DNA of 57,323 nt, taken from a virus (lineage: Duplodnaviria; Caudoviricetes). The stretch lies in IMG/VR virus record IMGVR_UViG_3300031658_003389, positions 1 through 57,323 of that record; one strand, written 5' to 3'. The notes beneath the pieces are model-generated. The model was given only the letters and a program-made list of their open reading frames with translations, ran no database searches and had not been told where the DNA came from. The position numbers and the translations under genes are program-made. Within the stretch, counting starts at the first letter, position 1; every line of letters starts with the position of its first letter. Shown here piece after piece: positions 1 through 57,323 of the stretch.

Positions 1-762
1 ATTTTCGGAACGGCAATCCATGAAACGATTCAAGAGTTCCTAAAAGTTATGTATGGTACATCTAAGAAAGCAGCAATGGAGGTTAACACCGATAAATTGT
101 TAGCAGAATGGATGCGAAAGGAATATACAAAAGAAACCGAAAAGTTATCAGAGGGAACTATATGTTCTCAATTGGAATTAGAAGAGTTCTATGGTGATGG
201 TAGGAGAATCTTAGAATGGTTCAAAGCAAAGATAGATAAGTTTTACACAAAGACTGGATTTGAGTTAGTAGGTATAGAGATACCACTTAAAGCTAAAATA
301 AAACCAGGTGTGGAATTCATAGGTTTCATTGATGTGGTGATGAGGGATTTATCAGATAATTCAATCATTATTATAGATTTGAAAACATCTACAATGGGTT
401 GGAACAAATACGCTAAAGCTGATAAGTTTAAAAACGCTCAGATAGTTTTGTATAAGAAATATTATTCTGAACTATTCGATATCTCATTGGATAAGATAAA
501 AGTAGAATATCAGATTATGAGAAGAAAACTCTATGAAGATGCTCCATTCCCAATCCCATATATGTCAAAGCATATCCCAGCAAATGGTAAACCAACTGTA
601 AACAAAATATATACAGAGTTTAACAATTTTGTAAATGATGTATTTGATGATGAGGGTAAGTACCGAAATATCAATTACCCAAAGCAACCAGGTGATAGAC
701 AAAAGAATTGTAAATTTTGTGAATTTGGTAAGAGGGGATTATGTGATAAAAAATCATCGTAA
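1..762 (+). CDS. PD-(D/E)XK exonuclease, Cas4/RecB-like (5' partial)
   Basis: Frame is open from base 1 (IFGTAIHETIQ); motifs GFIDVV, IIDLKTS, Q..LY and C-terminal CKFCEF...C cluster. Confidence 0.85.
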   Translation: MFGTAIHETIQEFLKVMYGTSKKAAMEVNTDKLLAEWMRKEYTKETEKLSEGTICSQLELEEFYGDGRRILEWFKAKIDKFYTKTGFELVGIEIPLKAKIKPGVEFIGFIDVVMRDLSDNSIIIIDLKTSTMGWNKYAKADKFKNAQIVLYKKYYSELFDISLDKIKVEYQIMRRKLYEDAPFPIPYMSKHIPANGKPTVNKIYTEFNNFVNDVFDDEGKYRNINYPKQPGDRQKNCKFCEFGKRGLCDKKSS

Positions 763-808
763 AATAAAATATCTATATACTTATATATATGAAACAAATA
801 CATATATT

Positions 809-1006
809 ATGAGTGTAGAAACAAAATTAACTACTGTAAAAATAATTAAAGGAGTATATTCAACGTTTAAACAAGTATCGTTTGAATCGGATGTAACACT
901 TCAGAAATTAGTAAATAGAACAGTGGAACGGTATGTGACCGATGAAGATTTCAGAAATGAAATGAATGAGTACTTAAAACTACAAATCAGCGGGTCACAA
1001 TTTTAA
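809..1006 (+). CDS. Small putative ribbon-helix-helix DNA-binding protein
   Basis: Likely start ATG 809 (MSVETKLTTVKI), after the upstream stop and an AT-rich motif; beta-strand plus two helices pattern. Confidence 0.5.
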   Translation: MSVETKLTTVKIIKGVYSTFKQVSFESDVTLQKLVNRTVERYVTDEDFRNEMNEYLKLQISGSQF

Positions 1007-1031
1007 ATTAAACAGGTTATATTAATAAGTT

Positions 1032-2423
1032 ATGAGTAAAAAGAAGAAGATTCTATTACTATCCGATGATTTAAGGATGGCAAGTGGTATCGCTACCATG
1101 TCTAAGGCAATGGTAATGGGTACTGTTGATAAATATGATTGGTTCCAAGTAGGTGCAGCAATTGAACACCCTGAAAAGGGAAAGATATTGGATGTATCAT
1201 TGGATATACAAAAAAGAACTGGTGTAGTTGATGCTAGTGTTAAAATACTTCCTTGGAGTGGGTATGGTGACCAAGGTTTAATTAGACAACTAATCAATTC
1301 GGAACAACCTGATGCTATCTTACACTTTACCGACCCACGTTATTGGACTTGGTTATATGATATGGAGCATGAGGTAAGACAAAATATCCCAATCTTATTC
1401 TACGCAATTTGGGATGATTTACCAGACCCGTTATACAATAGAAATTACTATGAAAGTTGTGATTGGATTGGTTGTATTTCTCGTCAAACTTATGGTATCG
1501 TAAGTAGATTAACTTCTCGTACTGATAAACCAACGTGGAGACCCCACAAAGATTGGCAAGTATCATATGTACCACATGGTATCAAATCAACCGAATACTT
1601 CCCAACTGAAGTACCAACTGAATTCCGTTCAGAGGTATTAGGTGGAAACGAATACGACTTTGTATTCTTTTGGTCAAATCGTAACATCCGTAGAAAACAA
1701 CCATCTGATGTGATAATGGCATTTAAAGATTTTTGTGATAGAATCGGTGAAGATAAAGCTAAGAAAGTGGCTTTACTAATGCACACTCAACCTGTTGATA
1801 ATAATGGAACTGATTTACATTCAGTACATAAAACATTAGCACCCGATTGTAACGTAATATTCTCAGATAAACGAAGAACAACGGAGGAGTTAAATCTTCT
1901 ATATAATATCGGAGATGTAACAATTAATATTGCAGGTAATGAAGGATTCGGTTTAACAACCGCAGAATCGGTAATGGCTGGAACTCCAATCATTGTTAAC
2001 GTAACTGGTGGATTGCAAGACCAATGTGGTTTTAGATACAAAGAAACTGGTGAGTTGGTTACTTCAGAAGATTATAAAGAATTAGGTTCTTTACATAAGT
2101 GGAGAGACTGGGAAGATAAATTAGATAGTGGTGTGTGGGCTAGACCTGTATGGAGTAGAGCACAAACTATGGCTGGTTCAGTACCAACTCCTTACATTTG
2201 GGATGATAAAGTAGATGTATATGATGTAGCAACTGCTATGGAAGAGATGTACAACACTCCTAAAGAAGAACTTACAGCAAACGGACAAGTTGGAAGGGAT
2301 TCATTTATTGGTGAATCTGGATTAAGTGTGGAGAATATGTGTGGTACATTAGTAGAGGGTATCGAAGGTACTTTTGAAAATTGGAAACCACGTAAACGAT
2401 TCGAATTATTTAAAATAAATTAA
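1032..2423 (+). CDS. Glycosyltransferase, GT4/GT-B
   Basis: N-terminal ILLLSDD...SGIA, PHGI, RNIRRKQ, EGFGLTTAESVMAGTPII (EX7E). Confidence 0.9.
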   Translation: MSKKKKILLLSDDLRMASGIATMSKAMVMGTVDKYDWFQVGAAIEHPEKGKILDVSLDIQKRTGVVDASVKILPWSGYGDQGLIRQLINSEQPDAILHFTDPRYWTWLYDMEHEVRQNIPILFYAIWDDLPDPLYNRNYYESCDWIGCISRQTYGIVSRLTSRTDKPTWRPHKDWQVSYVPHGIKSTEYFPTEVPTEFRSEVLGGNEYDFVFFWSNRNIRRKQPSDVIMAFKDFCDRIGEDKAKKVALLMHTQPVDNNGTDLHSVHKTLAPDCNVIFSDKRRTTEELNLLYNIGDVTINIAGNEGFGLTTAESVMAGTPIIVNVTGGLQDQCGFRYKETGELVTSEDYKELGSLHKWRDWEDKLDSGVWARPVWSRAQTMAGSVPTPYIWDDKVDVYDVATAMEEMYNTPKEELTANGQVGRDSFIGESGLSVENMCGTLVEGIEGTFENWKPRKRFELFKIN

Positions 2424-2424
2424 T

Positions 2425-2781
2425 ATGGCTTTAGATACAACACACACATTAGCAGTAAACAACAAATACTTTGATAGATTCCAAAATAAGGATTTAAATT
2501 ACTTAGCTAGATTATACTCAAATGATATAAAGTTAACCGATTGGAATGGTGAATGGACTAACCCTAATGATGTATTGGAAGTTAATGAAGCATTCTTTGA
2601 AAATGAGTTCACACTTACAGTGGTAAGTACAACTGAATTCTATGCAGAGGGAGCATCAAATCCAATAGGATATTCAAATGTTATAACTCTTGAAATTGGC
2701 GGGGAAACTCTCAACATAGTAGATGAACTTGTATTTGATGATAACTACAAAATAATATCAATTTACGCAACACAACAATAA
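2425..2781 (+). CDS. SnoaL/NTF2-like protein
   Basis: YFDRFQNKDL..LARLYSNDIKL-DW and C-terminal VDELVFDDNYKIISIYA pattern. Confidence 0.65.
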   Translation: MALDTTHTLAVNNKYFDRFQNKDLNYLARLYSNDIKLTDWNGEWTNPNDVLEVNEAFFENEFTLTVVSTTEFYAEGASNPIGYSNVITLEIGGETLNIVDELVFDDNYKIISIYATQQ

Positions 2782-2792
2782 AATAAAAAGTT

Positions 2793-4091
2793 ATGAATAA
2801 ACCATTATTAGTATATCAGGCGCCGGTATTTACTCGAAGTGGGTATGGTGACCACGCAAGGGATATCCTTAGAAGCTTATTTAAAATGAATAAGTATGAT
2901 GTAAAAATTGTACCAACTAGATGGGGTAATACTCCACAAAATCAAATTAAACCCGATTCCGAATTCGGTAATAAAGTTTTCGCTAACATAATCACTAAGT
3001 TGGAGAAAAAGCCAGATATCTTTATGCAGATGTCTGTTGCAAATGAATTCGAACCAAAGGGTAACTATAACATTGGTATAACTGCTGGTGTAGAAACTAC
3101 GGTCATTCCAAAAGAATTTATAGATGGTTCCAATAAAATGGATTTGATAATTGTACCATCTACATTCACAAAAAATGTAATGTTACAAACCGCATATCAA
3201 GAAAAAAATACTCAAACAGGTCAAATTGTAAGTGAATATAGAATTACAAAGCCTGTTGAGGTTTTATTTGAAGGAGTGGATTTAGAAAGATACTTACCAA
3301 CGGATTCTAAGGTAGATATTTTAGATGGTGTATTGGAAACTGATTTTAATTTTCTATATGTAGGGCATTGGTTAAAAGGTTCTATTGGACAAGATAGAAA
3401 AGATGTTGGAATGGTAATTAAAACATTCGCTACTGTTTTCAAATATCTACCTAAAGATAAAAGACCAGGTTTAATTCTAAAAACATCACACGCTGGATTC
3501 TCTGTTATTGATAGAGAGAACACTAGACAGAAGATTGATGATATCATCAATTTATTTGGTGGTGATTTACCAAAGATTTATTTATTACATGGGGATTTGG
3601 AGGATTCGGAAATGAGTGAACTTTATAATCATCCTAAAGTAAATGCAATGGTATCATTTACTAAAGGTGAAGGATATGGTAGACCTTTAGCAGAGTTTGC
3701 ATTAACTGGTAAACCGATTATGGTTAGTGGTTGGAGTGGACACGTTGATTTCTTACCAAAAGAACACACTGTTTTCTTAGAAGGTGAATTAACAAATGTA
3801 CATGAATCTGCAGCTGATAAGTTCTTACTTAAAGAGGCTAAATGGTTTAGTGTAAATTACACAGATGCAGCTAATAAGATGTATAAAGTGTTCAATGAGT
3901 ATGATACATACCTAAAGCAATCAGCTGGGTTAAAAACAAACATAGAAACAAACTTTAGTTTAAGTAAAATGGATGAAGTATTTGATGGGATGATGAGTAA
4001 ATATGTGAAAGCAATTCCACAACAAAAACCATTCAACTTACCTAAGTTAAACAAAAACAAAATGCAATTACCAAAATTAAATAAAGTATAA
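2793..4091 (+). CDS. Glycosyltransferase, GT4/GT-B
   Basis: SGYG, DRKDV, GEGYGRPLAEFALTGKPI motifs. Confidence 0.9.
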   Translation: MNKPLLVYQAPVFTRSGYGDHARDILRSLFKMNKYDVKIVPTRWGNTPQNQIKPDSEFGNKVFANIITKLEKKPDIFMQMSVANEFEPKGNYNIGITAGVETTVIPKEFIDGSNKMDLIIVPSTFTKNVMLQTAYQEKNTQTGQIVSEYRITKPVEVLFEGVDLERYLPTDSKVDILDGVLETDFNFLYVGHWLKGSIGQDRKDVGMVIKTFATVFKYLPKDKRPGLILKTSHAGFSVIDRENTRQKIDDIINLFGGDLPKIYLLHGDLEDSEMSELYNHPKVNAMVSFTKGEGYGRPLAEFALTGKPIMVSGWSGHVDFLPKEHTVFLEGELTNVHESAADKFLLKEAKWFSVNYTDAANKMYKVFNEYDTYLKQSAGLKTNIETNFSLSKMDEVFDGMMSKYVKAIPQQKPFNLPKLNKNKMQLPKLNKV

Positions 4092-4573
4092 TGAATTACG
4101 CACCAAAATATAGAGGTTTGATGGATTCTGGAACTAGAGTTTCTAAAGGAAAGATTAAACCTTATGGAATTTATAAGATTTCAACATACAAATATGTTGA
4201 TACTGGGAGAACTACATTAAAAGGCGCTGATGAAACATTGATATTCGTTACAGGTATATATGAAGGTAAAGTATCAGCATTAAAACTATCAAATATAGAA
4301 CCAACAAAGTTTTTAAATTGGTTTAAGGATTTGGCAAAAAAAGGTGGAAACGATGATTCTGATATATTGAATAGTGAGCAAGTTAAGATAGGTCTATACG
4401 AATTGGCAACTCCAATGGATAAGGGTGGTAATAAGGTATATGATTCATATATAAAAAACAAACCTAACTTTGTTGCTAAAGGAGCAGCATATCGAACTTA
4501 TAAGATATCTGGTATCCAACATGCTACTGAATTTACATTAAAGAAACCAACATTAAAACAATACTATGATTAA
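4091..4573 (+). CDS. Hypothetical basic protein (weak resemblance to T4 gp2-like DNA end protectors)
   Basis: Translationally coupled ORF; family resemblance is tentative. Confidence 0.5.
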   Translation: MNYAPKYRGLMDSGTRVSKGKIKPYGIYKISTYKYVDTGRTTLKGADETLIFVTGIYEGKVSALKLSNIEPTKFLNWFKDLAKKGGNDDSDILNSEQVKIGLYELATPMDKGGNKVYDSYIKNKPNFVAKGAAYRTYKISGIQHATEFTLKKPTLKQYYD

Positions 4574-5195
4574 CATCACATATGCAATCACAGTTTGTAA
4601 TGAACTAACTGAGATTACAAAATTAGTTAACTTCCTACATCCCAGAGTACAATCTGATGATGAGATTCTCATACAATATGATACTGATGGTGCAACAAAA
4701 GAAGTTATTGATTATTTGAGAATTATTCAACAACTACATTCAAATGTAAATGTGATTGATTTCCCACTTAATAAAGATTTTGCATCATTTAAAAATAATA
4801 TAAAGAATCATGCTAAAGGTATCTTCATTTTTCAAATAGATGCAGATGAAATCCCACATGAGTATTTGGTGGCAAATATGCATGATTTAATAGAAGCTAA
4901 TTTAGATATTGATTTATTCTTTGTACCTAGAGTTAATACAGTTGAAGGTTTAACCGATGAACATATTAAAAAGTGGGGATGGAATGTAAATAACGAAGGT
5001 TGGGTAAATTGGCCTGATTTACAAACTAGAATATATAGAAGAACATCTACAATAGAATGGGAAGGTAAAGTACATGAGAGAATTAAAGGTTACAATACGT
5101 TAACTATTCTACCATTGGAAGAGCCATTCGCAATCTATCATCCAAAGGAGATTGAAAGACAGGAAAAACAAAACGCATTATACGATACGATATGA
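4566..5195 (+). CDS. Glycosyltransferase, GT2/GT-A
   Basis: ITVCNE, IDADE (DxD), WPDLQTRIYR, VHE motifs. Confidence 0.9.
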   Translation: MINITYAITVCNELTEITKLVNFLHPRVQSDDEILIQYDTDGATKEVIDYLRIIQQLHSNVNVIDFPLNKDFASFKNNIKNHAKGIFIFQIDADEIPHEYLVANMHDLIEANLDIDLFFVPRVNTVEGLTDEHIKKWGWNVNNEGWVNWPDLQTRIYRRTSTIEWEGKVHERIKGYNTLTILPLEEPFAIYHPKEIERQEKQNALYDTI

Positions 5196-6172
5196 AAGTA
5201 GCATTTCTAACCGAAATGGGATTTAATGGGTTGGTACCAAATAACCATCCTAACGCACGCACAGAGTTTGCATGGATGAACGAATTAAAAGCAGTTCATT
5301 ATCCATTAGCTAAATACCAATCAGTTAGTAACTATGATGTTGTATTTATTATATTCCCAAAAGGTAAGTTATTCTTATCTGCTGAAGGTTCAAAGATTAT
5401 AGATGGGATTAACCCAGCTTCACATTATCTAAATGAACCATTAGTTGATACTTTAAAGGAAACTAACAAAAAGGTATATTACATACAAGAAGGACCACAT
5501 TGGTGGTGGAATGATTATGAAGTTGTAGACCAAATTAGGTTCTACAACTTTTTGGGTAGTACCGATGGTATCTTTGCCCACAATGATAGTGATGTTAATT
5601 ACTACAAAGGTTTATTCCCATCTAAGAAGGTTGAGTTTATTCGTTCTTTAATGATAGAGGAATTGATAAAAGATATTACACCAATAACCGAAGATAAGGT
5701 TTTGATTGGTGGTAACTTTGCAAGATGGTATGGTGGATTTGAATCATATATGGTAGCATCTGAATTTGATGTACCGATATGGGGACAAGATTCGCATGCT
5801 AAACGAATCAATGAAGGGGCATTGGATAATATTAATCATTTCCCACGTATGAGTTGGATAGATTGGATGAAAGAAGTATCTAAGTTTAAGTATGGTGTAC
5901 ATTTGATGCCAACTGTTGCTGCTGGTACATTCTCTCTTAATTGTGGATACTTTGGAATACCTGTAATTGGTAATGAGAAGGTTGATACACAACGCCTAAT
6001 ACATTCATTTACATCAGTTGATGTTGGTAATGTAAAGAGGGCTAGGGAGTTAGCAATTCAACTTAAAGAGGATACTGAGTTCTATCAATTATGTAGTAAC
6101 ACAGCTAAAGAGAATTATAAAAAGTATTATACCAACAAAGTTTGGTTAAACGAAACAAAAAAGAAGTTATGA
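5192..6172 (+). CDS. Putative GT-B glycosyltransferase
   Basis: MKVAFL start; C-terminal AAGTFSLNCGYFGIPVIG resembles the GT-B nucleotide-binding segment; operon context. Confidence 0.6.
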   Translation: MKVAFLTEMGFNGLVPNNHPNARTEFAWMNELKAVHYPLAKYQSVSNYDVVFIIFPKGKLFLSAEGSKIIDGINPASHYLNEPLVDTLKETNKKVYYIQEGPHWWWNDYEVVDQIRFYNFLGSTDGIFAHNDSDVNYYKGLFPSKKVEFIRSLMIEELIKDITPITEDKVLIGGNFARWYGGFESYMVASEFDVPIWGQDSHAKRINEGALDNINHFPRMSWIDWMKEVSKFKYGVHLMPTVAAGTFSLNCGYFGIPVIGNEKVDTQRLIHSFTSVDVGNVKRARELAIQLKEDTEFYQLCSNTAKENYKKYYTNKVWLNETKKKL

Positions 6173-6939
6173 TAACAGTTATTTTAAATGGTTATAAAAG
6201 AGGAGATAACCTCAACGAACAATTGGAAGCATTGAAGAATCAAACAGTTAAACCTGATGAGATTCTATTGTGGTACAATAATCCGGGTGATAATGATTTA
6301 TTAAATTACGATATAGGTTCAGAGATACCAGTTGCATATTGTAACTATAACTTTGGAGTATGGGCAAGATTCTATTTTGCAATGAATGCTAGAAACCCAT
6401 ATGTTTGTGTATTTGATGATGATACAATACCGGGTGAACGATGGTTGGAGAATTGTATGGAAACAATGAAAACTAATGAAGGTTTGTTAGGTTCAGTTGG
6501 TTTACTTTATCCAAATCCATTACCACCACAAAATTCATCTTACTATGAACATTACCTTAGATTCGGATGGCCTGATACTGGTAACAACGATAGGACAGTT
6601 CAAGTTGATTTAGTTGGACATAGTTGGTTCTTTAAGAAGGAATGGTTATCTCATATGGTAAGAGAATTGCCAGACCCTAAGTATAACACTTGTGGTGAGG
6701 ATATGCACTTTTCTTACATGTTACAAAAATACGCAGGTATTCCAACATTCGTACCACCACATCCAAAATCAGATAAATCATTATGGGGAAGTATTAAAGG
6801 TGCTGAGTATGGTGGAGATGAGAACTCATTATGGGAATCAAATCAAGCTAGTGTAGAAGGAACACCATTTAAACAATTAATGAATCAATATTTTCACGAA
6901 CAAAGAAAGAAAGGATGGAGGTTAGTAAATGAAAAATAA
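6169..6939 (+). CDS. Glycosyltransferase, GT-A
   Basis: Start ATG 6169 (ATGA overlap); ITVILNGYKR, VFDDD, GEDMHFSY. Confidence 0.8.
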   Translation: MITVILNGYKRGDNLNEQLEALKNQTVKPDEILLWYNNPGDNDLLNYDIGSEIPVAYCNYNFGVWARFYFAMNARNPYVCVFDDDTIPGERWLENCMETMKTNEGLLGSVGLLYPNPLPPQNSSYYEHYLRFGWPDTGNNDRTVQVDLVGHSWFFKKEWLSHMVRELPDPKYNTCGEDMHFSYMLQKYAGIPTFVPPHPKSDKSLWGSIKGAEYGGDENSLWESNQASVEGTPFKQLMNQYFHEQRKKGWRLVNEK

Positions 6940-7930
6940 TCCAATATTATTATGTTTTGGGACAAGACCCGAATGGTTGAAAATTAAACCATTAATAAAA
7001 CTTATGGATAGGAGTGAGTATAAACTTTTATTTACTGGACAGCATATTGATTTGTTGAAAGATGTAGAGGTTGATTATAAAATTACCATATCGGAAAACG
7101 CCAATAGGTTAGATTCAATCATATCAGATTGTATGTTACAATTTCCAAATGGGGATTTTAGAGGAGTGTTAGTTCAAGGTGATACTGGTTCAGCATTCGG
7201 ATGTTCATTAGCTGCATTTAATCGTAAGTTACGAATCTATTATTTGGAAGCTGGTTTACGAAGTGGAAACTTACAACATCCATATCCAGAAGAAGGATAT
7301 AGACAGATGATAGCTAGAATAGCTGATGTGAACTTTGCACCAACTGAATTATCATCTGATAATCTAAAAGGTGAAAAAGTACATGGTGAAACATTTGTAG
7401 TAGGTAATTCAGTATTGGATAACTTAACTGATTTAGGTGATTGTACAACTGAAAATCTTATATTAGTAACATTACATCGTAGAGAAAATCTACATTGGAT
7501 GAGTGAATGGTTTACTGAAATTGAAAAGTTGGCAGTATCCAATCCACAATTTAAATTTGTGTTACCAATACATCCAAATCCAAAAATAAGAGAACATAGA
7601 CCGTTGCTACGCAATGTGACAGTTGTTGAACCAATGGAGCATGAGTATCTAATCAACACATTACGTAAATCAGTATTAGTAATATCTGATAGTGGTGGAT
7701 TACAAGAAGAGGGGACATTTTTTAATAAGAAGGTAATAGTTTGTAGAAAAACAACGGAAAGACCTGAAGGTATAGATACAGGTCATTTGCATATGTGTGA
7801 AACACCAAAAGATTTAAGTGATTTATTTGGTAAACTCATAAAAAATCCGTATATTAGAACATCATGTCCATATGGAGATGGTTACACATCTGAAAAAGTA
7901 TTAGATATATTAAGAAATGAAGAACTTTAG
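6929..7930 (+). CDS. wecB: UDP-N-acetylglucosamine 2-epimerase (non-hydrolysing)
   Basis: FGTRPE, TGQH, VQGDT, EAGLRS, PEE, TLHRREN, DSGGLQEE, TERPE, PYGDG. Confidence 0.95.
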   Translation: MKNNPILLCFGTRPEWLKIKPLIKLMDRSEYKLLFTGQHIDLLKDVEVDYKITISENANRLDSIISDCMLQFPNGDFRGVLVQGDTGSAFGCSLAAFNRKLRIYYLEAGLRSGNLQHPYPEEGYRQMIARIADVNFAPTELSSDNLKGEKVHGETFVVGNSVLDNLTDLGDCTTENLILVTLHRRENLHWMSEWFTEIEKLAVSNPQFKFVLPIHPNPKIREHRPLLRNVTVVEPMEHEYLINTLRKSVLVISDSGGLQEEGTFFNKKVIVCRKTTERPEGIDTGHLHMCETPKDLSDLFGKLIKNPYIRTSCPYGDGYTSEKVLDILRNEEL

Positions 7931-8693
7931 AGAACACTTTGTAAAATTCAGAACTAAGTTAGAGGAGCAAGAACACTTTGCATTCTCTAGATATTCTGAT
8001 GGGGAAATGTACATCTTACAAAACAAAGAATTGGTTTTAGGTAATGGTGTAATACAAATAGGAGATGAAAAGCAGGGTGGTGTATATCAACAACCTGATT
8101 TCAAACACTTTGACCCAAATGAACATGGGTTCTATCAACAAAAGTTAGTTGAATCATTACAATACAAACAACACAATTATTTCAAAGGAATCAGTTGTAG
8201 TTGTTGTGTAGGTAAAGATGCATTTGATTGGCAAGTTGATTTAGCTGGTGGAGATGATGATTCATTAACTTGGGCAAACCTATGGGTTAATGGAAACTAT
8301 CCAATATTCATCACACATATACTACCTATATTTTATAGTAGAGATTGTGTATTTATTGGACATGAGGATGCTAACTTAGAAAGGTTACCATTCATCAAAA
8401 AAGATTTTAGAGTAGGTTATAACGCAATGATAAACGATTATGGAAAAATTGAAGAAATTAAACAATGGATTGGAGATAACAATATCACAAATCACGTATT
8501 CCTTTTCTCAGCTTCTACTTTCACCAACTTGGCAATTGTGGAGTTGTTCAGAGATTATCCCAATAATACTTATATTGATATTGGGACTTGCTTAACGCCA
8601 ATGATGGATATGCCAACACATAGGGGATATCTACAAGCATTTTGGAGTTACAAAGGTGGACAGGATATTCAAAAGATATGCAAATGGAATTAG
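7917..8693 (+). CDS. GT-D fold-like glycosyltransferase
   Basis: FSRYSDGE near the N-terminus and IDIG near the C-terminus. Confidence 0.6.
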   Translation: MKNFREHFVKFRTKLEEQEHFAFSRYSDGEMYILQNKELVLGNGVIQIGDEKQGGVYQQPDFKHFDPNEHGFYQQKLVESLQYKQHNYFKGISCSCCVGKDAFDWQVDLAGGDDDSLTWANLWVNGNYPIFITHILPIFYSRDCVFIGHEDANLERLPFIKKDFRVGYNAMINDYGKIEEIKQWIGDNNITNHVFLFSASTFTNLAIVELFRDYPNNTYIDIGTCLTPMMDMPTHRGYLQAFWSYKGGQDIQKICKWN

Positions 8694-9067
8694 TAAAATG
8701 TACAAAGGAATATTGGGAGTTTGTAAGAACTCTCAGAAACGATGAAAGAGTTATAAGTGGGTTCATAAAATCAGTACACATTACTGAGGAAATGCAAACC
8801 AATTATATGAAAGGTAATTCACACTACTATCGAATTGGTTTACTCAATGGTGAACCCGCTGGTTACGTTGGAGTTATTGAAGATGATATCAGAGTATGTA
8901 CTCATCCTGATTATCAAGGTAAAGGAATTGGTAAGTTTATGATTAATGAAATTATGAATGAAGAACCAACCGCATTTGCAAAAGTAAAAATGGATAATGA
9001 AGCTAGTATCAAATTATTTGAAGCTTGTGGATTTACAAAGAAATTTTATATATTAACAAAAGATTAA
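8684..9067 (+). CDS. GNAT N-acetyltransferase (PseH-like)
   Basis: Start ATG 8684; HPDYQGKGIG acetyl-CoA motif, NEASIKLFEACGF. Confidence 0.85.
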   Translation: MELVKCTKEYWEFVRTLRNDERVISGFIKSVHITEEMQTNYMKGNSHYYRIGLLNGEPAGYVGVIEDDIRVCTHPDYQGKGIGKFMINEIMNEEPTAFAKVKMDNEASIKLFEACGFTKKFYILTKD

Positions 9068-9069
9068 AT

Positions 9070-9696
9070 ATGTTACACAACCCATACAAAATAGTAAGAA
9101 TGTTTGAAGAGGAGATAGCTCATTATACTGGAGCACCTTATGCTATCTCAGTAGATAGTTGTACAAACGCATTATTTTTAGCTTGTAAGTATTTGGAAGT
9201 AACGGAAGTTACAATTCCATCACAAACTTACTTATCAGTACCACAATCAATCACACACGCTGGTGGTGAGGTTATCTTTGATAAGAGAGCAGAAGCAAAT
9301 CATTGGAAAGGTATGTATCAATTAAAACCATATCCTATTTGGGATGCGGCTAAGAGATTGACATCTGATATGTATGTACCTGGTCAATTTATGACTTTAT
9401 CATTTCATATTAAAAAACTACTTCCTATTTGGAAAGGTGGTATGATTCTAACCGATGATGCTGAAGCAGCAGATTGGTTTAAGAAAGCAAGATATGAAGG
9501 AAGAAGTGAAAAGTACTATAAGGATGATGATATTACATTTCATGGTTGGAATATGTATATGACTCCACAACAAGCTGCACATGGATTATCTATGTTTCAA
9601 AACTACCCAGAAAGTATGAGTGATTTAGGTGAAGATAATGGTTATAGAGATTTAACCGAATTCACTATATTCAAAGATACTAAAACAATACAATAA
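9070..9696 (+). CDS. DegT/DnrJ/EryC1/StrS sugar aminotransferase (short form)
   Basis: Start ATG 9070; SCTNALFLA, DAA, SFHIKK (PLP lysine), GGMILTDD. Confidence 0.85.
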   Translation: MLHNPYKIVRMFEEEIAHYTGAPYAISVDSCTNALFLACKYLEVTEVTIPSQTYLSVPQSITHAGGEVIFDKRAEANHWKGMYQLKPYPIWDAAKRLTSDMYVPGQFMTLSFHIKKLLPIWKGGMILTDDAEAADWFKKARYEGRSEKYYKDDDITFHGWNMYMTPQQAAHGLSMFQNYPESMSDLGEDNGYRDLTEFTIFKDTKTIQ

Positions 9697-10421
9697 TGAA
9701 AGCAGCTTTATGTTTACATGGGTTATTTGATTCTTCGGTGGATATCAGTTCTACTGGAATGGATGGGTATAATCACATCAAAAAGAATATCATAGATGTC
9801 ATTGATACTGATGTATTTGTACATAGTTGGGAAACTGAAAATATGAACACTATAAATAAATTGTACAATCCCAAATTATCTATATTTGAGGGGCAGAAAG
9901 ATTTTAGTAGTATTATTAGTACCAATGGATTAAATACATTAACATCACCTCCCAGAGCACCACAATCAGTTTTATCACATCTTTATAGTGTAACTGAATC
10001 TATGAAATTAGCATTCCAAACGGATACTAAATATGATGTTATAATTAAAGCAAGATTTGATTTAGGTAGGATTAATAGAAATACATCTGGACCAGGTTTC
10101 ACTAACCCATATCCAGTTCAATGTATTAATTTTAAAAGTAATATTGAAGATGATAAAATTTATATGGCAGATTGGCAATACTTTCATATGGGACCTGCTG
10201 ATATGTGGTTTTATGGTTCATCTGATGTGATGAAACACTTTACAACTTTATATAAATCATTGGAAGATAATATGAAGCTTGGTGGTGATTTTCATAAATT
10301 TGCATATAATATAGAAAAAAATCCAAACGATTTATCTAATTCAATTGCCTTTTACAAATGGTGGATGATGGAAAACGAACTTTGGGATAAACGAATAAAT
10401 TTAAATACAATATGGGAATAA
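9696..10421 (+). CDS. Glycan-associated protein, K-A-L-C-x-x-G family
   Basis: MKAALCLHG, DVFVHSW, YDVIIKARFD, DMWFYG; paralogous to the C-terminal half of 29996..31513. Confidence 0.6.
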   Translation: MKAALCLHGLFDSSVDISSTGMDGYNHIKKNIIDVIDTDVFVHSWETENMNTINKLYNPKLSIFEGQKDFSSIISTNGLNTLTSPPRAPQSVLSHLYSVTESMKLAFQTDTKYDVIIKARFDLGRINRNTSGPGFTNPYPVQCINFKSNIEDDKIYMADWQYFHMGPADMWFYGSSDVMKHFTTLYKSLEDNMKLGGDFHKFAYNIEKNPNDLSNSIAFYKWWMMENELWDKRINLNTIWE

Positions 10422-11098
10422 ACGTACCAATAGTAGTTTATACACACACCGATATGGTTGATACTTGGGAGATGTTTTTTGAACAACTCAAAAAATATTT
10501 ACCTAATAATAAAATATATGTTGCAATTAATGAAGAGCATGATTACTTATCAAATTATACTCAAATAACATATGATGATAATAGTAAATACTCAATACGA
10601 TGGCTAGAGGTACTATCTAAATTAGATGTAGAAACATTTCTATTTTTGCATGAGGATATGATATTATTTGATGATGTTAAATTTGATTATATTCAAAAAT
10701 ATTATGATTTGGTAAATAATGATATGGTTACATCAATAAAACTCATTTACACAACTTCATATGAATTACCATCTGAAATTGATAATACATTAGTAAAAGC
10801 TGTTTTTTCTATTCAACCCACTTTGATAAACCGAAAATATTTCGTATCTTTGTGTAAATCAGTAGGAGCTGTAAACATATGGGAATTTGAAGCGGCAGTT
10901 CAACCTAGCGAAACTGATTATATGGTAAAGTTGGGTAACGAAACACTAAGAGGTGAATTTCATTGTGATAGTAGTGTATTCCCTTACATAGCAACAGCTA
11001 TTAATAAAGGTAAGTGGAATATGGGTGAGTATAGGGATGAATTGGATAAATTATTTGGGAAGTATAATATCAACCCATTTGAAAGAGGAATAGTATGA
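10412..11098 (+). CDS. Putative GT-A-like glycosyltransferase
   Basis: FLFLHEDMIL acidic motif, FSIQPTL, WEFE, KGKW; operon context. Confidence 0.5.
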   Translation: MGINVPIVVYTHTDMVDTWEMFFEQLKKYLPNNKIYVAINEEHDYLSNYTQITYDDNSKYSIRWLEVLSKLDVETFLFLHEDMILFDDVKFDYIQKYYDLVNNDMVTSIKLIYTTSYELPSEIDNTLVKAVFSIQPTLINRKYFVSLCKSVGAVNIWEFEAAVQPSETDYMVKLGNETLRGEFHCDSSVFPYIATAINKGKWNMGEYRDELDKLFGKYNINPFERGIV

Positions 11099-12462
11099 AA
11101 ACAAAATTAGTAATTTACGATTTAGATGGTGTATTGGTTGAGGCTAAAAACATCCACTTTGATGCATTGAACGATGCATTAGGAAAAGAATATGAAATCA
11201 GTTGGGCTGAGCACCTATCAACTTATGATGGTTTAAAAACAAATCAAAAGTTAGAGATGTTGAGTGAGAACAAAGGTTTACCAACTGAACAACATTCTGA
11301 TATTTGGGAAAAGAAACAAAAGTACACATTGAAAATGTTGAAAGAGTTAAAACCCAATATAGAATTGCAATCGTTAATGAGTTCATTGGTTGATGATGGG
11401 TATAAGATTGCAGTTTGTTCTAACTCAATTAGAAAGACTGTACTGACAGTTCTATCTAAATTGGGTATAATGGAATATATGGATTTAGTTATATCTAATG
11501 AAGATGTTAAAAACTCTAAACCACATCCAGAAATGTATTGGAAAGCAATATCAATGATGAGTTGTTTACCCGGTGAAACTTTAATTGTAGAAGATTCACC
11601 ATACGGATTACTTGCAGCATCTCGTTCTAACTCACACATTCTTAGAGTAAAGAACCCAGATGAAGTAACATATGATAATATATACAAAAAGTTAAAAGAA
11701 ATTAAAATGGGAAAAACAAATGATAAACCCAAGTGGGTAGATGAAAAGCTGAATGTATTAATACCAATGGCGGGGGCTGGAAGTAGGTTCGCTACTGCTG
11801 GATATACATTCCCAAAACCACTAATAGATGTGGAGGGTAAACCTATGATTCAATTGGTAGTTGAGAATTTGAACATAGATGCAAATTACATATATGTAGT
11901 TCAGAAATCACATAGAGAAAAATTCAACTTAGATACCTTACTAAATCTAATAACACCAAATTGTACTATTGTAGAAGTTGATGGTGTAACTGAGGGGGCT
12001 GCTTGTACTGCTTTATTGGCTAAAGAATTTATTGATAATGGTAATCCATTGTTCTTCGCTAATTCTGACCAATTTGTAGAATGGGATTCAAATGAGTTTT
12101 TCTACAAAATGAATGAGAATGATTGCGATGGTGGTATTCCAGTGTTTCGTTCAACCCACCCTAAGTGGAGTTTTGCTAAGTTAGATGAAGATGGGTTCGT
12201 AACTGAAGTACAAGAAAAGAATCCAATCTCAGATTTAGCAACCATTGGTTTCTACTATTGGAAGCAAGGTTCTGATTTTGTGAAATACTCAGAAGAGATG
12301 ATTGAGCAAGAAATCAGAGTAAATGGTGAATTCTATGTATGTCCTGTTTATAATAACGCTATCAAAGGCGGATTAAAGGTGAGAACATTTGATACACCTA
12401 AAATGTGGGGATTGGGAACCCCTGAAGATTTAAAACATTATTTAGAAAATTATGGTAAATAA
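11095..12462 (+). CDS. HAD phosphatase fused to sugar nucleotidyltransferase
   Basis: N-terminal YDLDGVLV, SNS, KPHPE, VEDS; C-terminal IPMAGAGSRF, PKPLI, EK..IS, GLGTPEDL. Confidence 0.9.
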   Translation: MKTKLVIYDLDGVLVEAKNIHFDALNDALGKEYEISWAEHLSTYDGLKTNQKLEMLSENKGLPTEQHSDIWEKKQKYTLKMLKELKPNIELQSLMSSLVDDGYKIAVCSNSIRKTVLTVLSKLGIMEYMDLVISNEDVKNSKPHPEMYWKAISMMSCLPGETLIVEDSPYGLLAASRSNSHILRVKNPDEVTYDNIYKKLKEIKMGKTNDKPKWVDEKLNVLIPMAGAGSRFATAGYTFPKPLIDVEGKPMIQLVVENLNIDANYIYVVQKSHREKFNLDTLLNLITPNCTIVEVDGVTEGAACTALLAKEFIDNGNPLFFANSDQFVEWDSNEFFYKMNENDCDGGIPVFRSTHPKWSFAKLDEDGFVTEVQEKNPISDLATIGFYYWKQGSDFVKYSEEMIEQEIRVNGEFYVCPVYNNAIKGGLKVRTFDTPKMWGLGTPEDLKHYLENYGK

Positions 12463-13144
12463 AAGTAACAGTTATACAAATATGCAGAAGAATCAATATT
12501 CTTCTGGAACAAGTAATCATCCGGAGCATAATGATAATCCAAATTATTGGGATATCCTATTGAGTGATTTGAAAGATTCGGATAAATGGTCTGGTAAGAA
12601 CGCATTAGATTTCGCAAGTGGTAAAGGTAGGAATGTATCAAATATGTTATCTACCTGTAATTGGAATAGAGTTGATGGTGTGGATATATCGGAAGGTAAT
12701 ATTGAATTTTGTAAAAGTTGGCACAACTCTAAATTAAGTAATTGGTATTGTAATAATGGAACTGATGTATCTGAGATAAATGATAATGAATATGATTTCA
12801 TAATGTCAACAATAGCACTACAACATATACCAGTATATGATATTAGAAAATCATTGATTACTGATTTACTTCGTACTCTTAAACCAGGTGGATTATTTTC
12901 ATTTCAAATGGGATTTGGTGAAGGGTTGGAATCACCAATAGGACCAAGAAGTGCATACTATACAAACTTCTATGATGCACAAGCAACCAACTCCGCTCAC
13001 GATGTTAGGGTACATAATGAATCTGATGTAATTGAGGATTTAACAAATATTGGATATACAAACATAACAACTGAAGTTAGAGAATCATTTTCAGATAGTG
13101 GGCACCCACAATGGATTTATGTAAAAGCTTATAAACCACAATAA
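12452..13144 (+). CDS. Class I SAM-dependent methyltransferase
   Basis: ALDFASGKGRN, GVDIS, YDFI, LQHI, LKPGG. Confidence 0.9.
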   Translation: MVNKSNSYTNMQKNQYSSGTSNHPEHNDNPNYWDILLSDLKDSDKWSGKNALDFASGKGRNVSNMLSTCNWNRVDGVDISEGNIEFCKSWHNSKLSNWYCNNGTDVSEINDNEYDFIMSTIALQHIPVYDIRKSLITDLLRTLKPGGLFSFQMGFGEGLESPIGPRSAYYTNFYDAQATNSAHDVRVHNESDVIEDLTNIGYTNITTEVRESFSDSGHPQWIYVKAYKPQ

Positions 13145-14382
13145 TGACAAATTATCAAAGAATAACATTCGTAATACCTTGTAGAAGTAATCTACCATAT
13201 CTACAACAAGCCGTAGGTTCTATTGAAGAACACTATGGTAGTGAACATGATATCGTAATATTGGATGATGCTTCTGATGATAATAGTTGGGAGTGGATTG
13301 AAAGTTACGCAGATGGTAAAGATAATATCATCACATATAGAAACGATAGTGGTGATAGAGTTGGGCATACTGTATTGTATGATGTTGGGTTTAAGTTGGC
13401 TAAGACTCCAATTGTATCAATATTACATTCAGATATGGTAGTAACACCAATGTACGTTCAGAATACATTAAAACACCTTACACCAATGAGTGTAGTATCG
13501 GCAACTCGTATCGAACCACCTCTACATCCACCTGGGCCTGAAAAGTACGTTAGGAACTTTGGCATGGAAGTGGATGAGTTTACTAATCAGAAAGATGAAT
13601 TCTTAGAGTTTGTAAATTCTAAAGAGTTGATTGATAGAGATAAAACATCAATGGGTATCTTTGCACCTTGGGTAATGTATAAAGAAGATTTTACATCAAT
13701 CGGTGGACATGACTTCTTATTCGCACCTATGGAATTGGAAGATTCTGATATCTTCAATAGATTTCATTTAAATGGATATAAGTTAATTCAGAGTAGAGAT
13801 GCATATGTGTATCATATGACTTGTAGAGGAAGCAGGTTTAAAGATGGTATTGAAATTGAAAAAGAGATTCCATTACCTGATGGAACTATTTGGTACAAAC
13901 CAAAAGATTCAGAAGAATATACAAAACTAAGACAAACTAAGTTCAAAGAGTGGTGGAGAAAATGGCATATTGATGTGTTGCATGATGATAATATGTTACC
14001 AATTGTACCAAAACGATACAATACGGGTTTTGTTGTTAAAAATTGTAATACACAGCTATTATCAATATTAGAACCTTGGTGTGATACTATATATGTAGAT
14101 TGTGAATATGGTGCTTATGTAGCATTGGAAAATAAACAATCTGAATATGATATAACTGATAGAGTTAAACCATTTGATAATGAAAAAAATAATGATATAA
14201 TCATTTCGTTTGATGCAACTAAAATCACACAAGAACATTTTGCTGAGTTTATTAAAAGGTTACCTTTTATAATTGAGGAAACTGATACATTTGGAAGTTT
14301 CTCATTTGATATATTTGATATATACATCAAATCTTTGAAAACCATTGATATGATTAAACCACATTTTAAAAACGTATTTTAA
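13144..14382 (+). CDS. Glycosyltransferase, GT2
   Basis: FVIPCR, ILDDASDD, HSDM, GGHD..F, EDSD. Confidence 0.9.
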   Translation: MTNYQRITFVIPCRSNLPYLQQAVGSIEEHYGSEHDIVILDDASDDNSWEWIESYADGKDNIITYRNDSGDRVGHTVLYDVGFKLAKTPIVSILHSDMVVTPMYVQNTLKHLTPMSVVSATRIEPPLHPPGPEKYVRNFGMEVDEFTNQKDEFLEFVNSKELIDRDKTSMGIFAPWVMYKEDFTSIGGHDFLFAPMELEDSDIFNRFHLNGYKLIQSRDAYVYHMTCRGSRFKDGIEIEKEIPLPDGTIWYKPKDSEEYTKLRQTKFKEWWRKWHIDVLHDDNMLPIVPKRYNTGFVVKNCNTQLLSILEPWCDTIYVDCEYGAYVALENKQSEYDITDRVKPFDNEKNNDIIISFDATKITQEHFAEFIKRLPFIIEETDTFGSFSFDIFDIYIKSLKTIDMIKPHFKNVF

Positions 14383-15248
14383 TGAGTAAGAAAACATTAG
14401 TGTGTATTCACATCATGCCAAATGAAATAGAGATGTTTCAAACCTTTATGATTCAATATCGTAAGGCACTTATGTATTGTAAGGATTATGAGGTGTACAT
14501 AAAGGCAACTTTAAACCTAAATCCAAAATTGACTGATTGGGATAAAAGTGAATTAAAGCAAGATTATTTCATTAAGATATTTAATGAACAATTTCAATAT
14601 AAGGAAATACATCAACTTAATGAAATAATATTAGATGATTCTATGTGGGGTACGACTCAACAAAAACGAGAATCGATTAAGATTGATTACTTTGACCAAT
14701 TCGTATTTGTAGATACTGATATAGTTCTCCACGAATTCCAATTATTATATCAGCTCAAAGCAGCTGAACCATTAAATGGCAAATTTATAGTTTCACCTGC
14801 ATTACCTAAATGGTTTGATGATAGTTGGAATGTATTGACTTGTAGTGGTATGGAAAATATTGCTTTCAATACTAAGGAAACATTAGATAGTGTATATCTA
14901 CAACAACCAACTGAGTTGAATATGAAATCAACACCCTACATTAAATTCGGATGTGGTATGCACACATTATATTCTAGAGAGTTTTGGCAGTTCATTGGAA
15001 TACCTGAATCATTTGGAGGATATGGACCCGAAGATACTTTTGCAATGGTAGCATCTACTAGAGCAAACGAACGTGGATATAATATCAAACAATATGTCTT
15101 AGATGGGTTATACATCACCGAAGATTACTTTAATAGGGAACCTACCATTAAAGATAAAATCACTAAAGCTGATTTAAAAGAGGATTTCTACGAAACAGCT
15201 AAATCACATTACACACAAGAAATGTTACAATTCATCAGTACACTTTAA
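14382..15248 (+). CDS. Putative GT-A glycosyltransferase
   Basis: FVDTDIV (DxD) and FGGYGPED motif. Confidence 0.65.
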   Translation: MSKKTLVCIHIMPNEIEMFQTFMIQYRKALMYCKDYEVYIKATLNLNPKLTDWDKSELKQDYFIKIFNEQFQYKEIHQLNEIILDDSMWGTTQQKRESIKIDYFDQFVFVDTDIVLHEFQLLYQLKAAEPLNGKFIVSPALPKWFDDSWNVLTCSGMENIAFNTKETLDSVYLQQPTELNMKSTPYIKFGCGMHTLYSREFWQFIGIPESFGGYGPEDTFAMVASTRANERGYNIKQYVLDGLYITEDYFNREPTIKDKITKADLKEDFYETAKSHYTQEMLQFISTL

Positions 15249-15327
15249 TCGTTTCTATTCAATATCAATATTTATACCCAAATAGGTTATGTTAATTGGT
15301 TACTTAAATTAACTAAACAAACATATT

Positions 15328-15558
15328 ATGGCATTTAAAGATATTTTTAAAGACAAAAACGATTATAACGAAAAAAACATTGTAGGATTCGCATCATTCG
15401 CAGTAATGGCAGTATTCGCAGCAGCGGATATCATAACTGGAATTATTGGTACTGAACTAATAATAGATGATACTGTATTCAATTCATTCGTAATTATTAC
15501 TTTAGGCTCTTTTGGAATCGATGGTGTAACCAAGATATTTAAAAAAGACGAACAATAA
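15328..15558 (+). CDS. Small two-TM membrane protein (holin-like)
   Basis: Two hydrophobic segments with charged termini. Confidence 0.55.
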   Translation: MAFKDIFKDKNDYNEKNIVGFASFAVMAVFAAADIITGIIGTELIIDDTVFNSFVIITLGSFGIDGVTKIFKKDEQ

Positions 15559-15600
15559 TGATAAAAGGTAACCTCAACCTATTGGGGTTGCTGAATCATT
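15557..15600 (+). terminator. Intergenic stem-loop (terminator or processing site)
   Basis: GGTAACCTCAA/TTGGGGTTGCT stem with G-U pairs, outer AATGAT/ATCATT; no U-tract. Confidence 0.4.
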
Positions 15601-15651
15601 AAATAAAATTATCTTTATATTTATTATAGAGGTAGTATAAAATAAGAAATT

Positions 15652-16197
15652 ATGAAACTAATAGAACAACATTTAATTGAAAAGTTTGAGGAAAGATTTA
15701 CCATTGAACAATTGGTAGAAGCTGGTATTCCTAAACTTTATATGAAAATGGAAGCAGTTAAAAAAGTTATTAAGGAGTTAGAAGCCGATAGAAAGAAAGT
15801 GGTGGTACCTTATAATAATGAGAAGGACCCTACTAAGAAATTAAAACTTCTTAATATCCTAAAGGATTTAACTAAAAAAATAAACGCACGTAGAAAGAAT
15901 CTTATCCAAATGCAAGATATGGAAGATAAGTATGTTTCTAAATTAGGTGTTGATGATGAACTAAAATTGGAAGATACTGATATCGGACATCAGGATGATG
16001 AACCGGGTATGTTAAGAGCTGATTTAAGTACCATCGAACGATACGCAGATGAGTTGGGAGAAATGATGGTTGAGTTTGAAGAAAGTGGAAAAGAGATTGA
16101 CTTACCACATTGGTGGCAAGCTAAAGTTATCAAAGCAAAAGATTACCTAATAGGTGCAAAACATTACCTTAGAGCAGAATTAGAAAAAGGAAAATAA
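15652..16197 (+). CDS. Two-module putative internal virion protein
   Basis: Leader ending LVE-A, coiled-coil module, LKLE-D junction, second module EPGM...LPHWWQAKVIKAKDY. Confidence 0.55.
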   Translation: MKLIEQHLIEKFEERFTIEQLVEAGIPKLYMKMEAVKKVIKELEADRKKVVVPYNNEKDPTKKLKLLNILKDLTKKINARRKNLIQMQDMEDKYVSKLGVDDELKLEDTDIGHQDDEPGMLRADLSTIERYADELGEMMVEFEESGKEIDLPHWWQAKVIKAKDYLIGAKHYLRAELEKGK

Positions 16198-16205
16198 CAA
16201 CAACT

Positions 16206-16538
16206 ATGCAAACTGAATCAATATACGCAGTATTTATCACATTAGCCACAGTCTTAGGTTCAGCCGGAGCTTGGAGGTTTTATGAGAAACGTGCTCAATA
16301 CAAAAAAGAAGAAGAAGATTTCATCAAAGATGATTGCGCAAAGCGTATTGATAGGTTGGAGGAATTATTGGAACGTAGCTCAAACGAAAAAGATGACTTA
16401 CGAGAAAAGATATTACAACTCACAAAGGATTTAGCAGAACTTAGTGTTAAAGTACAATATTTAGAAAAAGAAAACCTAAGATTATTGGAATTAAATAATC
16501 AGGCTTTTATTAATCAAAATTTGGATAAGTTAAAATAA
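16206..16538 (+). CDS. Membrane-anchored coiled-coil protein
   Basis: N-terminal TM (VFITLATVLGSAGAW) then heptad repeats. Confidence 0.6.
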   Translation: MQTESIYAVFITLATVLGSAGAWRFYEKRAQYKKEEEDFIKDDCAKRIDRLEELLERSSNEKDDLREKILQLTKDLAELSVKVQYLEKENLRLLELNNQAFINQNLDKLK

Positions 16539-16552
16539 TTTCGTATATTAGT

Positions 16553-17107
16553 ATGTTGATAAAAGAGCAAGAAGATATGATAGCACGAAGTTTACTTACT
16601 GAAAAAAAGAGTTTAAGAGTTTTTGATTTTGATGATACTCTTGTAAAAACAACTTCATTCATATACATCACTCATTCGGATGGTAAAAAATCAAAACTAA
16701 CTCCGGGTGAATACGCAGTTTACGATGAAAAGGATGGTGATGATTTTGATTTTTCAGATTTCAACAAAGTTAAAGACCCAAAGGAAATAAAAAGTATTAC
16801 TAAGATTTTAAGAAGAGTAATGATGAGTAGTGGTGGTAGTGGTGTTTATATCTTAACTGCTAGAGCAGCATACAAACCTATTAAGAAGTATCTAAAAGAT
16901 ATTGGAGTAAATTCCAATAAAATATATGTAGTAGCATTAGCATCCAATAACCCGAAAGATAAAGCTGATTGGATAGAAGATAAAATCGATAACGAAGGTT
17001 ACGATGATGTGTATTTTGCTGATGATTCCAAAAAGAACGTAGATGCAACTAAGAAGATGTTGAGAGGTAAGGATGTACGTTGGCGAGTTCAACATATAAA
17101 ACACTAA
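16553..17107 (+). CDS. HAD-superfamily phosphatase (RNA-repair type HAD-like)
   Basis: VFDFDDTL, ILTAR, K, FADDSKKN. True start may be ATG 16577 because a promoter motif ends at 16551. Confidence 0.8.
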   Translation: MLIKEQEDMIARSLLTEKKSLRVFDFDDTLVKTTSFIYITHSDGKKSKLTPGEYAVYDEKDGDDFDFSDFNKVKDPKEIKSITKILRRVMMSSGGSGVYILTARAAYKPIKKYLKDIGVNSNKIYVVALASNNPKDKADWIEDKIDNEGYDDVYFADDSKKNVDATKKMLRGKDVRWRVQHIKH

Positions 17108-17140
17108 AAAACTATATTTATAATATAATAACAATTAAGT

Positions 17141-17428
17141 ATGAAAATCAATATTAAAGCAGGTGGTAAAACTCACAAAGTTGAGTTTAAGTTTATACCC
17201 CAACTAAAAAACAAAGGGTTAATCGCTATCGCAAAAAGTTCTAAAGAATTGGATGCACTTCAGTTAGCTATCGCAGATAGAGCTGGTGGTGATGAACTGA
17301 TTGATTATATCATATTAAAAGAATTAGATAAGAAATTAAAATTACCTGTTGAAATTGACCATAGTTATGATGGTGCTGGATACGGATTTGTATTTGATTT
17401 CTACACAATAGCAAAAAAACTAAATTAA
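17141..17428 (+). CDS. Hypothetical protein
   Basis: ORF after TATATTTATA motif, adjacent to the next gene. Confidence 0.6.
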   Translation: MKINIKAGGKTHKVEFKFIPQLKNKGLIAIAKSSKELDALQLAIADRAGGDELIDYIILKELDKKLKLPVEIDHSYDGAGYGFVFDFYTIAKKLN

Positions 17429-17429
17429 G

Positions 17430-19598
17430 ATGGCAAAACCAAAGATGCAAACAATCACTCGTAAGGATTGGGATAAGAAACATAAAGATTTTAAACTAAT
17501 CGGTAAGGATAAGATTCCTTACATTATGGTTTATGATAATGGTACAAAGTTAATCCCAGTGAAAATCATAGAGGGTGAAATTGAAGAAAGTGTTGCATCA
17601 GCAATAGACCAAATTAGACAAGATTCAAAAGATATTAGAGATTTCTTAAAGAAGGTATTTTCGGATAGTGATTTCAGAGCAATGAAAAACGATAAAGATT
17701 TCGTTCAGTATCTTAAATCAATATATGAAGGAGTATCGGTAAACGAATCATCTAACGTTAGCAAACGTAGAGCTGGTGCTGAATTAAAACAAAAATTAAA
17801 AGGTAAACGTTCTGATGGAATGGGTAAATATACCGCTACTATCTACGGAATGGATTCAGCTGGTAAGCGAGTTGAATTAAAAAGTTTAAATGATTTAAAC
17901 AAATATTCTGAATTTGAGTTAGATGAATCAGTAGTTAATGAAGGTAGAGGTATTAACGCTATCTCAAAACTACAACAAAAGAACATTGATGATATTGCTA
18001 AGGCATTGGATTTCTATAAGAAAAACAAAGATACAGATAAAAAGGAAGCTTTTATAAAGGTTCTTAAAAAACTTGGTGATGAAAAGAAGAAGTTGGCTAA
18101 GGAACTTGATGATAAAGTTAGTGGTATGTATAAGGATGCTGAATACAAAGGTGAATCAGTAGTTACTGAAGCTGGTGATACAAAAGTAACTCTAACAAAA
18201 AGAAGAGCAAATTTGGTTAAATCAAACGAAAGATTTGGTAACTTAGAATCAAACCCCAATCGTAGAAAAAAGATATCTGTTAATAATGCAGAAATTAAAT
18301 CAATTGACTCTAAATTGAAATCGTTAAGTAAAAACGAATCAGTAGTAAACGAAGGTAAATTCAAAAAGGATGATTTAGTTTATAATAAAAGAACTAAGAC
18401 TGTTGGTATCGTAAGATTAGGTGATGATAAATCAGGTGAAGTGAAAACTGATGCTGATGGTAATGTGGATGTAGATGAATTGGAAAAATATAATCCAATT
18501 AAAAACAAACACCAAAACAATGCAAAGGTTGCACCATCTACTGAAAAGGAAGTAAGTAAGAGAGGTTTATTTAATCCATTCAAAAACGAATCAGTAGTTA
18601 CTGAAGCTAAAGAAGATGATGTTATCATTCAATTAAGAAAAATTGTAAAAGATAAACAAAACGCTTTAGTAGTTGATACTAAATCAAAGAAGAAAGTAAG
18701 AGTAGATATGCAATCAGCATCTCTAATGGTTCAAGTATATGATGCACTTAAACAACAATCTAATAAAGATAAGTTTGTAAAGAGTGGTATTGTAGCAATG
18801 GGACATATGGCATACAAACTTATGAAGAATGAGGATGTAAACGAAGGAGATGGGTTATGGGCAAACATAAGAGCTAAGAAAGCTAGAGGTGGGAAACCTG
18901 CACACAAAAACTCAAAAGCTCACAAAGATGCAGTTAAAGCTGGTAATAAAATAAATAAATCCGAATCAGTAAATGAAGGAAAATTTATTGCATTCTACAA
19001 CAAAAAGCAGTATAAGATAAATGGTACTGATTTATGGGATGCTAAGAAAAAGGCAATTGCACAATTAAAGATACCTAAATCAAAGCAAGGGTTGTTAGCA
19101 ATCAAATCTGAGAAATCAATGGCTAACCAAGATTTTAAATTCGAATCAACAATTTCAGAAGCTAAGGCATTCGTAGTAATGTTTAAAGTTAAGAAAGATA
19201 TTAACAATAGAAATATAAAACCAGCATCAGCTGCATATTCAAGCGAAGTAGATGCTAAGAAGTTCTTAAAATCAGTTGAAAAGGATGGTGGAAAGGCAAT
19301 GATAATTCGTTCAAACATTTCGGGCATGAAAGTTAACGAAGCTAAGGATGAGATATATTTCAAATCTTATACTCATGCTATTGAAGCTGCTGAAGTAATG
19401 GCTGGTAAAAAAGGGTACACTATTGAAGATGATGAGTTGTTCAACAAAGTAGGTATGAATTCAAAAAGACCTTCAGTTGGTAAAACAACTAAAGTAAATT
19501 TGGAATTACTTAAAAATGGTAAACCTCAAAAGAAAATGTTACACATTCAAGTATATGGTATGAAGAATGGGTACGAATTGAACGCATACATAAACTAA
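17430..19598 (+). CDS. Modular Lys-rich polyprotein, putative internal head protein with repeated ESVV(N/T)E linkers
   Basis: About ten unrelated 40-85 aa segments separated by SVNE, ESVVNE, ESVVTE, ESVVNE, ESVVTE, EDVNE, ESVNE, ESTISE, KVNE. Confidence 0.7.
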   Translation: MAKPKMQTITRKDWDKKHKDFKLIGKDKIPYIMVYDNGTKLIPVKIIEGEIEESVASAIDQIRQDSKDIRDFLKKVFSDSDFRAMKNDKDFVQYLKSIYEGVSVNESSNVSKRRAGAELKQKLKGKRSDGMGKYTATIYGMDSAGKRVELKSLNDLNKYSEFELDESVVNEGRGINAISKLQQKNIDDIAKALDFYKKNKDTDKKEAFIKVLKKLGDEKKKLAKELDDKVSGMYKDAEYKGESVVTEAGDTKVTLTKRRANLVKSNERFGNLESNPNRRKKISVNNAEIKSIDSKLKSLSKNESVVNEGKFKKDDLVYNKRTKTVGIVRLGDDKSGEVKTDADGNVDVDELEKYNPIKNKHQNNAKVAPSTEKEVSKRGLFNPFKNESVVTEAKEDDVIIQLRKIVKDKQNALVVDTKSKKKVRVDMQSASLMVQVYDALKQQSNKDKFVKSGIVAMGHMAYKLMKNEDVNEGDGLWANIRAKKARGGKPAHKNSKAHKDAVKAGNKINKSESVNEGKFIAFYNKKQYKINGTDLWDAKKKAIAQLKIPKSKQGLLAIKSEKSMANQDFKFESTISEAKAFVVMFKVKKDINNRNIKPASAAYSSEVDAKKFLKSVEKDGGKAMIIRSNISGMKVNEAKDEIYFKSYTHAIEAAEVMAGKKGYTIEDDELFNKVGMNSKRPSVGKTTKVNLELLKNGKPQKKMLHIQVYGMKNGYELNAYIN
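17925..18605 (+). repeat. Dispersed 18-bp in-frame linker repeats GAATCAGTAGT(T/A)A(A/C)(T/C)GAA
   Basis: Copies at 17925, 18153, 18336, 18588; variants at 18963, 19143, 24890, 25340. Confidence 0.85.
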
Positions 19599-19617
19599 TT
19601 ATATTAATTGTTACAAT

Positions 19618-19878
19618 ATGAGTAAACCAAAGGCTAGAGTTTCTGTTGAAGTCCGTAAGGGTGATATTAATAGGGCTTTAAAAATCTTCAAAAGAAGGGG
19701 GTTTGATAGTGGACATATCCAAGAATTAAAGGATAGGAAAGAATACACTAAACCAACTACTTCTAAACGAAGAGAAAAGCAAAAGGCTATTTACATACAG
19801 AAGTTGAAAACAATTGAAGATAAAGATGAAAGGGGTGACTTAAACGAAACTCCCGATAAAAAAAGTAAAAGGAGATAA
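19618..19878 (+). CDS. rpsU: Ribosomal protein bS21, phage-encoded
   Basis: VEVRKGDINRALKIFKRR, ELKDRKEYTKPT..KRREKQKAIYIQ match the bS21 pattern. Confidence 0.9.
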   Translation: MSKPKARVSVEVRKGDINRALKIFKRRGFDSGHIQELKDRKEYTKPTTSKRREKQKAIYIQKLKTIEDKDERGDLNETPDKKSKRR

Positions 19879-19884
19879 ACTATC

Positions 19885-22290
19885 ATGGCAGACAATATTA
19901 AAATATCCGCATTAACCGAATTAGTATCTGGTTCAATTACTGGAACTACCATAGTTCCTCTTGTTGACGGTGGTGTAACTCTAAAAGCACAAATGTCATC
20001 ATTAAAGGCATTTACAAATTCAGATGTGGCAACTGATGCAGAATTAGCTAATCAGATTGCTAGTGTAAACAATACTATTAGTGGTTTGGGTACTGATGAT
20101 ATTTCAGAAGGTACTGCTCAATTTTATACTGATGCTAGGGTTAAAACTAAATTAGATACCGAAGGTGTACTAAGTGGTTCTTTTCCTGCTGGATTTAACT
20201 TAGGTGTTATTGGTGGAGGAACTTCAGTAAGTACTGTTGATTCTATCACTGTTTACGGAGCTGATGTAACTGATAATGGTAGTGGTGATATAGCTTTATC
20301 AATTAATAGTGGTTCTCTAAGTATAAGTGATGGTGTAAGAACCGCAAGTAATGTAAATACAATTAATGTTACTGGTGGTAATGTAACTGCTACAGATGGC
20401 CAGATGACACTTACATTAACTACTGATTTATTAAATACGTTTACTGGTTCTATTGATAACAGAGTGGAGTTATTGGAATCTGAATCAATTAATAACGATA
20501 ATACATCTTTAAATACATTTACCGGTTCTATTGATGGTCGAGTTGACACATTGGAATTAGCTGGAAATGATAGCGATAATGCACAATTGAATTTATTCAC
20601 AGGTTCGTTTTCATCATCAGTTGAAACTAGAATAACTACGATAGAAGATACACCACAATCTGTATCTGAAGATACTGTTTCTGGTTCACAGCAAATTAGT
20701 GATTTTGGATTCATCTCATCATCTAGGAAATTTATTTCAGATACACTTACAATAACATCCGCTAGTATTACTGGTGATGTAACACTTGAAGTACCAGTTG
20801 GTGGTGGTGGAGGCGAAGGGGGTGATGTTTCATTTAATAGTAATTATCATATCATATCCCAATCTGTTGCAGATGGTAGTGATACTAATTTAGAATTAAC
20901 AAACATAAAGATTGGAACTGGACTAAATAATTTTCAATTTATACATTTCTCTGAATCTTTAAATAGTAGATTTGGAGCCGGTGGTGGTAGTGATTATATT
21001 CAAACTGTAACATTTGGTGAAAATGCATTAACATTTACAGGTGTAGGATCTGGGTTTAATGGAGACGTACAATTAAGTACGGGTATAATATCAGGCTCAT
21101 CTCAATTAGATACGTTAGGATATTTATCGGATAGTAATGTAACTCCGATTTATATAGAAGCAAAATTACCTAGGAACTTAGTAAGTGGCTCTACTCAATT
21201 AATTGAGTTAGGGGTACCTCTAAACGAAAACACCGCATCATTAGCACTTAATGTTAATATCTCTGGTTCATTTACTGAACTATCCGCATCCATTGCATCT
21301 GACATAGCTGAATTGGATGGGGTATCATTATCATTAGGTGAAGCGACTCGCTCTTTATTAGAAGGTGGTTCATCCGATGCTTTAGGAAATGTAATAAACT
21401 TAGTTTCATCATCAGGTCAAATACAAGAAGCAATATCAGATGCATATATATCAGCATCTGCCGCAGGAAGTGGATTTGGTTCTGGAGAAAATGTAGCCGA
21501 TGATATTGCAAATCTGTATGTATTTACTGGTTCCATTGATACTAGAGTAACTACAATTGAGGGGTTAGATATTGATAACGCATCCATAAACATATTTACA
21601 GCTTCATTCTCATCTTCGATAGATGGTAGAGTATCTACATTGGAAGTGGATAGTGGTGGATTAACTGAAGTTAGTTACAGTGAACTATCTCAATCATATG
21701 ATTCATTTAATTCTAATTTAATATTAGATAGAGTACGAATTGGTGGAGATAGTGGAAACTATACATTTAGAGAGGTATCACAATCATTTGATGCTAGAAT
21801 AAACGGAATAAGTGGGGTTACTGGGTTAGCTGGATTAAGTGATGTGGGTACAATAACTGTTGATGTAGCTGAAGGTGATATCTTAGTATATGATTCAGTA
21901 GCACAAGAATTTACACATAGCCAGGATTTAACTGGTAATTATAAAATAACTGGTTCAATTGATACAAAGGGTTCAATCAACGTAAGTGGTTCGGTAACCG
22001 CTGATTCATTTATCGCTGGGGATGTTGGTACACCAACTATAAGTGCAGCAACTACATTAGAAATTGATGCTGGTAACACTATACAAATTACGACTGGAGG
22101 GGGTGGTTTAATACTATCTTCATCAGCCGATGTTAGAGTTAACCATATGTTAACCTTAGAAAAAACAATTGGAAATCCATCAGCATCACCATTAACTGGT
22201 AGTATGATGAATAGTGGTAGTATTGGAACCGATTCCAAATTATGGTTCTTTAATGGAACTGAATGGAAAGAAATACAATTCGTATCATAA
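19885..22290 (+). CDS. Ser/Gly/Thr-rich fibre-like virion protein
   Basis: MADNIKISALTEL start, TDDISEG..FYTDARV, five (L/I)xxFT(G/A)S...RV..(L/I)E repeats, L..LSDV motif, C-terminal LWFFNGTEW. Confidence 0.7.
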   Translation: MADNIKISALTELVSGSITGTTIVPLVDGGVTLKAQMSSLKAFTNSDVATDAELANQIASVNNTISGLGTDDISEGTAQFYTDARVKTKLDTEGVLSGSFPAGFNLGVIGGGTSVSTVDSITVYGADVTDNGSGDIALSINSGSLSISDGVRTASNVNTINVTGGNVTATDGQMTLTLTTDLLNTFTGSIDNRVELLESESINNDNTSLNTFTGSIDGRVDTLELAGNDSDNAQLNLFTGSFSSSVETRITTIEDTPQSVSEDTVSGSQQISDFGFISSSRKFISDTLTITSASITGDVTLEVPVGGGGGEGGDVSFNSNYHIISQSVADGSDTNLELTNIKIGTGLNNFQFIHFSESLNSRFGAGGGSDYIQTVTFGENALTFTGVGSGFNGDVQLSTGIISGSSQLDTLGYLSDSNVTPIYIEAKLPRNLVSGSTQLIELGVPLNENTASLALNVNISGSFTELSASIASDIAELDGVSLSLGEATRSLLEGGSSDALGNVINLVSSSGQIQEAISDAYISASAAGSGFGSGENVADDIANLYVFTGSIDTRVTTIEGLDIDNASINIFTASFSSSIDGRVSTLEVDSGGLTEVSYSELSQSYDSFNSNLILDRVRIGGDSGNYTFREVSQSFDARINGISGVTGLAGLSDVGTITVDVAEGDILVYDSVAQEFTHSQDLTGNYKITGSIDTKGSINVSGSVTADSFIAGDVGTPTISAATTLEIDAGNTIQITTGGGGLILSSSADVRVNHMLTLEKTIGNPSASPLTGSMMNSGSIGTDSKLWFFNGTEWKEIQFVS

Positions 22291-22303
22291 TCCCAACTAA
22301 TGT

Positions 22304-23908
22304 ATGGTAACGTATAATGTAATATTACATAAAGGTGTAGATTATCAATCCTTTTGGAATGATATGGAAAACGAAAACGATGGGGGTAATTTATATATCC
22401 CCAATCGAACAGTTGATTCACCTAATCAAAGATTAAATTCACAAAGACAAACTTGGTACACACTTTCGGAAGTAGAAGCTGAAAATGTAAGAAACGATGA
22501 AAGAGTTTTTGTGGTAGAGATTCCACCTGAAAATAGAGATGATATAATTATAGGACATCATGCAACTCAAGTTGGTACATTTACAAAAACAACATCGGAT
22601 AGTGGTAATTATCAAAATTGGGGATTAATCAGAGTATTATCTAAGGATAATATTTATGGTACATCAACAACTACTTCAGAAAATTACACATACACATTAA
22701 CTGGAAAGGGTGTTGATGTTGTAACACAAGATAGTGGAATGCAAACTGACCACCCTGAATGGGTAGATAGATTCGAATCAGTAGATTGGGGTAGTTATGG
22801 TGCATTCACACAAAACGCAAATCACGATAGAGATTTCGATGGACATGGTTCACATTGTGCTGGTATAGCTGTTGGTAAAACTTTTGGATTCGCTAAGGGT
22901 TCTAAGGTATTTAATCAAAAGATATCTGGATTGGAAGGTAGTGGAGATAGTGGAACTGGTATTTCACCTTCATTTGCATTTGATGCTATTAAAGGTTGGC
23001 ATAATGCTAAACCAATCGATACTATAACTGGATACAAAAGACCAACTGTTGTAAATATGAGTTGGGGATACCTATCGTTAGGTAAGGATTCTGAATTTAC
23101 AAATATAACTTATAGGGGAGCTAGTAGTAGTGGTGGTGATATCGATACCGCTGGTGAGAGGGAAACTAACTTTGGTTTAATGAGTAATCCGTATGATGTA
23201 AATGGTGGTAATACTAGATACGCAATTAATAACAGAATCTCTTCAATTGATACTGATATAGAGGAATTATTAGATGCTGGTGTACATATATGTGTAGCTG
23301 CGGGTAATCGTTCCAATAAAACCGATGAAGTTGGTGGAGATGATTATAATAACACATATTCAATTGGTAGTGGTAATAAGTTTTATCATAGAGGTTCATC
23401 CCCATATGGTGATGCAGCAATGGATGGTTCACAAAGAGCTATCATAGTTGGTAATATAGATTCATCCGTATCATCAGGAACTTTAGATAGAAAAGCAACT
23501 TCATCCGAAACTGGACCTGGTGTTGATATCTACGCAGCTGGAACAAACATAATGAGTTCAACTTCCACTACAAACAGATGGGGAGGTGGTTCTCAAAATT
23601 ACACACTAAACACTAATTTTAAACAAACTAATATAACGGGAACATCAATGGCATCACCTCAAGTAGCTGGTGTATTGGCTTGTATATTAGAACTACATCC
23701 AGAATTCACTCCAGCACAAGGTAAACAATGGTTATTAGATAATGCTGGTTCAGCTATTCTAAATACTGGAACTGGTAATGATTGGACAAATGATAGAAGT
23801 TTAAAGGGTGGTGAAGCAAAGGTATTGTATATGCCATTTAGTAACCCAATACCAATTAAAGTGACTGGATTACCAGTAACCTTTAATTTGAGTATCAAAG
23901 AAAGATAG
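22304..23908 (+). CDS. Subtilisin-like S8 serine peptidase
   Basis: Catalytic D (QDSG), H (HGSHCAG), S (GTSMASPQVAG), oxyanion AAGN. Confidence 0.95.
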   Translation: MVTYNVILHKGVDYQSFWNDMENENDGGNLYIPNRTVDSPNQRLNSQRQTWYTLSEVEAENVRNDERVFVVEIPPENRDDIIIGHHATQVGTFTKTTSDSGNYQNWGLIRVLSKDNIYGTSTTTSENYTYTLTGKGVDVVTQDSGMQTDHPEWVDRFESVDWGSYGAFTQNANHDRDFDGHGSHCAGIAVGKTFGFAKGSKVFNQKISGLEGSGDSGTGISPSFAFDAIKGWHNAKPIDTITGYKRPTVVNMSWGYLSLGKDSEFTNITYRGASSSGGDIDTAGERETNFGLMSNPYDVNGGNTRYAINNRISSIDTDIEELLDAGVHICVAAGNRSNKTDEVGGDDYNNTYSIGSGNKFYHRGSSPYGDAAMDGSQRAIIVGNIDSSVSSGTLDRKATSSETGPGVDIYAAGTNIMSSTSTTNRWGGGSQNYTLNTNFKQTNITGTSMASPQVAGVLACILELHPEFTPAQGKQWLLDNAGSAILNTGTGNDWTNDRSLKGGEAKVLYMPFSNPIPIKVTGLPVTFNLSIKER

Positions 23909-23950
23909 AACTTTCTAAAATTTTAATATATATAATAAAGATATAGTACA

Positions 23951-25675
23951 ATGATTTACGAAGAAATAACAGAAGATATATTAAACGAAAAGTTAATTAC
24001 ATATGGTAATAGAAAACCATATGGACAAGTTGTATTTGTTGCAGGTGGAGCTGGTAGTGGTAAGGGATTCGCAATTGAAAACTTTTTAGATTCAGCATCA
24101 TTTAAATTAAGAGATGTGGATGAGATAAAAAAACAAATCCAAATTTTAAATAGAATGGGTAAGTTGGATATCAATTCGATTACTAAAAAGTACGGAAGAA
24201 ATATCAAACCAAAGGATTTGGAGTTAATTAACAAAATACAAGATAAAGGATATAAATTACAAAACCTAAATCTAAAGAACCCAGACCACGTATATGCTTT
24301 ACATATATTAGTAGATGCTATTGGTATCAAAGATAAATCATTAATAACTTTATTAAGGGGTAAGAATAACCCAGAAACACTACCAAACATATTATTTGAT
24401 ATAACTGCAAAGAAAGTAACATCAATTACTTCGGTGGTAGCTCAGTTGAAGGCTGTTGGTTATAAAGCTGATAATGTTCACTTAACTTGGATACTTACAA
24501 ATTATGTTACGGCAATGGTTAACAATAAGAACAGAGCTAGAATGGTACCTGATGATATTCTTTTACAAACACACGAAGGTGCAACTAATACTATTTGGGG
24601 GATTATAACTAAGGCACTTCCTAAAGGTATGAATGGTAGAGTTGATGTAATTCTAAATAATCCACAAAACACTGTATTCCTAAAAGATTCAGATGGTAAG
24701 GAAATTGAAAAGACACAAAAAAATAATCAGAAAGAAAAAAGAGATATAAAGGTAAAATTTACATCTGGATTTCTTTCATTACCTCTTAAAAAGGCAAAGG
24801 GTGGCATATTTCCAGAAAAGTTTTGGAAGGATAAATTATTTAGATGGGTTATGAATAACGCACCACAATCCATAACAGCAAATATGAAAGAATCGGTTGT
24901 AAACGAAGGATATATTGATAATTATGATTTATACGTAACTCAATTCAAAAAACGAAGATTTAAGAAAACAGCAAATAGTTCAAATTACGGAGATGAGTTT
25001 TGGTATAAAGAGTACCCATTAGGTAGGTTTGTTGTCACCATCGGCGAATCTGACGCTAAGAGATTACGATTTAGTTATAGTGTATATTTCAACCCATTTC
25101 CTAAATATAAAAAGGTATTTTTTGGATTAATAAAAACTAAAAAGAAGCAATTAGGAAAATTTATTAATTACAAAGAAGATATAATTGATTTTGGCGAGGG
25201 GTTATTCAAAATAGATGATAATGTATTCATTAAAAAATTATTCAAAGTGGTAGATGCCGCAGAACAGCATGTAAAGAAAATCACCAAAGTAGATTACGAG
25301 TCATATAAAGATAGCGAAAACAGGCACCATACAGCATTAGAATCGGTAATTACTGAAAAGCAATTTAAAGGTTTAGATGGAATTGATGCTAAAACACCTT
25401 TAACTAAAATCTCAGATGTACAAAAACTAAAAATCATACAATCAACTGGAAATATTATTTCGTTTTTCGTTCCAACGGGATTTGATAGAAACTTTTGGCA
25501 AGTAATATCAACAGGTAAAATTAAAAAAGGAAAAGATTTATCAGGAGGTGTAGTTTATATTCTAAATGGTAAAATGATAAATTCCCCAAAATTCAAATCT
25601 ATAAAAGATTTAATTAAAGGGGTTGATTGGGCATCGGTTGAAAAATCCCGTAGATTTAATGAATCCAATAAATAA
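23951..25675 (+). CDS. P-loop kinase (zeta-toxin/Pnk-like) with two appended modules
   Basis: VVFVAGGAGSGKG, RDVDE, ILFDIT, NKNRARMVP; then ESVVNE and ESVITE linkers. Confidence 0.7.
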   Translation: MIYEEITEDILNEKLITYGNRKPYGQVVFVAGGAGSGKGFAIENFLDSASFKLRDVDEIKKQIQILNRMGKLDINSITKKYGRNIKPKDLELINKIQDKGYKLQNLNLKNPDHVYALHILVDAIGIKDKSLITLLRGKNNPETLPNILFDITAKKVTSITSVVAQLKAVGYKADNVHLTWILTNYVTAMVNNKNRARMVPDDILLQTHEGATNTIWGIITKALPKGMNGRVDVILNNPQNTVFLKDSDGKEIEKTQKNNQKEKRDIKVKFTSGFLSLPLKKAKGGIFPEKFWKDKLFRWVMNNAPQSITANMKESVVNEGYIDNYDLYVTQFKKRRFKKTANSSNYGDEFWYKEYPLGRFVVTIGESDAKRLRFSYSVYFNPFPKYKKVFFGLIKTKKKQLGKFINYKEDIIDFGEGLFKIDDNVFIKKLFKVVDAAEQHVKKITKVDYESYKDSENRHHTALESVITEKQFKGLDGIDAKTPLTKISDVQKLKIIQSTGNIISFFVPTGFDRNFWQVISTGKIKKGKDLSGGVVYILNGKMINSPKFKSIKDLIKGVDWASVEKSRRFNESNK

Positions 25676-25702
25676 ATACACTTAACATAAAATAAATTAA
25701 AG

Positions 25703-25730
25703 AAAAGATTGGTTATTCCAATCTTTTTTT
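25703..25730 (+). terminator. Intrinsic terminator overlapping a promoter
   Basis: AAAAGATTGG-TTATT-CCAATCTTTT followed by more T. Confidence 0.75.
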
Positions 25731-25831
25731 GTATATTAGCATTACTATAACAACTTTAGGTTTTGTGTATGAAAAAGAGATTACTCTATATTTATACACA
25801 TAAGGACAAAAACTTAAAATAGTATATAATA

Positions 25832-26410
25832 ATGGAAGAAGTTACAAACAACGAAGAAGAAGGTGAGAAGTTATTTCCACACTTAGACCCAACTAAAGAT
25901 TTATCAGTAGCACCTAAACAAAGAACCAAACGGGGATTGGGAGCTAGACCTTTAATGGAATCTGAAATTAAAGAAGTTCAACAAAAAGCACGTTCTGCTG
26001 CAGAAGCTGCAAGGTTGTTGGGAGTATCCTATAACACATATAAGAAGTACGCTAAAGAATATGGTATCTTTGAGAAATTAAAGAATCCACATGGTATTGG
26101 TATCCGTAAGGGTAGTAACCCAAACGCATTAGCTCATGGGATAGATGATATCTTAGCTGGAAAACATCCAGAGTACCCAGTTTGGAAACTGAAGAAACGA
26201 TTATTGGAAAATGGTTACATTGAGGAGAAGTGTAGTAATTGTGGATGTGAGGAAAGGCGAGTAACTGATTTCAGAGTTCCATTAGTATTGGATTTCATTG
26301 ATGGCAACAAAAAGAACCACCTATATGATAATTTAAGAATGCTATGTTTTAACTGCTCATTCCTAATTGTTGGTAATCTTACGGGGCCGAAAAAAGAATA
26401 TGAATATTAA
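25832..26410 (+). CDS. HTH plus zinc-binding HNH-like protein with degenerate active site
   Basis: AEAARLLGVSYNTYKK HTH; CSNC...DFIDG..N..DNLRMLCFNC. Confidence 0.75.
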   Translation: MEEVTNNEEEGEKLFPHLDPTKDLSVAPKQRTKRGLGARPLMESEIKEVQQKARSAAEAARLLGVSYNTYKKYAKEYGIFEKLKNPHGIGIRKGSNPNALAHGIDDILAGKHPEYPVWKLKKRLLENGYIEEKCSNCGCEERRVTDFRVPLVLDFIDGNKKNHLYDNLRMLCFNCSFLIVGNLTGPKKEYEY

Positions 26411-26490
26411 TTTTAAAAAAGTTTGGTAAATCCAATTAATTTTTGTATCTTTACTTAAATTAATAATATATATAAATATAAACGAAGATT

Positions 26491-26703
26491 ATGTCAAAGT
26501 ATTTTGAAGTAACAGTTGAAGTAGTGGTTGCCACACTAAAAAATGGTAAAGACAAGAAAAACAAAGAAATCTATTTAGTAGATGCTATGTCAGTAACCGA
26601 AGCGGAAGCGAGAGTTATTGGTGATTTTACTGATTCAGCAGCAAATATTGATTTCAAAGTAAGTGGAGCTCGTGAGAGTAGAATTATAAGAGTTATCGAA
26701 TAG
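26491..26703 (+). CDS. DUF4494-like protein
   Basis: YLVDAMSVTEAEARV matches this Bacteroidota family motif. Confidence 0.8.
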   Translation: MSKYFEVTVEVVVATLKNGKDKKNKEIYLVDAMSVTEAEARVIGDFTDSAANIDFKVSGARESRIIRVIE

Positions 26704-26966
26704 TGAAAGAACCTGAAGTTATTACCGAAGAGGTAAAAGTAAAAGTTGCTAAGAGAGTTCCACCGGGTGACCGATGGACTCCCTTAGATAACTCTTCAGT
26801 CGTACTTGAATCATTGACAGATGTATTAGAGTATGTTTACCAAAAAGATGGCGATACGCAATTCTTTATGGATGCTAGGGAAGGTTTTACTTATGTGATT
26901 AAAAAAGAAGAAACAATTATAGAACCAAAACCCGATAAAAAGTATTCATTGTATGGAGAAGATTAG
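26703..26966 (+). CDS. Hypothetical protein
   Basis: GTG start overlapping the upstream stop. Confidence 0.6.
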   Translation: MKEPEVITEEVKVKVAKRVPPGDRWTPLDNSSVVLESLTDVLEYVYQKDGDTQFFMDAREGFTYVIKKEETIIEPKPDKKYSLYGED

Positions 26967-27093
26967 AAGATATTTCCGAAACCTATTAATTGCATTAGCA
27001 ACTATGATATTAGCATCATTTGCAGTAACAAATCACACCTCTAAGGAAAGTGAAGCAACTGAGGATTCTGATGATTTTCATATGTTTATCTAA
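26953..27093 (+). CDS. Small single-TM protein, 46 aa (not in ORF track)
   Basis: MEKIRRYFRNLLIALATMILASFAV...; fills the intergenic gap. Confidence 0.5.
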   Translation: MEKIRRYFRNLLIALATMILASFAVTNHTSKESEATEDSDDFHMFI

Positions 27094-27131
27094 TCAGTTG
27101 ATATTTATATTAAACCAACAAAATAAAAATT

Positions 27132-27446
27132 ATGATTATTATTTACACAATAGCAGTGATAGCAGTCGTTGCAGCCGTATTAGTTTACCTTCAAAAGACA
27201 GGTAAAATAAAAGATTCAGATGGAGATTTAATTCCAGATGTAGTGGAAGATAAAATTGAACAAGCTGAAAAGGTTGTCAAAGAAACAAAACGTAGAGCTA
27301 AGAGAGTTATTGAAGAAGCTACTGATGTAGTGGATGCAATAAAGGAAGTAGCCAATCAATCTAAAGATGTAGTTGATGCAGTTAAGGGAAAAGCTCGTAA
27401 GGGAAGAAAACCAGCATCAAAGAAAACTACACCTAAGAAGAAATAA
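27132..27446 (+). CDS. Membrane-anchored protein with basic tail
   Basis: N-terminal TM, DSDGDLIPD motif, Lys-rich C-terminus. Confidence 0.65.
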   Translation: MIIIYTIAVIAVVAAVLVYLQKTGKIKDSDGDLIPDVVEDKIEQAEKVVKETKRRAKRVIEEATDVVDAIKEVANQSKDVVDAVKGKARKGRKPASKKTTPKKK

Positions 27447-27748
27447 TGGAATTTCAATACTTTATCATTTTCGGTACAATAAGTATAGTGGTATTGGTAT
27501 TAACCTTTATCATATTTAAGTTACAAAGTTCAGTATCCGATTTGAGATACGAGCTAAAACTTGGTAAGATTAATTGCCAAAAAGACTTGGATAGGTTAGA
27601 AGATAAAATCAACCAAATAGTTGTAAAAGATTCAGAAACCTATTCTAGGGAAATTGAAAAATTAGAACATCTCCACAAATCGCTTATTAAATTAGTTGAT
27701 GATAAAGAGCAAGAAAACCGAATGCACCGAACACTACTTAAAGATTAA
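27446..27748 (+). CDS. Membrane-anchored coiled-coil protein
   Basis: N-terminal TM then heptads. Confidence 0.6.
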   Translation: MEFQYFIIFGTISIVVLVLTFIIFKLQSSVSDLRYELKLGKINCQKDLDRLEDKINQIVVKDSETYSREIEKLEHLHKSLIKLVDDKEQENRMHRTLLKD

Positions 27749-27751
27749 ATA

Positions 27752-27895
27752 ATGAAGAAGGATATTTCTGATTCCTATGAATGGGAAGATGAGTTTGATA
27801 GAAAGAAGAAAAAAGGTTCTGTAAAAAAGACTAACGATTACAAACGTAAATCAAAGTACAAAGCTAATTATCTTAAAGATGATTATGATTCATAA
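27752..27895 (+). CDS. Small basic protein, 47 aa (not in ORF track)
   Basis: MKKDISDSYEWEDEFDRKKKKGSVKKTNDYKRKSKYKANY...; stop overlaps the next ATG. Confidence 0.55.
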   Translation: MKKDISDSYEWEDEFDRKKKKGSVKKTNDYKRKSKYKANYLKDDYDS

Positions 27896-28080
27896 TGGCA
27901 AAGAACTCTAAAATACCAACATCAGAATATATATTGTTACTAAGTGTATTATTATCTATACTATTATCATCCTATATCTTTCTGATTGTTGGAAATGAAA
28001 GATTAGGTATATTCATTGGCTTATGGGCACCAACAATAACAGGTTTAATAAATTTCATAAACATAAAGTTTAAGAAATAA
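27895..28080 (+). CDS. Small two-TM membrane protein
   Basis: Two hydrophobic helices, GIFIGLWAPT. Confidence 0.65.
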   Translation: MAKNSKIPTSEYILLLSVLLSILLSSYIFLIVGNERLGIFIGLWAPTITGLINFINIKFKK

Positions 28081-28095
28081 AAGGTTACTTATTTA

Positions 28096-28842
28096 ATGAA
28101 AGATGTTACAATTTTGATTCAAGGGAAGATTTCTCAAGAATCATATAATTATTATGTGGAAACATTTCCACAATTTCCCATTGTGATTTCAACATGGTCT
28201 GACCACACATTGGACTTATCGTATTTCCCAAACAACCTACAATTTATTCAATCTAAACTTCCAAAAGATAGTGGGGAGCAGAATATGAATTATCAATTCG
28301 TTTCAACTATAAATGGATTGACCAACGTAACCACTAAATATGTGGTAAAGGTTAGGGGTGATGAGTATTATTCAAATATAGATTTTATTAGAGATTTAAT
28401 AGTAACCAATCCAGAAAAGATATGGACAGTACCTGTATTCTTTAGACATGGTACGGATTTCCCATACCATATATCAGACCATTTAATGGCAGCAACAACT
28501 GAAAACTTAAAGTTTATGTATGGGGCCACTAAATATGCATTTGATAATAAGTTAATATATCATGTGGTTGATGGACAACGATATTCATATTGGGAACCTG
28601 AGATAAACTTAACTAAAGGATATCTTATGGCTAAATACAAAGAAGAATTTCACAAAAGAGAGATGAATCAGATAATGGTTGAAAACTTTGATATAATTCC
28701 ATTAACTGAATTAAAACCATATAAGATAATTGCAAATATATTTAAAACATATTGGTATAATAATTTTACACCTGAGTTAAATCAAAGTATTTCTAAGATA
28801 GAAGATTTGTTGAAACCAAAAGCACCATACGAATTACAATGA
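28096..28842 (+). CDS. WavE-like polysaccharide synthesis protein
   Basis: TILIQG, VISTW, QFVSTINGL, YVVKVRGD, YHISDH. Confidence 0.7.
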   Translation: MKDVTILIQGKISQESYNYYVETFPQFPIVISTWSDHTLDLSYFPNNLQFIQSKLPKDSGEQNMNYQFVSTINGLTNVTTKYVVKVRGDEYYSNIDFIRDLIVTNPEKIWTVPVFFRHGTDFPYHISDHLMAATTENLKFMYGATKYAFDNKLIYHVVDGQRYSYWEPEINLTKGYLMAKYKEEFHKREMNQIMVENFDIIPLTELKPYKIIANIFKTYWYNNFTPELNQSISKIEDLLKPKAPYELQ

Positions 28843-29291
28843 TACTAATATCACATAGAGGTAATATAAATGGGAGATTGGTTCCATTTGAGAATCAACC
28901 AAACTACATAGACACAGCATTAGCAGCTGGTTATGATGTGGAGATTGATGTGTGGTATGAAAGAGAAAGTGGTAAGTTATATTTAGGACATGATAAGGCT
29001 GACTATCAAATTGATATTGATTGGTTGTACGAACGAAGTGATAAGTTGTGGATACATTGTAAGAATATGGATGCACTTTCATTTTTTAATAAAAGCCACT
29101 TACAAATCGGTACCGAATACAATTACTTCTCACATGATAATGATATTGGAGTATTAACCTCATATGGGTATATCTGGTCAACTAACCTATATGATAATGG
29201 AATTTTAGTATTACCAGAAGTGTTTGAAAAAACACCAATAGAAAACACAATCGGAATATGTTCCGATATAATTCAAAACTATAAAAAATGA
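28839..29291 (+). CDS. GDPD/PLC-like phosphodiesterase
   Basis: ISHRGN, EN, DVEIDV, LGHD, WIHCKN, GICSD. Confidence 0.8.
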   Translation: MILISHRGNINGRLVPFENQPNYIDTALAAGYDVEIDVWYERESGKLYLGHDKADYQIDIDWLYERSDKLWIHCKNMDALSFFNKSHLQIGTEYNYFSHDNDIGVLTSYGYIWSTNLYDNGILVLPEVFEKTPIENTIGICSDIIQNYKK

Positions 29292-29674
29292 AAAGAGTAG
29301 TAGCGGGAATTTGTATTAAGTATAAAGATAATATACCTCACATTTTATTAGGATTAAAACCTTCAGGTCATTGGGAATTTCCCGGTGGAAAAGTTAAGAA
29401 GGATGAAACTGATACAAATGCATTACATAGGGAATGGATTGAGGAATTGGATGCTGATATTGAAGTAGGTGATTTCTATGTGAATGTGGAGAATGGTATG
29501 TATAATGTACACTTCTATAAAGTAGAACTCAGTAAAGATGAAAACGATGGAAGTGAAGCAATTGCTAAAGAACACATTGAAGTACATTGGCATGGTTTAG
29601 ACAGTTTAGAGGATGTATCAATGGTTGTTGGTAATGATTTAGTAGTAGATTTATTAATAGAAGATTATTTGTAA
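29288..29674 (+). CDS. NUDIX hydrolase (MutT-like)
   Basis: WEFPGGKVKKDETDTNALHREWIEEL Nudix box. Confidence 0.9.
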   Translation: MKRVVAGICIKYKDNIPHILLGLKPSGHWEFPGGKVKKDETDTNALHREWIEELDADIEVGDFYVNVENGMYNVHFYKVELSKDENDGSEAIAKEHIEVHWHGLDSLEDVSMVVGNDLVVDLLIEDYL

Positions 29675-29675
29675 T

Positions 29676-29999
29676 ATGAAAGTACGTAAATTAGATGAAT
29701 TTTTTAAAGGTTGGGTAGTTGGTAACTTCGAACCATCATTATTTAAAACTGATGACTTTGAGGTATCGGTTAAGAATTATAAAAAAGATGAATACGAACA
29801 TACTCATTACCATAAAGTGGCAACTGAAATAACTATTATCACAAAAGGTAGTGCTGAGATGAATTCAGTAGTATATAATGAAGGTGATGTTATTATAATA
29901 GAACCTGGTGATAAAACCGATTTTAGAACCATTAGTGATGTAACAACAACTGTAATTAAATTTCCTTGTGTAAAGGATGATAAGTATATTGTAGAATGA
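29676..29999 (+). CDS. Cupin-domain protein
   Basis: GWVVGNFEP, HYHKVATE, GDVIIIEPG. Confidence 0.8.
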   Translation: MKVRKLDEFFKGWVVGNFEPSLFKTDDFEVSVKNYKKDEYEHTHYHKVATEITIITKGSAEMNSVVYNEGDVIIIEPGDKTDFRTISDVTTTVIKFPCVKDDKYIVE

Positions 30000-31513
30000 G
30001 ATTATTATACATAGATATTCCAAATGCAGGAAATGAAATTTTCAACAAAAACTTTGTAAATAAAGTTGTTGAGCTAGATAATTTATTTGTACCTATACAT
30101 TCAACTGGTACATCTTGGAACTACCCAGCTCAAATAAAGGGTTGGCGAGATTGGGATTTTACATCACAATCAGAGGGTAAGTTTAGGGATGTTGATGAAT
30201 TTGGATACGCATCAGTTGATATTCTAGCAACCACTGTTAGGAATCCGTTTAATCTACTATACCAATATTTTACCAATGATTGGGCATGGTGTAGAAAGTA
30301 TCATAATTTACCAACTGATAATCATACCATAGCAGATTTTCATAAATTTGTAGATATATACTTAGATAGGTCTATTGTATTTCATGCACCATTATTTCGA
30401 AATTCACTATTTTCTCAATTAAAAGATATCAACGGAAATTGGTTACTAACTGATACTAGTATTATTTTACGATATGAATCAATAGAAGCTGATATTAATA
30501 AGTTCAGAAAACACGTCAATTTAACTGATATTAATTTAGAATCACTTCCTAAGCAAATAGATTACTTCAATATGTACACCGAAGCGCAAGTTAAGTTACT
30601 AAAGGTATTGTGGAAGGATGATTTAGATTATTTAGGATATACATTTGGTAAAACTATACAAAGCAAACCAATATCAACCCCACCACCAAAAGAACCTAAG
30701 AATACGAAGAAGATAGCAATATGTTTTTCTGGTGAGATTAGAGATTTGGAAAGAAATAAGGATTATTGGAGTAAACTTATTAAGGAATATGATATGGATG
30801 TGTATGCATCCTTTTGGAATGTTGAAAATGAGGAAAATGGGGATACGTTTGATAACTTCCATAGGTTGTATGATGTAAAGAAAACTGAAGTAGAATCGTT
30901 CAAATCGTTTGAACAATCAACTCTATCCCAGCTACGTATGGGAATCAACCCACCAAACTCATTACAACAACATCTAAGAGACTCTTGTATGAACTTTGGT
31001 ACATTATCAATGTGGTATAAGATATGGAGAGCAAACCTACTTACAAAGGAATTGGATATTGATTATGATATTGTAATAAGAGCTAGAACTGATATATTCT
31101 TTGATGAACGATTGGATATAACTGAAAATGAAATGTTTAACATACCATATGGTAGAGTTAAGACATCCGATTGGAAAGATTCAGATGGTATTTGTGACTT
31201 ATTTGCATATGGTTCACCTAAGTTAATGGATTATTATTCAACCTGTTTATTTTACATGATGGAGCATTTGAATAAAGATTACTATATGGTACCACATGAA
31301 TTCTTCTTACACACTCACATAAATAAAGTAAGTGTACCAATACGATTTTTAGGAACTAACTTAACAATTACCAGAACATCAAAAGGTAGTGATGATGAAT
31401 TATATTGTAAAGGTGTTGATGTTAAGGAGGAGATTTTACAATCAGATTTTATGGAATTAACACCTAATTCAGAGCTACGTTGGCGAGGTGATATTAAAAA
31501 CATCTTAAAATAA
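29996..31513 (+). CDS. Sulfotransferase-like domain fused to K-I-A-I-C-x-S-G family domain
   Basis: YIDIPNAG, TVRNPF, ILRYESI, DLDYLGY; Pro-rich linker; KIAICFSG, YDIVIRARTD, DLFAYG. Confidence 0.65.
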   Translation: MRLLYIDIPNAGNEIFNKNFVNKVVELDNLFVPIHSTGTSWNYPAQIKGWRDWDFTSQSEGKFRDVDEFGYASVDILATTVRNPFNLLYQYFTNDWAWCRKYHNLPTDNHTIADFHKFVDIYLDRSIVFHAPLFRNSLFSQLKDINGNWLLTDTSIILRYESIEADINKFRKHVNLTDINLESLPKQIDYFNMYTEAQVKLLKVLWKDDLDYLGYTFGKTIQSKPISTPPPKEPKNTKKIAICFSGEIRDLERNKDYWSKLIKEYDMDVYASFWNVENEENGDTFDNFHRLYDVKKTEVESFKSFEQSTLSQLRMGINPPNSLQQHLRDSCMNFGTLSMWYKIWRANLLTKELDIDYDIVIRARTDIFFDERLDITENEMFNIPYGRVKTSDWKDSDGICDLFAYGSPKLMDYYSTCLFYMMEHLNKDYYMVPHEFFLHTHINKVSVPIRFLGTNLTITRTSKGSDDELYCKGVDVKEEILQSDFMELTPNSELRWRGDIKNILK

Positions 31514-31565
31514 TTACTATTTTTTAAAAACTCTATATTTAAGTGAGAAACTCAGAATAAATAAT

Positions 31566-31721
31566 ATGGATATCAATGAAAGAGTACAGGAAATATTGGA
31601 TAAGTTAGAAGAAGCTATATCTTATGAAGATTTCCGAATGGTTGAGGAAGCTAGAAGGGAATTATTATTTGTATTAGATGATTTGGAAACTGATTACCCA
31701 ACTCACGATACTGAATACTAA
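31566..31721 (+). CDS. Small acidic helical protein, 51 aa (not in ORF track)
   Basis: MDINERVQEILDKLEEAISYEDF...; between a TATATTTA motif and a terminator. Confidence 0.6.
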   Translation: MDINERVQEILDKLEEAISYEDFRMVEEARRELLFVLDDLETDYPTHDTEY

Positions 31722-31742
31722 AAGTTACACAATTTATATATA

Positions 31743-31776
31743 AAAGACTCAACTTAATTGTTGGGTCTTTTTTTTT
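31743..31776 (+). terminator. Intrinsic terminator
   Basis: AAAGACTCAAC-TTAATT-GTTGGGTCTTT plus T-tract. Confidence 0.8.
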
Positions 31777-31868
31777 GAAAATAAGTAAGAAAAAGCTTGT
31801 GTATGTCATTTATTATTCTTATATTAGAGTGTTGTTAAGATTGAGAGATTGGTGAACAACGTTAACCC
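31775..31868 (+). repeat. 94-bp promoter/leader direct repeat, copy 1
   Basis: Identical by eye to 49340..49433. Confidence 0.9.
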
Positions 31869-31884
31869 ACTTAAATTATATAAT

Positions 31885-32154
31885 ATGAATTACAAAAGAT
31901 TTGACCGACATGAATTAATGAAACATGGATTCCTTTTCGATTACCACTCAACTACAATCAGATTGGTAAGAGATTACATATGGGAAACTATGAAAGAAGT
32001 ACATCATCCAATACTTAATATGTTAAATGGTATATGGGATGGCTATTTATATGATGAGTTATTAGTTAAATCACTAATCCTCCCATCTGAAGATTATCGA
32101 AGAATCGAAGATATGGTTACATTGATTAATGAACATATCGAAAATCAAAAATAA
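31885..32154 (+). CDS. Hypothetical protein
   Basis: Start placed at ATG 31885, the same offset from the repeat as ATG 49450. Confidence 0.65.
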   Translation: MNYKRFDRHELMKHGFLFDYHSTTIRLVRDYIWETMKEVHHPILNMLNGIWDGYLYDELLVKSLILPSEDYRRIEDMVTLINEHIENQK

Positions 32155-32165
32155 ATCAAATAAAG

Positions 32166-32197
32166 CTTGTTTAATCCAAATACATTTCGTATATTAG
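32166..32197 (+). promoter_or_regulatory. Bacteroidota-type promoter
   Basis: CTTG at 32166, TATATTAG at 32190. Confidence 0.7.
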
Positions 32198-32253
32198 ACA
32201 GGTAATGAGGTGGGAGTTCCATCTAATCAATAACCCTTTAAAAACATAAAATT

Positions 32254-34368
32254 ATGAGTAAATACGGAAATTCTTCTTATTGGTTAAAAGATTGGGAAGA
32301 TGAAGATAGTGTAGTTGATACAATGAGTGTAGTAGAGAAGAAATCAAATGACCTCTACAAAATGGCAGCTTCTAAACGGGCTATTTCAAACTTCGTTAAC
32401 ATTGTTACGAATGACCAAATTGCAGTTAAATTTAGTGAAAGAGGTGATTCTTATACTGATGGTAAAAGTGTAGTAATTGGTTCTAATATATCAGAACCAA
32501 AGGATTTTGATGTTGCTGTTGGATTAGCACTACATGAAGGTTCTCACATTAAACTTTCAGATTTCCAAGTTCTTAAAGATATCTATAATATAGTTCCTAC
32601 ACATATTACTGATGGGGCTATTAAGAAAGGTATTATGAATTCAGTTTCAATCATCAAAGATTTATGGAATGTTGTAGAAGATAGAAGAATTGATAAATTT
32701 GTATTTGATTCGGCTCCAGGTTATAGAGATTATTACCGAGCAATGTACGATAAGTACTTTAATGATAAATTGATTGATAAGGCTTTACAATCTGATGAAT
32801 ATACTGAAGAGAGTGTTGATTCGTATATGTTTAGAATTATTAACATTCATAATAAGAATACTGACTTAACCGCATTAAAGGGTTTAAGAGATATTTATAA
32901 AACAATGGGATTAGGTTCTATTGATAGGTTAAAAAGTTCCTTAGATGCTTTCAATGTGGCTCTAACAATGTTTCAAACTATTATGAGTAACTTACCAACA
33001 TCGGAAAGTGAAGAAGGTGATGGTGATGGTAGTAATGACCAACAAAGTGAACAACCTCAAAACGGAAATGGTGGTAATGGTTCGGATGAACCACGTGAAA
33101 TGACCGAAGAAGAGTTTGATGATTTAATGAATAGTGTAGATGGTGAATCTCCAACTGGTGGTTCTGATGAATCTCCAACTGGTAGTGGAGGAATGGAATT
33201 AGATAATGTTCCTGATGAAATGGGTACACCATCTGATTCAACTAATACTGATGAAACTGAAACAACTGAAACAACTGAAAAAGTTAAACTTTCAGATAGA
33301 CAAAAACAACTTCTACAAAAGAAAATCCAAAAACAAAAAGATTTCTTAGATGGTGATATCAAAAAGAAAAAAATCACTAAGAAGGATAATATCAATGTAG
33401 AAGCTATTCAAGAATCAGGTTCGGAAGTTACTTCGGTTGGTAGTGGTATTGAAAGTTATTATGGAAACCACCAAAAAGGTACCAAATGTATTGTAGTTAA
33501 GAGATTAACACAATCACTTTTAGAAAGTAGTATATTCCCAATGAGTTATAATAATTGGAATGTTGAAGAGAACGGCCCTATTGATAAGAGACATACGGAT
33601 GCAGTTAATGATGGTATTCGAATCGGAACTATGTTAGGTAAGAAACTTCAGGTAAGAGGTGAAGATAGAAATACTATCTTCAATCGCCAAAAATATGGTA
33701 AGATTGATAAACGAATGATATCATCATTAGGATTTGGAAACGAAAATGTATTCCAATATATGGAAACTGATTCTTATAAGAAAGCTAATCTGCATGTATC
33801 AATTGATGCTAGTGGTTCAATGAATGGTGGTAAGTGGACAAATACTATGACCAATGTGGTTGCACTTTGTAAAGCAGTTGATATGATTCAAAACCTATCA
33901 ATACAGGTTACGTTTAGAACTACATCTGGTGAGATACCTTATATAGTAATGGCTTATGATTCTCGTTCTGATAAGTTCTCTAAGGTTAAACAAATGTTTC
34001 CATCACTAAACGTAGGTGGTACTACTCCTGAGGGATTATGTTTTGAAGCAATTATGAAAAACTTCTTAGGTTCAAATAATGATATGGATTCATACTTCTT
34101 AAATATTTCAGATGGTGAACCTTACTTTGGTAATAATGATTTACACTATTCAGGTGAACCAGCGTATCAACATACTCGTAAAATGGTAAAACAAATAGAA
34201 GGTATGGGAATTCAAACTCTATCATACTACGTTGATGATTATGTACGTGAAGGAGAAGAACCATCAAAAGGATTTAAAATTATGTATGGTGCTGGTGCAA
34301 AATTGATAGATTTAAAAAACGTTTCTCAAATAACCAAAACAATGAACGGACTTTTTCTTCAAAAATAA
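32254..34368 (+). CDS. VWA-domain protein with N-terminal HExxH domain (CobT-like MoxR partner)
   Basis: LHEGSHI, NVVEDRRID, acidic linker, MIDAS DASGS, GGTTPE, ISDGEP. Confidence 0.85.
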   Translation: MSKYGNSSYWLKDWEDEDSVVDTMSVVEKKSNDLYKMAASKRAISNFVNIVTNDQIAVKFSERGDSYTDGKSVVIGSNISEPKDFDVAVGLALHEGSHIKLSDFQVLKDIYNIVPTHITDGAIKKGIMNSVSIIKDLWNVVEDRRIDKFVFDSAPGYRDYYRAMYDKYFNDKLIDKALQSDEYTEESVDSYMFRIINIHNKNTDLTALKGLRDIYKTMGLGSIDRLKSSLDAFNVALTMFQTIMSNLPTSESEEGDGDGSNDQQSEQPQNGNGGNGSDEPREMTEEEFDDLMNSVDGESPTGGSDESPTGSGGMELDNVPDEMGTPSDSTNTDETETTETTEKVKLSDRQKQLLQKKIQKQKDFLDGDIKKKKITKKDNINVEAIQESGSEVTSVGSGIESYYGNHQKGTKCIVVKRLTQSLLESSIFPMSYNNWNVEENGPIDKRHTDAVNDGIRIGTMLGKKLQVRGEDRNTIFNRQKYGKIDKRMISSLGFGNENVFQYMETDSYKKANLHVSIDASGSMNGGKWTNTMTNVVALCKAVDMIQNLSIQVTFRTTSGEIPYIVMAYDSRSDKFSKVKQMFPSLNVGGTTPEGLCFEAIMKNFLGSNNDMDSYFLNISDGEPYFGNNDLHYSGEPAYQHTRKMVKQIEGMGIQTLSYYVDDYVREGEEPSKGFKIMYGAGAKLIDLKNVSQITKTMNGLFLQK

Positions 34369-34379
34369 ATGAGAAAAAG

Positions 34380-34411
34380 CTTGTGTATGTCAATTGAAAA
34401 TCGTATATTAG
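34380..34411 (+). promoter_or_regulatory. Bacteroidota-type promoter
   Basis: CTTG at 34380, TATATTAG at 34404; shares AGAAAAAGCTTGTGTATGTCA with the 94-bp repeat. Confidence 0.7.
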
Positions 34412-34462
34412 AGGGTAGTTAAGAAAGAGAGAGAGATACTACCCTAACCCTAATCAAGCGAA

Positions 34463-34603
34463 ATGAAAGATAGTAAAAATACAAAACTAAAAGAAGTTCA
34501 GTTAACTTTACAAGATTGGTTAGATGCACTTAAAGTTCCAACTCCTCATAGAAATAAGAAGAAATTCTATCGTAAAGAAAAACATAAAAAAAACATCGAA
34601 TAA
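34463..34603 (+). CDS. Small basic protein with ArfA-like tail, 46 aa (not in ORF track)
   Basis: MKDSKNTKLKEVQLTLQDWLDALKVPTPHRNKKKFYRKEKHKKNIE, flanked by two promoters. Confidence 0.65.
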   Translation: MKDSKNTKLKEVQLTLQDWLDALKVPTPHRNKKKFYRKEKHKKNIE

Positions 34604-34605
34604 AG

Positions 34606-34637
34606 TTTGGTAGTTCCAAATATATTTCGTATATTAG
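34606..34637 (+). promoter_or_regulatory. Bacteroidota-type promoter
   Basis: TTTG at 34606, TATATTAG at 34630. Confidence 0.7.
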
Positions 34638-34698
34638 ACTAGTAATACAAATGGGGAATAATCCCCGAAACAATAACCCTTTAATACAAATAAAAGTT

Positions 34699-35907
34699 AT
34701 GCAAGATTTCACAATCGGATTCGTTAAAAATGAAGTTTACAAAGTAGAAAAGTTTGGAAATTCATTTAAGTTAATTGACACTAAAGATACCAAAGTTGGT
34801 ACAATGGGTGTTACTACTGGTACTCGTAAGAGTGCATATGTTAATGGTGAAGCACTACAATCGTTCATCAATAAGAATGGTAAGAAGGTTTACCGAAGAG
34901 TATCAATGGATGTTTACAACAACTTAGTTGTACCAATGAATACTGATAATGGTGGTGTTCAATTTGAAGACCAATCAGACCATAAAGCTATTAAAGATTT
35001 CATTCACAATGGTTCGGTTCAACTTAGACCAACTGAATTAGTGATGACTGATTTAAAATGGAAATTCCTAATACGTTCAGCTGTAAGAGCTAAGAACATT
35101 ATGATGACTGGACCAGCTGGTTGTGGTAAAACTATGGCGGCCAAATCATTAGTAAAAGCATTAGATAGACCAGATTTCTACTTCAACTTAGGAGCAACGC
35201 AAGATGCTAGAGCAACTTTGATTGGTAATACTCAGTTTGATAAACAAAAAGGAACTTACTTTTCAGAATCAGCATTTGTTAAAGCAATCAAAACTCCAAA
35301 CGCAGTTATCCTATTAGATGAGTTAAGTAGGGCTCACCCTGATGCTTGGAATATCTTAATGACCGTTTTAGATGGTGGGCAGAGATATTTAAGATTAGAT
35401 GAGGCTGAAGGTTCGCCAATTGTGAATGTGGCTGAAGGTGTTACTTTCATCGCTACGGCTAACATTGGTAACGAATACACTTCGACTAGAGTAATTGATA
35501 GAGCAATTTTAGATAGATTTGTTACTATTGAAATGGATGTTCTAAATGATGAGCAGGAATTTGAATTGTTAAAGTTTATGTTCCCTGATGTTAACGAAGA
35601 TGATTTAAAAGCAGTAGCTGAAATATCTCACCATACTCGTACTCAATCAATGAGTGATGCTGGTAAAGTTACCTCAATGGTATCGACTAGAGCTAGTGTT
35701 GAGATGGCTGGATTACTTTATGATGGTTTTGATTTATTCGAATCAGCTGAAATATCAATCTTTCCATTCTTCTCTAATGATGGTGGTGTAGATTCTGAAA
35801 GAACCTATGTGAAACAATTAGTTCAGAAGTATGTAAGGGATGAGGGTGAGGCTCTTTTCAATGAGCAGGAAGTTGAAAACGAATCAGAAGAAATTCCAAT
35901 GTTTTAA
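34699..35907 (+). CDS. MoxR/CobS-like AAA+ ATPase
   Basis: GPAGCGKT, ILLDELSR, ATAN, DRAILDRF, STR; likely start ATG 34699. Confidence 0.9.
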   Translation: MQDFTIGFVKNEVYKVEKFGNSFKLIDTKDTKVGTMGVTTGTRKSAYVNGEALQSFINKNGKKVYRRVSMDVYNNLVVPMNTDNGGVQFEDQSDHKAIKDFIHNGSVQLRPTELVMTDLKWKFLIRSAVRAKNIMMTGPAGCGKTMAAKSLVKALDRPDFYFNLGATQDARATLIGNTQFDKQKGTYFSESAFVKAIKTPNAVILLDELSRAHPDAWNILMTVLDGGQRYLRLDEAEGSPIVNVAEGVTFIATANIGNEYTSTRVIDRAILDRFVTIEMDVLNDEQEFELLKFMFPDVNEDDLKAVAEISHHTRTQSMSDAGKVTSMVSTRASVEMAGLLYDGFDLFESAEISIFPFFSNDGGVDSERTYVKQLVQKYVRDEGEALFNEQEVENESEEIPMF

Positions 35908-35922
35908 TCTAAACCCTAACCT

Positions 35923-36255
35923 ATGAATATACTACAAAAAATAAATTGGAAGGTAAGAAAAATTAATATCACAATCTCCCCATTAAATATTTTCATTAAT
36001 ACCAATTGGGAAGGTTGGGGATTTAACTTACTAACAATACAAAAAAACTTAAATGAGTACTCACTATTAAAACTATGTTGGCAGTTCCCAAACGGAGCTG
36101 ATAAGCAATTGAAGTTTGAAGGTGATTTCTTATTCCTTAGAACCTATCTATTAAAACTTAGAGAAGATTTAGATGATAATAAACTATGGAGTACGAATGG
36201 ACTAAGTAACTTAGATACATTCAAACTAACAATATTAAATTTTATATTTAGATAA
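35923..36255 (+). CDS. Hypothetical protein
   Basis: ORF tiling the operon. Confidence 0.6.
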   Translation: MNILQKINWKVRKINITISPLNIFINTNWEGWGFNLLTIQKNLNEYSLLKLCWQFPNGADKQLKFEGDFLFLRTYLLKLREDLDDNKLWSTNGLSNLDTFKLTILNFIFR

Positions 36256-36261
36256 TAAAAT

Positions 36262-37296
36262 ATGAAGATATACAAATTAGATAGTAAAGGCAAAGTAAGA
36301 GTATTGGAAGTAACTACCAACGAAGGTAATTTAATCCAAACATCTGGATTGCTAGATGGTAAAAAGGTAGAACATAAAAAATTGTGTAAACCAAAGAACA
36401 TCGGAAAGATAAACGAAACTACTGAAGTAACTCAATCTGAATTTGAAGCTGAAGCTCTTATAGTTAAGAAACTAAGAGAGGGGTATTTCAAAACCATTGA
36501 AGAAGCTGAGAGTGTTAAGGTAATCTTACCTATGTTAGCTAATGATTATTTCAAAAAGGAGAAGAAAGTACAATTCCCTTGTTACGTTCAACCAAAATTA
36601 GATGGTATGCGAGGATTGGGAAATGATGGTAAGTTAATATCAAGAGCAAATAAGGAAATCATTACTCTGAAACATATTCAGAATGATTTGGAAGGATTTG
36701 AGGAATACATTGATGGTGAACTATACGCACATGGATTGACATTTCAAGAGAATATGAAAATCATAAAGAAATATAGAGAAGGTCAAACTGAAAATGTGAA
36801 ATACCATGTATATGATATGATTTCAGATAAACCATTTATAGAACGATACAATGAACTTAAAACATTAGTATTCGGTTTACCAAATATAGAAGTAGTACCT
36901 TTAGTAGAAATCAATAGCCCAACAGAGTTAGAAGAGTATTATGGGAAATTTATGAGTGAAGGATATGAAGGTATAATGATACGATGGGGAACTGATGGAT
37001 ATAAAGTTAATGGTAGAAGTGATAACTTATTGAAGTATAAAAAGTTCTTTGATGTAGCTGTACCAATTGTGGATATTACACCTAATGATGCAATTCCAAC
37101 TCACGGAACTATTTGGATAGAATACAACGGAAAGGTTGTAAAGACTGGTGCTAGATTATCTCACGAAGAACGAGAGGATATCTTAACCAATAAAGAAGAT
37201 TATATAGGTAAAACGGCTGAAGTTAGATACTTTGAAACTACTGATGATGGTTCATTAAGATTCCCTGTATTTTGTGGTGTACGATTAGATAAATAA
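36262..37296 (+). CDS. ATP-dependent DNA ligase
   Basis: PMLA, QPKLDGMR (KxDG), IDGELY, YEGIMIR, LLKYK, LRFPVF..VR. Confidence 0.95.
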   Translation: MKIYKLDSKGKVRVLEVTTNEGNLIQTSGLLDGKKVEHKKLCKPKNIGKINETTEVTQSEFEAEALIVKKLREGYFKTIEEAESVKVILPMLANDYFKKEKKVQFPCYVQPKLDGMRGLGNDGKLISRANKEIITLKHIQNDLEGFEEYIDGELYAHGLTFQENMKIIKKYREGQTENVKYHVYDMISDKPFIERYNELKTLVFGLPNIEVVPLVEINSPTELEEYYGKFMSEGYEGIMIRWGTDGYKVNGRSDNLLKYKKFFDVAVPIVDITPNDAIPTHGTIWIEYNGKVVKTGARLSHEEREDILTNKEDYIGKTAEVRYFETTDDGSLRFPVFCGVRLDK

Positions 37297-37299
37297 ATT

Positions 37300-37797
37300 A
37301 TGGCAAATACTTGTAGTACAAATTTTATTATTAAAGGAACATCAAAGGTAATTGATTTCCTATTCGAAAAGATTGATAATTGTAATGCTGGGAGGTATCC
37401 AAATGAAGGAGATACTCCACATATTGTAGATGTGTTTGGGGCAGATGCTGAACTATTTATTGATAAGATAGGTTCCAAATGGATTTCAATTCAGAATTAC
37501 TTTACTAATAGTGATACTGAAATGGAAGTTCATTTTGAATCAGCATGGTATCCACCATCGGATATGTTAAAGGAAATACACCGACAATTAATTGAAATTG
37601 ATTCGGATGTAACATTCACCGCTAGGTATTGGGATGAGGGGTATGAACCAATTGGTGTTATTAAAATTACAAAAGATGGTGAGTACATTACACGAGAATT
37701 GGATGATTTGAGTGTAGATGACGAGCCTGAATTCTTTTGGGATGATGTGATTGAACCATCATTCGAACAATTAGAACAACTATTAAATATAAAGTAA
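37300..37797 (+). CDS. DUF1281/YubB-like ferredoxin-fold protein
   Basis: MANTC start, GSKW, FESAWYPP. Confidence 0.6.
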   Translation: MANTCSTNFIIKGTSKVIDFLFEKIDNCNAGRYPNEGDTPHIVDVFGADAELFIDKIGSKWISIQNYFTNSDTEMEVHFESAWYPPSDMLKEIHRQLIEIDSDVTFTARYWDEGYEPIGVIKITKDGEYITRELDDLSVDDEPEFFWDDVIEPSFEQLEQLLNIK

Positions 37798-37937
37798 TGA
37801 GTAAACAAACAAATGATTGGATGCAGAAGCTAGTTGATAACTACCACATCCCAAACGAAGAAGAACAATCTAATAATACACAACAACCTAAGATTTTGAA
37901 AGAATCTCAAATTAAGAAAATATTAGAAAGAGATTAA
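37797..37937 (+). CDS. Small hypothetical protein, 46 aa (not in ORF track)
   Basis: MSKQTNDWMQKLVDNYHIP...; tiles the gap exactly. Confidence 0.55.
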   Translation: MSKQTNDWMQKLVDNYHIPNEEEQSNNTQQPKILKESQIKKILERD

Positions 37938-37938
37938 T

Positions 37939-38202
37939 ATGAGCAAACTAAAACTAGCATCCATTGTAAAGACATCTAAGATATTAGCTAATGATAAACC
38001 AATTAGTAGAGAAGATGTATTAAAACTTTCAGAGGAATGGACCGAAAAGCAAGTTATATTTTTCAAAAAGATTGTAAGGCAAGGTGGTACATTTAGAATA
38101 AATGGTGTAAAGTTTGATATAAAGATAGGTGAGAAGATACTTAATTCATTAGGTCAAAAAGATGGTGGTGTACCAAAGATGTATGGACCTGAAAAAGAAT
38201 AA
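37939..38202 (+). CDS. Hypothetical protein
   Basis: ORF tiling the operon. Confidence 0.6.
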   Translation: MSKLKLASIVKTSKILANDKPISREDVLKLSEEWTEKQVIFFKKIVRQGGTFRINGVKFDIKIGEKILNSLGQKDGGVPKMYGPEKE

Positions 38203-38276
38203 TTAGTTAATTATTTGGTTATCTCAAATATATTTTGTATATTTACATATAATTAAAACCATAAAACCATAAAACC

Positions 38277-38759
38277 ATGTATAACCCATTTAGATATTTT
38301 ACAGAAGGTAAGTATAGAAGGAGACCTTTAAAAGCTAAGTTCCCACTTCTATTGAAGATTAGGAATGGTGATTTTGAATATTCACCATACTTTAGAGAAG
38401 CAGATGATAATATTGAATTGTATGATAAGATGTACAATGAGTTTATGGAAACTTCACCTATTAGAGATATCAATGATAAAAAGCATGAAGCGCATCAAAT
38501 TGCTAAGATGAAAAGAATCAAAGCACAAAAGTTGATGGAAGTAGGAGTAAATGAAGAGAACATACGATTACATCAATTAAGAATCGAATTGGAATCTGAG
38601 TTCGGAAAGGATTTGTGGGAGAAGTGTTTGGAAAATCAAAGAGGGAAAGGTACTACTGAAGATATGTATTGGTGGTATAAGAAGCAATGTAAGATGGGAA
38701 CAACACCATCAGAGATAGCAATAGCATTAGGTAGAACAACAACAAAAGGATTAAGATAA
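38277..38759 (+). CDS. Hypothetical protein
   Basis: Follows a promoter at 38214-38245 and three tandem TAAAACCA units. Confidence 0.65.
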   Translation: MYNPFRYFTEGKYRRRPLKAKFPLLLKIRNGDFEYSPYFREADDNIELYDKMYNEFMETSPIRDINDKKHEAHQIAKMKRIKAQKLMEVGVNEENIRLHQLRIELESEFGKDLWEKCLENQRGKGTTEDMYWWYKKQCKMGTTPSEIAIALGRTTTKGLR

Positions 38760-38935
38760 TGATTACAGCTTATACAAAAGTTTGGAATACAATTAGAACG
38801 GCTCAATATGTACACTTAATAAATGGTAGTGTATTGAACCTAATAAACAACTTCAATAAAATGTATAATGATGAAGTTCGATATGGAGAACTAATGGAAG
38901 ATTATAGAGCTAAATTAAAGAATATAAATGAATAG
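38759..38935 (+). CDS. Small hypothetical protein, 58 aa (not in ORF track)
   Basis: TAATG coupling to the upstream gene; MITAYTKVWNTIRTAQ... Confidence 0.5.
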   Translation: MITAYTKVWNTIRTAQYVHLINGSVLNLINNFNKMYNDEVRYGELMEDYRAKLKNINE

Positions 38936-38950
38936 CTAATATTTAAAGTT

Positions 38951-39226
38951 ATGGAAGTGATTAAGAGTAGATATGGATTAGAACGTACAATCGAAAAGAT
39001 TGATGCTAATCGTATCCGAATAATGGGTGAATCTCAATTTGTGAGACAATCTCAGAATGATGCCGGTAAGGTAACAATGTTTGATTACGAAGGTGGTCCT
39101 TGTTTATCGGTAGGTGGTGAAATTTCATACCAAAATTTAAAATGGTTGATTAAGGGGATTACTCCAAATCAATCAAAGCATGAGGGATTATCCGAATGTG
39201 TATTAACAGTGGAGGCTAAGTATTAA
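38951..39226 (+). CDS. Hypothetical protein
   Basis: KSRYG and FDYEGGP motifs; no function assigned. Confidence 0.65.
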   Translation: MEVIKSRYGLERTIEKIDANRIRIMGESQFVRQSQNDAGKVTMFDYEGGPCLSVGGEISYQNLKWLIKGITPNQSKHEGLSECVLTVEAKY

Positions 39227-39229
39227 ATA

Positions 39230-39424
39230 ATGTTTGGATTACTAACTGATGGTGGAGTACAAGACCCAATAATCACAAATGAGATATTGAGTAAGTTAAC
39301 ACCAGCTCAGAACCTACATTTGGAAAGTGGAAGATTGTTAATCAATCCAATCACCGGAGATACCATAGTACCTATCAGAGTATCACAAACTCAAATAGCA
39401 AGAATCGTAATAAATATATACTAA
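39230..39424 (+). CDS. Hypothetical protein
   Basis: ORF tiling the operon. Confidence 0.55.
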   Translation: MFGLLTDGGVQDPIITNEILSKLTPAQNLHLESGRLLINPITGDTIVPIRVSQTQIARIVINIY

Positions 39425-39576
39425 TGAACGATAACAATTTTCAGTACTTTGATGACCAATGGAACGAACCCACCACCAATAAAGATGAGCGTGGAGATTA
39501 CTATGATACCGACTTTGAGCAGGGTGTTGATGAGTATGTTCCAAAGAAAAATAGTATAACCACAATAGAGGATTAA
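39424..39576 (+). CDS. Small acidic protein, 50 aa (not in ORF track)
   Basis: TAATG coupling; MNDNNFQYFDDQWNEP... Confidence 0.5.
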   Translation: MNDNNFQYFDDQWNEPTTNKDERGDYYDTDFEQGVDEYVPKKNSITTIED

Positions 39577-39690
39577 GGGAATACCTCCTTTACATCGTTT
39601 ATGGTGGGGGGAGAGTCGGAACGGATTTTTTTATTGATAGTTTTATTTTACTATATTTATATTCAAATAGTTAAATATCTTTATATTAAT

Positions 39691-39897
39691 ATGGGAAACA
39701 GCCTCAATAAAGCCTTATTTGAGATATCATCATCATTAGGGATACACCCAAAGTGGGAAAATGAATTGATTAAATCGGATTATCATCTTCAAACCTATAA
39801 GCGGTGGGAAGAAGGAAGTAGTTGTGAAAGTAAGTGTAAAGTAATAAAGGATTTATATCTTAATCGGCTACATTATTTAAAAGGATGGATAGGTTAA
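39691..39897 (+). CDS. Hypothetical protein
   Basis: Likely start ATG 39691, downstream of TATATTTATA at 39652. Confidence 0.45.
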   Translation: MGNSLNKALFEISSSLGIHPKWENELIKSDYHLQTYKRWEEGSSCESKCKVIKDLYLNRLHYLKGWIG

Positions 39898-40172
39898 AGT
39901 TTAAACAAAGGTTATGTAACTTCATATTAGAGGTAGGAAACAACATATGGGAAGCTCGTAAAAATGGTTTCTTTCCTTACCTAATTATTCTCTTATTGTT
40001 CTCCCAAACCTCAATGGAGATACAACCAAAGGTGATTACTCCCTTTAAAAATAATTTCCTTATAGGACATAATGGTACACATATTGTGTTACTAATACCA
40101 AAGGGTAACCAATCACAAAGGTTAACTGAATCCATAAGGGTTCTGAGTGAAGTAACAACCCAAAAAATATAA
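39885..40172 (+). CDS. Hypothetical protein (region may also be structured RNA)
   Basis: ORF with a central hydrophobic patch; several inverted repeats. Confidence 0.35.
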   Translation: MDRLKFKQRLCNFILEVGNNIWEARKNGFFPYLIILLLFSQTSMEIQPKVITPFKNNFLIGHNGTHIVLLIPKGNQSQRLTESIRVLSEVTTQKI

Positions 40173-40187
40173 CTTAAAATCATAATT

Positions 40188-41075
40188 ATGAAAAATTTAC
40201 TATTATTACTATCGGTATTCTTAATGATGAGTTGTGGAACGTTTAAAGTATCTACACTATCTTATGACCCAATCTACACTACTGCGAATGGAGAAACCAT
40301 TGATGTAAATGTAGTGGATAATGAATGGGAATTAAATAGATTACTCAGAGATGATTTTAATTTTAGATATGATTATGCTCAATACGCTAAATCTCAGCCT
40401 ATATCATTTGATTGGAATAATAGAATACTAAGAAATAATAGATTCAATAGATATAACTTCAATAATAGATACAGTTGGAGTAATGGGTTCAATATGAATT
40501 CATATTGGAATAGAGATTTGATGTGGGATGATTGGTTATGGGGATATTCATCTATGAATTATGGAATGGGTTGGTCTTATAGCTGGAACAATAGAAGTTG
40601 GTCATCAAACCAATGGGGATGGAATGGATATTATGGTTATGGAAATCCTTATGGATGGAACAATAACATTTATGGTTGGAATAACTACAATAGATATAGA
40701 GGTACTAACGTAGCTTATCATAGAGGTAGAAGAAGTGGGGTAGTAAATACTAATGGAAGAGCACACGCTGCTATGATACAATCTACAAAAGTAAAAAAGA
40801 GAAGAACAATAAATACTAACGTAACACCTATACGTAATAATACAAGAGTAAGGGAAGTTAGAAGTAGTGAGGTTAGGGTTATAAAACCAAGAAGAGCTTC
40901 GACAGTAATTACACCTATTAGAAATAATAGAAATAATAGAAATACAACACCTATAAGAAATTATAATAATAAACCTACTAATAATAGTAGAAGTGTACGA
41001 ACAACTTCTCCTCCACCGAGACGTTCTACACCTGTAATTGGAAAGCGTGGAGGTAATTCAATTAAAAGACAGTAA
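40188..41075 (+). CDS. Lipoprotein with N/W/Y/G-rich and R/N/T-rich low-complexity regions
   Basis: Signal peptide and lipobox MMSC; GWNGYYGYGNPYGWNN; repeated TPIRN. Confidence 0.8.
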   Translation: MKNLLLLLSVFLMMSCGTFKVSTLSYDPIYTTANGETIDVNVVDNEWELNRLLRDDFNFRYDYAQYAKSQPISFDWNNRILRNNRFNRYNFNNRYSWSNGFNMNSYWNRDLMWDDWLWGYSSMNYGMGWSYSWNNRSWSSNQWGWNGYYGYGNPYGWNNNIYGWNNYNRYRGTNVAYHRGRRSGVVNTNGRAHAAMIQSTKVKKRRTINTNVTPIRNNTRVREVRSSEVRVIKPRRASTVITPIRNNRNNRNTTPIRNYNNKPTNNSRSVRTTSPPPRRSTPVIGKRGGNSIKRQ

Positions 41076-41686
41076 TGAATAATTTGTTAAGAAACGTAGT
41101 ACTATCGATTATCCTAATAGTAACATCCACTTCAATAGCAGGACAAACTAAAAGAGAATCGGTATATGTAAAAACCCCAATATTTGAGGTTTGGTACAAT
41201 GAAGTATATGAACAACCAATGAAGTTGATATATAAATCTGAGAATAGAGAAACTAATGTGAATAGAGGTTCAATGGACTTTAAAACTGAAAAGTTATATC
41301 ACACATCAGATAAAGCAGATTACTATCGTAACATATATGATAAAGGTCATTTAGCACCAGCTGCAGCATTCTCCGATAATATGGTGAATTTAAAACAAAC
41401 ATTCTCTTACTTAAATTGTGCTCTACAAGAACAAACAATGAATAGAGTAGAGTGGAGATTGTTAGAATCACAAGAACGTAAGTGGGATGATGAACAAACC
41501 TTAGTTGTAACCATCAATTTAATATTTGATGAAGGGCATGAGGTACTACCAACTGGTGGACATATTCCTACAAGAATGGTAAAACATATACTTTTTACAA
41601 AAGATAATATTTATAAATGTTTCGATTTCGAAAACATTAGACCAACTAAAGGTTGGGAAGAGCATGAGGTAACTCATAAACATTAA
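41075..41686 (+). CDS. Secreted DNA/RNA non-specific endonuclease (NucA family)
   Basis: Signal peptide; DKGHLAPAA, TF..LN..LQ...MNR..W..LE..ER. Confidence 0.9.
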   Translation: MNNLLRNVVLSIILIVTSTSIAGQTKRESVYVKTPIFEVWYNEVYEQPMKLIYKSENRETNVNRGSMDFKTEKLYHTSDKADYYRNIYDKGHLAPAAAFSDNMVNLKQTFSYLNCALQEQTMNRVEWRLLESQERKWDDEQTLVVTINLIFDEGHEVLPTGGHIPTRMVKHILFTKDNIYKCFDFENIRPTKGWEEHEVTHKH

Positions 41687-41856
41687 TGGGTAGTTTGATA
41701 TTTTTTGTAGTATTATGTGTATTTGCGCTGATTCAACAAAGAGATAACTAAAAAAATTAAGAAAAAACTTTGAATATCCAATAATTTATTGTATATTTAT
41801 AGTTACAAAGAGAAAAAATATATATTTATAACTAATAACAAAGAACAAATTTTATT

Positions 41857-42249
41857 ATGGCATTAACATACGAATGGAAATTAACCGGTTTAAAGAAGCA
41901 GGATACTGCTGATTTAAGTGATTTAGTAGTTGGAACTCGTTGGGAACTTAAAGGAACCAACTCAGATGATGTATTTGGAAAATTTAGTGGAGCAACTCCA
42001 TTGGACTTACCTGATGCTGATGAAGAAAATTACGTTGCATACGCTGATTTAACTGAAACTCAAGTATTAGGTTGGATTAAGAGTATCGTAAGTGGTAGTG
42101 GTAGTAGTAACTATATGGAACATATCAACGAACAAATTCAAAAAGAAATCGATGAAAAGGTACATACACAATTAGAAGTTACTTCTAATGATTTACCTTG
42201 GAGTGAAACTTCAGGTAGTGCACCTCAAGAAGATGCAGCACCAGTATAG
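41857..42249 (+). CDS. Phage protein, probably tail-associated
   Basis: TYEWKL, YADLTETQVLGWIK, LPW pattern common in phage tail regions. Confidence 0.6.
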   Translation: MALTYEWKLTGLKKQDTADLSDLVVGTRWELKGTNSDDVFGKFSGATPLDLPDADEENYVAYADLTETQVLGWIKSIVSGSGSSNYMEHINEQIQKEIDEKVHTQLEVTSNDLPWSETSGSAPQEDAAPV

Positions 42250-42280
42250 TATTCGGTAACATTTTTAAAAATAATTAAAG

Positions 42281-42308
42281 AAAGACTTGGTTTTACCAAG
42301 TCTTTTTT
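42281..42308 (+). terminator. Intrinsic terminator overlapping a promoter
   Basis: AAAGACTTGG-TTTTA-CCAAGTCTTT plus T-tract. Confidence 0.75.
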
Positions 42309-42337
42309 GTATATTAGTGTTTCAAACAATAAGTTAT

Positions 42338-43663
42338 ATGGCAATTACTCCCTTTTCGGTATTGGATACACGTACCAAAGAATGGAAACAACGTAAGGAA
42401 TATTGGATAACCACTCAAGGTATCCAATCTGAATTAGGTAGAGAGGATACCCAAAGTAAAACAATCTTTTGGGATACTCCATCTACCAACGTTTCTATCT
42501 TTGACCCAGTCTTATGTGAGATGATGTACGAATGGTTCTCACCAAAAGGTGGAATGGTATTAGACCCGTTCGCTGGTGGAAGTGTAAGAGGAATTGTAGC
42601 TGAAGAGATGGATAGGAAATATGTTGGTATTGATTTATCTGAAACTCAAATCAAAGCTAACAAAGAACAATCAAAGAAACCTTTATGGATTTGTGGAGAT
42701 TCGAATGTAGAATTGGATAAAGTAGCCGATGAAGCATTTGACTTTGTATTTACGTGTCCTCCTTATTATGATTTAGAAGTTTATACTGATAATCCAAATG
42801 ATATATCCAATATGGATGTTGAATCATTTGATAAGGTATATGAATCCATACTCAGTAAATCGGTACAAAAGTTAAAAGATAACAGATTCTATGGAATTGT
42901 GGTATCTGAGGTTAGGGAACCATCTGTAACTGGGAAGTATTCTAAGGGTAGGTATAAAGGATTAGTTCGTAAAACGATTGATATGTTAGAATCAAATGGA
43001 ATGGAGTTCTATAATGATATGATTCTATTTAATTCTCAACATCAAGCATCACGAATTGGTAAAACTTACTTCGAACGTAATAGAAAGATTCCATCAGTAC
43101 ATCAAAACATATTAATCTTTGTAAAAGGTAACCCAGACTTAGCTACCATTGAAATGGAAGGTGGGGAACCTATATGTATGGTAGATGGTAAAGAATACTT
43201 ATCATTTAGACATGCTGCTATTGATGTGGAACCTAATAAGTTAGTTGCATCTGAGGTAGAACGTAGGTGTAATAGTACAAAATCAACATATAAGGATTGG
43301 CAAATCATAGGTAGTGAAACAAAACCAACCATTAAGTATGAAGTAGGTGGTGTACCATTTGAATCACCATTACAAATTTCTGAGTTAAGTGGGTTAACAC
43401 CTACGGAATGTAGAAATAGAATTGAATCAAACAACCCAATATATCGTCATTGGATTAAAGCAGATGGATGGGATGTTACCTATTCTGAGATGGAAGATGT
43501 ATGGGAATGTGGGTTGGAATTGGAAAAACCAATCATAGATATTGAGGGTAACTCATTTTATTCGTTAAAAGAAGCAGGTGAATACTTAAACATATCAGCA
43601 GAGAGAGTAAGACAAAAATTGAACGATTTGAAATTTAATCGTTGGATTTATTTGTATAAGTAA
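42338..43663 (+). CDS. N6A/N4C DNA methyltransferase with C-terminal NUMOD1-like repeats
   Basis: VLDPFAGG, FTCPPYY; three C-terminal (I/V)xGxx(Y/F)xS...A units; likely start ATG 42338. Confidence 0.85.
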   Translation: MAITPFSVLDTRTKEWKQRKEYWITTQGIQSELGREDTQSKTIFWDTPSTNVSIFDPVLCEMMYEWFSPKGGMVLDPFAGGSVRGIVAEEMDRKYVGIDLSETQIKANKEQSKKPLWICGDSNVELDKVADEAFDFVFTCPPYYDLEVYTDNPNDISNMDVESFDKVYESILSKSVQKLKDNRFYGIVVSEVREPSVTGKYSKGRYKGLVRKTIDMLESNGMEFYNDMILFNSQHQASRIGKTYFERNRKIPSVHQNILIFVKGNPDLATIEMEGGEPICMVDGKEYLSFRHAAIDVEPNKLVASEVERRCNSTKSTYKDWQIIGSETKPTIKYEVGGVPFESPLQISELSGLTPTECRNRIESNNPIYRHWIKADGWDVTYSEMEDVWECGLELEKPIIDIEGNSFYSLKEAGEYLNISAERVRQKLNDLKFNRWIYLYK

Positions 43664-43682
43664 AATAAATTTCGTATATTTG
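43651..43682 (+). promoter_or_regulatory. Consensus Bacteroidota promoter
   Basis: TTTG at 43651 and TATATTTG at 43675 match TTTG / TAnnTTTG exactly. Confidence 0.8.
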
Positions 43683-43704
43683 TAAAATATTAAAAAGTAA
43701 AACA

Positions 43705-45687
43705 ATGAAAAAAATAACATTATTAGCTATTATGTTGGGATTGAGTACATCAGTATTCTCTCAACAAACTAACGATACTACAACTAAACTAGATGAAGTT
43801 GTTGTAACCGCAACACGTAGTGAAATCTCATTAGAGGATTCACCAATACCTACTGAAGTGATTGGTAAGAGGGAAATCGAAAGATTAAACCTAATTACAA
43901 TGCAAGACCTTTTACAAGCTAAAGGTATTCAAGTAGCACCAATGAAAAGTGGAGGGTTTCAATTAAGAGGTCTTTCATCTGAGTATGTATTGGTAATGAT
44001 TGATGGAGTTCCAATTGCCGGAAGGGAAAGTGGAGCGTTGGATTTATCCAATATCAATTTAGGAAACGTAGAAAGAGTTGAAATCGTAAAAGGTTCAATG
44101 TCATCTCTATGGGGTAACCATGCAATTGGTGGTGTGATTAACATCATTACTAAGAAAGGTGGTAAACCATCTATACAACTGAATACTCAATATGGAACTA
44201 ACAATACATCTTTGTTAGGATTGACTGGAAACTTTAATAAAGGTAACTTCAGTAATGTATCTAAGGTAACATTGGGAAACTCAGATGGATTCGATGCAGA
44301 CCCAAATACATATGGTAAGACAGTCTTACCATCTTCTTTATTAAACATCTCAAATAGAAGTACATATAGTGATGGTGTAAACACATTCTCATTAGCAGCT
44401 AATTACTTTAAGAAAGATTCAGAAGGAGAAACTGTAACGGAAACGAATACAGCAGGTCAATTGATTGAAACTACTGAGGAAAATACATCCGATAATCTTA
44501 TTTTAGATTTAAACTATAAAAGAACATTCGGAAAGTATGTAAGTGAAATCAAATTATCGAACTCATCTTTTAGTAATTCTAACAAAGCATCATTTGAATT
44601 CTTTGGACAAGATGTTGAAAGAGTAGATGAGAGTACGCAAAATATATTCCAACCTGAGATGATTAATTCTTATAATTGGAATGATAAGAACCAAACTACA
44701 TTAGGATTTGGTATGAGAGAATACACTTATGATACTGAGAGATATGGTGGTGAAAGAAACTTAGGTTCATCCTTTGGATATCTACAACACTATCTTAACT
44801 TAGGTAAACTAAATATTATAGCTGGTGGTAGATTCGATAGTTATTCTGAATTCGGTTCGAACTTCTCGCCAAAGATATCTGCTAAATACGATGTAGGTAA
44901 ATTCTCATTCAATACATCAGTTGGTAGTGGATTCAGAGTTCCTGATTTTAGAACAATGTATCTTTCTTTAGGAGGATTCACACAAGGATTCTATGTATTA
45001 GGTTCGGAACTTATAGAAGATGAGATTAATTTCTACCAATCAAACAATCAAATAGCTTTCTTAGCATATGATATCAACGATATTAATTCATTAAAATCAG
45101 AAACTTCTGTATCTTATGATTTCGGAGTATCTTATAAAATAAACAATAGAAGTAAAGTAGGGGTTAATGTATTCCAAACTAACACAACTGATTTGATTGA
45201 ATCAGTATTTGTAGGACAGTTTATCAATCAAACCATATTATTTGGATACACAAATATCAATGATGCAACATTTAGAGGAATTGAATTTGAAGGATTGTAT
45301 CAGAAAGGTGGACTAAGATTAGATGGTTCATACCAATACTTAGAAACTGAAGCTATTAAGGGTGATGGAACTGAATTCTTCTTAGGAGAAAGACCAAAGC
45401 ACTTAACTAACTTATCAGCATCTTATACAACATCTAAGAAATATTCATTCGTATTGAATGGTACACACAAATCAGAATACTTCTTTAGAGATGTAGATGG
45501 TAGTGGAACGCAGGATGTGAATGAGTTTATACCTCAACATACATTATTAAACGGAATTATTACAAAGCAATTTGGAAAATACACAATTGGTGTAGGTTCT
45601 AATAATATATTAAACTTTACAAATAGTGAGTTCTTGAAGTTTCAAAACGGAAGAACTGTATTTGGAAAGTTAACTTATAAACTATAA
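43705..45687 (+). CDS. TonB-dependent outer-membrane receptor (HmuR/BtuB-like)
   Basis: Signal peptide, LDEVVVTATR TonB box, plug (LRGL, VMIDGVP, VERVEIVKG, GGVINIITKK), GFRVP, C-terminal GRTVFGKLTYKL. Confidence 0.95.
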   Translation: MKKITLLAIMLGLSTSVFSQQTNDTTTKLDEVVVTATRSEISLEDSPIPTEVIGKREIERLNLITMQDLLQAKGIQVAPMKSGGFQLRGLSSEYVLVMIDGVPIAGRESGALDLSNINLGNVERVEIVKGSMSSLWGNHAIGGVINIITKKGGKPSIQLNTQYGTNNTSLLGLTGNFNKGNFSNVSKVTLGNSDGFDADPNTYGKTVLPSSLLNISNRSTYSDGVNTFSLAANYFKKDSEGETVTETNTAGQLIETTEENTSDNLILDLNYKRTFGKYVSEIKLSNSSFSNSNKASFEFFGQDVERVDESTQNIFQPEMINSYNWNDKNQTTLGFGMREYTYDTERYGGERNLGSSFGYLQHYLNLGKLNIIAGGRFDSYSEFGSNFSPKISAKYDVGKFSFNTSVGSGFRVPDFRTMYLSLGGFTQGFYVLGSELIEDEINFYQSNNQIAFLAYDINDINSLKSETSVSYDFGVSYKINNRSKVGVNVFQTNTTDLIESVFVGQFINQTILFGYTNINDATFRGIEFEGLYQKGGLRLDGSYQYLETEAIKGDGTEFFLGERPKHLTNLSASYTTSKKYSFVLNGTHKSEYFFRDVDGSGTQDVNEFIPQHTLLNGIITKQFGKYTIGVGSNNILNFTNSEFLKFQNGRTVFGKLTYKL

Positions 45688-45693
45688 TAAACA

Positions 45694-46545
45694 ATGAAGA
45701 TATTAGTAACAGGCGGGAACGGCTTCATCGGTTCGAATCTAATTAAGAAATTACTATCAGAGGGGCATAATGTTGTTTCATTGGATGATTTATCAACTGG
45801 TTTGAAAGAATATGAAGTTGAAGGATGTAATTATGTATATGGGGATATTGAAAATCTCTTATATTGGAAAGGTGATAACTTTGATTTGGTTTACCATCTT
45901 GCTGCATTAGCTAGAATCCAACCATCATTCGATGACCCAATGGAAACATTTAGAGTAGACACGTTTGGTGTTCAAATTGTAGCTGAATGGGCTAGACAGA
46001 ATGATGTAAAGGTTGTATATGCTGGTTCATCATCTCGTTGGTGTAATCCAGAAACATCACCATACGCAACTTGTAAGAAGTTAGGTGAGGATATCTTAAA
46101 GATGTACCGAACTGCTTATGGATGTAACTTTGAGATTGCACGTTTCTATAATGTATATGGACCAAATGAATTGGTTGATGGAGAATGGGCAGCTGTTATT
46201 GGTATTTGGAGAAAACAAATCGAAGAAGGTAAGGATATCACAATTATATCAGATGGTGAGCAACGTAGAGATTTTACTTATGTAGATGATATATGTGATG
46301 CATTATATAAGATTGGTACAAGTGATAAAAAGCATGAAGATGCTTGGGAATTGGGAACTGGTATGAATTATTCAATCAATGAAGTATATGGTTTCTTCAA
46401 AGAAAGGTTTGAACACATAGAGAAAGTACATCTTCCAGATGTTGCTGGAAACTATCGACAAACTCTTAGAGAAAACGATGATACTTTAGAGAGATTGGAT
46501 TGGGCACCAACTGATAGATTAAAAGAATATATCCTATCACTTTAA
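45694..46545 (+). CDS. NAD-dependent epimerase/dehydratase
   Basis: TGGNGFIG, HLAA, PYATCK (YxxxK), RFYNVYGP, RRDFTYVDD. Confidence 0.9.
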   Translation: MKILVTGGNGFIGSNLIKKLLSEGHNVVSLDDLSTGLKEYEVEGCNYVYGDIENLLYWKGDNFDLVYHLAALARIQPSFDDPMETFRVDTFGVQIVAEWARQNDVKVVYAGSSSRWCNPETSPYATCKKLGEDILKMYRTAYGCNFEIARFYNVYGPNELVDGEWAAVIGIWRKQIEEGKDITIISDGEQRRDFTYVDDICDALYKIGTSDKKHEDAWELGTGMNYSINEVYGFFKERFEHIEKVHLPDVAGNYRQTLRENDDTLERLDWAPTDRLKEYILSL

Positions 46546-47084
46546 TGAGTAAGATTGTAAATATATTCGGAGGACCTGGAATTGGTAAATCAACTATTGC
46601 TGCTGGTGTGACTTACCAACTCAAAAAGAATCACATTAGTTGTGACCAACCCTATGAGTTTCCAAAGTTATTGGCATGGGATGAGAACCATTCAGCTATA
46701 CAAGACCAACTCTATGTTCTTGCAAATCAACATAGAGGAATAGTAAAGAGTTATGGTAAGGTGGATTACATAGTATTGGATTCACCTATCCTACTCTCTT
46801 TAACTTATCGTAATTACTATAAAGGTATTGATTACCCATCAAGTTTATATGGAGAATCATTTGATAAAATGGTATTAGATGTATTCAATCAATATGATAA
46901 CATCAACATTGTTTTACAAAGAGCTGATGGTGTTCATAACGATATGGAACGATATCAAAACTTAGAAGAATCAAAGGAATTGGATAGAGTTATAGAACAT
47001 AGTTTAATAGATAACAATATCCCATTTCATTCCGTAATTGTAGGTGAGCATACAGTAGATGAAATTATAAAATTAATAGTATAA
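46545..47084 (+). CDS. P-loop NTPase, NadR/AAA_28-like kinase
   Basis: GGPGIGKST, VLDSPILL, RYQNLEES. Confidence 0.8.
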   Translation: MSKIVNIFGGPGIGKSTIAAGVTYQLKKNHISCDQPYEFPKLLAWDENHSAIQDQLYVLANQHRGIVKSYGKVDYIVLDSPILLSLTYRNYYKGIDYPSSLYGESFDKMVLDVFNQYDNINIVLQRADGVHNDMERYQNLEESKELDRVIEHSLIDNNIPFHSVIVGEHTVDEIIKLIV

Positions 47085-47088
47085 ATAA

Positions 47089-48000
47089 ATGAGAGTAATT
47101 GTTACAGGTGGGTGTGGATTCATAGGTTCTTCCTTTGTAAACTACCTACGAAAGAATGTTGAATGTGAGATAGTTGTTATAGATAAACTAACTTACGCTG
47201 GTGATGTATTCAGAATTCCAGCAGACATCCAACTCATAGAAAAAGATATTTGTGATATTGAATTAAATGATATTGGATATGCAGATTACATTGTAAACTT
47301 TGCAGCTGAATCGCATGTAGATAACTCTATCTCAAATGGGTTACCTTTTGTAAAAACCAATGTTGAAGGTACTTTTAATATGTTAGAAGTTGCTAGAAAG
47401 ATTCCTAACTTAAAGAAGTTTGTACAAATATCAACTGATGAAGTTTATGGTGATATGGATAGTAGGGAACTACCATCTGCTAATGAGAATACATCACTTA
47501 AACCATCATCATATTATTCATCTACCAAAGCAGCTGCTGACCATTTGGTTGAATCGGCTGGTAGAACATATGGATTACCTTACTTAATTACGAGAACGTG
47601 TAACAACTTTGGAGAACATCAACATTGGGAAAAGTTCTTACCAACGATAGCTCGTTCTATTCAAAATGATAAACCAATTCCATTATATGGTGATGGTAGT
47701 AATCGAAGAGAGTGGATTTGGGTTGAGGATAATGTAAGAATGGTCTATGATTTGATGATATCGGATATCGGAATATGGAATATCGGTAGTGGGGATAGCT
47801 GGACTAACAAACAAATCATTGAGGAAGTTGGATTGATAATGGATAAGAAAGTTAATTTCGAATTTGTTGCTGATAGATTAGGACATGATGGTAGATACAC
47901 CATTGATATCAGTAAATTAGAATACCATTATGAAACTATTAGATTAACTAATAAAACTATTCGTAAATTTCTACTAGAAAGATTTGGTAGTTCCAATTAA
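47089..48000 (+). CDS. rfbB: dTDP-glucose 4,6-dehydratase
   Basis: DKLTYAG, FAAESHVDNSI, ISTDEVYG, YSSTK, TCNNFG, DRLGHD.RY. Confidence 0.93.
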   Translation: MRVIVTGGCGFIGSSFVNYLRKNVECEIVVIDKLTYAGDVFRIPADIQLIEKDICDIELNDIGYADYIVNFAAESHVDNSISNGLPFVKTNVEGTFNMLEVARKIPNLKKFVQISTDEVYGDMDSRELPSANENTSLKPSSYYSSTKAAADHLVESAGRTYGLPYLITRTCNNFGEHQHWEKFLPTIARSIQNDKPIPLYGDGSNRREWIWVEDNVRMVYDLMISDIGIWNIGSGDSWTNKQIIEEVGLIMDKKVNFEFVADRLGHDGRYTIDISKLEYHYETIRLTNKTIRKFLLERFGSSN

Positions 48001-48069
48001 ATTTCGTATATTTACATATGGGTTGAAAAACACCCTAACCCAAATTAAATAATTAAACACAATTAAAGT

Positions 48070-48159
48070 ATGAAAGGTATTATAATGTTAATAGTAATCT
48101 CTGGCATCCTATGGGGAGCTTGGATGAGTTATCAATGGTTAAGAAACAAAGATAAATAA
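48070..48159 (+). CDS. Small single-TM protein, 29 aa (not in ORF track)
   Basis: MKGIIMLIVISGILWGAWMSYQWLRNKDK, after a promoter at 47983-48014. Confidence 0.5.
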   Translation: MKGIIMLIVISGILWGAWMSYQWLRNKDK

Positions 48160-48164
48160 TAGAT

Positions 48165-48470
48165 ATGGATTATTTTGATATAGGATTAATTTTAGGATAT
48201 ACATCCACAATTATATTTTTAATACTAACTCTCAAAAACAGATGGTTTAACGATAACGCTTTAGAAGATTTATATCTTTGGTGGGATGGTGAAAGACATG
48301 ATGGAGGTGAATTACTATCATGTATTTTACTTGCAAGTAAGGTGTTACTGTTAGCACCACTATTGATATCATTGATATGGGGATTACTACTACCAATGGG
48401 ATTAATAATCTTTATTATATTAAAAATTAGACAAAGAAACATAAACAAAAACAAAAACAATAGAAATTAA
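48165..48470 (+). CDS. Membrane protein
   Basis: Hydrophobic segments at both ends. Confidence 0.6.
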   Translation: MDYFDIGLILGYTSTIIFLILTLKNRWFNDNALEDLYLWWDGERHDGGELLSCILLASKVLLLAPLLISLIWGLLLPMGLIIFIILKIRQRNINKNKNNRN

Positions 48471-48489
48471 CAATTAAAACAATTAAAAA

Positions 48490-49290
48490 ATGAAAAAAGT
48501 TATATTAGTATTATTAGTAGGGTTATTTGGATTGACATCATGTGAAACAGTAGATAGTGGTCATAAAGGTGTGAGAGTATCATGGGGTGGAGAAACTGAT
48601 ATGAGTAAAATATATGGTGAAGGAATGCACAATGGTATTATGTATCTTTTCGATGACATGATTGAATATGATGTTAGAGAGAAAACGACAGTTCAAAGAT
48701 TTGAATTTAATGATAAGAATAATATGGTAACGAAAGTTGAATTATCCTTAGATTATAGTTTAAATCCACTAAAGGTTAATCTATTACATACTAAAATTAC
48801 AGATGTTGAAATTAAGATATTAAAAACTTTAAAATCAGCAGGTAAGGAAGTAGTACCTCAGTATTCAGCTATTGAATTAAACATATCTAAAAGAACTGAA
48901 GCTGAAGCAAAGTTAGCACAAATTATAGCTGAGGAATTACCTGAGTTTTATATTGAGTTTAAGAGATTACAAATGACTGATGTTGATATCCCAGAAGCAG
49001 TTGCAAATTTAGCAACTGAAACGGCAGTTCAGTTAGGTAGAAACGAATTAGCTAAAAAGAAGGAAGCTGAACAAACCGCATTAGCAAAAGCAGCAGTTGC
49101 TAAATCAAAAGGATTGTTTGAAGCAGCTGAGTTTGATGTTAAAACTAAGAAATTGATGTCACAACCAGCGGTATTAAAACTATATGAAGCTGAAACAAAT
49201 AGACAATGGGCTTTGCAAGGTAAATCTAAGTACGGAAGTAATAACGTATTTGGAGCTGGTGTAAGTGTTCTGAAAGGATTAAAGAACTAA
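48490..49290 (+). CDS. SPFH/Band 7 (prohibitin-like) protein with lipoprotein-type signal
   Basis: GLTSC, VDSGHKGVRV, YSAIEL...KR, MTDVDIPE, Ala/Glu/Lys coiled coil. Confidence 0.85.
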   Translation: MKKVILVLLVGLFGLTSCETVDSGHKGVRVSWGGETDMSKIYGEGMHNGIMYLFDDMIEYDVREKTTVQRFEFNDKNNMVTKVELSLDYSLNPLKVNLLHTKITDVEIKILKTLKSAGKEVVPQYSAIELNISKRTEAEAKLAQIIAEELPEFYIEFKRLQMTDVDIPEAVANLATETAVQLGRNELAKKKEAEQTALAKAAVAKSKGLFEAAEFDVKTKKLMSQPAVLKLYEAETNRQWALQGKSKYGSNNVFGAGVSVLKGLKN

Positions 49291-49302
49291 ATCCTATATA
49301 AT

Positions 49303-49338
49303 AAGAAACCCCAATTTGAAAGAGTTGGGGTTTTCTTT
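49303..49338 (+). terminator. Intrinsic terminator
   Basis: AAACCCCAAT...GTTGGGGTTT stem then T-rich tract. Confidence 0.8.
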
Positions 49339-49339
49339 A

Positions 49340-49433
49340 TTGAAAATAAGTAAGAAAAAGCTTGTGTATGTCATTTATTATTCTTATATTAGAGTGTTGT
49401 TAAGATTGAGAGATTGGTGAACAACGTTAACCC
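49340..49433 (+). repeat. 94-bp promoter/leader direct repeat, copy 2
   Basis: Identical by eye to 31775..31868. Confidence 0.9.
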
Positions 49434-49449
49434 TTTAAAACTAAATAAT

Positions 49450-49794
49450 ATGAAAACAATCGGAACTAAGTACGGAATTGAAATCACAAGACCTTGGAAC
49501 AATGAGATGTATGACCACAACGATAAAGTTGGTGAACTTCTTAAAATTGAATTAGAAAACACTTTAGAAGAAATTTACGATAATGGCAATTGTAGTAAAG
49601 GTGAACTAAATGAGTTCTCTAAGGTAATTAGTTATAATTATGGTGATGGATATGATGTAGAATCTATGTACCCACTTATCAAAGAGAGTATTGATGATTT
49701 ACAAAACTATCAGTTAGCTGAAGATATTGAGTGGTTAGTTAAGAGAAACCTAATAGTAACACCTAAAATCGGATTCGTAGGATATGGAAAGTAA
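49450..49794 (+). CDS. Hypothetical protein
   Basis: Start placed at ATG 49450, downstream of the repeat. Confidence 0.65.
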   Translation: MKTIGTKYGIEITRPWNNEMYDHNDKVGELLKIELENTLEEIYDNGNCSKGELNEFSKVISYNYGDGYDVESMYPLIKESIDDLQNYQLAEDIEWLVKRNLIVTPKIGFVGYGK

Positions 49795-49990
49795 ACTAAG
49801 AGAAGAGTGGATATCGGAACCAAACCTTAGAGTTTGGAACAGTAGAAGTTGTGTACAAAAGAATGAATGTAATTGTTCTAAACCTAAGTTAGTAGAACTT
49901 TGGGAGCAGGATAGTTGTGTAAGAGGTAGGATAGATACCATAGTTTGTACCAATTGTGATAAAGTTGAATCATTTAAAATCATAAGATAA
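49784..49990 (+). CDS. Small Cys-rich protein, possible zinc ribbon
   Basis: CNC and CTNC motifs. Confidence 0.55.
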   Translation: MESKLREEWISEPNLRVWNSRSCVQKNECNCSKPKLVELWEQDSCVRGRIDTIVCTNCDKVESFKIIR

Positions 49991-50232
49991 TGGGAAAAAC
50001 AAAAAAACAATTAGAACAAATTGTTCTAAAAAAAAGTAAAGCACCTGAATTGTTTGAAGGTAGAACTAAAGAGTGGAATGATATCCCAGAAAGACAATAT
50101 AGAAGTAATCAAGGTAGAAGTCCTCAAAAAACTGAAGCTAATTATAAAGTTATGCTTCTAGCAATGCTAGGTATGTTGATTATATTAATTGGTACAGTAC
50201 TGTATGCGGTAATAAAAAACATATTTGCTTAG
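49990..50232 (+). CDS. Protein with C-terminal TM
   Basis: RQYRSNQGRSP motif then hydrophobic helix. Confidence 0.6.
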   Translation: MGKTKKQLEQIVLKKSKAPELFEGRTKEWNDIPERQYRSNQGRSPQKTEANYKVMLLAMLGMLIILIGTVLYAVIKNIFA

Positions 50233-50789
50233 TGTATTGGTTCAAACGTAAATATCAACAAATACAAAGAGTATTGGATTACTTACCAATCATTTGGAAG
50301 GGATTTGATTTTGATTATAAATATGCTACTGAATTATATGGACATCAATTAGGTAGGATTGCTAATTTCTTAGAATCAGATAGAGCACATACAATGTGCG
50401 CTAAGGATAATGCTAAAAGAATCAGAACCACATTAAAGTTAATGAAACTTGTAGGTGATGAAGAATATGCAATGGAATATTTTGATTATGAAGATGTTAA
50501 ATATAACTTTGTTCCCGTAGTAATTAAAGAAGCTGGTGATTGTGATGGTTGCTCTACTATTGAAACGGATTACATATCAGAAAGATATGATGAGTATTTT
50601 TCTAAGTATCCATTGATATACAGCAAAGTTGTTGATTTAGGTTTAGGTCCATTTTCATCAAAAGAAGGTGATACTGATTTTAAAATAAAAAGGATTATAG
50701 CAATGAATATTGCACATCTTAATCACGAAAGAGCTAGAAAAACATTACATAAATTAATAGAACGTAACCAACAAAAGTGGTGGGATTAA
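50232..50789 (+). CDS. Hypothetical phage protein
   Basis: GTG start coupled to the upstream stop; PIIWK..DFDY, C-terminal KWWD. Confidence 0.65.
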   Translation: MYWFKRKYQQIQRVLDYLPIIWKGFDFDYKYATELYGHQLGRIANFLESDRAHTMCAKDNAKRIRTTLKLMKLVGDEEYAMEYFDYEDVKYNFVPVVIKEAGDCDGCSTIETDYISERYDEYFSKYPLIYSKVVDLGLGPFSSKEGDTDFKIKRIIAMNIAHLNHERARKTLHKLIERNQQKWWD

Positions 50790-50793
50790 TCAT

Positions 50794-51015
50794 ATGGGAA
50801 ATCTAAATCAATTACCTACTGTGGTAGTGATATATAAAAAGAGAAAGAATGGTAGTGGTAAGGTTTATATGGAAATATTCAAAACCACTCGATTAGATGA
50901 TATAATCGATGCTAAGAAACGTAAGCCACCAATACCACATAACTATGAGATATTAGATATTGGAGTTGGTGAATCATTCGTAGAAAGATATAAAAAAAAA
51001 TATAAATTAAAGTAG
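50794..51015 (+). CDS. Hypothetical basic protein
   Basis: ORF tiling the operon. Confidence 0.6.
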   Translation: MGNLNQLPTVVVIYKKRKNGSGKVYMEIFKTTRLDDIIDAKKRKPPIPHNYEILDIGVGESFVERYKKKYKLK

Positions 51016-51599
51016 TGAAAAAGAATTTTAAACATTTAGTAGTAATAGGGCATCCTGATAAGAAATCATTTTGTTATAATGGAATATTCAAAACTATTAT
51101 AAGACAAATGGAAAAGCACAATGAGGTGTTTGAGATTATTGATGTGTATGATGATAAGCTTCATCGTAATAGAACTGAATTGATTAAGGAGTATAAGAAA
51201 TTAATTACTTGGTCAACACACATTTATTTTGTATCACCAGTTTGGTGGTTTAGAATGACACCAAAGATGGAAACATTCTTTGATGAAGTACTAACACCGG
51301 GATTTGCATATAACTTTGTACCAATGATAGGTAAGTATGCTTATCCTAAACCAAAATTAAGTGATAAGAAGGTTAGAACATATATTACACACGGAGCACC
51401 AATGTTACCTGTTGTTACGTTGTATCTTAATTCAGTTAAGTTAAGATTGGTAATGGGAGTTTATACATTTGTATTTGGTTGGAATCTAAATAGGTGGTTT
51501 AAAACAAAACAATTTTGGTCTGTTCCATTTGTTACAAAAGAAAAGAGAGCAAAGTATTTACAAGTAGTAAAGAACGATATTAAACGAGATTTAAGATAG
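51015..51599 (+). CDS. NAD(P)H-dependent oxidoreductase, flavodoxin-like fold (KefF/MdaB family)
   Basis: GHPDKKSFC, SPVWWF..TP, FFDEVLTPGFAY, ITHGAP. Confidence 0.85.
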   Translation: MKKNFKHLVVIGHPDKKSFCYNGIFKTIIRQMEKHNEVFEIIDVYDDKLHRNRTELIKEYKKLITWSTHIYFVSPVWWFRMTPKMETFFDEVLTPGFAYNFVPMIGKYAYPKPKLSDKKVRTYITHGAPMLPVVTLYLNSVKLRLVMGVYTFVFGWNLNRWFKTKQFWSVPFVTKEKRAKYLQVVKNDIKRDLR

Positions 51600-51600
51600 A

Positions 51601-52476
51601 ATGAATTGGATAGATAAAATTTACATAATATCACTTGATTCACATCAAACAAGAAGAAACACCATTATAAGAGATTTGGATTCTGGTGGGTTTGATACCC
51701 GAAAAGTACAATTTATTGATGGTGTAGATGGTAGTCAATTGGATGTTAATCAATGTATTAAAGATGGTATTATTAATGATACCTTCTTAGACCCATATGG
51801 ATTACTGACAAAATCTATATATGGTTGTGCATTTTCACATCAATTGGCTTATGAAATGTTTTTAAATACTAAATCGGAAAATGCTTTGATATTAGAAGAT
51901 GATGCATCATTAACACATACATTACTTAGAATGTTATTACCAAACTCAACGGGATATACCAAATTAGTTGATGAGGTTGGTAGTATAGATTGGGAAGTAA
52001 TTGTTATGGGTGGTCAAACTACTCATATGGAATATGAGGAAAGTGATTCATTGATATTAAAGAAGATGGTTAAATACCCAAATGGATATGCAGGGCATTC
52101 GTATGTAATAACCAAATCAGGTGCACAAAAGTTGTTAGATAATAATAAATGTGTTAGATTTGCCGCTGATGTTAATATCCATATGAGTGATGTTAATCTA
52201 TATTGTACACCAGTATCATATTTTATTCAAAAGATGGGAAATATGAAAAAGGAATTGGTATCAAAGTTAATGAATGATTTTCAAAATACGTTGGTATATA
52301 ACCAACGTGGTTGGGATGTTAATGAGATAGCTTCTGGAACACTCACTGGTGATGATGCTGGGGTAAATTCAGCTACCATTTCTGATAAGATTGAGTTAGA
52401 TAGTGTTGATTGGAAACCATTTCAATGGAAAGGTGATGTAATTGAAGGTTGGACAAACATACATTTAAAATTATAA
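51601..52476 (+). CDS. Glycosyltransferase, GT25
   Basis: IYIISL...RR, DGVDG, GCAFSH, LILEDDA, YVITKSGAQKLL. Confidence 0.9.
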   Translation: MNWIDKIYIISLDSHQTRRNTIIRDLDSGGFDTRKVQFIDGVDGSQLDVNQCIKDGIINDTFLDPYGLLTKSIYGCAFSHQLAYEMFLNTKSENALILEDDASLTHTLLRMLLPNSTGYTKLVDEVGSIDWEVIVMGGQTTHMEYEESDSLILKKMVKYPNGYAGHSYVITKSGAQKLLDNNKCVRFAADVNIHMSDVNLYCTPVSYFIQKMGNMKKELVSKLMNDFQNTLVYNQRGWDVNEIASGTLTGDDAGVNSATISDKIELDSVDWKPFQWKGDVIEGWTNIHLKL

Positions 52477-52562
52477 ATGAAGATACTGAAGCTTGTGTTA
52501 TTTATTATAAGTGAATGGATTAAGGAAAAGAATAAGAACAGAAGAAAATCAAAGTGGGATTT

Positions 52563-53588
52563 ATGAATAAATTAGATAAAGAATACCAAATGTTACTTGA
52601 ATATATTTTAGGTAACGGAGTGGAAAAGAAAGATAGAACTGGTACAGGTACTATATCTGTATTTGGTACCCAAATCAGACACGATATGAGTGATGGGTTC
52701 CCTTTACTAACTACCAAACGAATACCTGTTAAGACTATGATGACTGAATTAAAATGGTTCTTAAAGGGAGATACTAATATCAAATATTTAGTTGATAATG
52801 GTTGTAACATTTGGAATGGTGATGCTTATAAAAAATACCATCAAGCATTCCCTGAAACTGAAATGTTATCTCAAGAACAATTTATCACTTTAATTAAAAC
52901 CAATGATGAGTTTGCAGAGAAGTGGGGTGAGTTAGGTCCAATTTATGGTAAGCAGTGGCGTAACTGGGAAACTGGATTTGATGAATTCGAACGGAATGAA
53001 CATACACCAATTGACCAAATCAAAAACCTTTTAGAACAACTAAAAACAAATCCAAATTCTCGAAGGCTAATGGTTTCGGCATGGAATGTTGGAGAGTTAG
53101 ACAAAATGACCCTTCCTCCTTGTCATTATGGATTCCAAGTTTACACTAGGGAGTTAAGTGATAAAGAGAGGTATGATTATTGGTGGAAAAATAATTATGA
53201 GACAGGTATGGAATACAATGAATCTAACATACCTAATTTTGATGATGATTATTATACGAAAACACCTAAGAGGTCTATATCCTTAATGTGGAATCAAAGA
53301 AGTGTTGATACATTCTTAGGGTTACCATTTAACATTGCATCATATGGTATGTTACTCACCCTACTCGCAGAAGAGGTTGGGATGATACCTGATGAACTTA
53401 TTGGTAATTTGGGAGATACTCATTTATATCTTAATCATATTCAACAAGCAAAAGAGCAAATAAATAGAGAACCTTATCAATTACCAACAATTGAAATACA
53501 TATGAGTGATATATTAAATGGTGAGTTTGATTATGAACTTGCATATTACCAATATCACCCAACTATAAAAGCACCATTAAGTAATTAA
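52563..53588 (+). CDS. thyA: Thymidylate synthase
   Basis: DRTGTGT, FPLLTTK, LGPIYGKQWR, LPPCH, QRSVDTFLGLPFNIASY, GDTHLYLNH. Confidence 0.97.
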   Translation: MNKLDKEYQMLLEYILGNGVEKKDRTGTGTISVFGTQIRHDMSDGFPLLTTKRIPVKTMMTELKWFLKGDTNIKYLVDNGCNIWNGDAYKKYHQAFPETEMLSQEQFITLIKTNDEFAEKWGELGPIYGKQWRNWETGFDEFERNEHTPIDQIKNLLEQLKTNPNSRRLMVSAWNVGELDKMTLPPCHYGFQVYTRELSDKERYDYWWKNNYETGMEYNESNIPNFDDDYYTKTPKRSISLMWNQRSVDTFLGLPFNIASYGMLLTLLAEEVGMIPDELIGNLGDTHLYLNHIQQAKEQINREPYQLPTIEIHMSDILNGEFDYELAYYQYHPTIKAPLSN

Positions 53589-53591
53589 GAT

Positions 53592-53759
53592 ATGGACCAC
53601 ACAAGATTATACGAAATTAAAATAGAACAACTTGAAAAAGAAAAGAGAAAATTGAAAGTTGATAACGAAAAACTTATGTTAGAGATATTAGAACTCAGAG
53701 ATGATGTCTATGATTGGAAAGAAAAATATAAGGAATTAAAAAAAACAATAACAAATTAA
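53592..53759 (+). CDS. Small coiled-coil protein, 55 aa (not in ORF track)
   Basis: MDHTRLYEIKIEQLEKEKRKLKVDNEKL... Confidence 0.55.
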   Translation: MDHTRLYEIKIEQLEKEKRKLKVDNEKLMLEILELRDDVYDWKEKYKELKKTITN

Positions 53760-53768
53760 AAAACAATT

Positions 53769-53939
53769 ATGAGAAAATTTTATAGAAGTACGAAAAACAA
53801 ATACCTAACAGGTGTTTGTGGTGGGTTAGGATACCACACAAAAGTAGACCCGATTATATGGAGAGCATTCTTCTTATTATTAGGACCAGGTTCAATCGTT
53901 GCATATTTAGTATTAACCATTTTAACTGAGAAGAAATAA
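53769..53939 (+). CDS. pspC: PspC-domain protein, 56 aa (not in ORF track)
   Basis: MRKFYRSTKNKYLTGVCGGLGYHTKVDPIIWRAFFLL...AYLVL is the PspC signature. Confidence 0.85.
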   Translation: MRKFYRSTKNKYLTGVCGGLGYHTKVDPIIWRAFFLLLGPGSIVAYLVLTILTEKK

Positions 53940-53940
53940 T

Positions 53941-54453
53941 ATGTTACCTTTAAAAGAAGCAACTGCTGAAAAGCACAAATTGGCTGAAAGGATGCCATTC
54001 AATGGTAGAATGTATACCGGAAAACTAACAGATGATGAATATTGTATATATTTAAAATCTCAATTGGCAATCTTTACCACATTGGAACGTAACTTTAAGT
54101 TACCATCCGAAAAGTTAAGTAGAGTTAATGCAGTACAAAGAGATTTGGTAGCATTGGGCTCAAATCAATTGGAGATGTTTCCAGATAAAGCTACTCGTAA
54201 ATACGTTGAGTATTTAGAAACGATATCACAAGATGATGCTATGGCTCATGTCTATCTTAACTACCTTGCTATTATGTTTGGTGGACAGATGATGAAAGCT
54301 CAAACACCTGGACCTGGTCATATGTATGATTTCGAAGATATGAAAGGTGCTGCTGGTTCAGTTAGAGAAATCCAAAAGGATGAGTGGGCTGATGAAGTTA
54401 ACAAAGGATTTGATTTTATGATTGAAATCTTTAAGGAATTGGATAATGTATAA
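53941..54453 (+). CDS. Heme oxygenase (HO-1/HemO fold)
   Basis: LKEATAEKHKLAE (proximal His), R..A..RDL, AHVYLNYLAIMFGGQ distal helix, DEVNKGF. Confidence 0.88.
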   Translation: MLPLKEATAEKHKLAERMPFNGRMYTGKLTDDEYCIYLKSQLAIFTTLERNFKLPSEKLSRVNAVQRDLVALGSNQLEMFPDKATRKYVEYLETISQDDAMAHVYLNYLAIMFGGQMMKAQTPGPGHMYDFEDMKGAAGSVREIQKDEWADEVNKGFDFMIEIFKELDNV

Positions 54454-55108
54454 TATAGTTGAACGAATCAAATATCATAGTGATAAGTTTAAGGAAATCA
54501 TTGAAGCGCAAGCTGGGGTTTCTGAACTTTATACTGATGATTATGGTTGGGAAAATTATAGATACGAATCACCTCTATTCAGATTAGCACACGTTGAACG
54601 TTATTCTCATATGGGATTGCAAGTTGTACATATAACTTGCTTCCCTCGTAAGAACTCAAAAGCACCTATCTTTGGATTTGATGTAGTTGGTTATCAGAAT
54701 GATGAAAAGCAAACATCTAAAATTAGTGGTGTGTTTATTGATGTTTCACCAATTATGTATGAGGAGAAGTGGCACGATACCCAATGGAATAAAGATAGAA
54801 AGTTACCAGTATGGGCAACTGTATTTTCAAAGGATTTCATAGCAGTAAGACCTACTGAAGATGAATATGAGAAAGTATTTGAAGTTGGATTTACAGCATT
54901 TGAAAAATACATAGAAACTTTGAATAGTGAAGTAGATTTAACTGATGATGTTAGTGAAATTGAACAAATTATAGATAAGCAAAACACATATTGTAAACAC
55001 CAAGCATCAAACCCAAGAACATATGGAGCATTAAAAGCAAACATTGGTGAGGAAAAGGCTAGGTACTTTATGGAGAAGGTTTTATTTCCACAAATAGATA
55101 AAGATTGA
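54446..55108 (+). CDS. pcyA: Ferredoxin-dependent bilin reductase, PcyA-like
   Basis: FRLAHVE, VHITCFP, PIFGFDVV, DVSP, RKLPVWATVFS, YCKHQASNPRT, FMEKVLF follow PcyA; start ATG 54446. Confidence 0.85.
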   Translation: MYNIVERIKYHSDKFKEIIEAQAGVSELYTDDYGWENYRYESPLFRLAHVERYSHMGLQVVHITCFPRKNSKAPIFGFDVVGYQNDEKQTSKISGVFIDVSPIMYEEKWHDTQWNKDRKLPVWATVFSKDFIAVRPTEDEYEKVFEVGFTAFEKYIETLNSEVDLTDDVSEIEQIIDKQNTYCKHQASNPRTYGALKANIGEEKARYFMEKVLFPQIDKD

Positions 55109-55419
55109 AAACTAAGAAGATAATAATTGAAGATGAATCTATGGTAACGTGGAGTATAGAAAACCACTACACCATTAATTTAGCATTGTATGATACTATA
55201 TTTGATTTCGTAAAATCGGACATTTCGTCATTCCCAGCTATGAGAATATACTCATTTAGTGACAAAGACATGGATGGTACGGATATTGTAACAGACTTTA
55301 CGATAGTGAGAAAGGATATGGATATGGCTATTCAAAAATTGTTAGAAGCATTTGAGGGATATGAGGAATATGATAAATGTGCTAAGATATTAAAACTACA
55401 ACAAAGTTTGGATAATTAG
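55105..55419 (+). CDS. Hypothetical protein with C-terminal UVR-like motif
   Basis: TTG start; EEYDKCAKIL. Confidence 0.6.
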   Translation: MKTKKIIIEDESMVTWSIENHYTINLALYDTIFDFVKSDISSFPAMRIYSFSDKDMDGTDIVTDFTIVRKDMDMAIQKLLEAFEGYEEYDKCAKILKLQQSLDN

Positions 55420-55438
55420 AATATTTTTTGTATATTTG
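55407..55438 (+). promoter_or_regulatory. Consensus Bacteroidota promoter upstream of the groES/groEL unit
   Basis: TTTG at 55407, TATATTTG at 55431. Confidence 0.8.
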
Positions 55439-55464
55439 TATAACTCTAAAATAAAAAACTAATT

Positions 55465-55716
55465 ATGGAAGGTAAGAAAGTATCTATTGATGAATTCATT
55501 CAAATGTTTGGAACGGAACCATCTGATGAGAATTTACATATAATGACTCAACAGTTTGTGAAAACATATCATACATTTGGTGTAGACCCAATTGAATTAG
55601 TTGAGGGATTCGGAATGGATTGGGTTCAAACTTTATTAGAATACAATGAACAAATTGAAGAGTATGAATTATGTGCTATCTTCAGAGATTTAATAAACGA
55701 TTATAAACAAAAATAA
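55465..55716 (+). CDS. Hypothetical protein with C-terminal UVR-like motif
   Basis: EEYELCAIFRDLI. Confidence 0.6.
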   Translation: MEGKKVSIDEFIQMFGTEPSDENLHIMTQQFVKTYHTFGVDPIELVEGFGMDWVQTLLEYNEQIEEYELCAIFRDLINDYKQK

Positions 55717-55720
55717 GTAT

Positions 55721-56011
55721 ATGGCAAATTTAGGTAAACCCCTAGCAGATAGGGTTCTTTTGAAACTGGAAAGTGTTACGGAGAAAAAATCAACTGGTGG
55801 AATTATTCTAAACCAAACAACAGCAACAGTTCAAACTGCAAAGGTAGTTGAGGTGAGTGATGGGTATATTGGTGGAACTGGTGAGGTGGTTGAACTTTCA
55901 ATCAAAGTAGGAGATAGTGTTCTTATCAATAATGGTAGTGGACAAAAACTAAAATTACAAGGTGATGAATATCATTTGGTAAGAGAATCAGAAATTTTAA
56001 TGATATTATAA
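55721..56011 (+). CDS. groES: Co-chaperonin GroES
   Basis: KPLADRVL, STGGIIL mobile loop, IKVGDSVL, LVRESEIL. Confidence 0.93.
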   Translation: MANLGKPLADRVLLKLESVTEKKSTGGIILNQTTATVQTAKVVEVSDGYIGGTGEVVELSIKVGDSVLINNGSGQKLKLQGDEYHLVRESEILMIL

Positions 56012-56014
56012 GTT

Positions 56015-57323
56015 ATGGCAAATAAACAAATTAAATTTAATTCAGAAGCTAGAGAAGCTTTAAAGACAGGCTTGGATACATTAGCTAATGCAGTTCGTGT
56101 AACCCTTGGACCCGCAGGTAGAAATGTATTATTACAAAAGGGACCAGGTTCACCACACATTACAAAGGATGGTGTATCGGTAGCAAAGGAAATCCACTTA
56201 AAGGATACCTTTGAGAATATGGGTGCACAATTAGTGAAGGAAGTATCACAACGAACTGCTGATGCAGCTGGTGATGGTACAACCACTGCTACTGTACTAG
56301 CTCAAAGCATTGCTGCTGAGGGGTTTAAGTATGTAAATGAGGGAGTTAATCCAATCTACCTTAAAAGAGGTATGGACAAGGCTGTTGAGGTTGTAGTAGA
56401 TGAACTATCTAAACAATCGGTGAACGTTGGTGATAAAATAGAACAAATTGCAACTATCTCAGCAAATAGTGATACTAACATTGGTAAACTTATAGCTGAA
56501 GCATTTGATAGAGTTGGTAAAGATGGCGTAATTACTGTTGAAGAAGCTAAGGGTATTGAAACTTCTATGGAAGTTGTAGATGGTATGCAGTTTGATAAGG
56601 GTTTCCTTTCAACTCACTTTACAACCAACCAAGAAAAGATGTTGGCTGAATTAGAAAACCCATACATCCTTACATATGATGGCAGAATTTCTAATATGAA
56701 TGATATGTTATCTATCTTAGAAGGATGTGCACAATCATCTAAACCATTACTAATCATAGCTGATGATGTAGAGGGAGAAGTGTTAGGTACATTGGTAGTT
56801 AACAAACTTAGAGGAGCTCTTAATGTATGTGCAGTTAAAGCACCAGCATTCGGAGATAGAAAGAAACAAATAATGCAAGATATCGCTACTGTAACTGGTG
56901 GTACATTTATAACTTCTGAGATTGGAATGAAATTGGAAGATGTAACTATGGATATGTTGGGTATAGCTGAAAAGGTTATTGTAGGTAAAGATAATACTAC
57001 AATTATTAATGGAGCTGGTTCCGCTGAAGATATTGCTGAGAGAATTACTCAAATCAAAACTCAGATGGATGATTCAACATCAGATTACGAAAAAGAAAAG
57101 ATGCAAGAGAGATTAGCTAAGTTAGCTGGTGGTGTTGCAGTTCTTTATATCGGAGCAGGTTCTGAAGTTGAGATGAAAGAAAAGAAAGATAGAGTTGATG
57201 ATGCACTTCAAGCTACTCGTGCAGCAATTCAAGAAGGAGTTGTTGAAGGTGGTGGAATTGCATTACTTAGAACTGTGAAAGCACTTACTAAGTTTCTTGA
57301 TAATACTGATTTAAGTCCCGAAG
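56015..57323 (+). CDS. groEL: Chaperonin GroEL (3' partial; absent from ORF track)
   Basis: [63 protein letters not shown]. Confidence 0.97.

Follow-up and report, generated by a model that had tools for sequence, protein, structure and literature searches.

What is known of the proteins that phages inject comes mostly from T4 and a few giant phages, in which one gene encodes one protein. The T4 internal proteins have diverse mature parts, only the element for targeting and cleavage being described as conserved (PMC3012670, PMC9026906), and the corresponding locus of T-even phages is reported to hold different genes behind a conserved leader (Repoila et al. 1994, as cited in PMC3012670 and PMC9026906). 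T4 ipII and ipIII have in common a 10 aa leader ending I-A-E, followed by Ala. Lysines of these proteins are reported to contact DNA, and mature IPI* is given as 76 residues (PMC3012670). The prohead proteases of T4, phiKZ and SPN3US are all described as cutting C-terminal to Glu; in phiKZ, 201phi2-1 and SPN3US, inner-body or ejection proteins are cut in this way at short motifs by gp175/gp245, sometimes at several sites per protein, and proteases of the phiKZ/SPN3US type also remove their own C-terminus (PMC5694885, PMC9026906).

Mosaic multidomain proteins have also been described in phages. Polyvalent proteins, as reported by Iyer et al. 2017 (PMC5512222), comprise 2 to 15 domains per polypeptide with extensive mosaicism, are predicted to be packaged in virions and delivered to the host, and have recognisable enzymatic or effector domains, often with an embedded zincin-like peptidase. 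Similarly, the gp38 adhesins of T-even phages are described as having hypervariable segments between conserved glycine-rich motifs, with exchanges within or near these motifs (PMC3157838).

The gene analysed here lies in a stretch of phage DNA of 57,323 nt (the window), and the phage hosting it is best read as a roughly 250 kb uncultured marine T4-like myovirus. No description of such a gene was found in the literature searched. Like T4 IPI, IPII, IPIII and Alt, it specifies small basic proteins (modules of 44-85 aa) bounded by a hydrophobic-x-Glu site and then a small residue, and relatives of the window have a 10-residue leader comparable to that of ipII and ipIII (for example MIKLKDLLNE/E, the slash marking the putative cut). 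By contrast with the T4 proteins, up to 14 joints are found in one reading frame, with one N-terminus for many putative products. The window protein begins with a 49 aa module ending KIIE/G in place of a short leader, and has no sequence homology to IPI, IPII, IPIII or Alt (tblastn against phage records; PHROG, Pfam and NCBIfam families). Whereas the T-even internal-protein locus consists of separate genes, the cassettes here are in frame, with a conserved 15-21 nt joint. The many domains and mosaic architectures recall polyvalent proteins, yet the modules belong to no known family and the joint fits a separately encoded prohead protease, unlike the embedded peptidase often described for those proteins. 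In the phiKZ, 201phi2-1 and SPN3US cases described, cuts strip propeptides off single large proteins, with no series of unrelated mini-domains, and follow A/S/G-x-E rather than the V/I/L/M-x-E found here. As in gp38, short conserved in-frame motifs bound variable segments, but the gp38 motifs are described as the structural core of one domain, with fixed order and non-viable deletions (PMC3157838), whereas in the present gene complete, independent modules are gained, lost and rearranged.

The explanation we favour, at a probability of roughly 70%, is that the polyprotein is a precursor of internal head cargo proteins that would be processed by the prohead protease, its modules being shuffled as cassettes. 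If so, a single gene supplies the heads of abundant marine phages with a dozen unrelated mini-proteins, and recombination re-deals this set at a joint serving both as a protease site and as a patch of DNA homology. Phage heads would then have a natural delivery format that carries several cargoes and processes itself; hundreds of small phage proteins, probably acting early, could be catalogued with their boundaries read from a motif; and one short sequence would offer a clear case of selection at both the protein and the DNA level.

Anatomy of the polyprotein gene

The region singled out by the original prediction coincides with exactly one ORF, encoding 722 aa (Table 1). About ten dissimilar basic modules joined by ESVV(N/T)E-like linkers had been noted, and 11 modules separated by ten joints were delimited. 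Ten of the 11 have a pI of at least 8.8, and lysine makes up 17.6% of the protein, which is lysine-rich along its whole length. With linker residues removed, pairwise comparison of the modules detected no similarity (best E 0.06).

Every joint has a hydrophobic P3 residue and Glu at P1 (residues 49, 106, 171, 247, 308, 392, 472, 516, 577 and 637), followed at P1' by Gly (n = 5), Ala (n = 4) or Ser (n = 1), and six are of the E-S-(V)-V-x-E type. Shuffled proteins score far lower: the pattern E-[ST]-x(0,1)-[VILM]-x-E occurs six times, whereas 5000 shuffles average 0.09 (maximum three, none reaching six), and [VILM]xE[GAS] occurs 13 times where 2.1 are expected (0 of 5000 shuffles reaching 13). 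Across 1069 distinct joint contexts, P5 is Glu in 39%, P4 Ser in 34%, P3 Val in 49% and P2 Asn in 40%, while Ser, Ala and Gly together account for 60% at P1'. At some joints of relatives P1' is instead Ile, Phe, Glu or Lys, and these may be poor cleavage sites.

Table 1. Features of the polyprotein gene and its surroundings (window coordinates; modules other than M10 end at the P1 Glu)
Feature	Position	Strand	Evidence
95 aa ORF, ends 1 nt before polyprotein start, no leader here	17141..17428	+	BLASTP
Polyprotein gene (722 aa): 11 modules, 10 joints of protease type	17430..19598	+	ORF, motif statistics, homologues
M1a, 49 aa, ends KIIE/G (cut after Glu), conserved N-terminal module, candidate targeting domain	17430..17576	+	
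M1b, 57 aa, acidic (pI 4.7), ends VSVNE then S	17577..17747	+	
M2, 65 aa, ends DESVVNE then G	17748..17942	+	
M3, 76 aa, ends GESVVTE then A	17943..18170	+	
M4, 61 aa, ends NESVVNE then G	18171..18353	+	
M5, 84 aa, ends NESVVTE then A	18354..18605	+	
M6, 80 aa, ends NEDVNE then G	18606..18845	+	
M7, 44 aa, ends SESVNE then G	18846..18977	+	
M8, 61 aa, ends FESTISE then A	18978..19160	+	
M9, 60 aa, ends GMKVNE then A	19161..19340	+	
M10, 85 aa, conserved C-terminal module	19341..19595	+	
Linker ESVVNE (GAA TCA GTA GTT AAT GAA), core GAATCAGTAGT	17925..17942	+	
Other linkers with GAATCAGTAGT core	18153-18170, 18336-18353, 18588-18605		
Ribosomal protein S21 homologue, directly downstream of polyprotein, context marker	19618..19878	+	Pfam E 3.6e-12
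Peptidase_S8 subtilase gene, rival candidate protease	22304..23908	+	Pfam E 1.2e-28
Other gene with linkers, 574 aa: aa 1-319 P-loop domain, followed by two modules	23951..25675	+	
Linkers of 574 aa gene: ESVVNE then G; ESVITE	24890-24907; 25340-25357		

Neither the whole protein nor any module scored above cut-off in Pfam, PHROGs or NCBIfam; in Pfam this applied to all 11 modules, with no recognisable effector or enzymatic domain. The whole protein gave no tblastn match among 50,697 phage records, and its best PDB match by sequence had an E of only 0.23. The M10 profile aligned with 28 residues of ribosomal protein uS12 at a non-significant E of 0.07. Structure prediction covered M10 alone among the modules: the AlphaFold model is a compact alpha/beta domain with a pLDDT of 85. 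It had no Foldseek match in the PDB at E<=1e-3, reached at best a Z of 5.1 in a wide VIA-align search, below the meaningful level, and in the BFVD matched uncharacterised phage proteins only (best E 0.015). In the ESM Atlas, all matches of M10 were to viral clusters without a name (95-110 aa, scores up to 0.83), and M5 had no usable named match.

Module exchange and linker DNA

If the original prediction is right, related phages should carry different sets and orders of modules, broken at the linkers. Orthologues are indeed not colinear: 261 distinct relatives comprise about 220 module families in 183 architectures. Gain, loss and reordering exactly at the joints show up in protein comparisons, in DNA comparisons and in contigs assembled from other runs. 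Junctions between relatives fall exactly at Glu/Gly or Glu/Ala, and 43% of the points where homology breaks off are no more than 5 aa from a site, as against 14% at random.

Individual modules illustrate this. In L059, a 92%-identical allele stands in for the whole of M2 between flanking modules that are 99-100% identical, and an 89%-identical allele for M7; 29 of its 36 mismatches to the window fall inside these two modules (P 3e-17). M5 is cleanly missing from P0025 and from contigs of runs X17 and X18 (joints 18344>18603 and 18347>18600), M7 is present twice in P0026, and M8 is missing from the 731 aa variants P0002-P0024 as well as from L059 and L060. M6 has neighbours from 29 different families on the left and 17 on the right. 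M1b occurs apart from M1a in other proteins, its family (family 2) having 17 left and 31 right neighbour families, all different, and in some variants a 29 aa insert is placed exactly after the terminal Glu of M1a.

The two ends of the chain are more constant. Of 100 members of the M1a family, 98 have it as their first segment, and 97 of the 261 proteins begin with it. M10 is the last or sole segment in 132 of 132 family members; its family has 1741 clusters (50% identity) at E<=1e-3 among 1.84 billion representatives, the match being C-terminal in 142 of 150 clusters among the matches listed.

The polyprotein gene was found in 19 public runs from 14 studies, two of which runs may be the source sample; contigs of RNA libraries also cover it, and these may be DNA. 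Contigs of other runs diverge from the window at the first linker with the GAATCAGTAGT core, and 13 of the 19 loose ends listed, with seven of eight joint ends, fall in linker windows making up 10.7% of the stretch. Similarly, blastn HSPs to variant genes overlap at the linker (gene nt 496-516 and 720-744). The architectures come from metagenome assemblies, as do the relatives throughout, and single full-length combinations could be chimeric; near-identical modules in common also create branch points in assembly graphs, appearing as loose ends. It is nevertheless scarcely credible that the shuffling as a whole is an artefact of contigs chimeric across repeated linkers or common modules. Independent sources yield identical architectures, with the 731 aa form seen in 23 clusters (ENA, JGI and Tara) and that of the window in five contigs, and branch points at linkers require one module to have different neighbours in the sampled DNA. 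Lineages diverged to 50-60% module identity also differ in architecture, and the finished genome of the cultured Methylophilales phage Melnitz, which grows on an OM43 host, encodes an M10-like domain flanked by MDE/A and ISE/E in a 462 aa protein (gene 20). The paper describing Melnitz makes no mention of internal proteins or polyproteins.

A DNA core was said to recur in four linkers, including at synonymous positions, and GAATCAGTAGT was found in exactly those four (P1 Glu 171, 247, 308 and 392), the two ESVVTEA linkers being identical over 21 nt. Such identity inside a single gene carries little weight, because GAA, TCA and GTA are the commonest codons there (0.76, 0.36 and 0.53). It is only across 112 linkers of many genes, with the consensus GAA TCA GTA AAC GAA, that synonymous-site conservation of the joint convincingly exceeds codon bias: for the residue concerned, linkers use AAC in 83% of cases and the remainder of these genes in 40%, GTA in 85% versus 48% and TCA in 66% versus 38%. 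Codon bias alone, named with the original prediction as grounds for refuting it, does not account for the identity, and the difference persists when one linker is kept per cluster of upstream modules (52 clusters; p about 1e-8, 1e-7 and 1e-4). Preferential recombination at the linker is here indistinguishable from selection for in-frame, cleavable products. The likening of the locus to an integron array stands as a functional analogy only: the cassettes are in-frame protein modules, and no integrase or recombinase family was matched in PHROGs by the 60 window ORFs.

Proteases and leader peptides in related phages

Any protease acting on the window protein has to be deduced from relatives, because the window is a 57 kb fragment with no match to a prohead protease, nor to an MCP or terminase. 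The polyprotein gene lies outside any head cluster, adjoining a fibre-like gene and the S8 protease gene, and the T4 late-promoter word TATAAATA gives no signal, with 14 matches where 16 are expected. A 253 kb record, G013, is syntenic with the window over orf181, orf110, HAD, S21, the fibre-like gene, S8 and orf574 (47-82% aa identity) and encodes a T4-type Peptidase_S77 prohead protease (E 4.8e-30; L095 9242-9829); in another of 274 kb (G014), S8 and S77 genes are both present. These were used in place of the long records G004 and G005, which were dropped as near-complete relatives, having no S77, MCP or terminase match, and which we infer to be incomplete.

An S77-like protease lies within 10 kb of M10 in 16 of 35 M10 loci. 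Where modules are encoded as separate genes in relatives, these adjoin the S77 protease gene and start with leaders of 9-11 residues like that of the T4 internal proteins; a 9-12 aa leader ending at Glu is the N-terminus of 80 of the 261 proteins. For example, L014 has five consecutive genes starting MIKLxxL(L/V)xE/ between its protease and scaffold/MCP genes, and stand-alone M10 genes of 96-99 aa with the leader M(M)IKLTQILTE/A occur in 16 of 35 loci. M3 is the first module in shorter relatives, behind leaders such as MKISELKE..., and M5 is the C-terminal module of a 452 aa protein adjoining the prohead protease in L005. The slot taken by the polyprotein gene in the window holds a single gene of leader plus M10 in L017 and L023, and three small genes in G013, where M6 is a separate 82 aa gene in that slot with the leader MIRLTEILNE/G. 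Within the window, the 95 aa ORF upstream of the polyprotein matches a leader-bearing 140 aa head-cluster gene of L014 (BLASTP E 5e-10) and is also homologous to the first module of the L029 polyprotein, and an S21 gene likewise follows leader-bearing or polyprotein genes in L005, L014 and G013. Head-cluster proteins of relatives have ESVNE/ joints, and their proteases carry MNE/S or LNE/G at the C-terminus. In the cultured Flavobacterium phage immuto, a 361 aa protein of the head cluster has sites resembling those of the leaders. The original assignment of the joints to a prohead protease is thus supported by the S77 genes and T4-like leaders of relatives; the window itself contributes neither.

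The same pattern bears on whether the chain might remain uncut, as beads on a string in, for instance, a DNA-coating or structural protein, with ES(V)VNE merely a favoured flexible or structural linker. The lysine content throughout would suit this, as would the lack of a small P1' residue at some junctions, but the linker has the P3, P1 and P1' preferences of Glu-specific prohead proteases, and this very pattern closes the leaders of single-module relatives and is found again in the C-terminal region of the protease itself. Such strict retention of the P1 Glu, and of the linker codons, would be surprising in a mere spacer, and an uncut chain appears quite unlikely.

We consider it very improbable that the joints are cut by the S8 subtilase encoded two genes downstream, as in multi-core precursors with a dedicated subtilase, in a process unrelated to head assembly. 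The S8 gene does lie between the two linker-bearing genes of the window, and keeps this neighbourhood in L001/L009, L010/L011, L017, L023 and G013. However, the co-occurrence is not obligate: none of five related records with linker-bearing genes (G009, G010, G011, G012 and G002) had an S8 match, and S77 proteases adjoin those genes there. The S8 protein has matches to tail fibre PHROGs as well, the polyprotein N-terminus, read directly from the sequence, is hydrophilic with no signal-peptide-like stretch, and the modules are domains of 44-85 aa rather than short core peptides.

Proposed fate of the modules

Under the favoured reading, that of a head-processed cargo precursor, the 11 small, mostly basic domains would be translated as one chain that enters the prohead core, probably via the conserved N-terminal M1a, the C-terminal M10 or both. 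A T4-type prohead protease (Peptidase_S77, gp21-like) would then cut each (E-S-)V/I-x-E joint on the C-terminal side of its P1 Glu, and the freed modules would remain in the head with the DNA, like T4 internal proteins, probably to be ejected together with it. The in-frame joint would in effect substitute for the stop codon, start codon and 10-residue targeting leader that separate the same modules in relatives.

Fragments of T4 gp22 are degraded and leave the head. The pieces of the polyprotein might likewise be cut by the prohead protease and yet be disposable scaffold or core filler, degraded and lost from the head instead of being retained or injected. The genes of relatives sit among core and scaffold genes, and extra cleavage sites in SPN3US are reported to help clear propeptides from heads (PMC5694885). 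Such a fate is nonetheless unlikely: the modules are of folded-domain size, M10 being predicted to be compact, and are basic like the retained internal proteins described for T4 (PMC3012670), and the free variation in module content between near-identical phages argues against an essential scaffold role.

For modules retained as cargo, neutralisation of DNA charge and early interference with the host or its defences are candidate roles. M10, with a mean column identity of 61% and 25 invariant columns, is conserved in a manner unlike a fast-evolving counter-defence protein. A wider proposal, which we put forward tentatively and with the odds somewhat against it, is that the joint has a dual use, as a head-protease site and as a DNA homology patch for in-frame module swaps by T4-type recombination. 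A group of marine phages of 250 kb would in this way keep an exchangeable library, of at least 220 families in 261 proteins, of small capsid-delivered proteins brought in by a single targeting module and set free within the head. Once injected, the modules would act early, in counter-defence or in taking over the host, an occasional module being an enzyme, like the P-loop domain.

Such an enzyme-like domain, absent from the window polyprotein but joined to the chain in relatives, adds to the likeness to polyvalent proteins. The 1380 aa protein P0377 has the P-loop domain of the 574 aa gene (77% identity) fused to about 13 modules, the last of them M6 and M10; the P-loop domains of P0377 and P0099 have a weak Zeta_toxin match. 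The middle module of the 574 aa gene is absent from P0377, the gap lying exactly between that gene's two linkers.

Organisation of the polyprotein gene and its linkers

The window, a 57,323 bp viral contig of 32% G+C and an estimated completeness of 31%, has all its genes on one strand. Its polyprotein ORF is divided by ten joints, short hydrophobic-x-Glu sites, into 11 modules of 44-85 aa, designated M1a, M1b (together M1) and M2 to M10. The residue following the joint Glu (P1') is Gly, Ala or Ser at all ten, and six have the long form E-S-(V)-V/I-x-E. Shuffled sequences contained on average 0.09 copies of this long motif, and 2.1 matches to [VILM]xE[GAS] against 13 in the polyprotein; neither observed count was reached in any of 5,000 shuffles. 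The original observation of about ten dissimilar, basic modules separated by ESVV(N/T)E-like linkers holds: ten of the 11 have a pI of at least 8.8, Lys constitutes 17.6% of the polyprotein, and no mutual similarity was found once linker residues were removed (best E value 0.06). None of the 11 had a match in Pfam, PHROGs, NCBIfam or PDB sequences.

Coordinates of features in the window and in related records (↓, predicted cut after the P1 Glu)
Feature	Record	Position	Strand	Description
Polyprotein ORF	window	17430-19598	+	single ORF, 722 aa
Joints, P1 Glu	window polyprotein	aa 49, 106, 171, 247, 308, 392, 472, 516, 577, 637		ten sites, P3 hydrophobic
Ribosomal protein S21 homologue	window	19618-19878
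S21 homologue	L005	12003-12305
S21 homologue	L014	11608-11850
S21 homologue	L094	11139-11399
Ser/Gly/Thr-rich protein	window	19885-22290		801 aa, repeated NTFTGSIDxRV motifs
Peptidase_S8 subtilase	window	22304-23908		534 aa
Second linker-bearing gene	window	23951-25675		P-loop domain, then two modules
Joint in second gene	window	24890-24907		ESVVNE↓G
Joint in second gene	window	25340-25357		ESVITE
Thymidylate synthase	window	52554-53588
GroEL-type chaperonin	window	56015-57322
Melnitz gene 18	L082	5803-7755		650-aa hypothetical protein
TonB-dependent receptor	L046 (in G005)	8078-11338	+	1086 aa

The shared DNA core, GAATCAGTAGT, was confirmed in the four linkers for which it had been proposed, and two linkers are identical across 21 nt. 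Within this gene alone such identity is weak evidence, because the core uses the commonest codons; across 112 distinct ES[VI][VI]?[NT]E linkers from 76 ORFs, by contrast, codon choice departs sharply from that for these residues at other sites in those genes. The P2 Asn is encoded by AAC in 83% of linkers against 40% elsewhere (p = 4e-15), the P3 Val by GTA in 85% against 48% (p = 2e-13), and the P4 Ser by TCA in 66% against 38% (p = 8e-7); the bias persists when each of 52 upstream-module clusters contributes a single linker (p about 1e-8, 1e-7 and 1e-4, respectively). As AAC is a minority codon elsewhere, codon bias does not explain the linker codons. These data fit copying and homogenisation of linkers by recombination, and are compatible with either a recombination hotspot or selection on the products.

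Module exchange among relatives

With at most about 8000 scored candidates per search, homologues comprised at least 622 proteins of 397-1264 aa, at least 937 shorter and at least 15 longer. On those listed, the query modules were present, absent or reordered, with ends at module borders, and in close variants the junction falls exactly at Glu↓Gly/Ala. Hence P0025 lacks M5 (junction ...NESVNE↓AKEDD...), M1 is joined to M3 in P0027, M6 to M10 in P0028 and M3 to M6 in P0036, while P0026 has two copies of M7. Cutting 261 distinct proteins at the motif yielded 1418 segments in 220 families (86 with at least two members), arranged in 183 architectures, bearing out the expectation that modules vary in presence and order with breakpoints at linkers. 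Within 5 aa of a site lie 43% of 2907 homology breakpoints, which are mutually non-independent, against 14% at random.

The M1a family is the first segment in 98 of 100 members, and the M10 family the last or only segment in 132 of 132, with 35 different left-neighbour families. M10 is strongly conserved and occurs very widely, its family comprising 1741 clusters at 50% identity; the match is C-terminal in 142 of the 150 clusters listed. Its predicted model is a compact alpha/beta domain (pLDDT 85) with no convincing known fold. An M10 profile gave a weak, non-significant match (E value 0.07) to a 28-residue stretch of archaeal/eukaryotic ribosomal protein uS12; the S21 gene adjoins.

At the DNA level, blastn matches between the window gene and its variants share an overlap of 21-25 nt where a linker lies. 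Between the window and the related locus L059, 29 of 36 mismatches fall in M2 and M7 (15 and 14; P = 3e-17), with none in 318 nt of M1 or 435 nt of M9 and M10, and 0-2 per module from M3 to M6. Contigs from four other sequencing runs, three of them RNA libraries, were aligned to the gene; their joints skip M5 (two runs), M4 and M5, and roughly M3 to M5. Seven of eight joint ends, and 13 of the 19 loose ends listed from a total of 29, lie in linker windows covering 10.7% of the stretch. All the sequence is assembled metagenome, and single full-length module combinations may be chimeric. That shuffling is purely an artefact of such assembly is argued against by the recurrence of the same architectures across sources, and by a related arrangement in the finished genome of the cultured phage Melnitz. 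Melnitz gene 18 has the leader-like start MKKFSEIIE↓A; M10 is carried by gene 20, two genes further downstream, and gene 22 is HAD-like, matching the presence of a HAD-like gene downstream in the window.

Candidate protease and proposed processing

No T4-type S77 prohead protease or head gene was matched in the window, a 31% complete fragment. At related locus L005, a Peptidase_S77 gene (E value 2.8e-28) is flanked by multi-joint proteins, with S21, scaffold and major capsid protein (MCP) genes downstream. In L014 the order is portal, other genes, protease, five consecutive genes starting MIKLxxL(L/V)xE↓, then S21, scaffold and MCP; one of the five carries M10 and another is a homologue of the 95-aa ORF just upstream of the polyprotein gene in the window. 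A prohead protease lies within 10 kb at 16 of 35 M10 loci, and a window-type S8 neighbourhood occurs at five of the 35.

Two long relatives, G004 (188 kb) and G005 (207 kb), both share the window's gene order and are rated 97-100% complete. Tail and replication genes are present, with no match to terminase, MCP or S77 prohead protease in either; both are taken as incomplete. Relatives of 253-274 kb do have these genes, and completeness estimates for this phage group look too high. In G013 (253 kb) and G014 (274 kb) a window-type S8 gene (identity 73% and 59%) occurs alongside an S77 protease gene (E values 4.8e-30 and 8.6e-29). In the G013 counterpart of the window slot (orf181, orf110, HAD, ..., S21, fibre-like, S8, orf574) there are three small genes, of which one starts MIRLTEILNE↓G and continues with an M6-like module; joints in the G013 head cluster are of the ESVNE↓ form, and the C-terminus of the G013 protease reads ...PMNE↓S. 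A lone leader-plus-M10 gene of 96-97 aa occupies the slot in L017 and L023. By MCP, the closest cultured relatives are Flavobacterium phage immuto (52%), Microcystis phage Mel-JY01 and Rhodothermus phage RM378.

The S21 homologue lies directly 3' of the polyprotein or leader-bearing genes, a pairing kept in head-cluster and window-type contexts, though the block's location differs.

T4 ipII and ipIII share a 10-residue N-terminal leader ending I-A-E then A. According to reviews, such leaders direct internal proteins to the prohead core, processing depends on residues 8 and 10, and the leader is the sole conserved part of otherwise diverse proteins (PMC9026906, PMC3012670). In the chains, an in-frame joint would stand in for 'stop, start and leader': one chain would enter the prohead, and the S77 protease would free the modules by predicted cleavage. 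The window's own S8 subtilase is an unlikely cutter of the joints, because linker-bearing genes occur in five of five related records without an S8 match.

The subtilase has additional matches to PHROG families annotated as tail fibre protein. Its 801-aa neighbour has no family match, and the pair is kept in L001, L010, G005 and G013.

Related systems and other genes

The second linker-bearing gene begins with a P-loop domain weakly matching Zeta_toxin (E value 0.0018, below cut-off). In P0377 (1380 aa) the same domain heads a chain of about 13 modules ending M6, M10, and the second gene's middle module is absent, the gap falling exactly between its two linkers; an enzyme-like domain can thus form part of a chain, which brings such chains closer to polyvalent proteins (PMC5512222). 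Other related systems are T4 internal proteins with targeting leaders, phiKZ/SPN3US multi-site processing and gp38 adhesins, which undergo motif-bounded shuffling (PMC3157838). In the literature searched, no account was found of a polypeptide that strings together unrelated mini-domains through sites for a prohead protease; wider literature could change this.

The TonB-dependent receptor, opposite in strand to nearly all other G005 genes, comprises CarboxypepD_reg, Plug and OMP barrel domains, an architecture characteristic of SusC-like receptors in Bacteroidota; the gene may hint at the host or be auxiliary. The window's chaperonin shares 62% identity with one from Bacteroides phages, and the window also encodes several glycosyltransferases and nucleotide-sugar epimerases.
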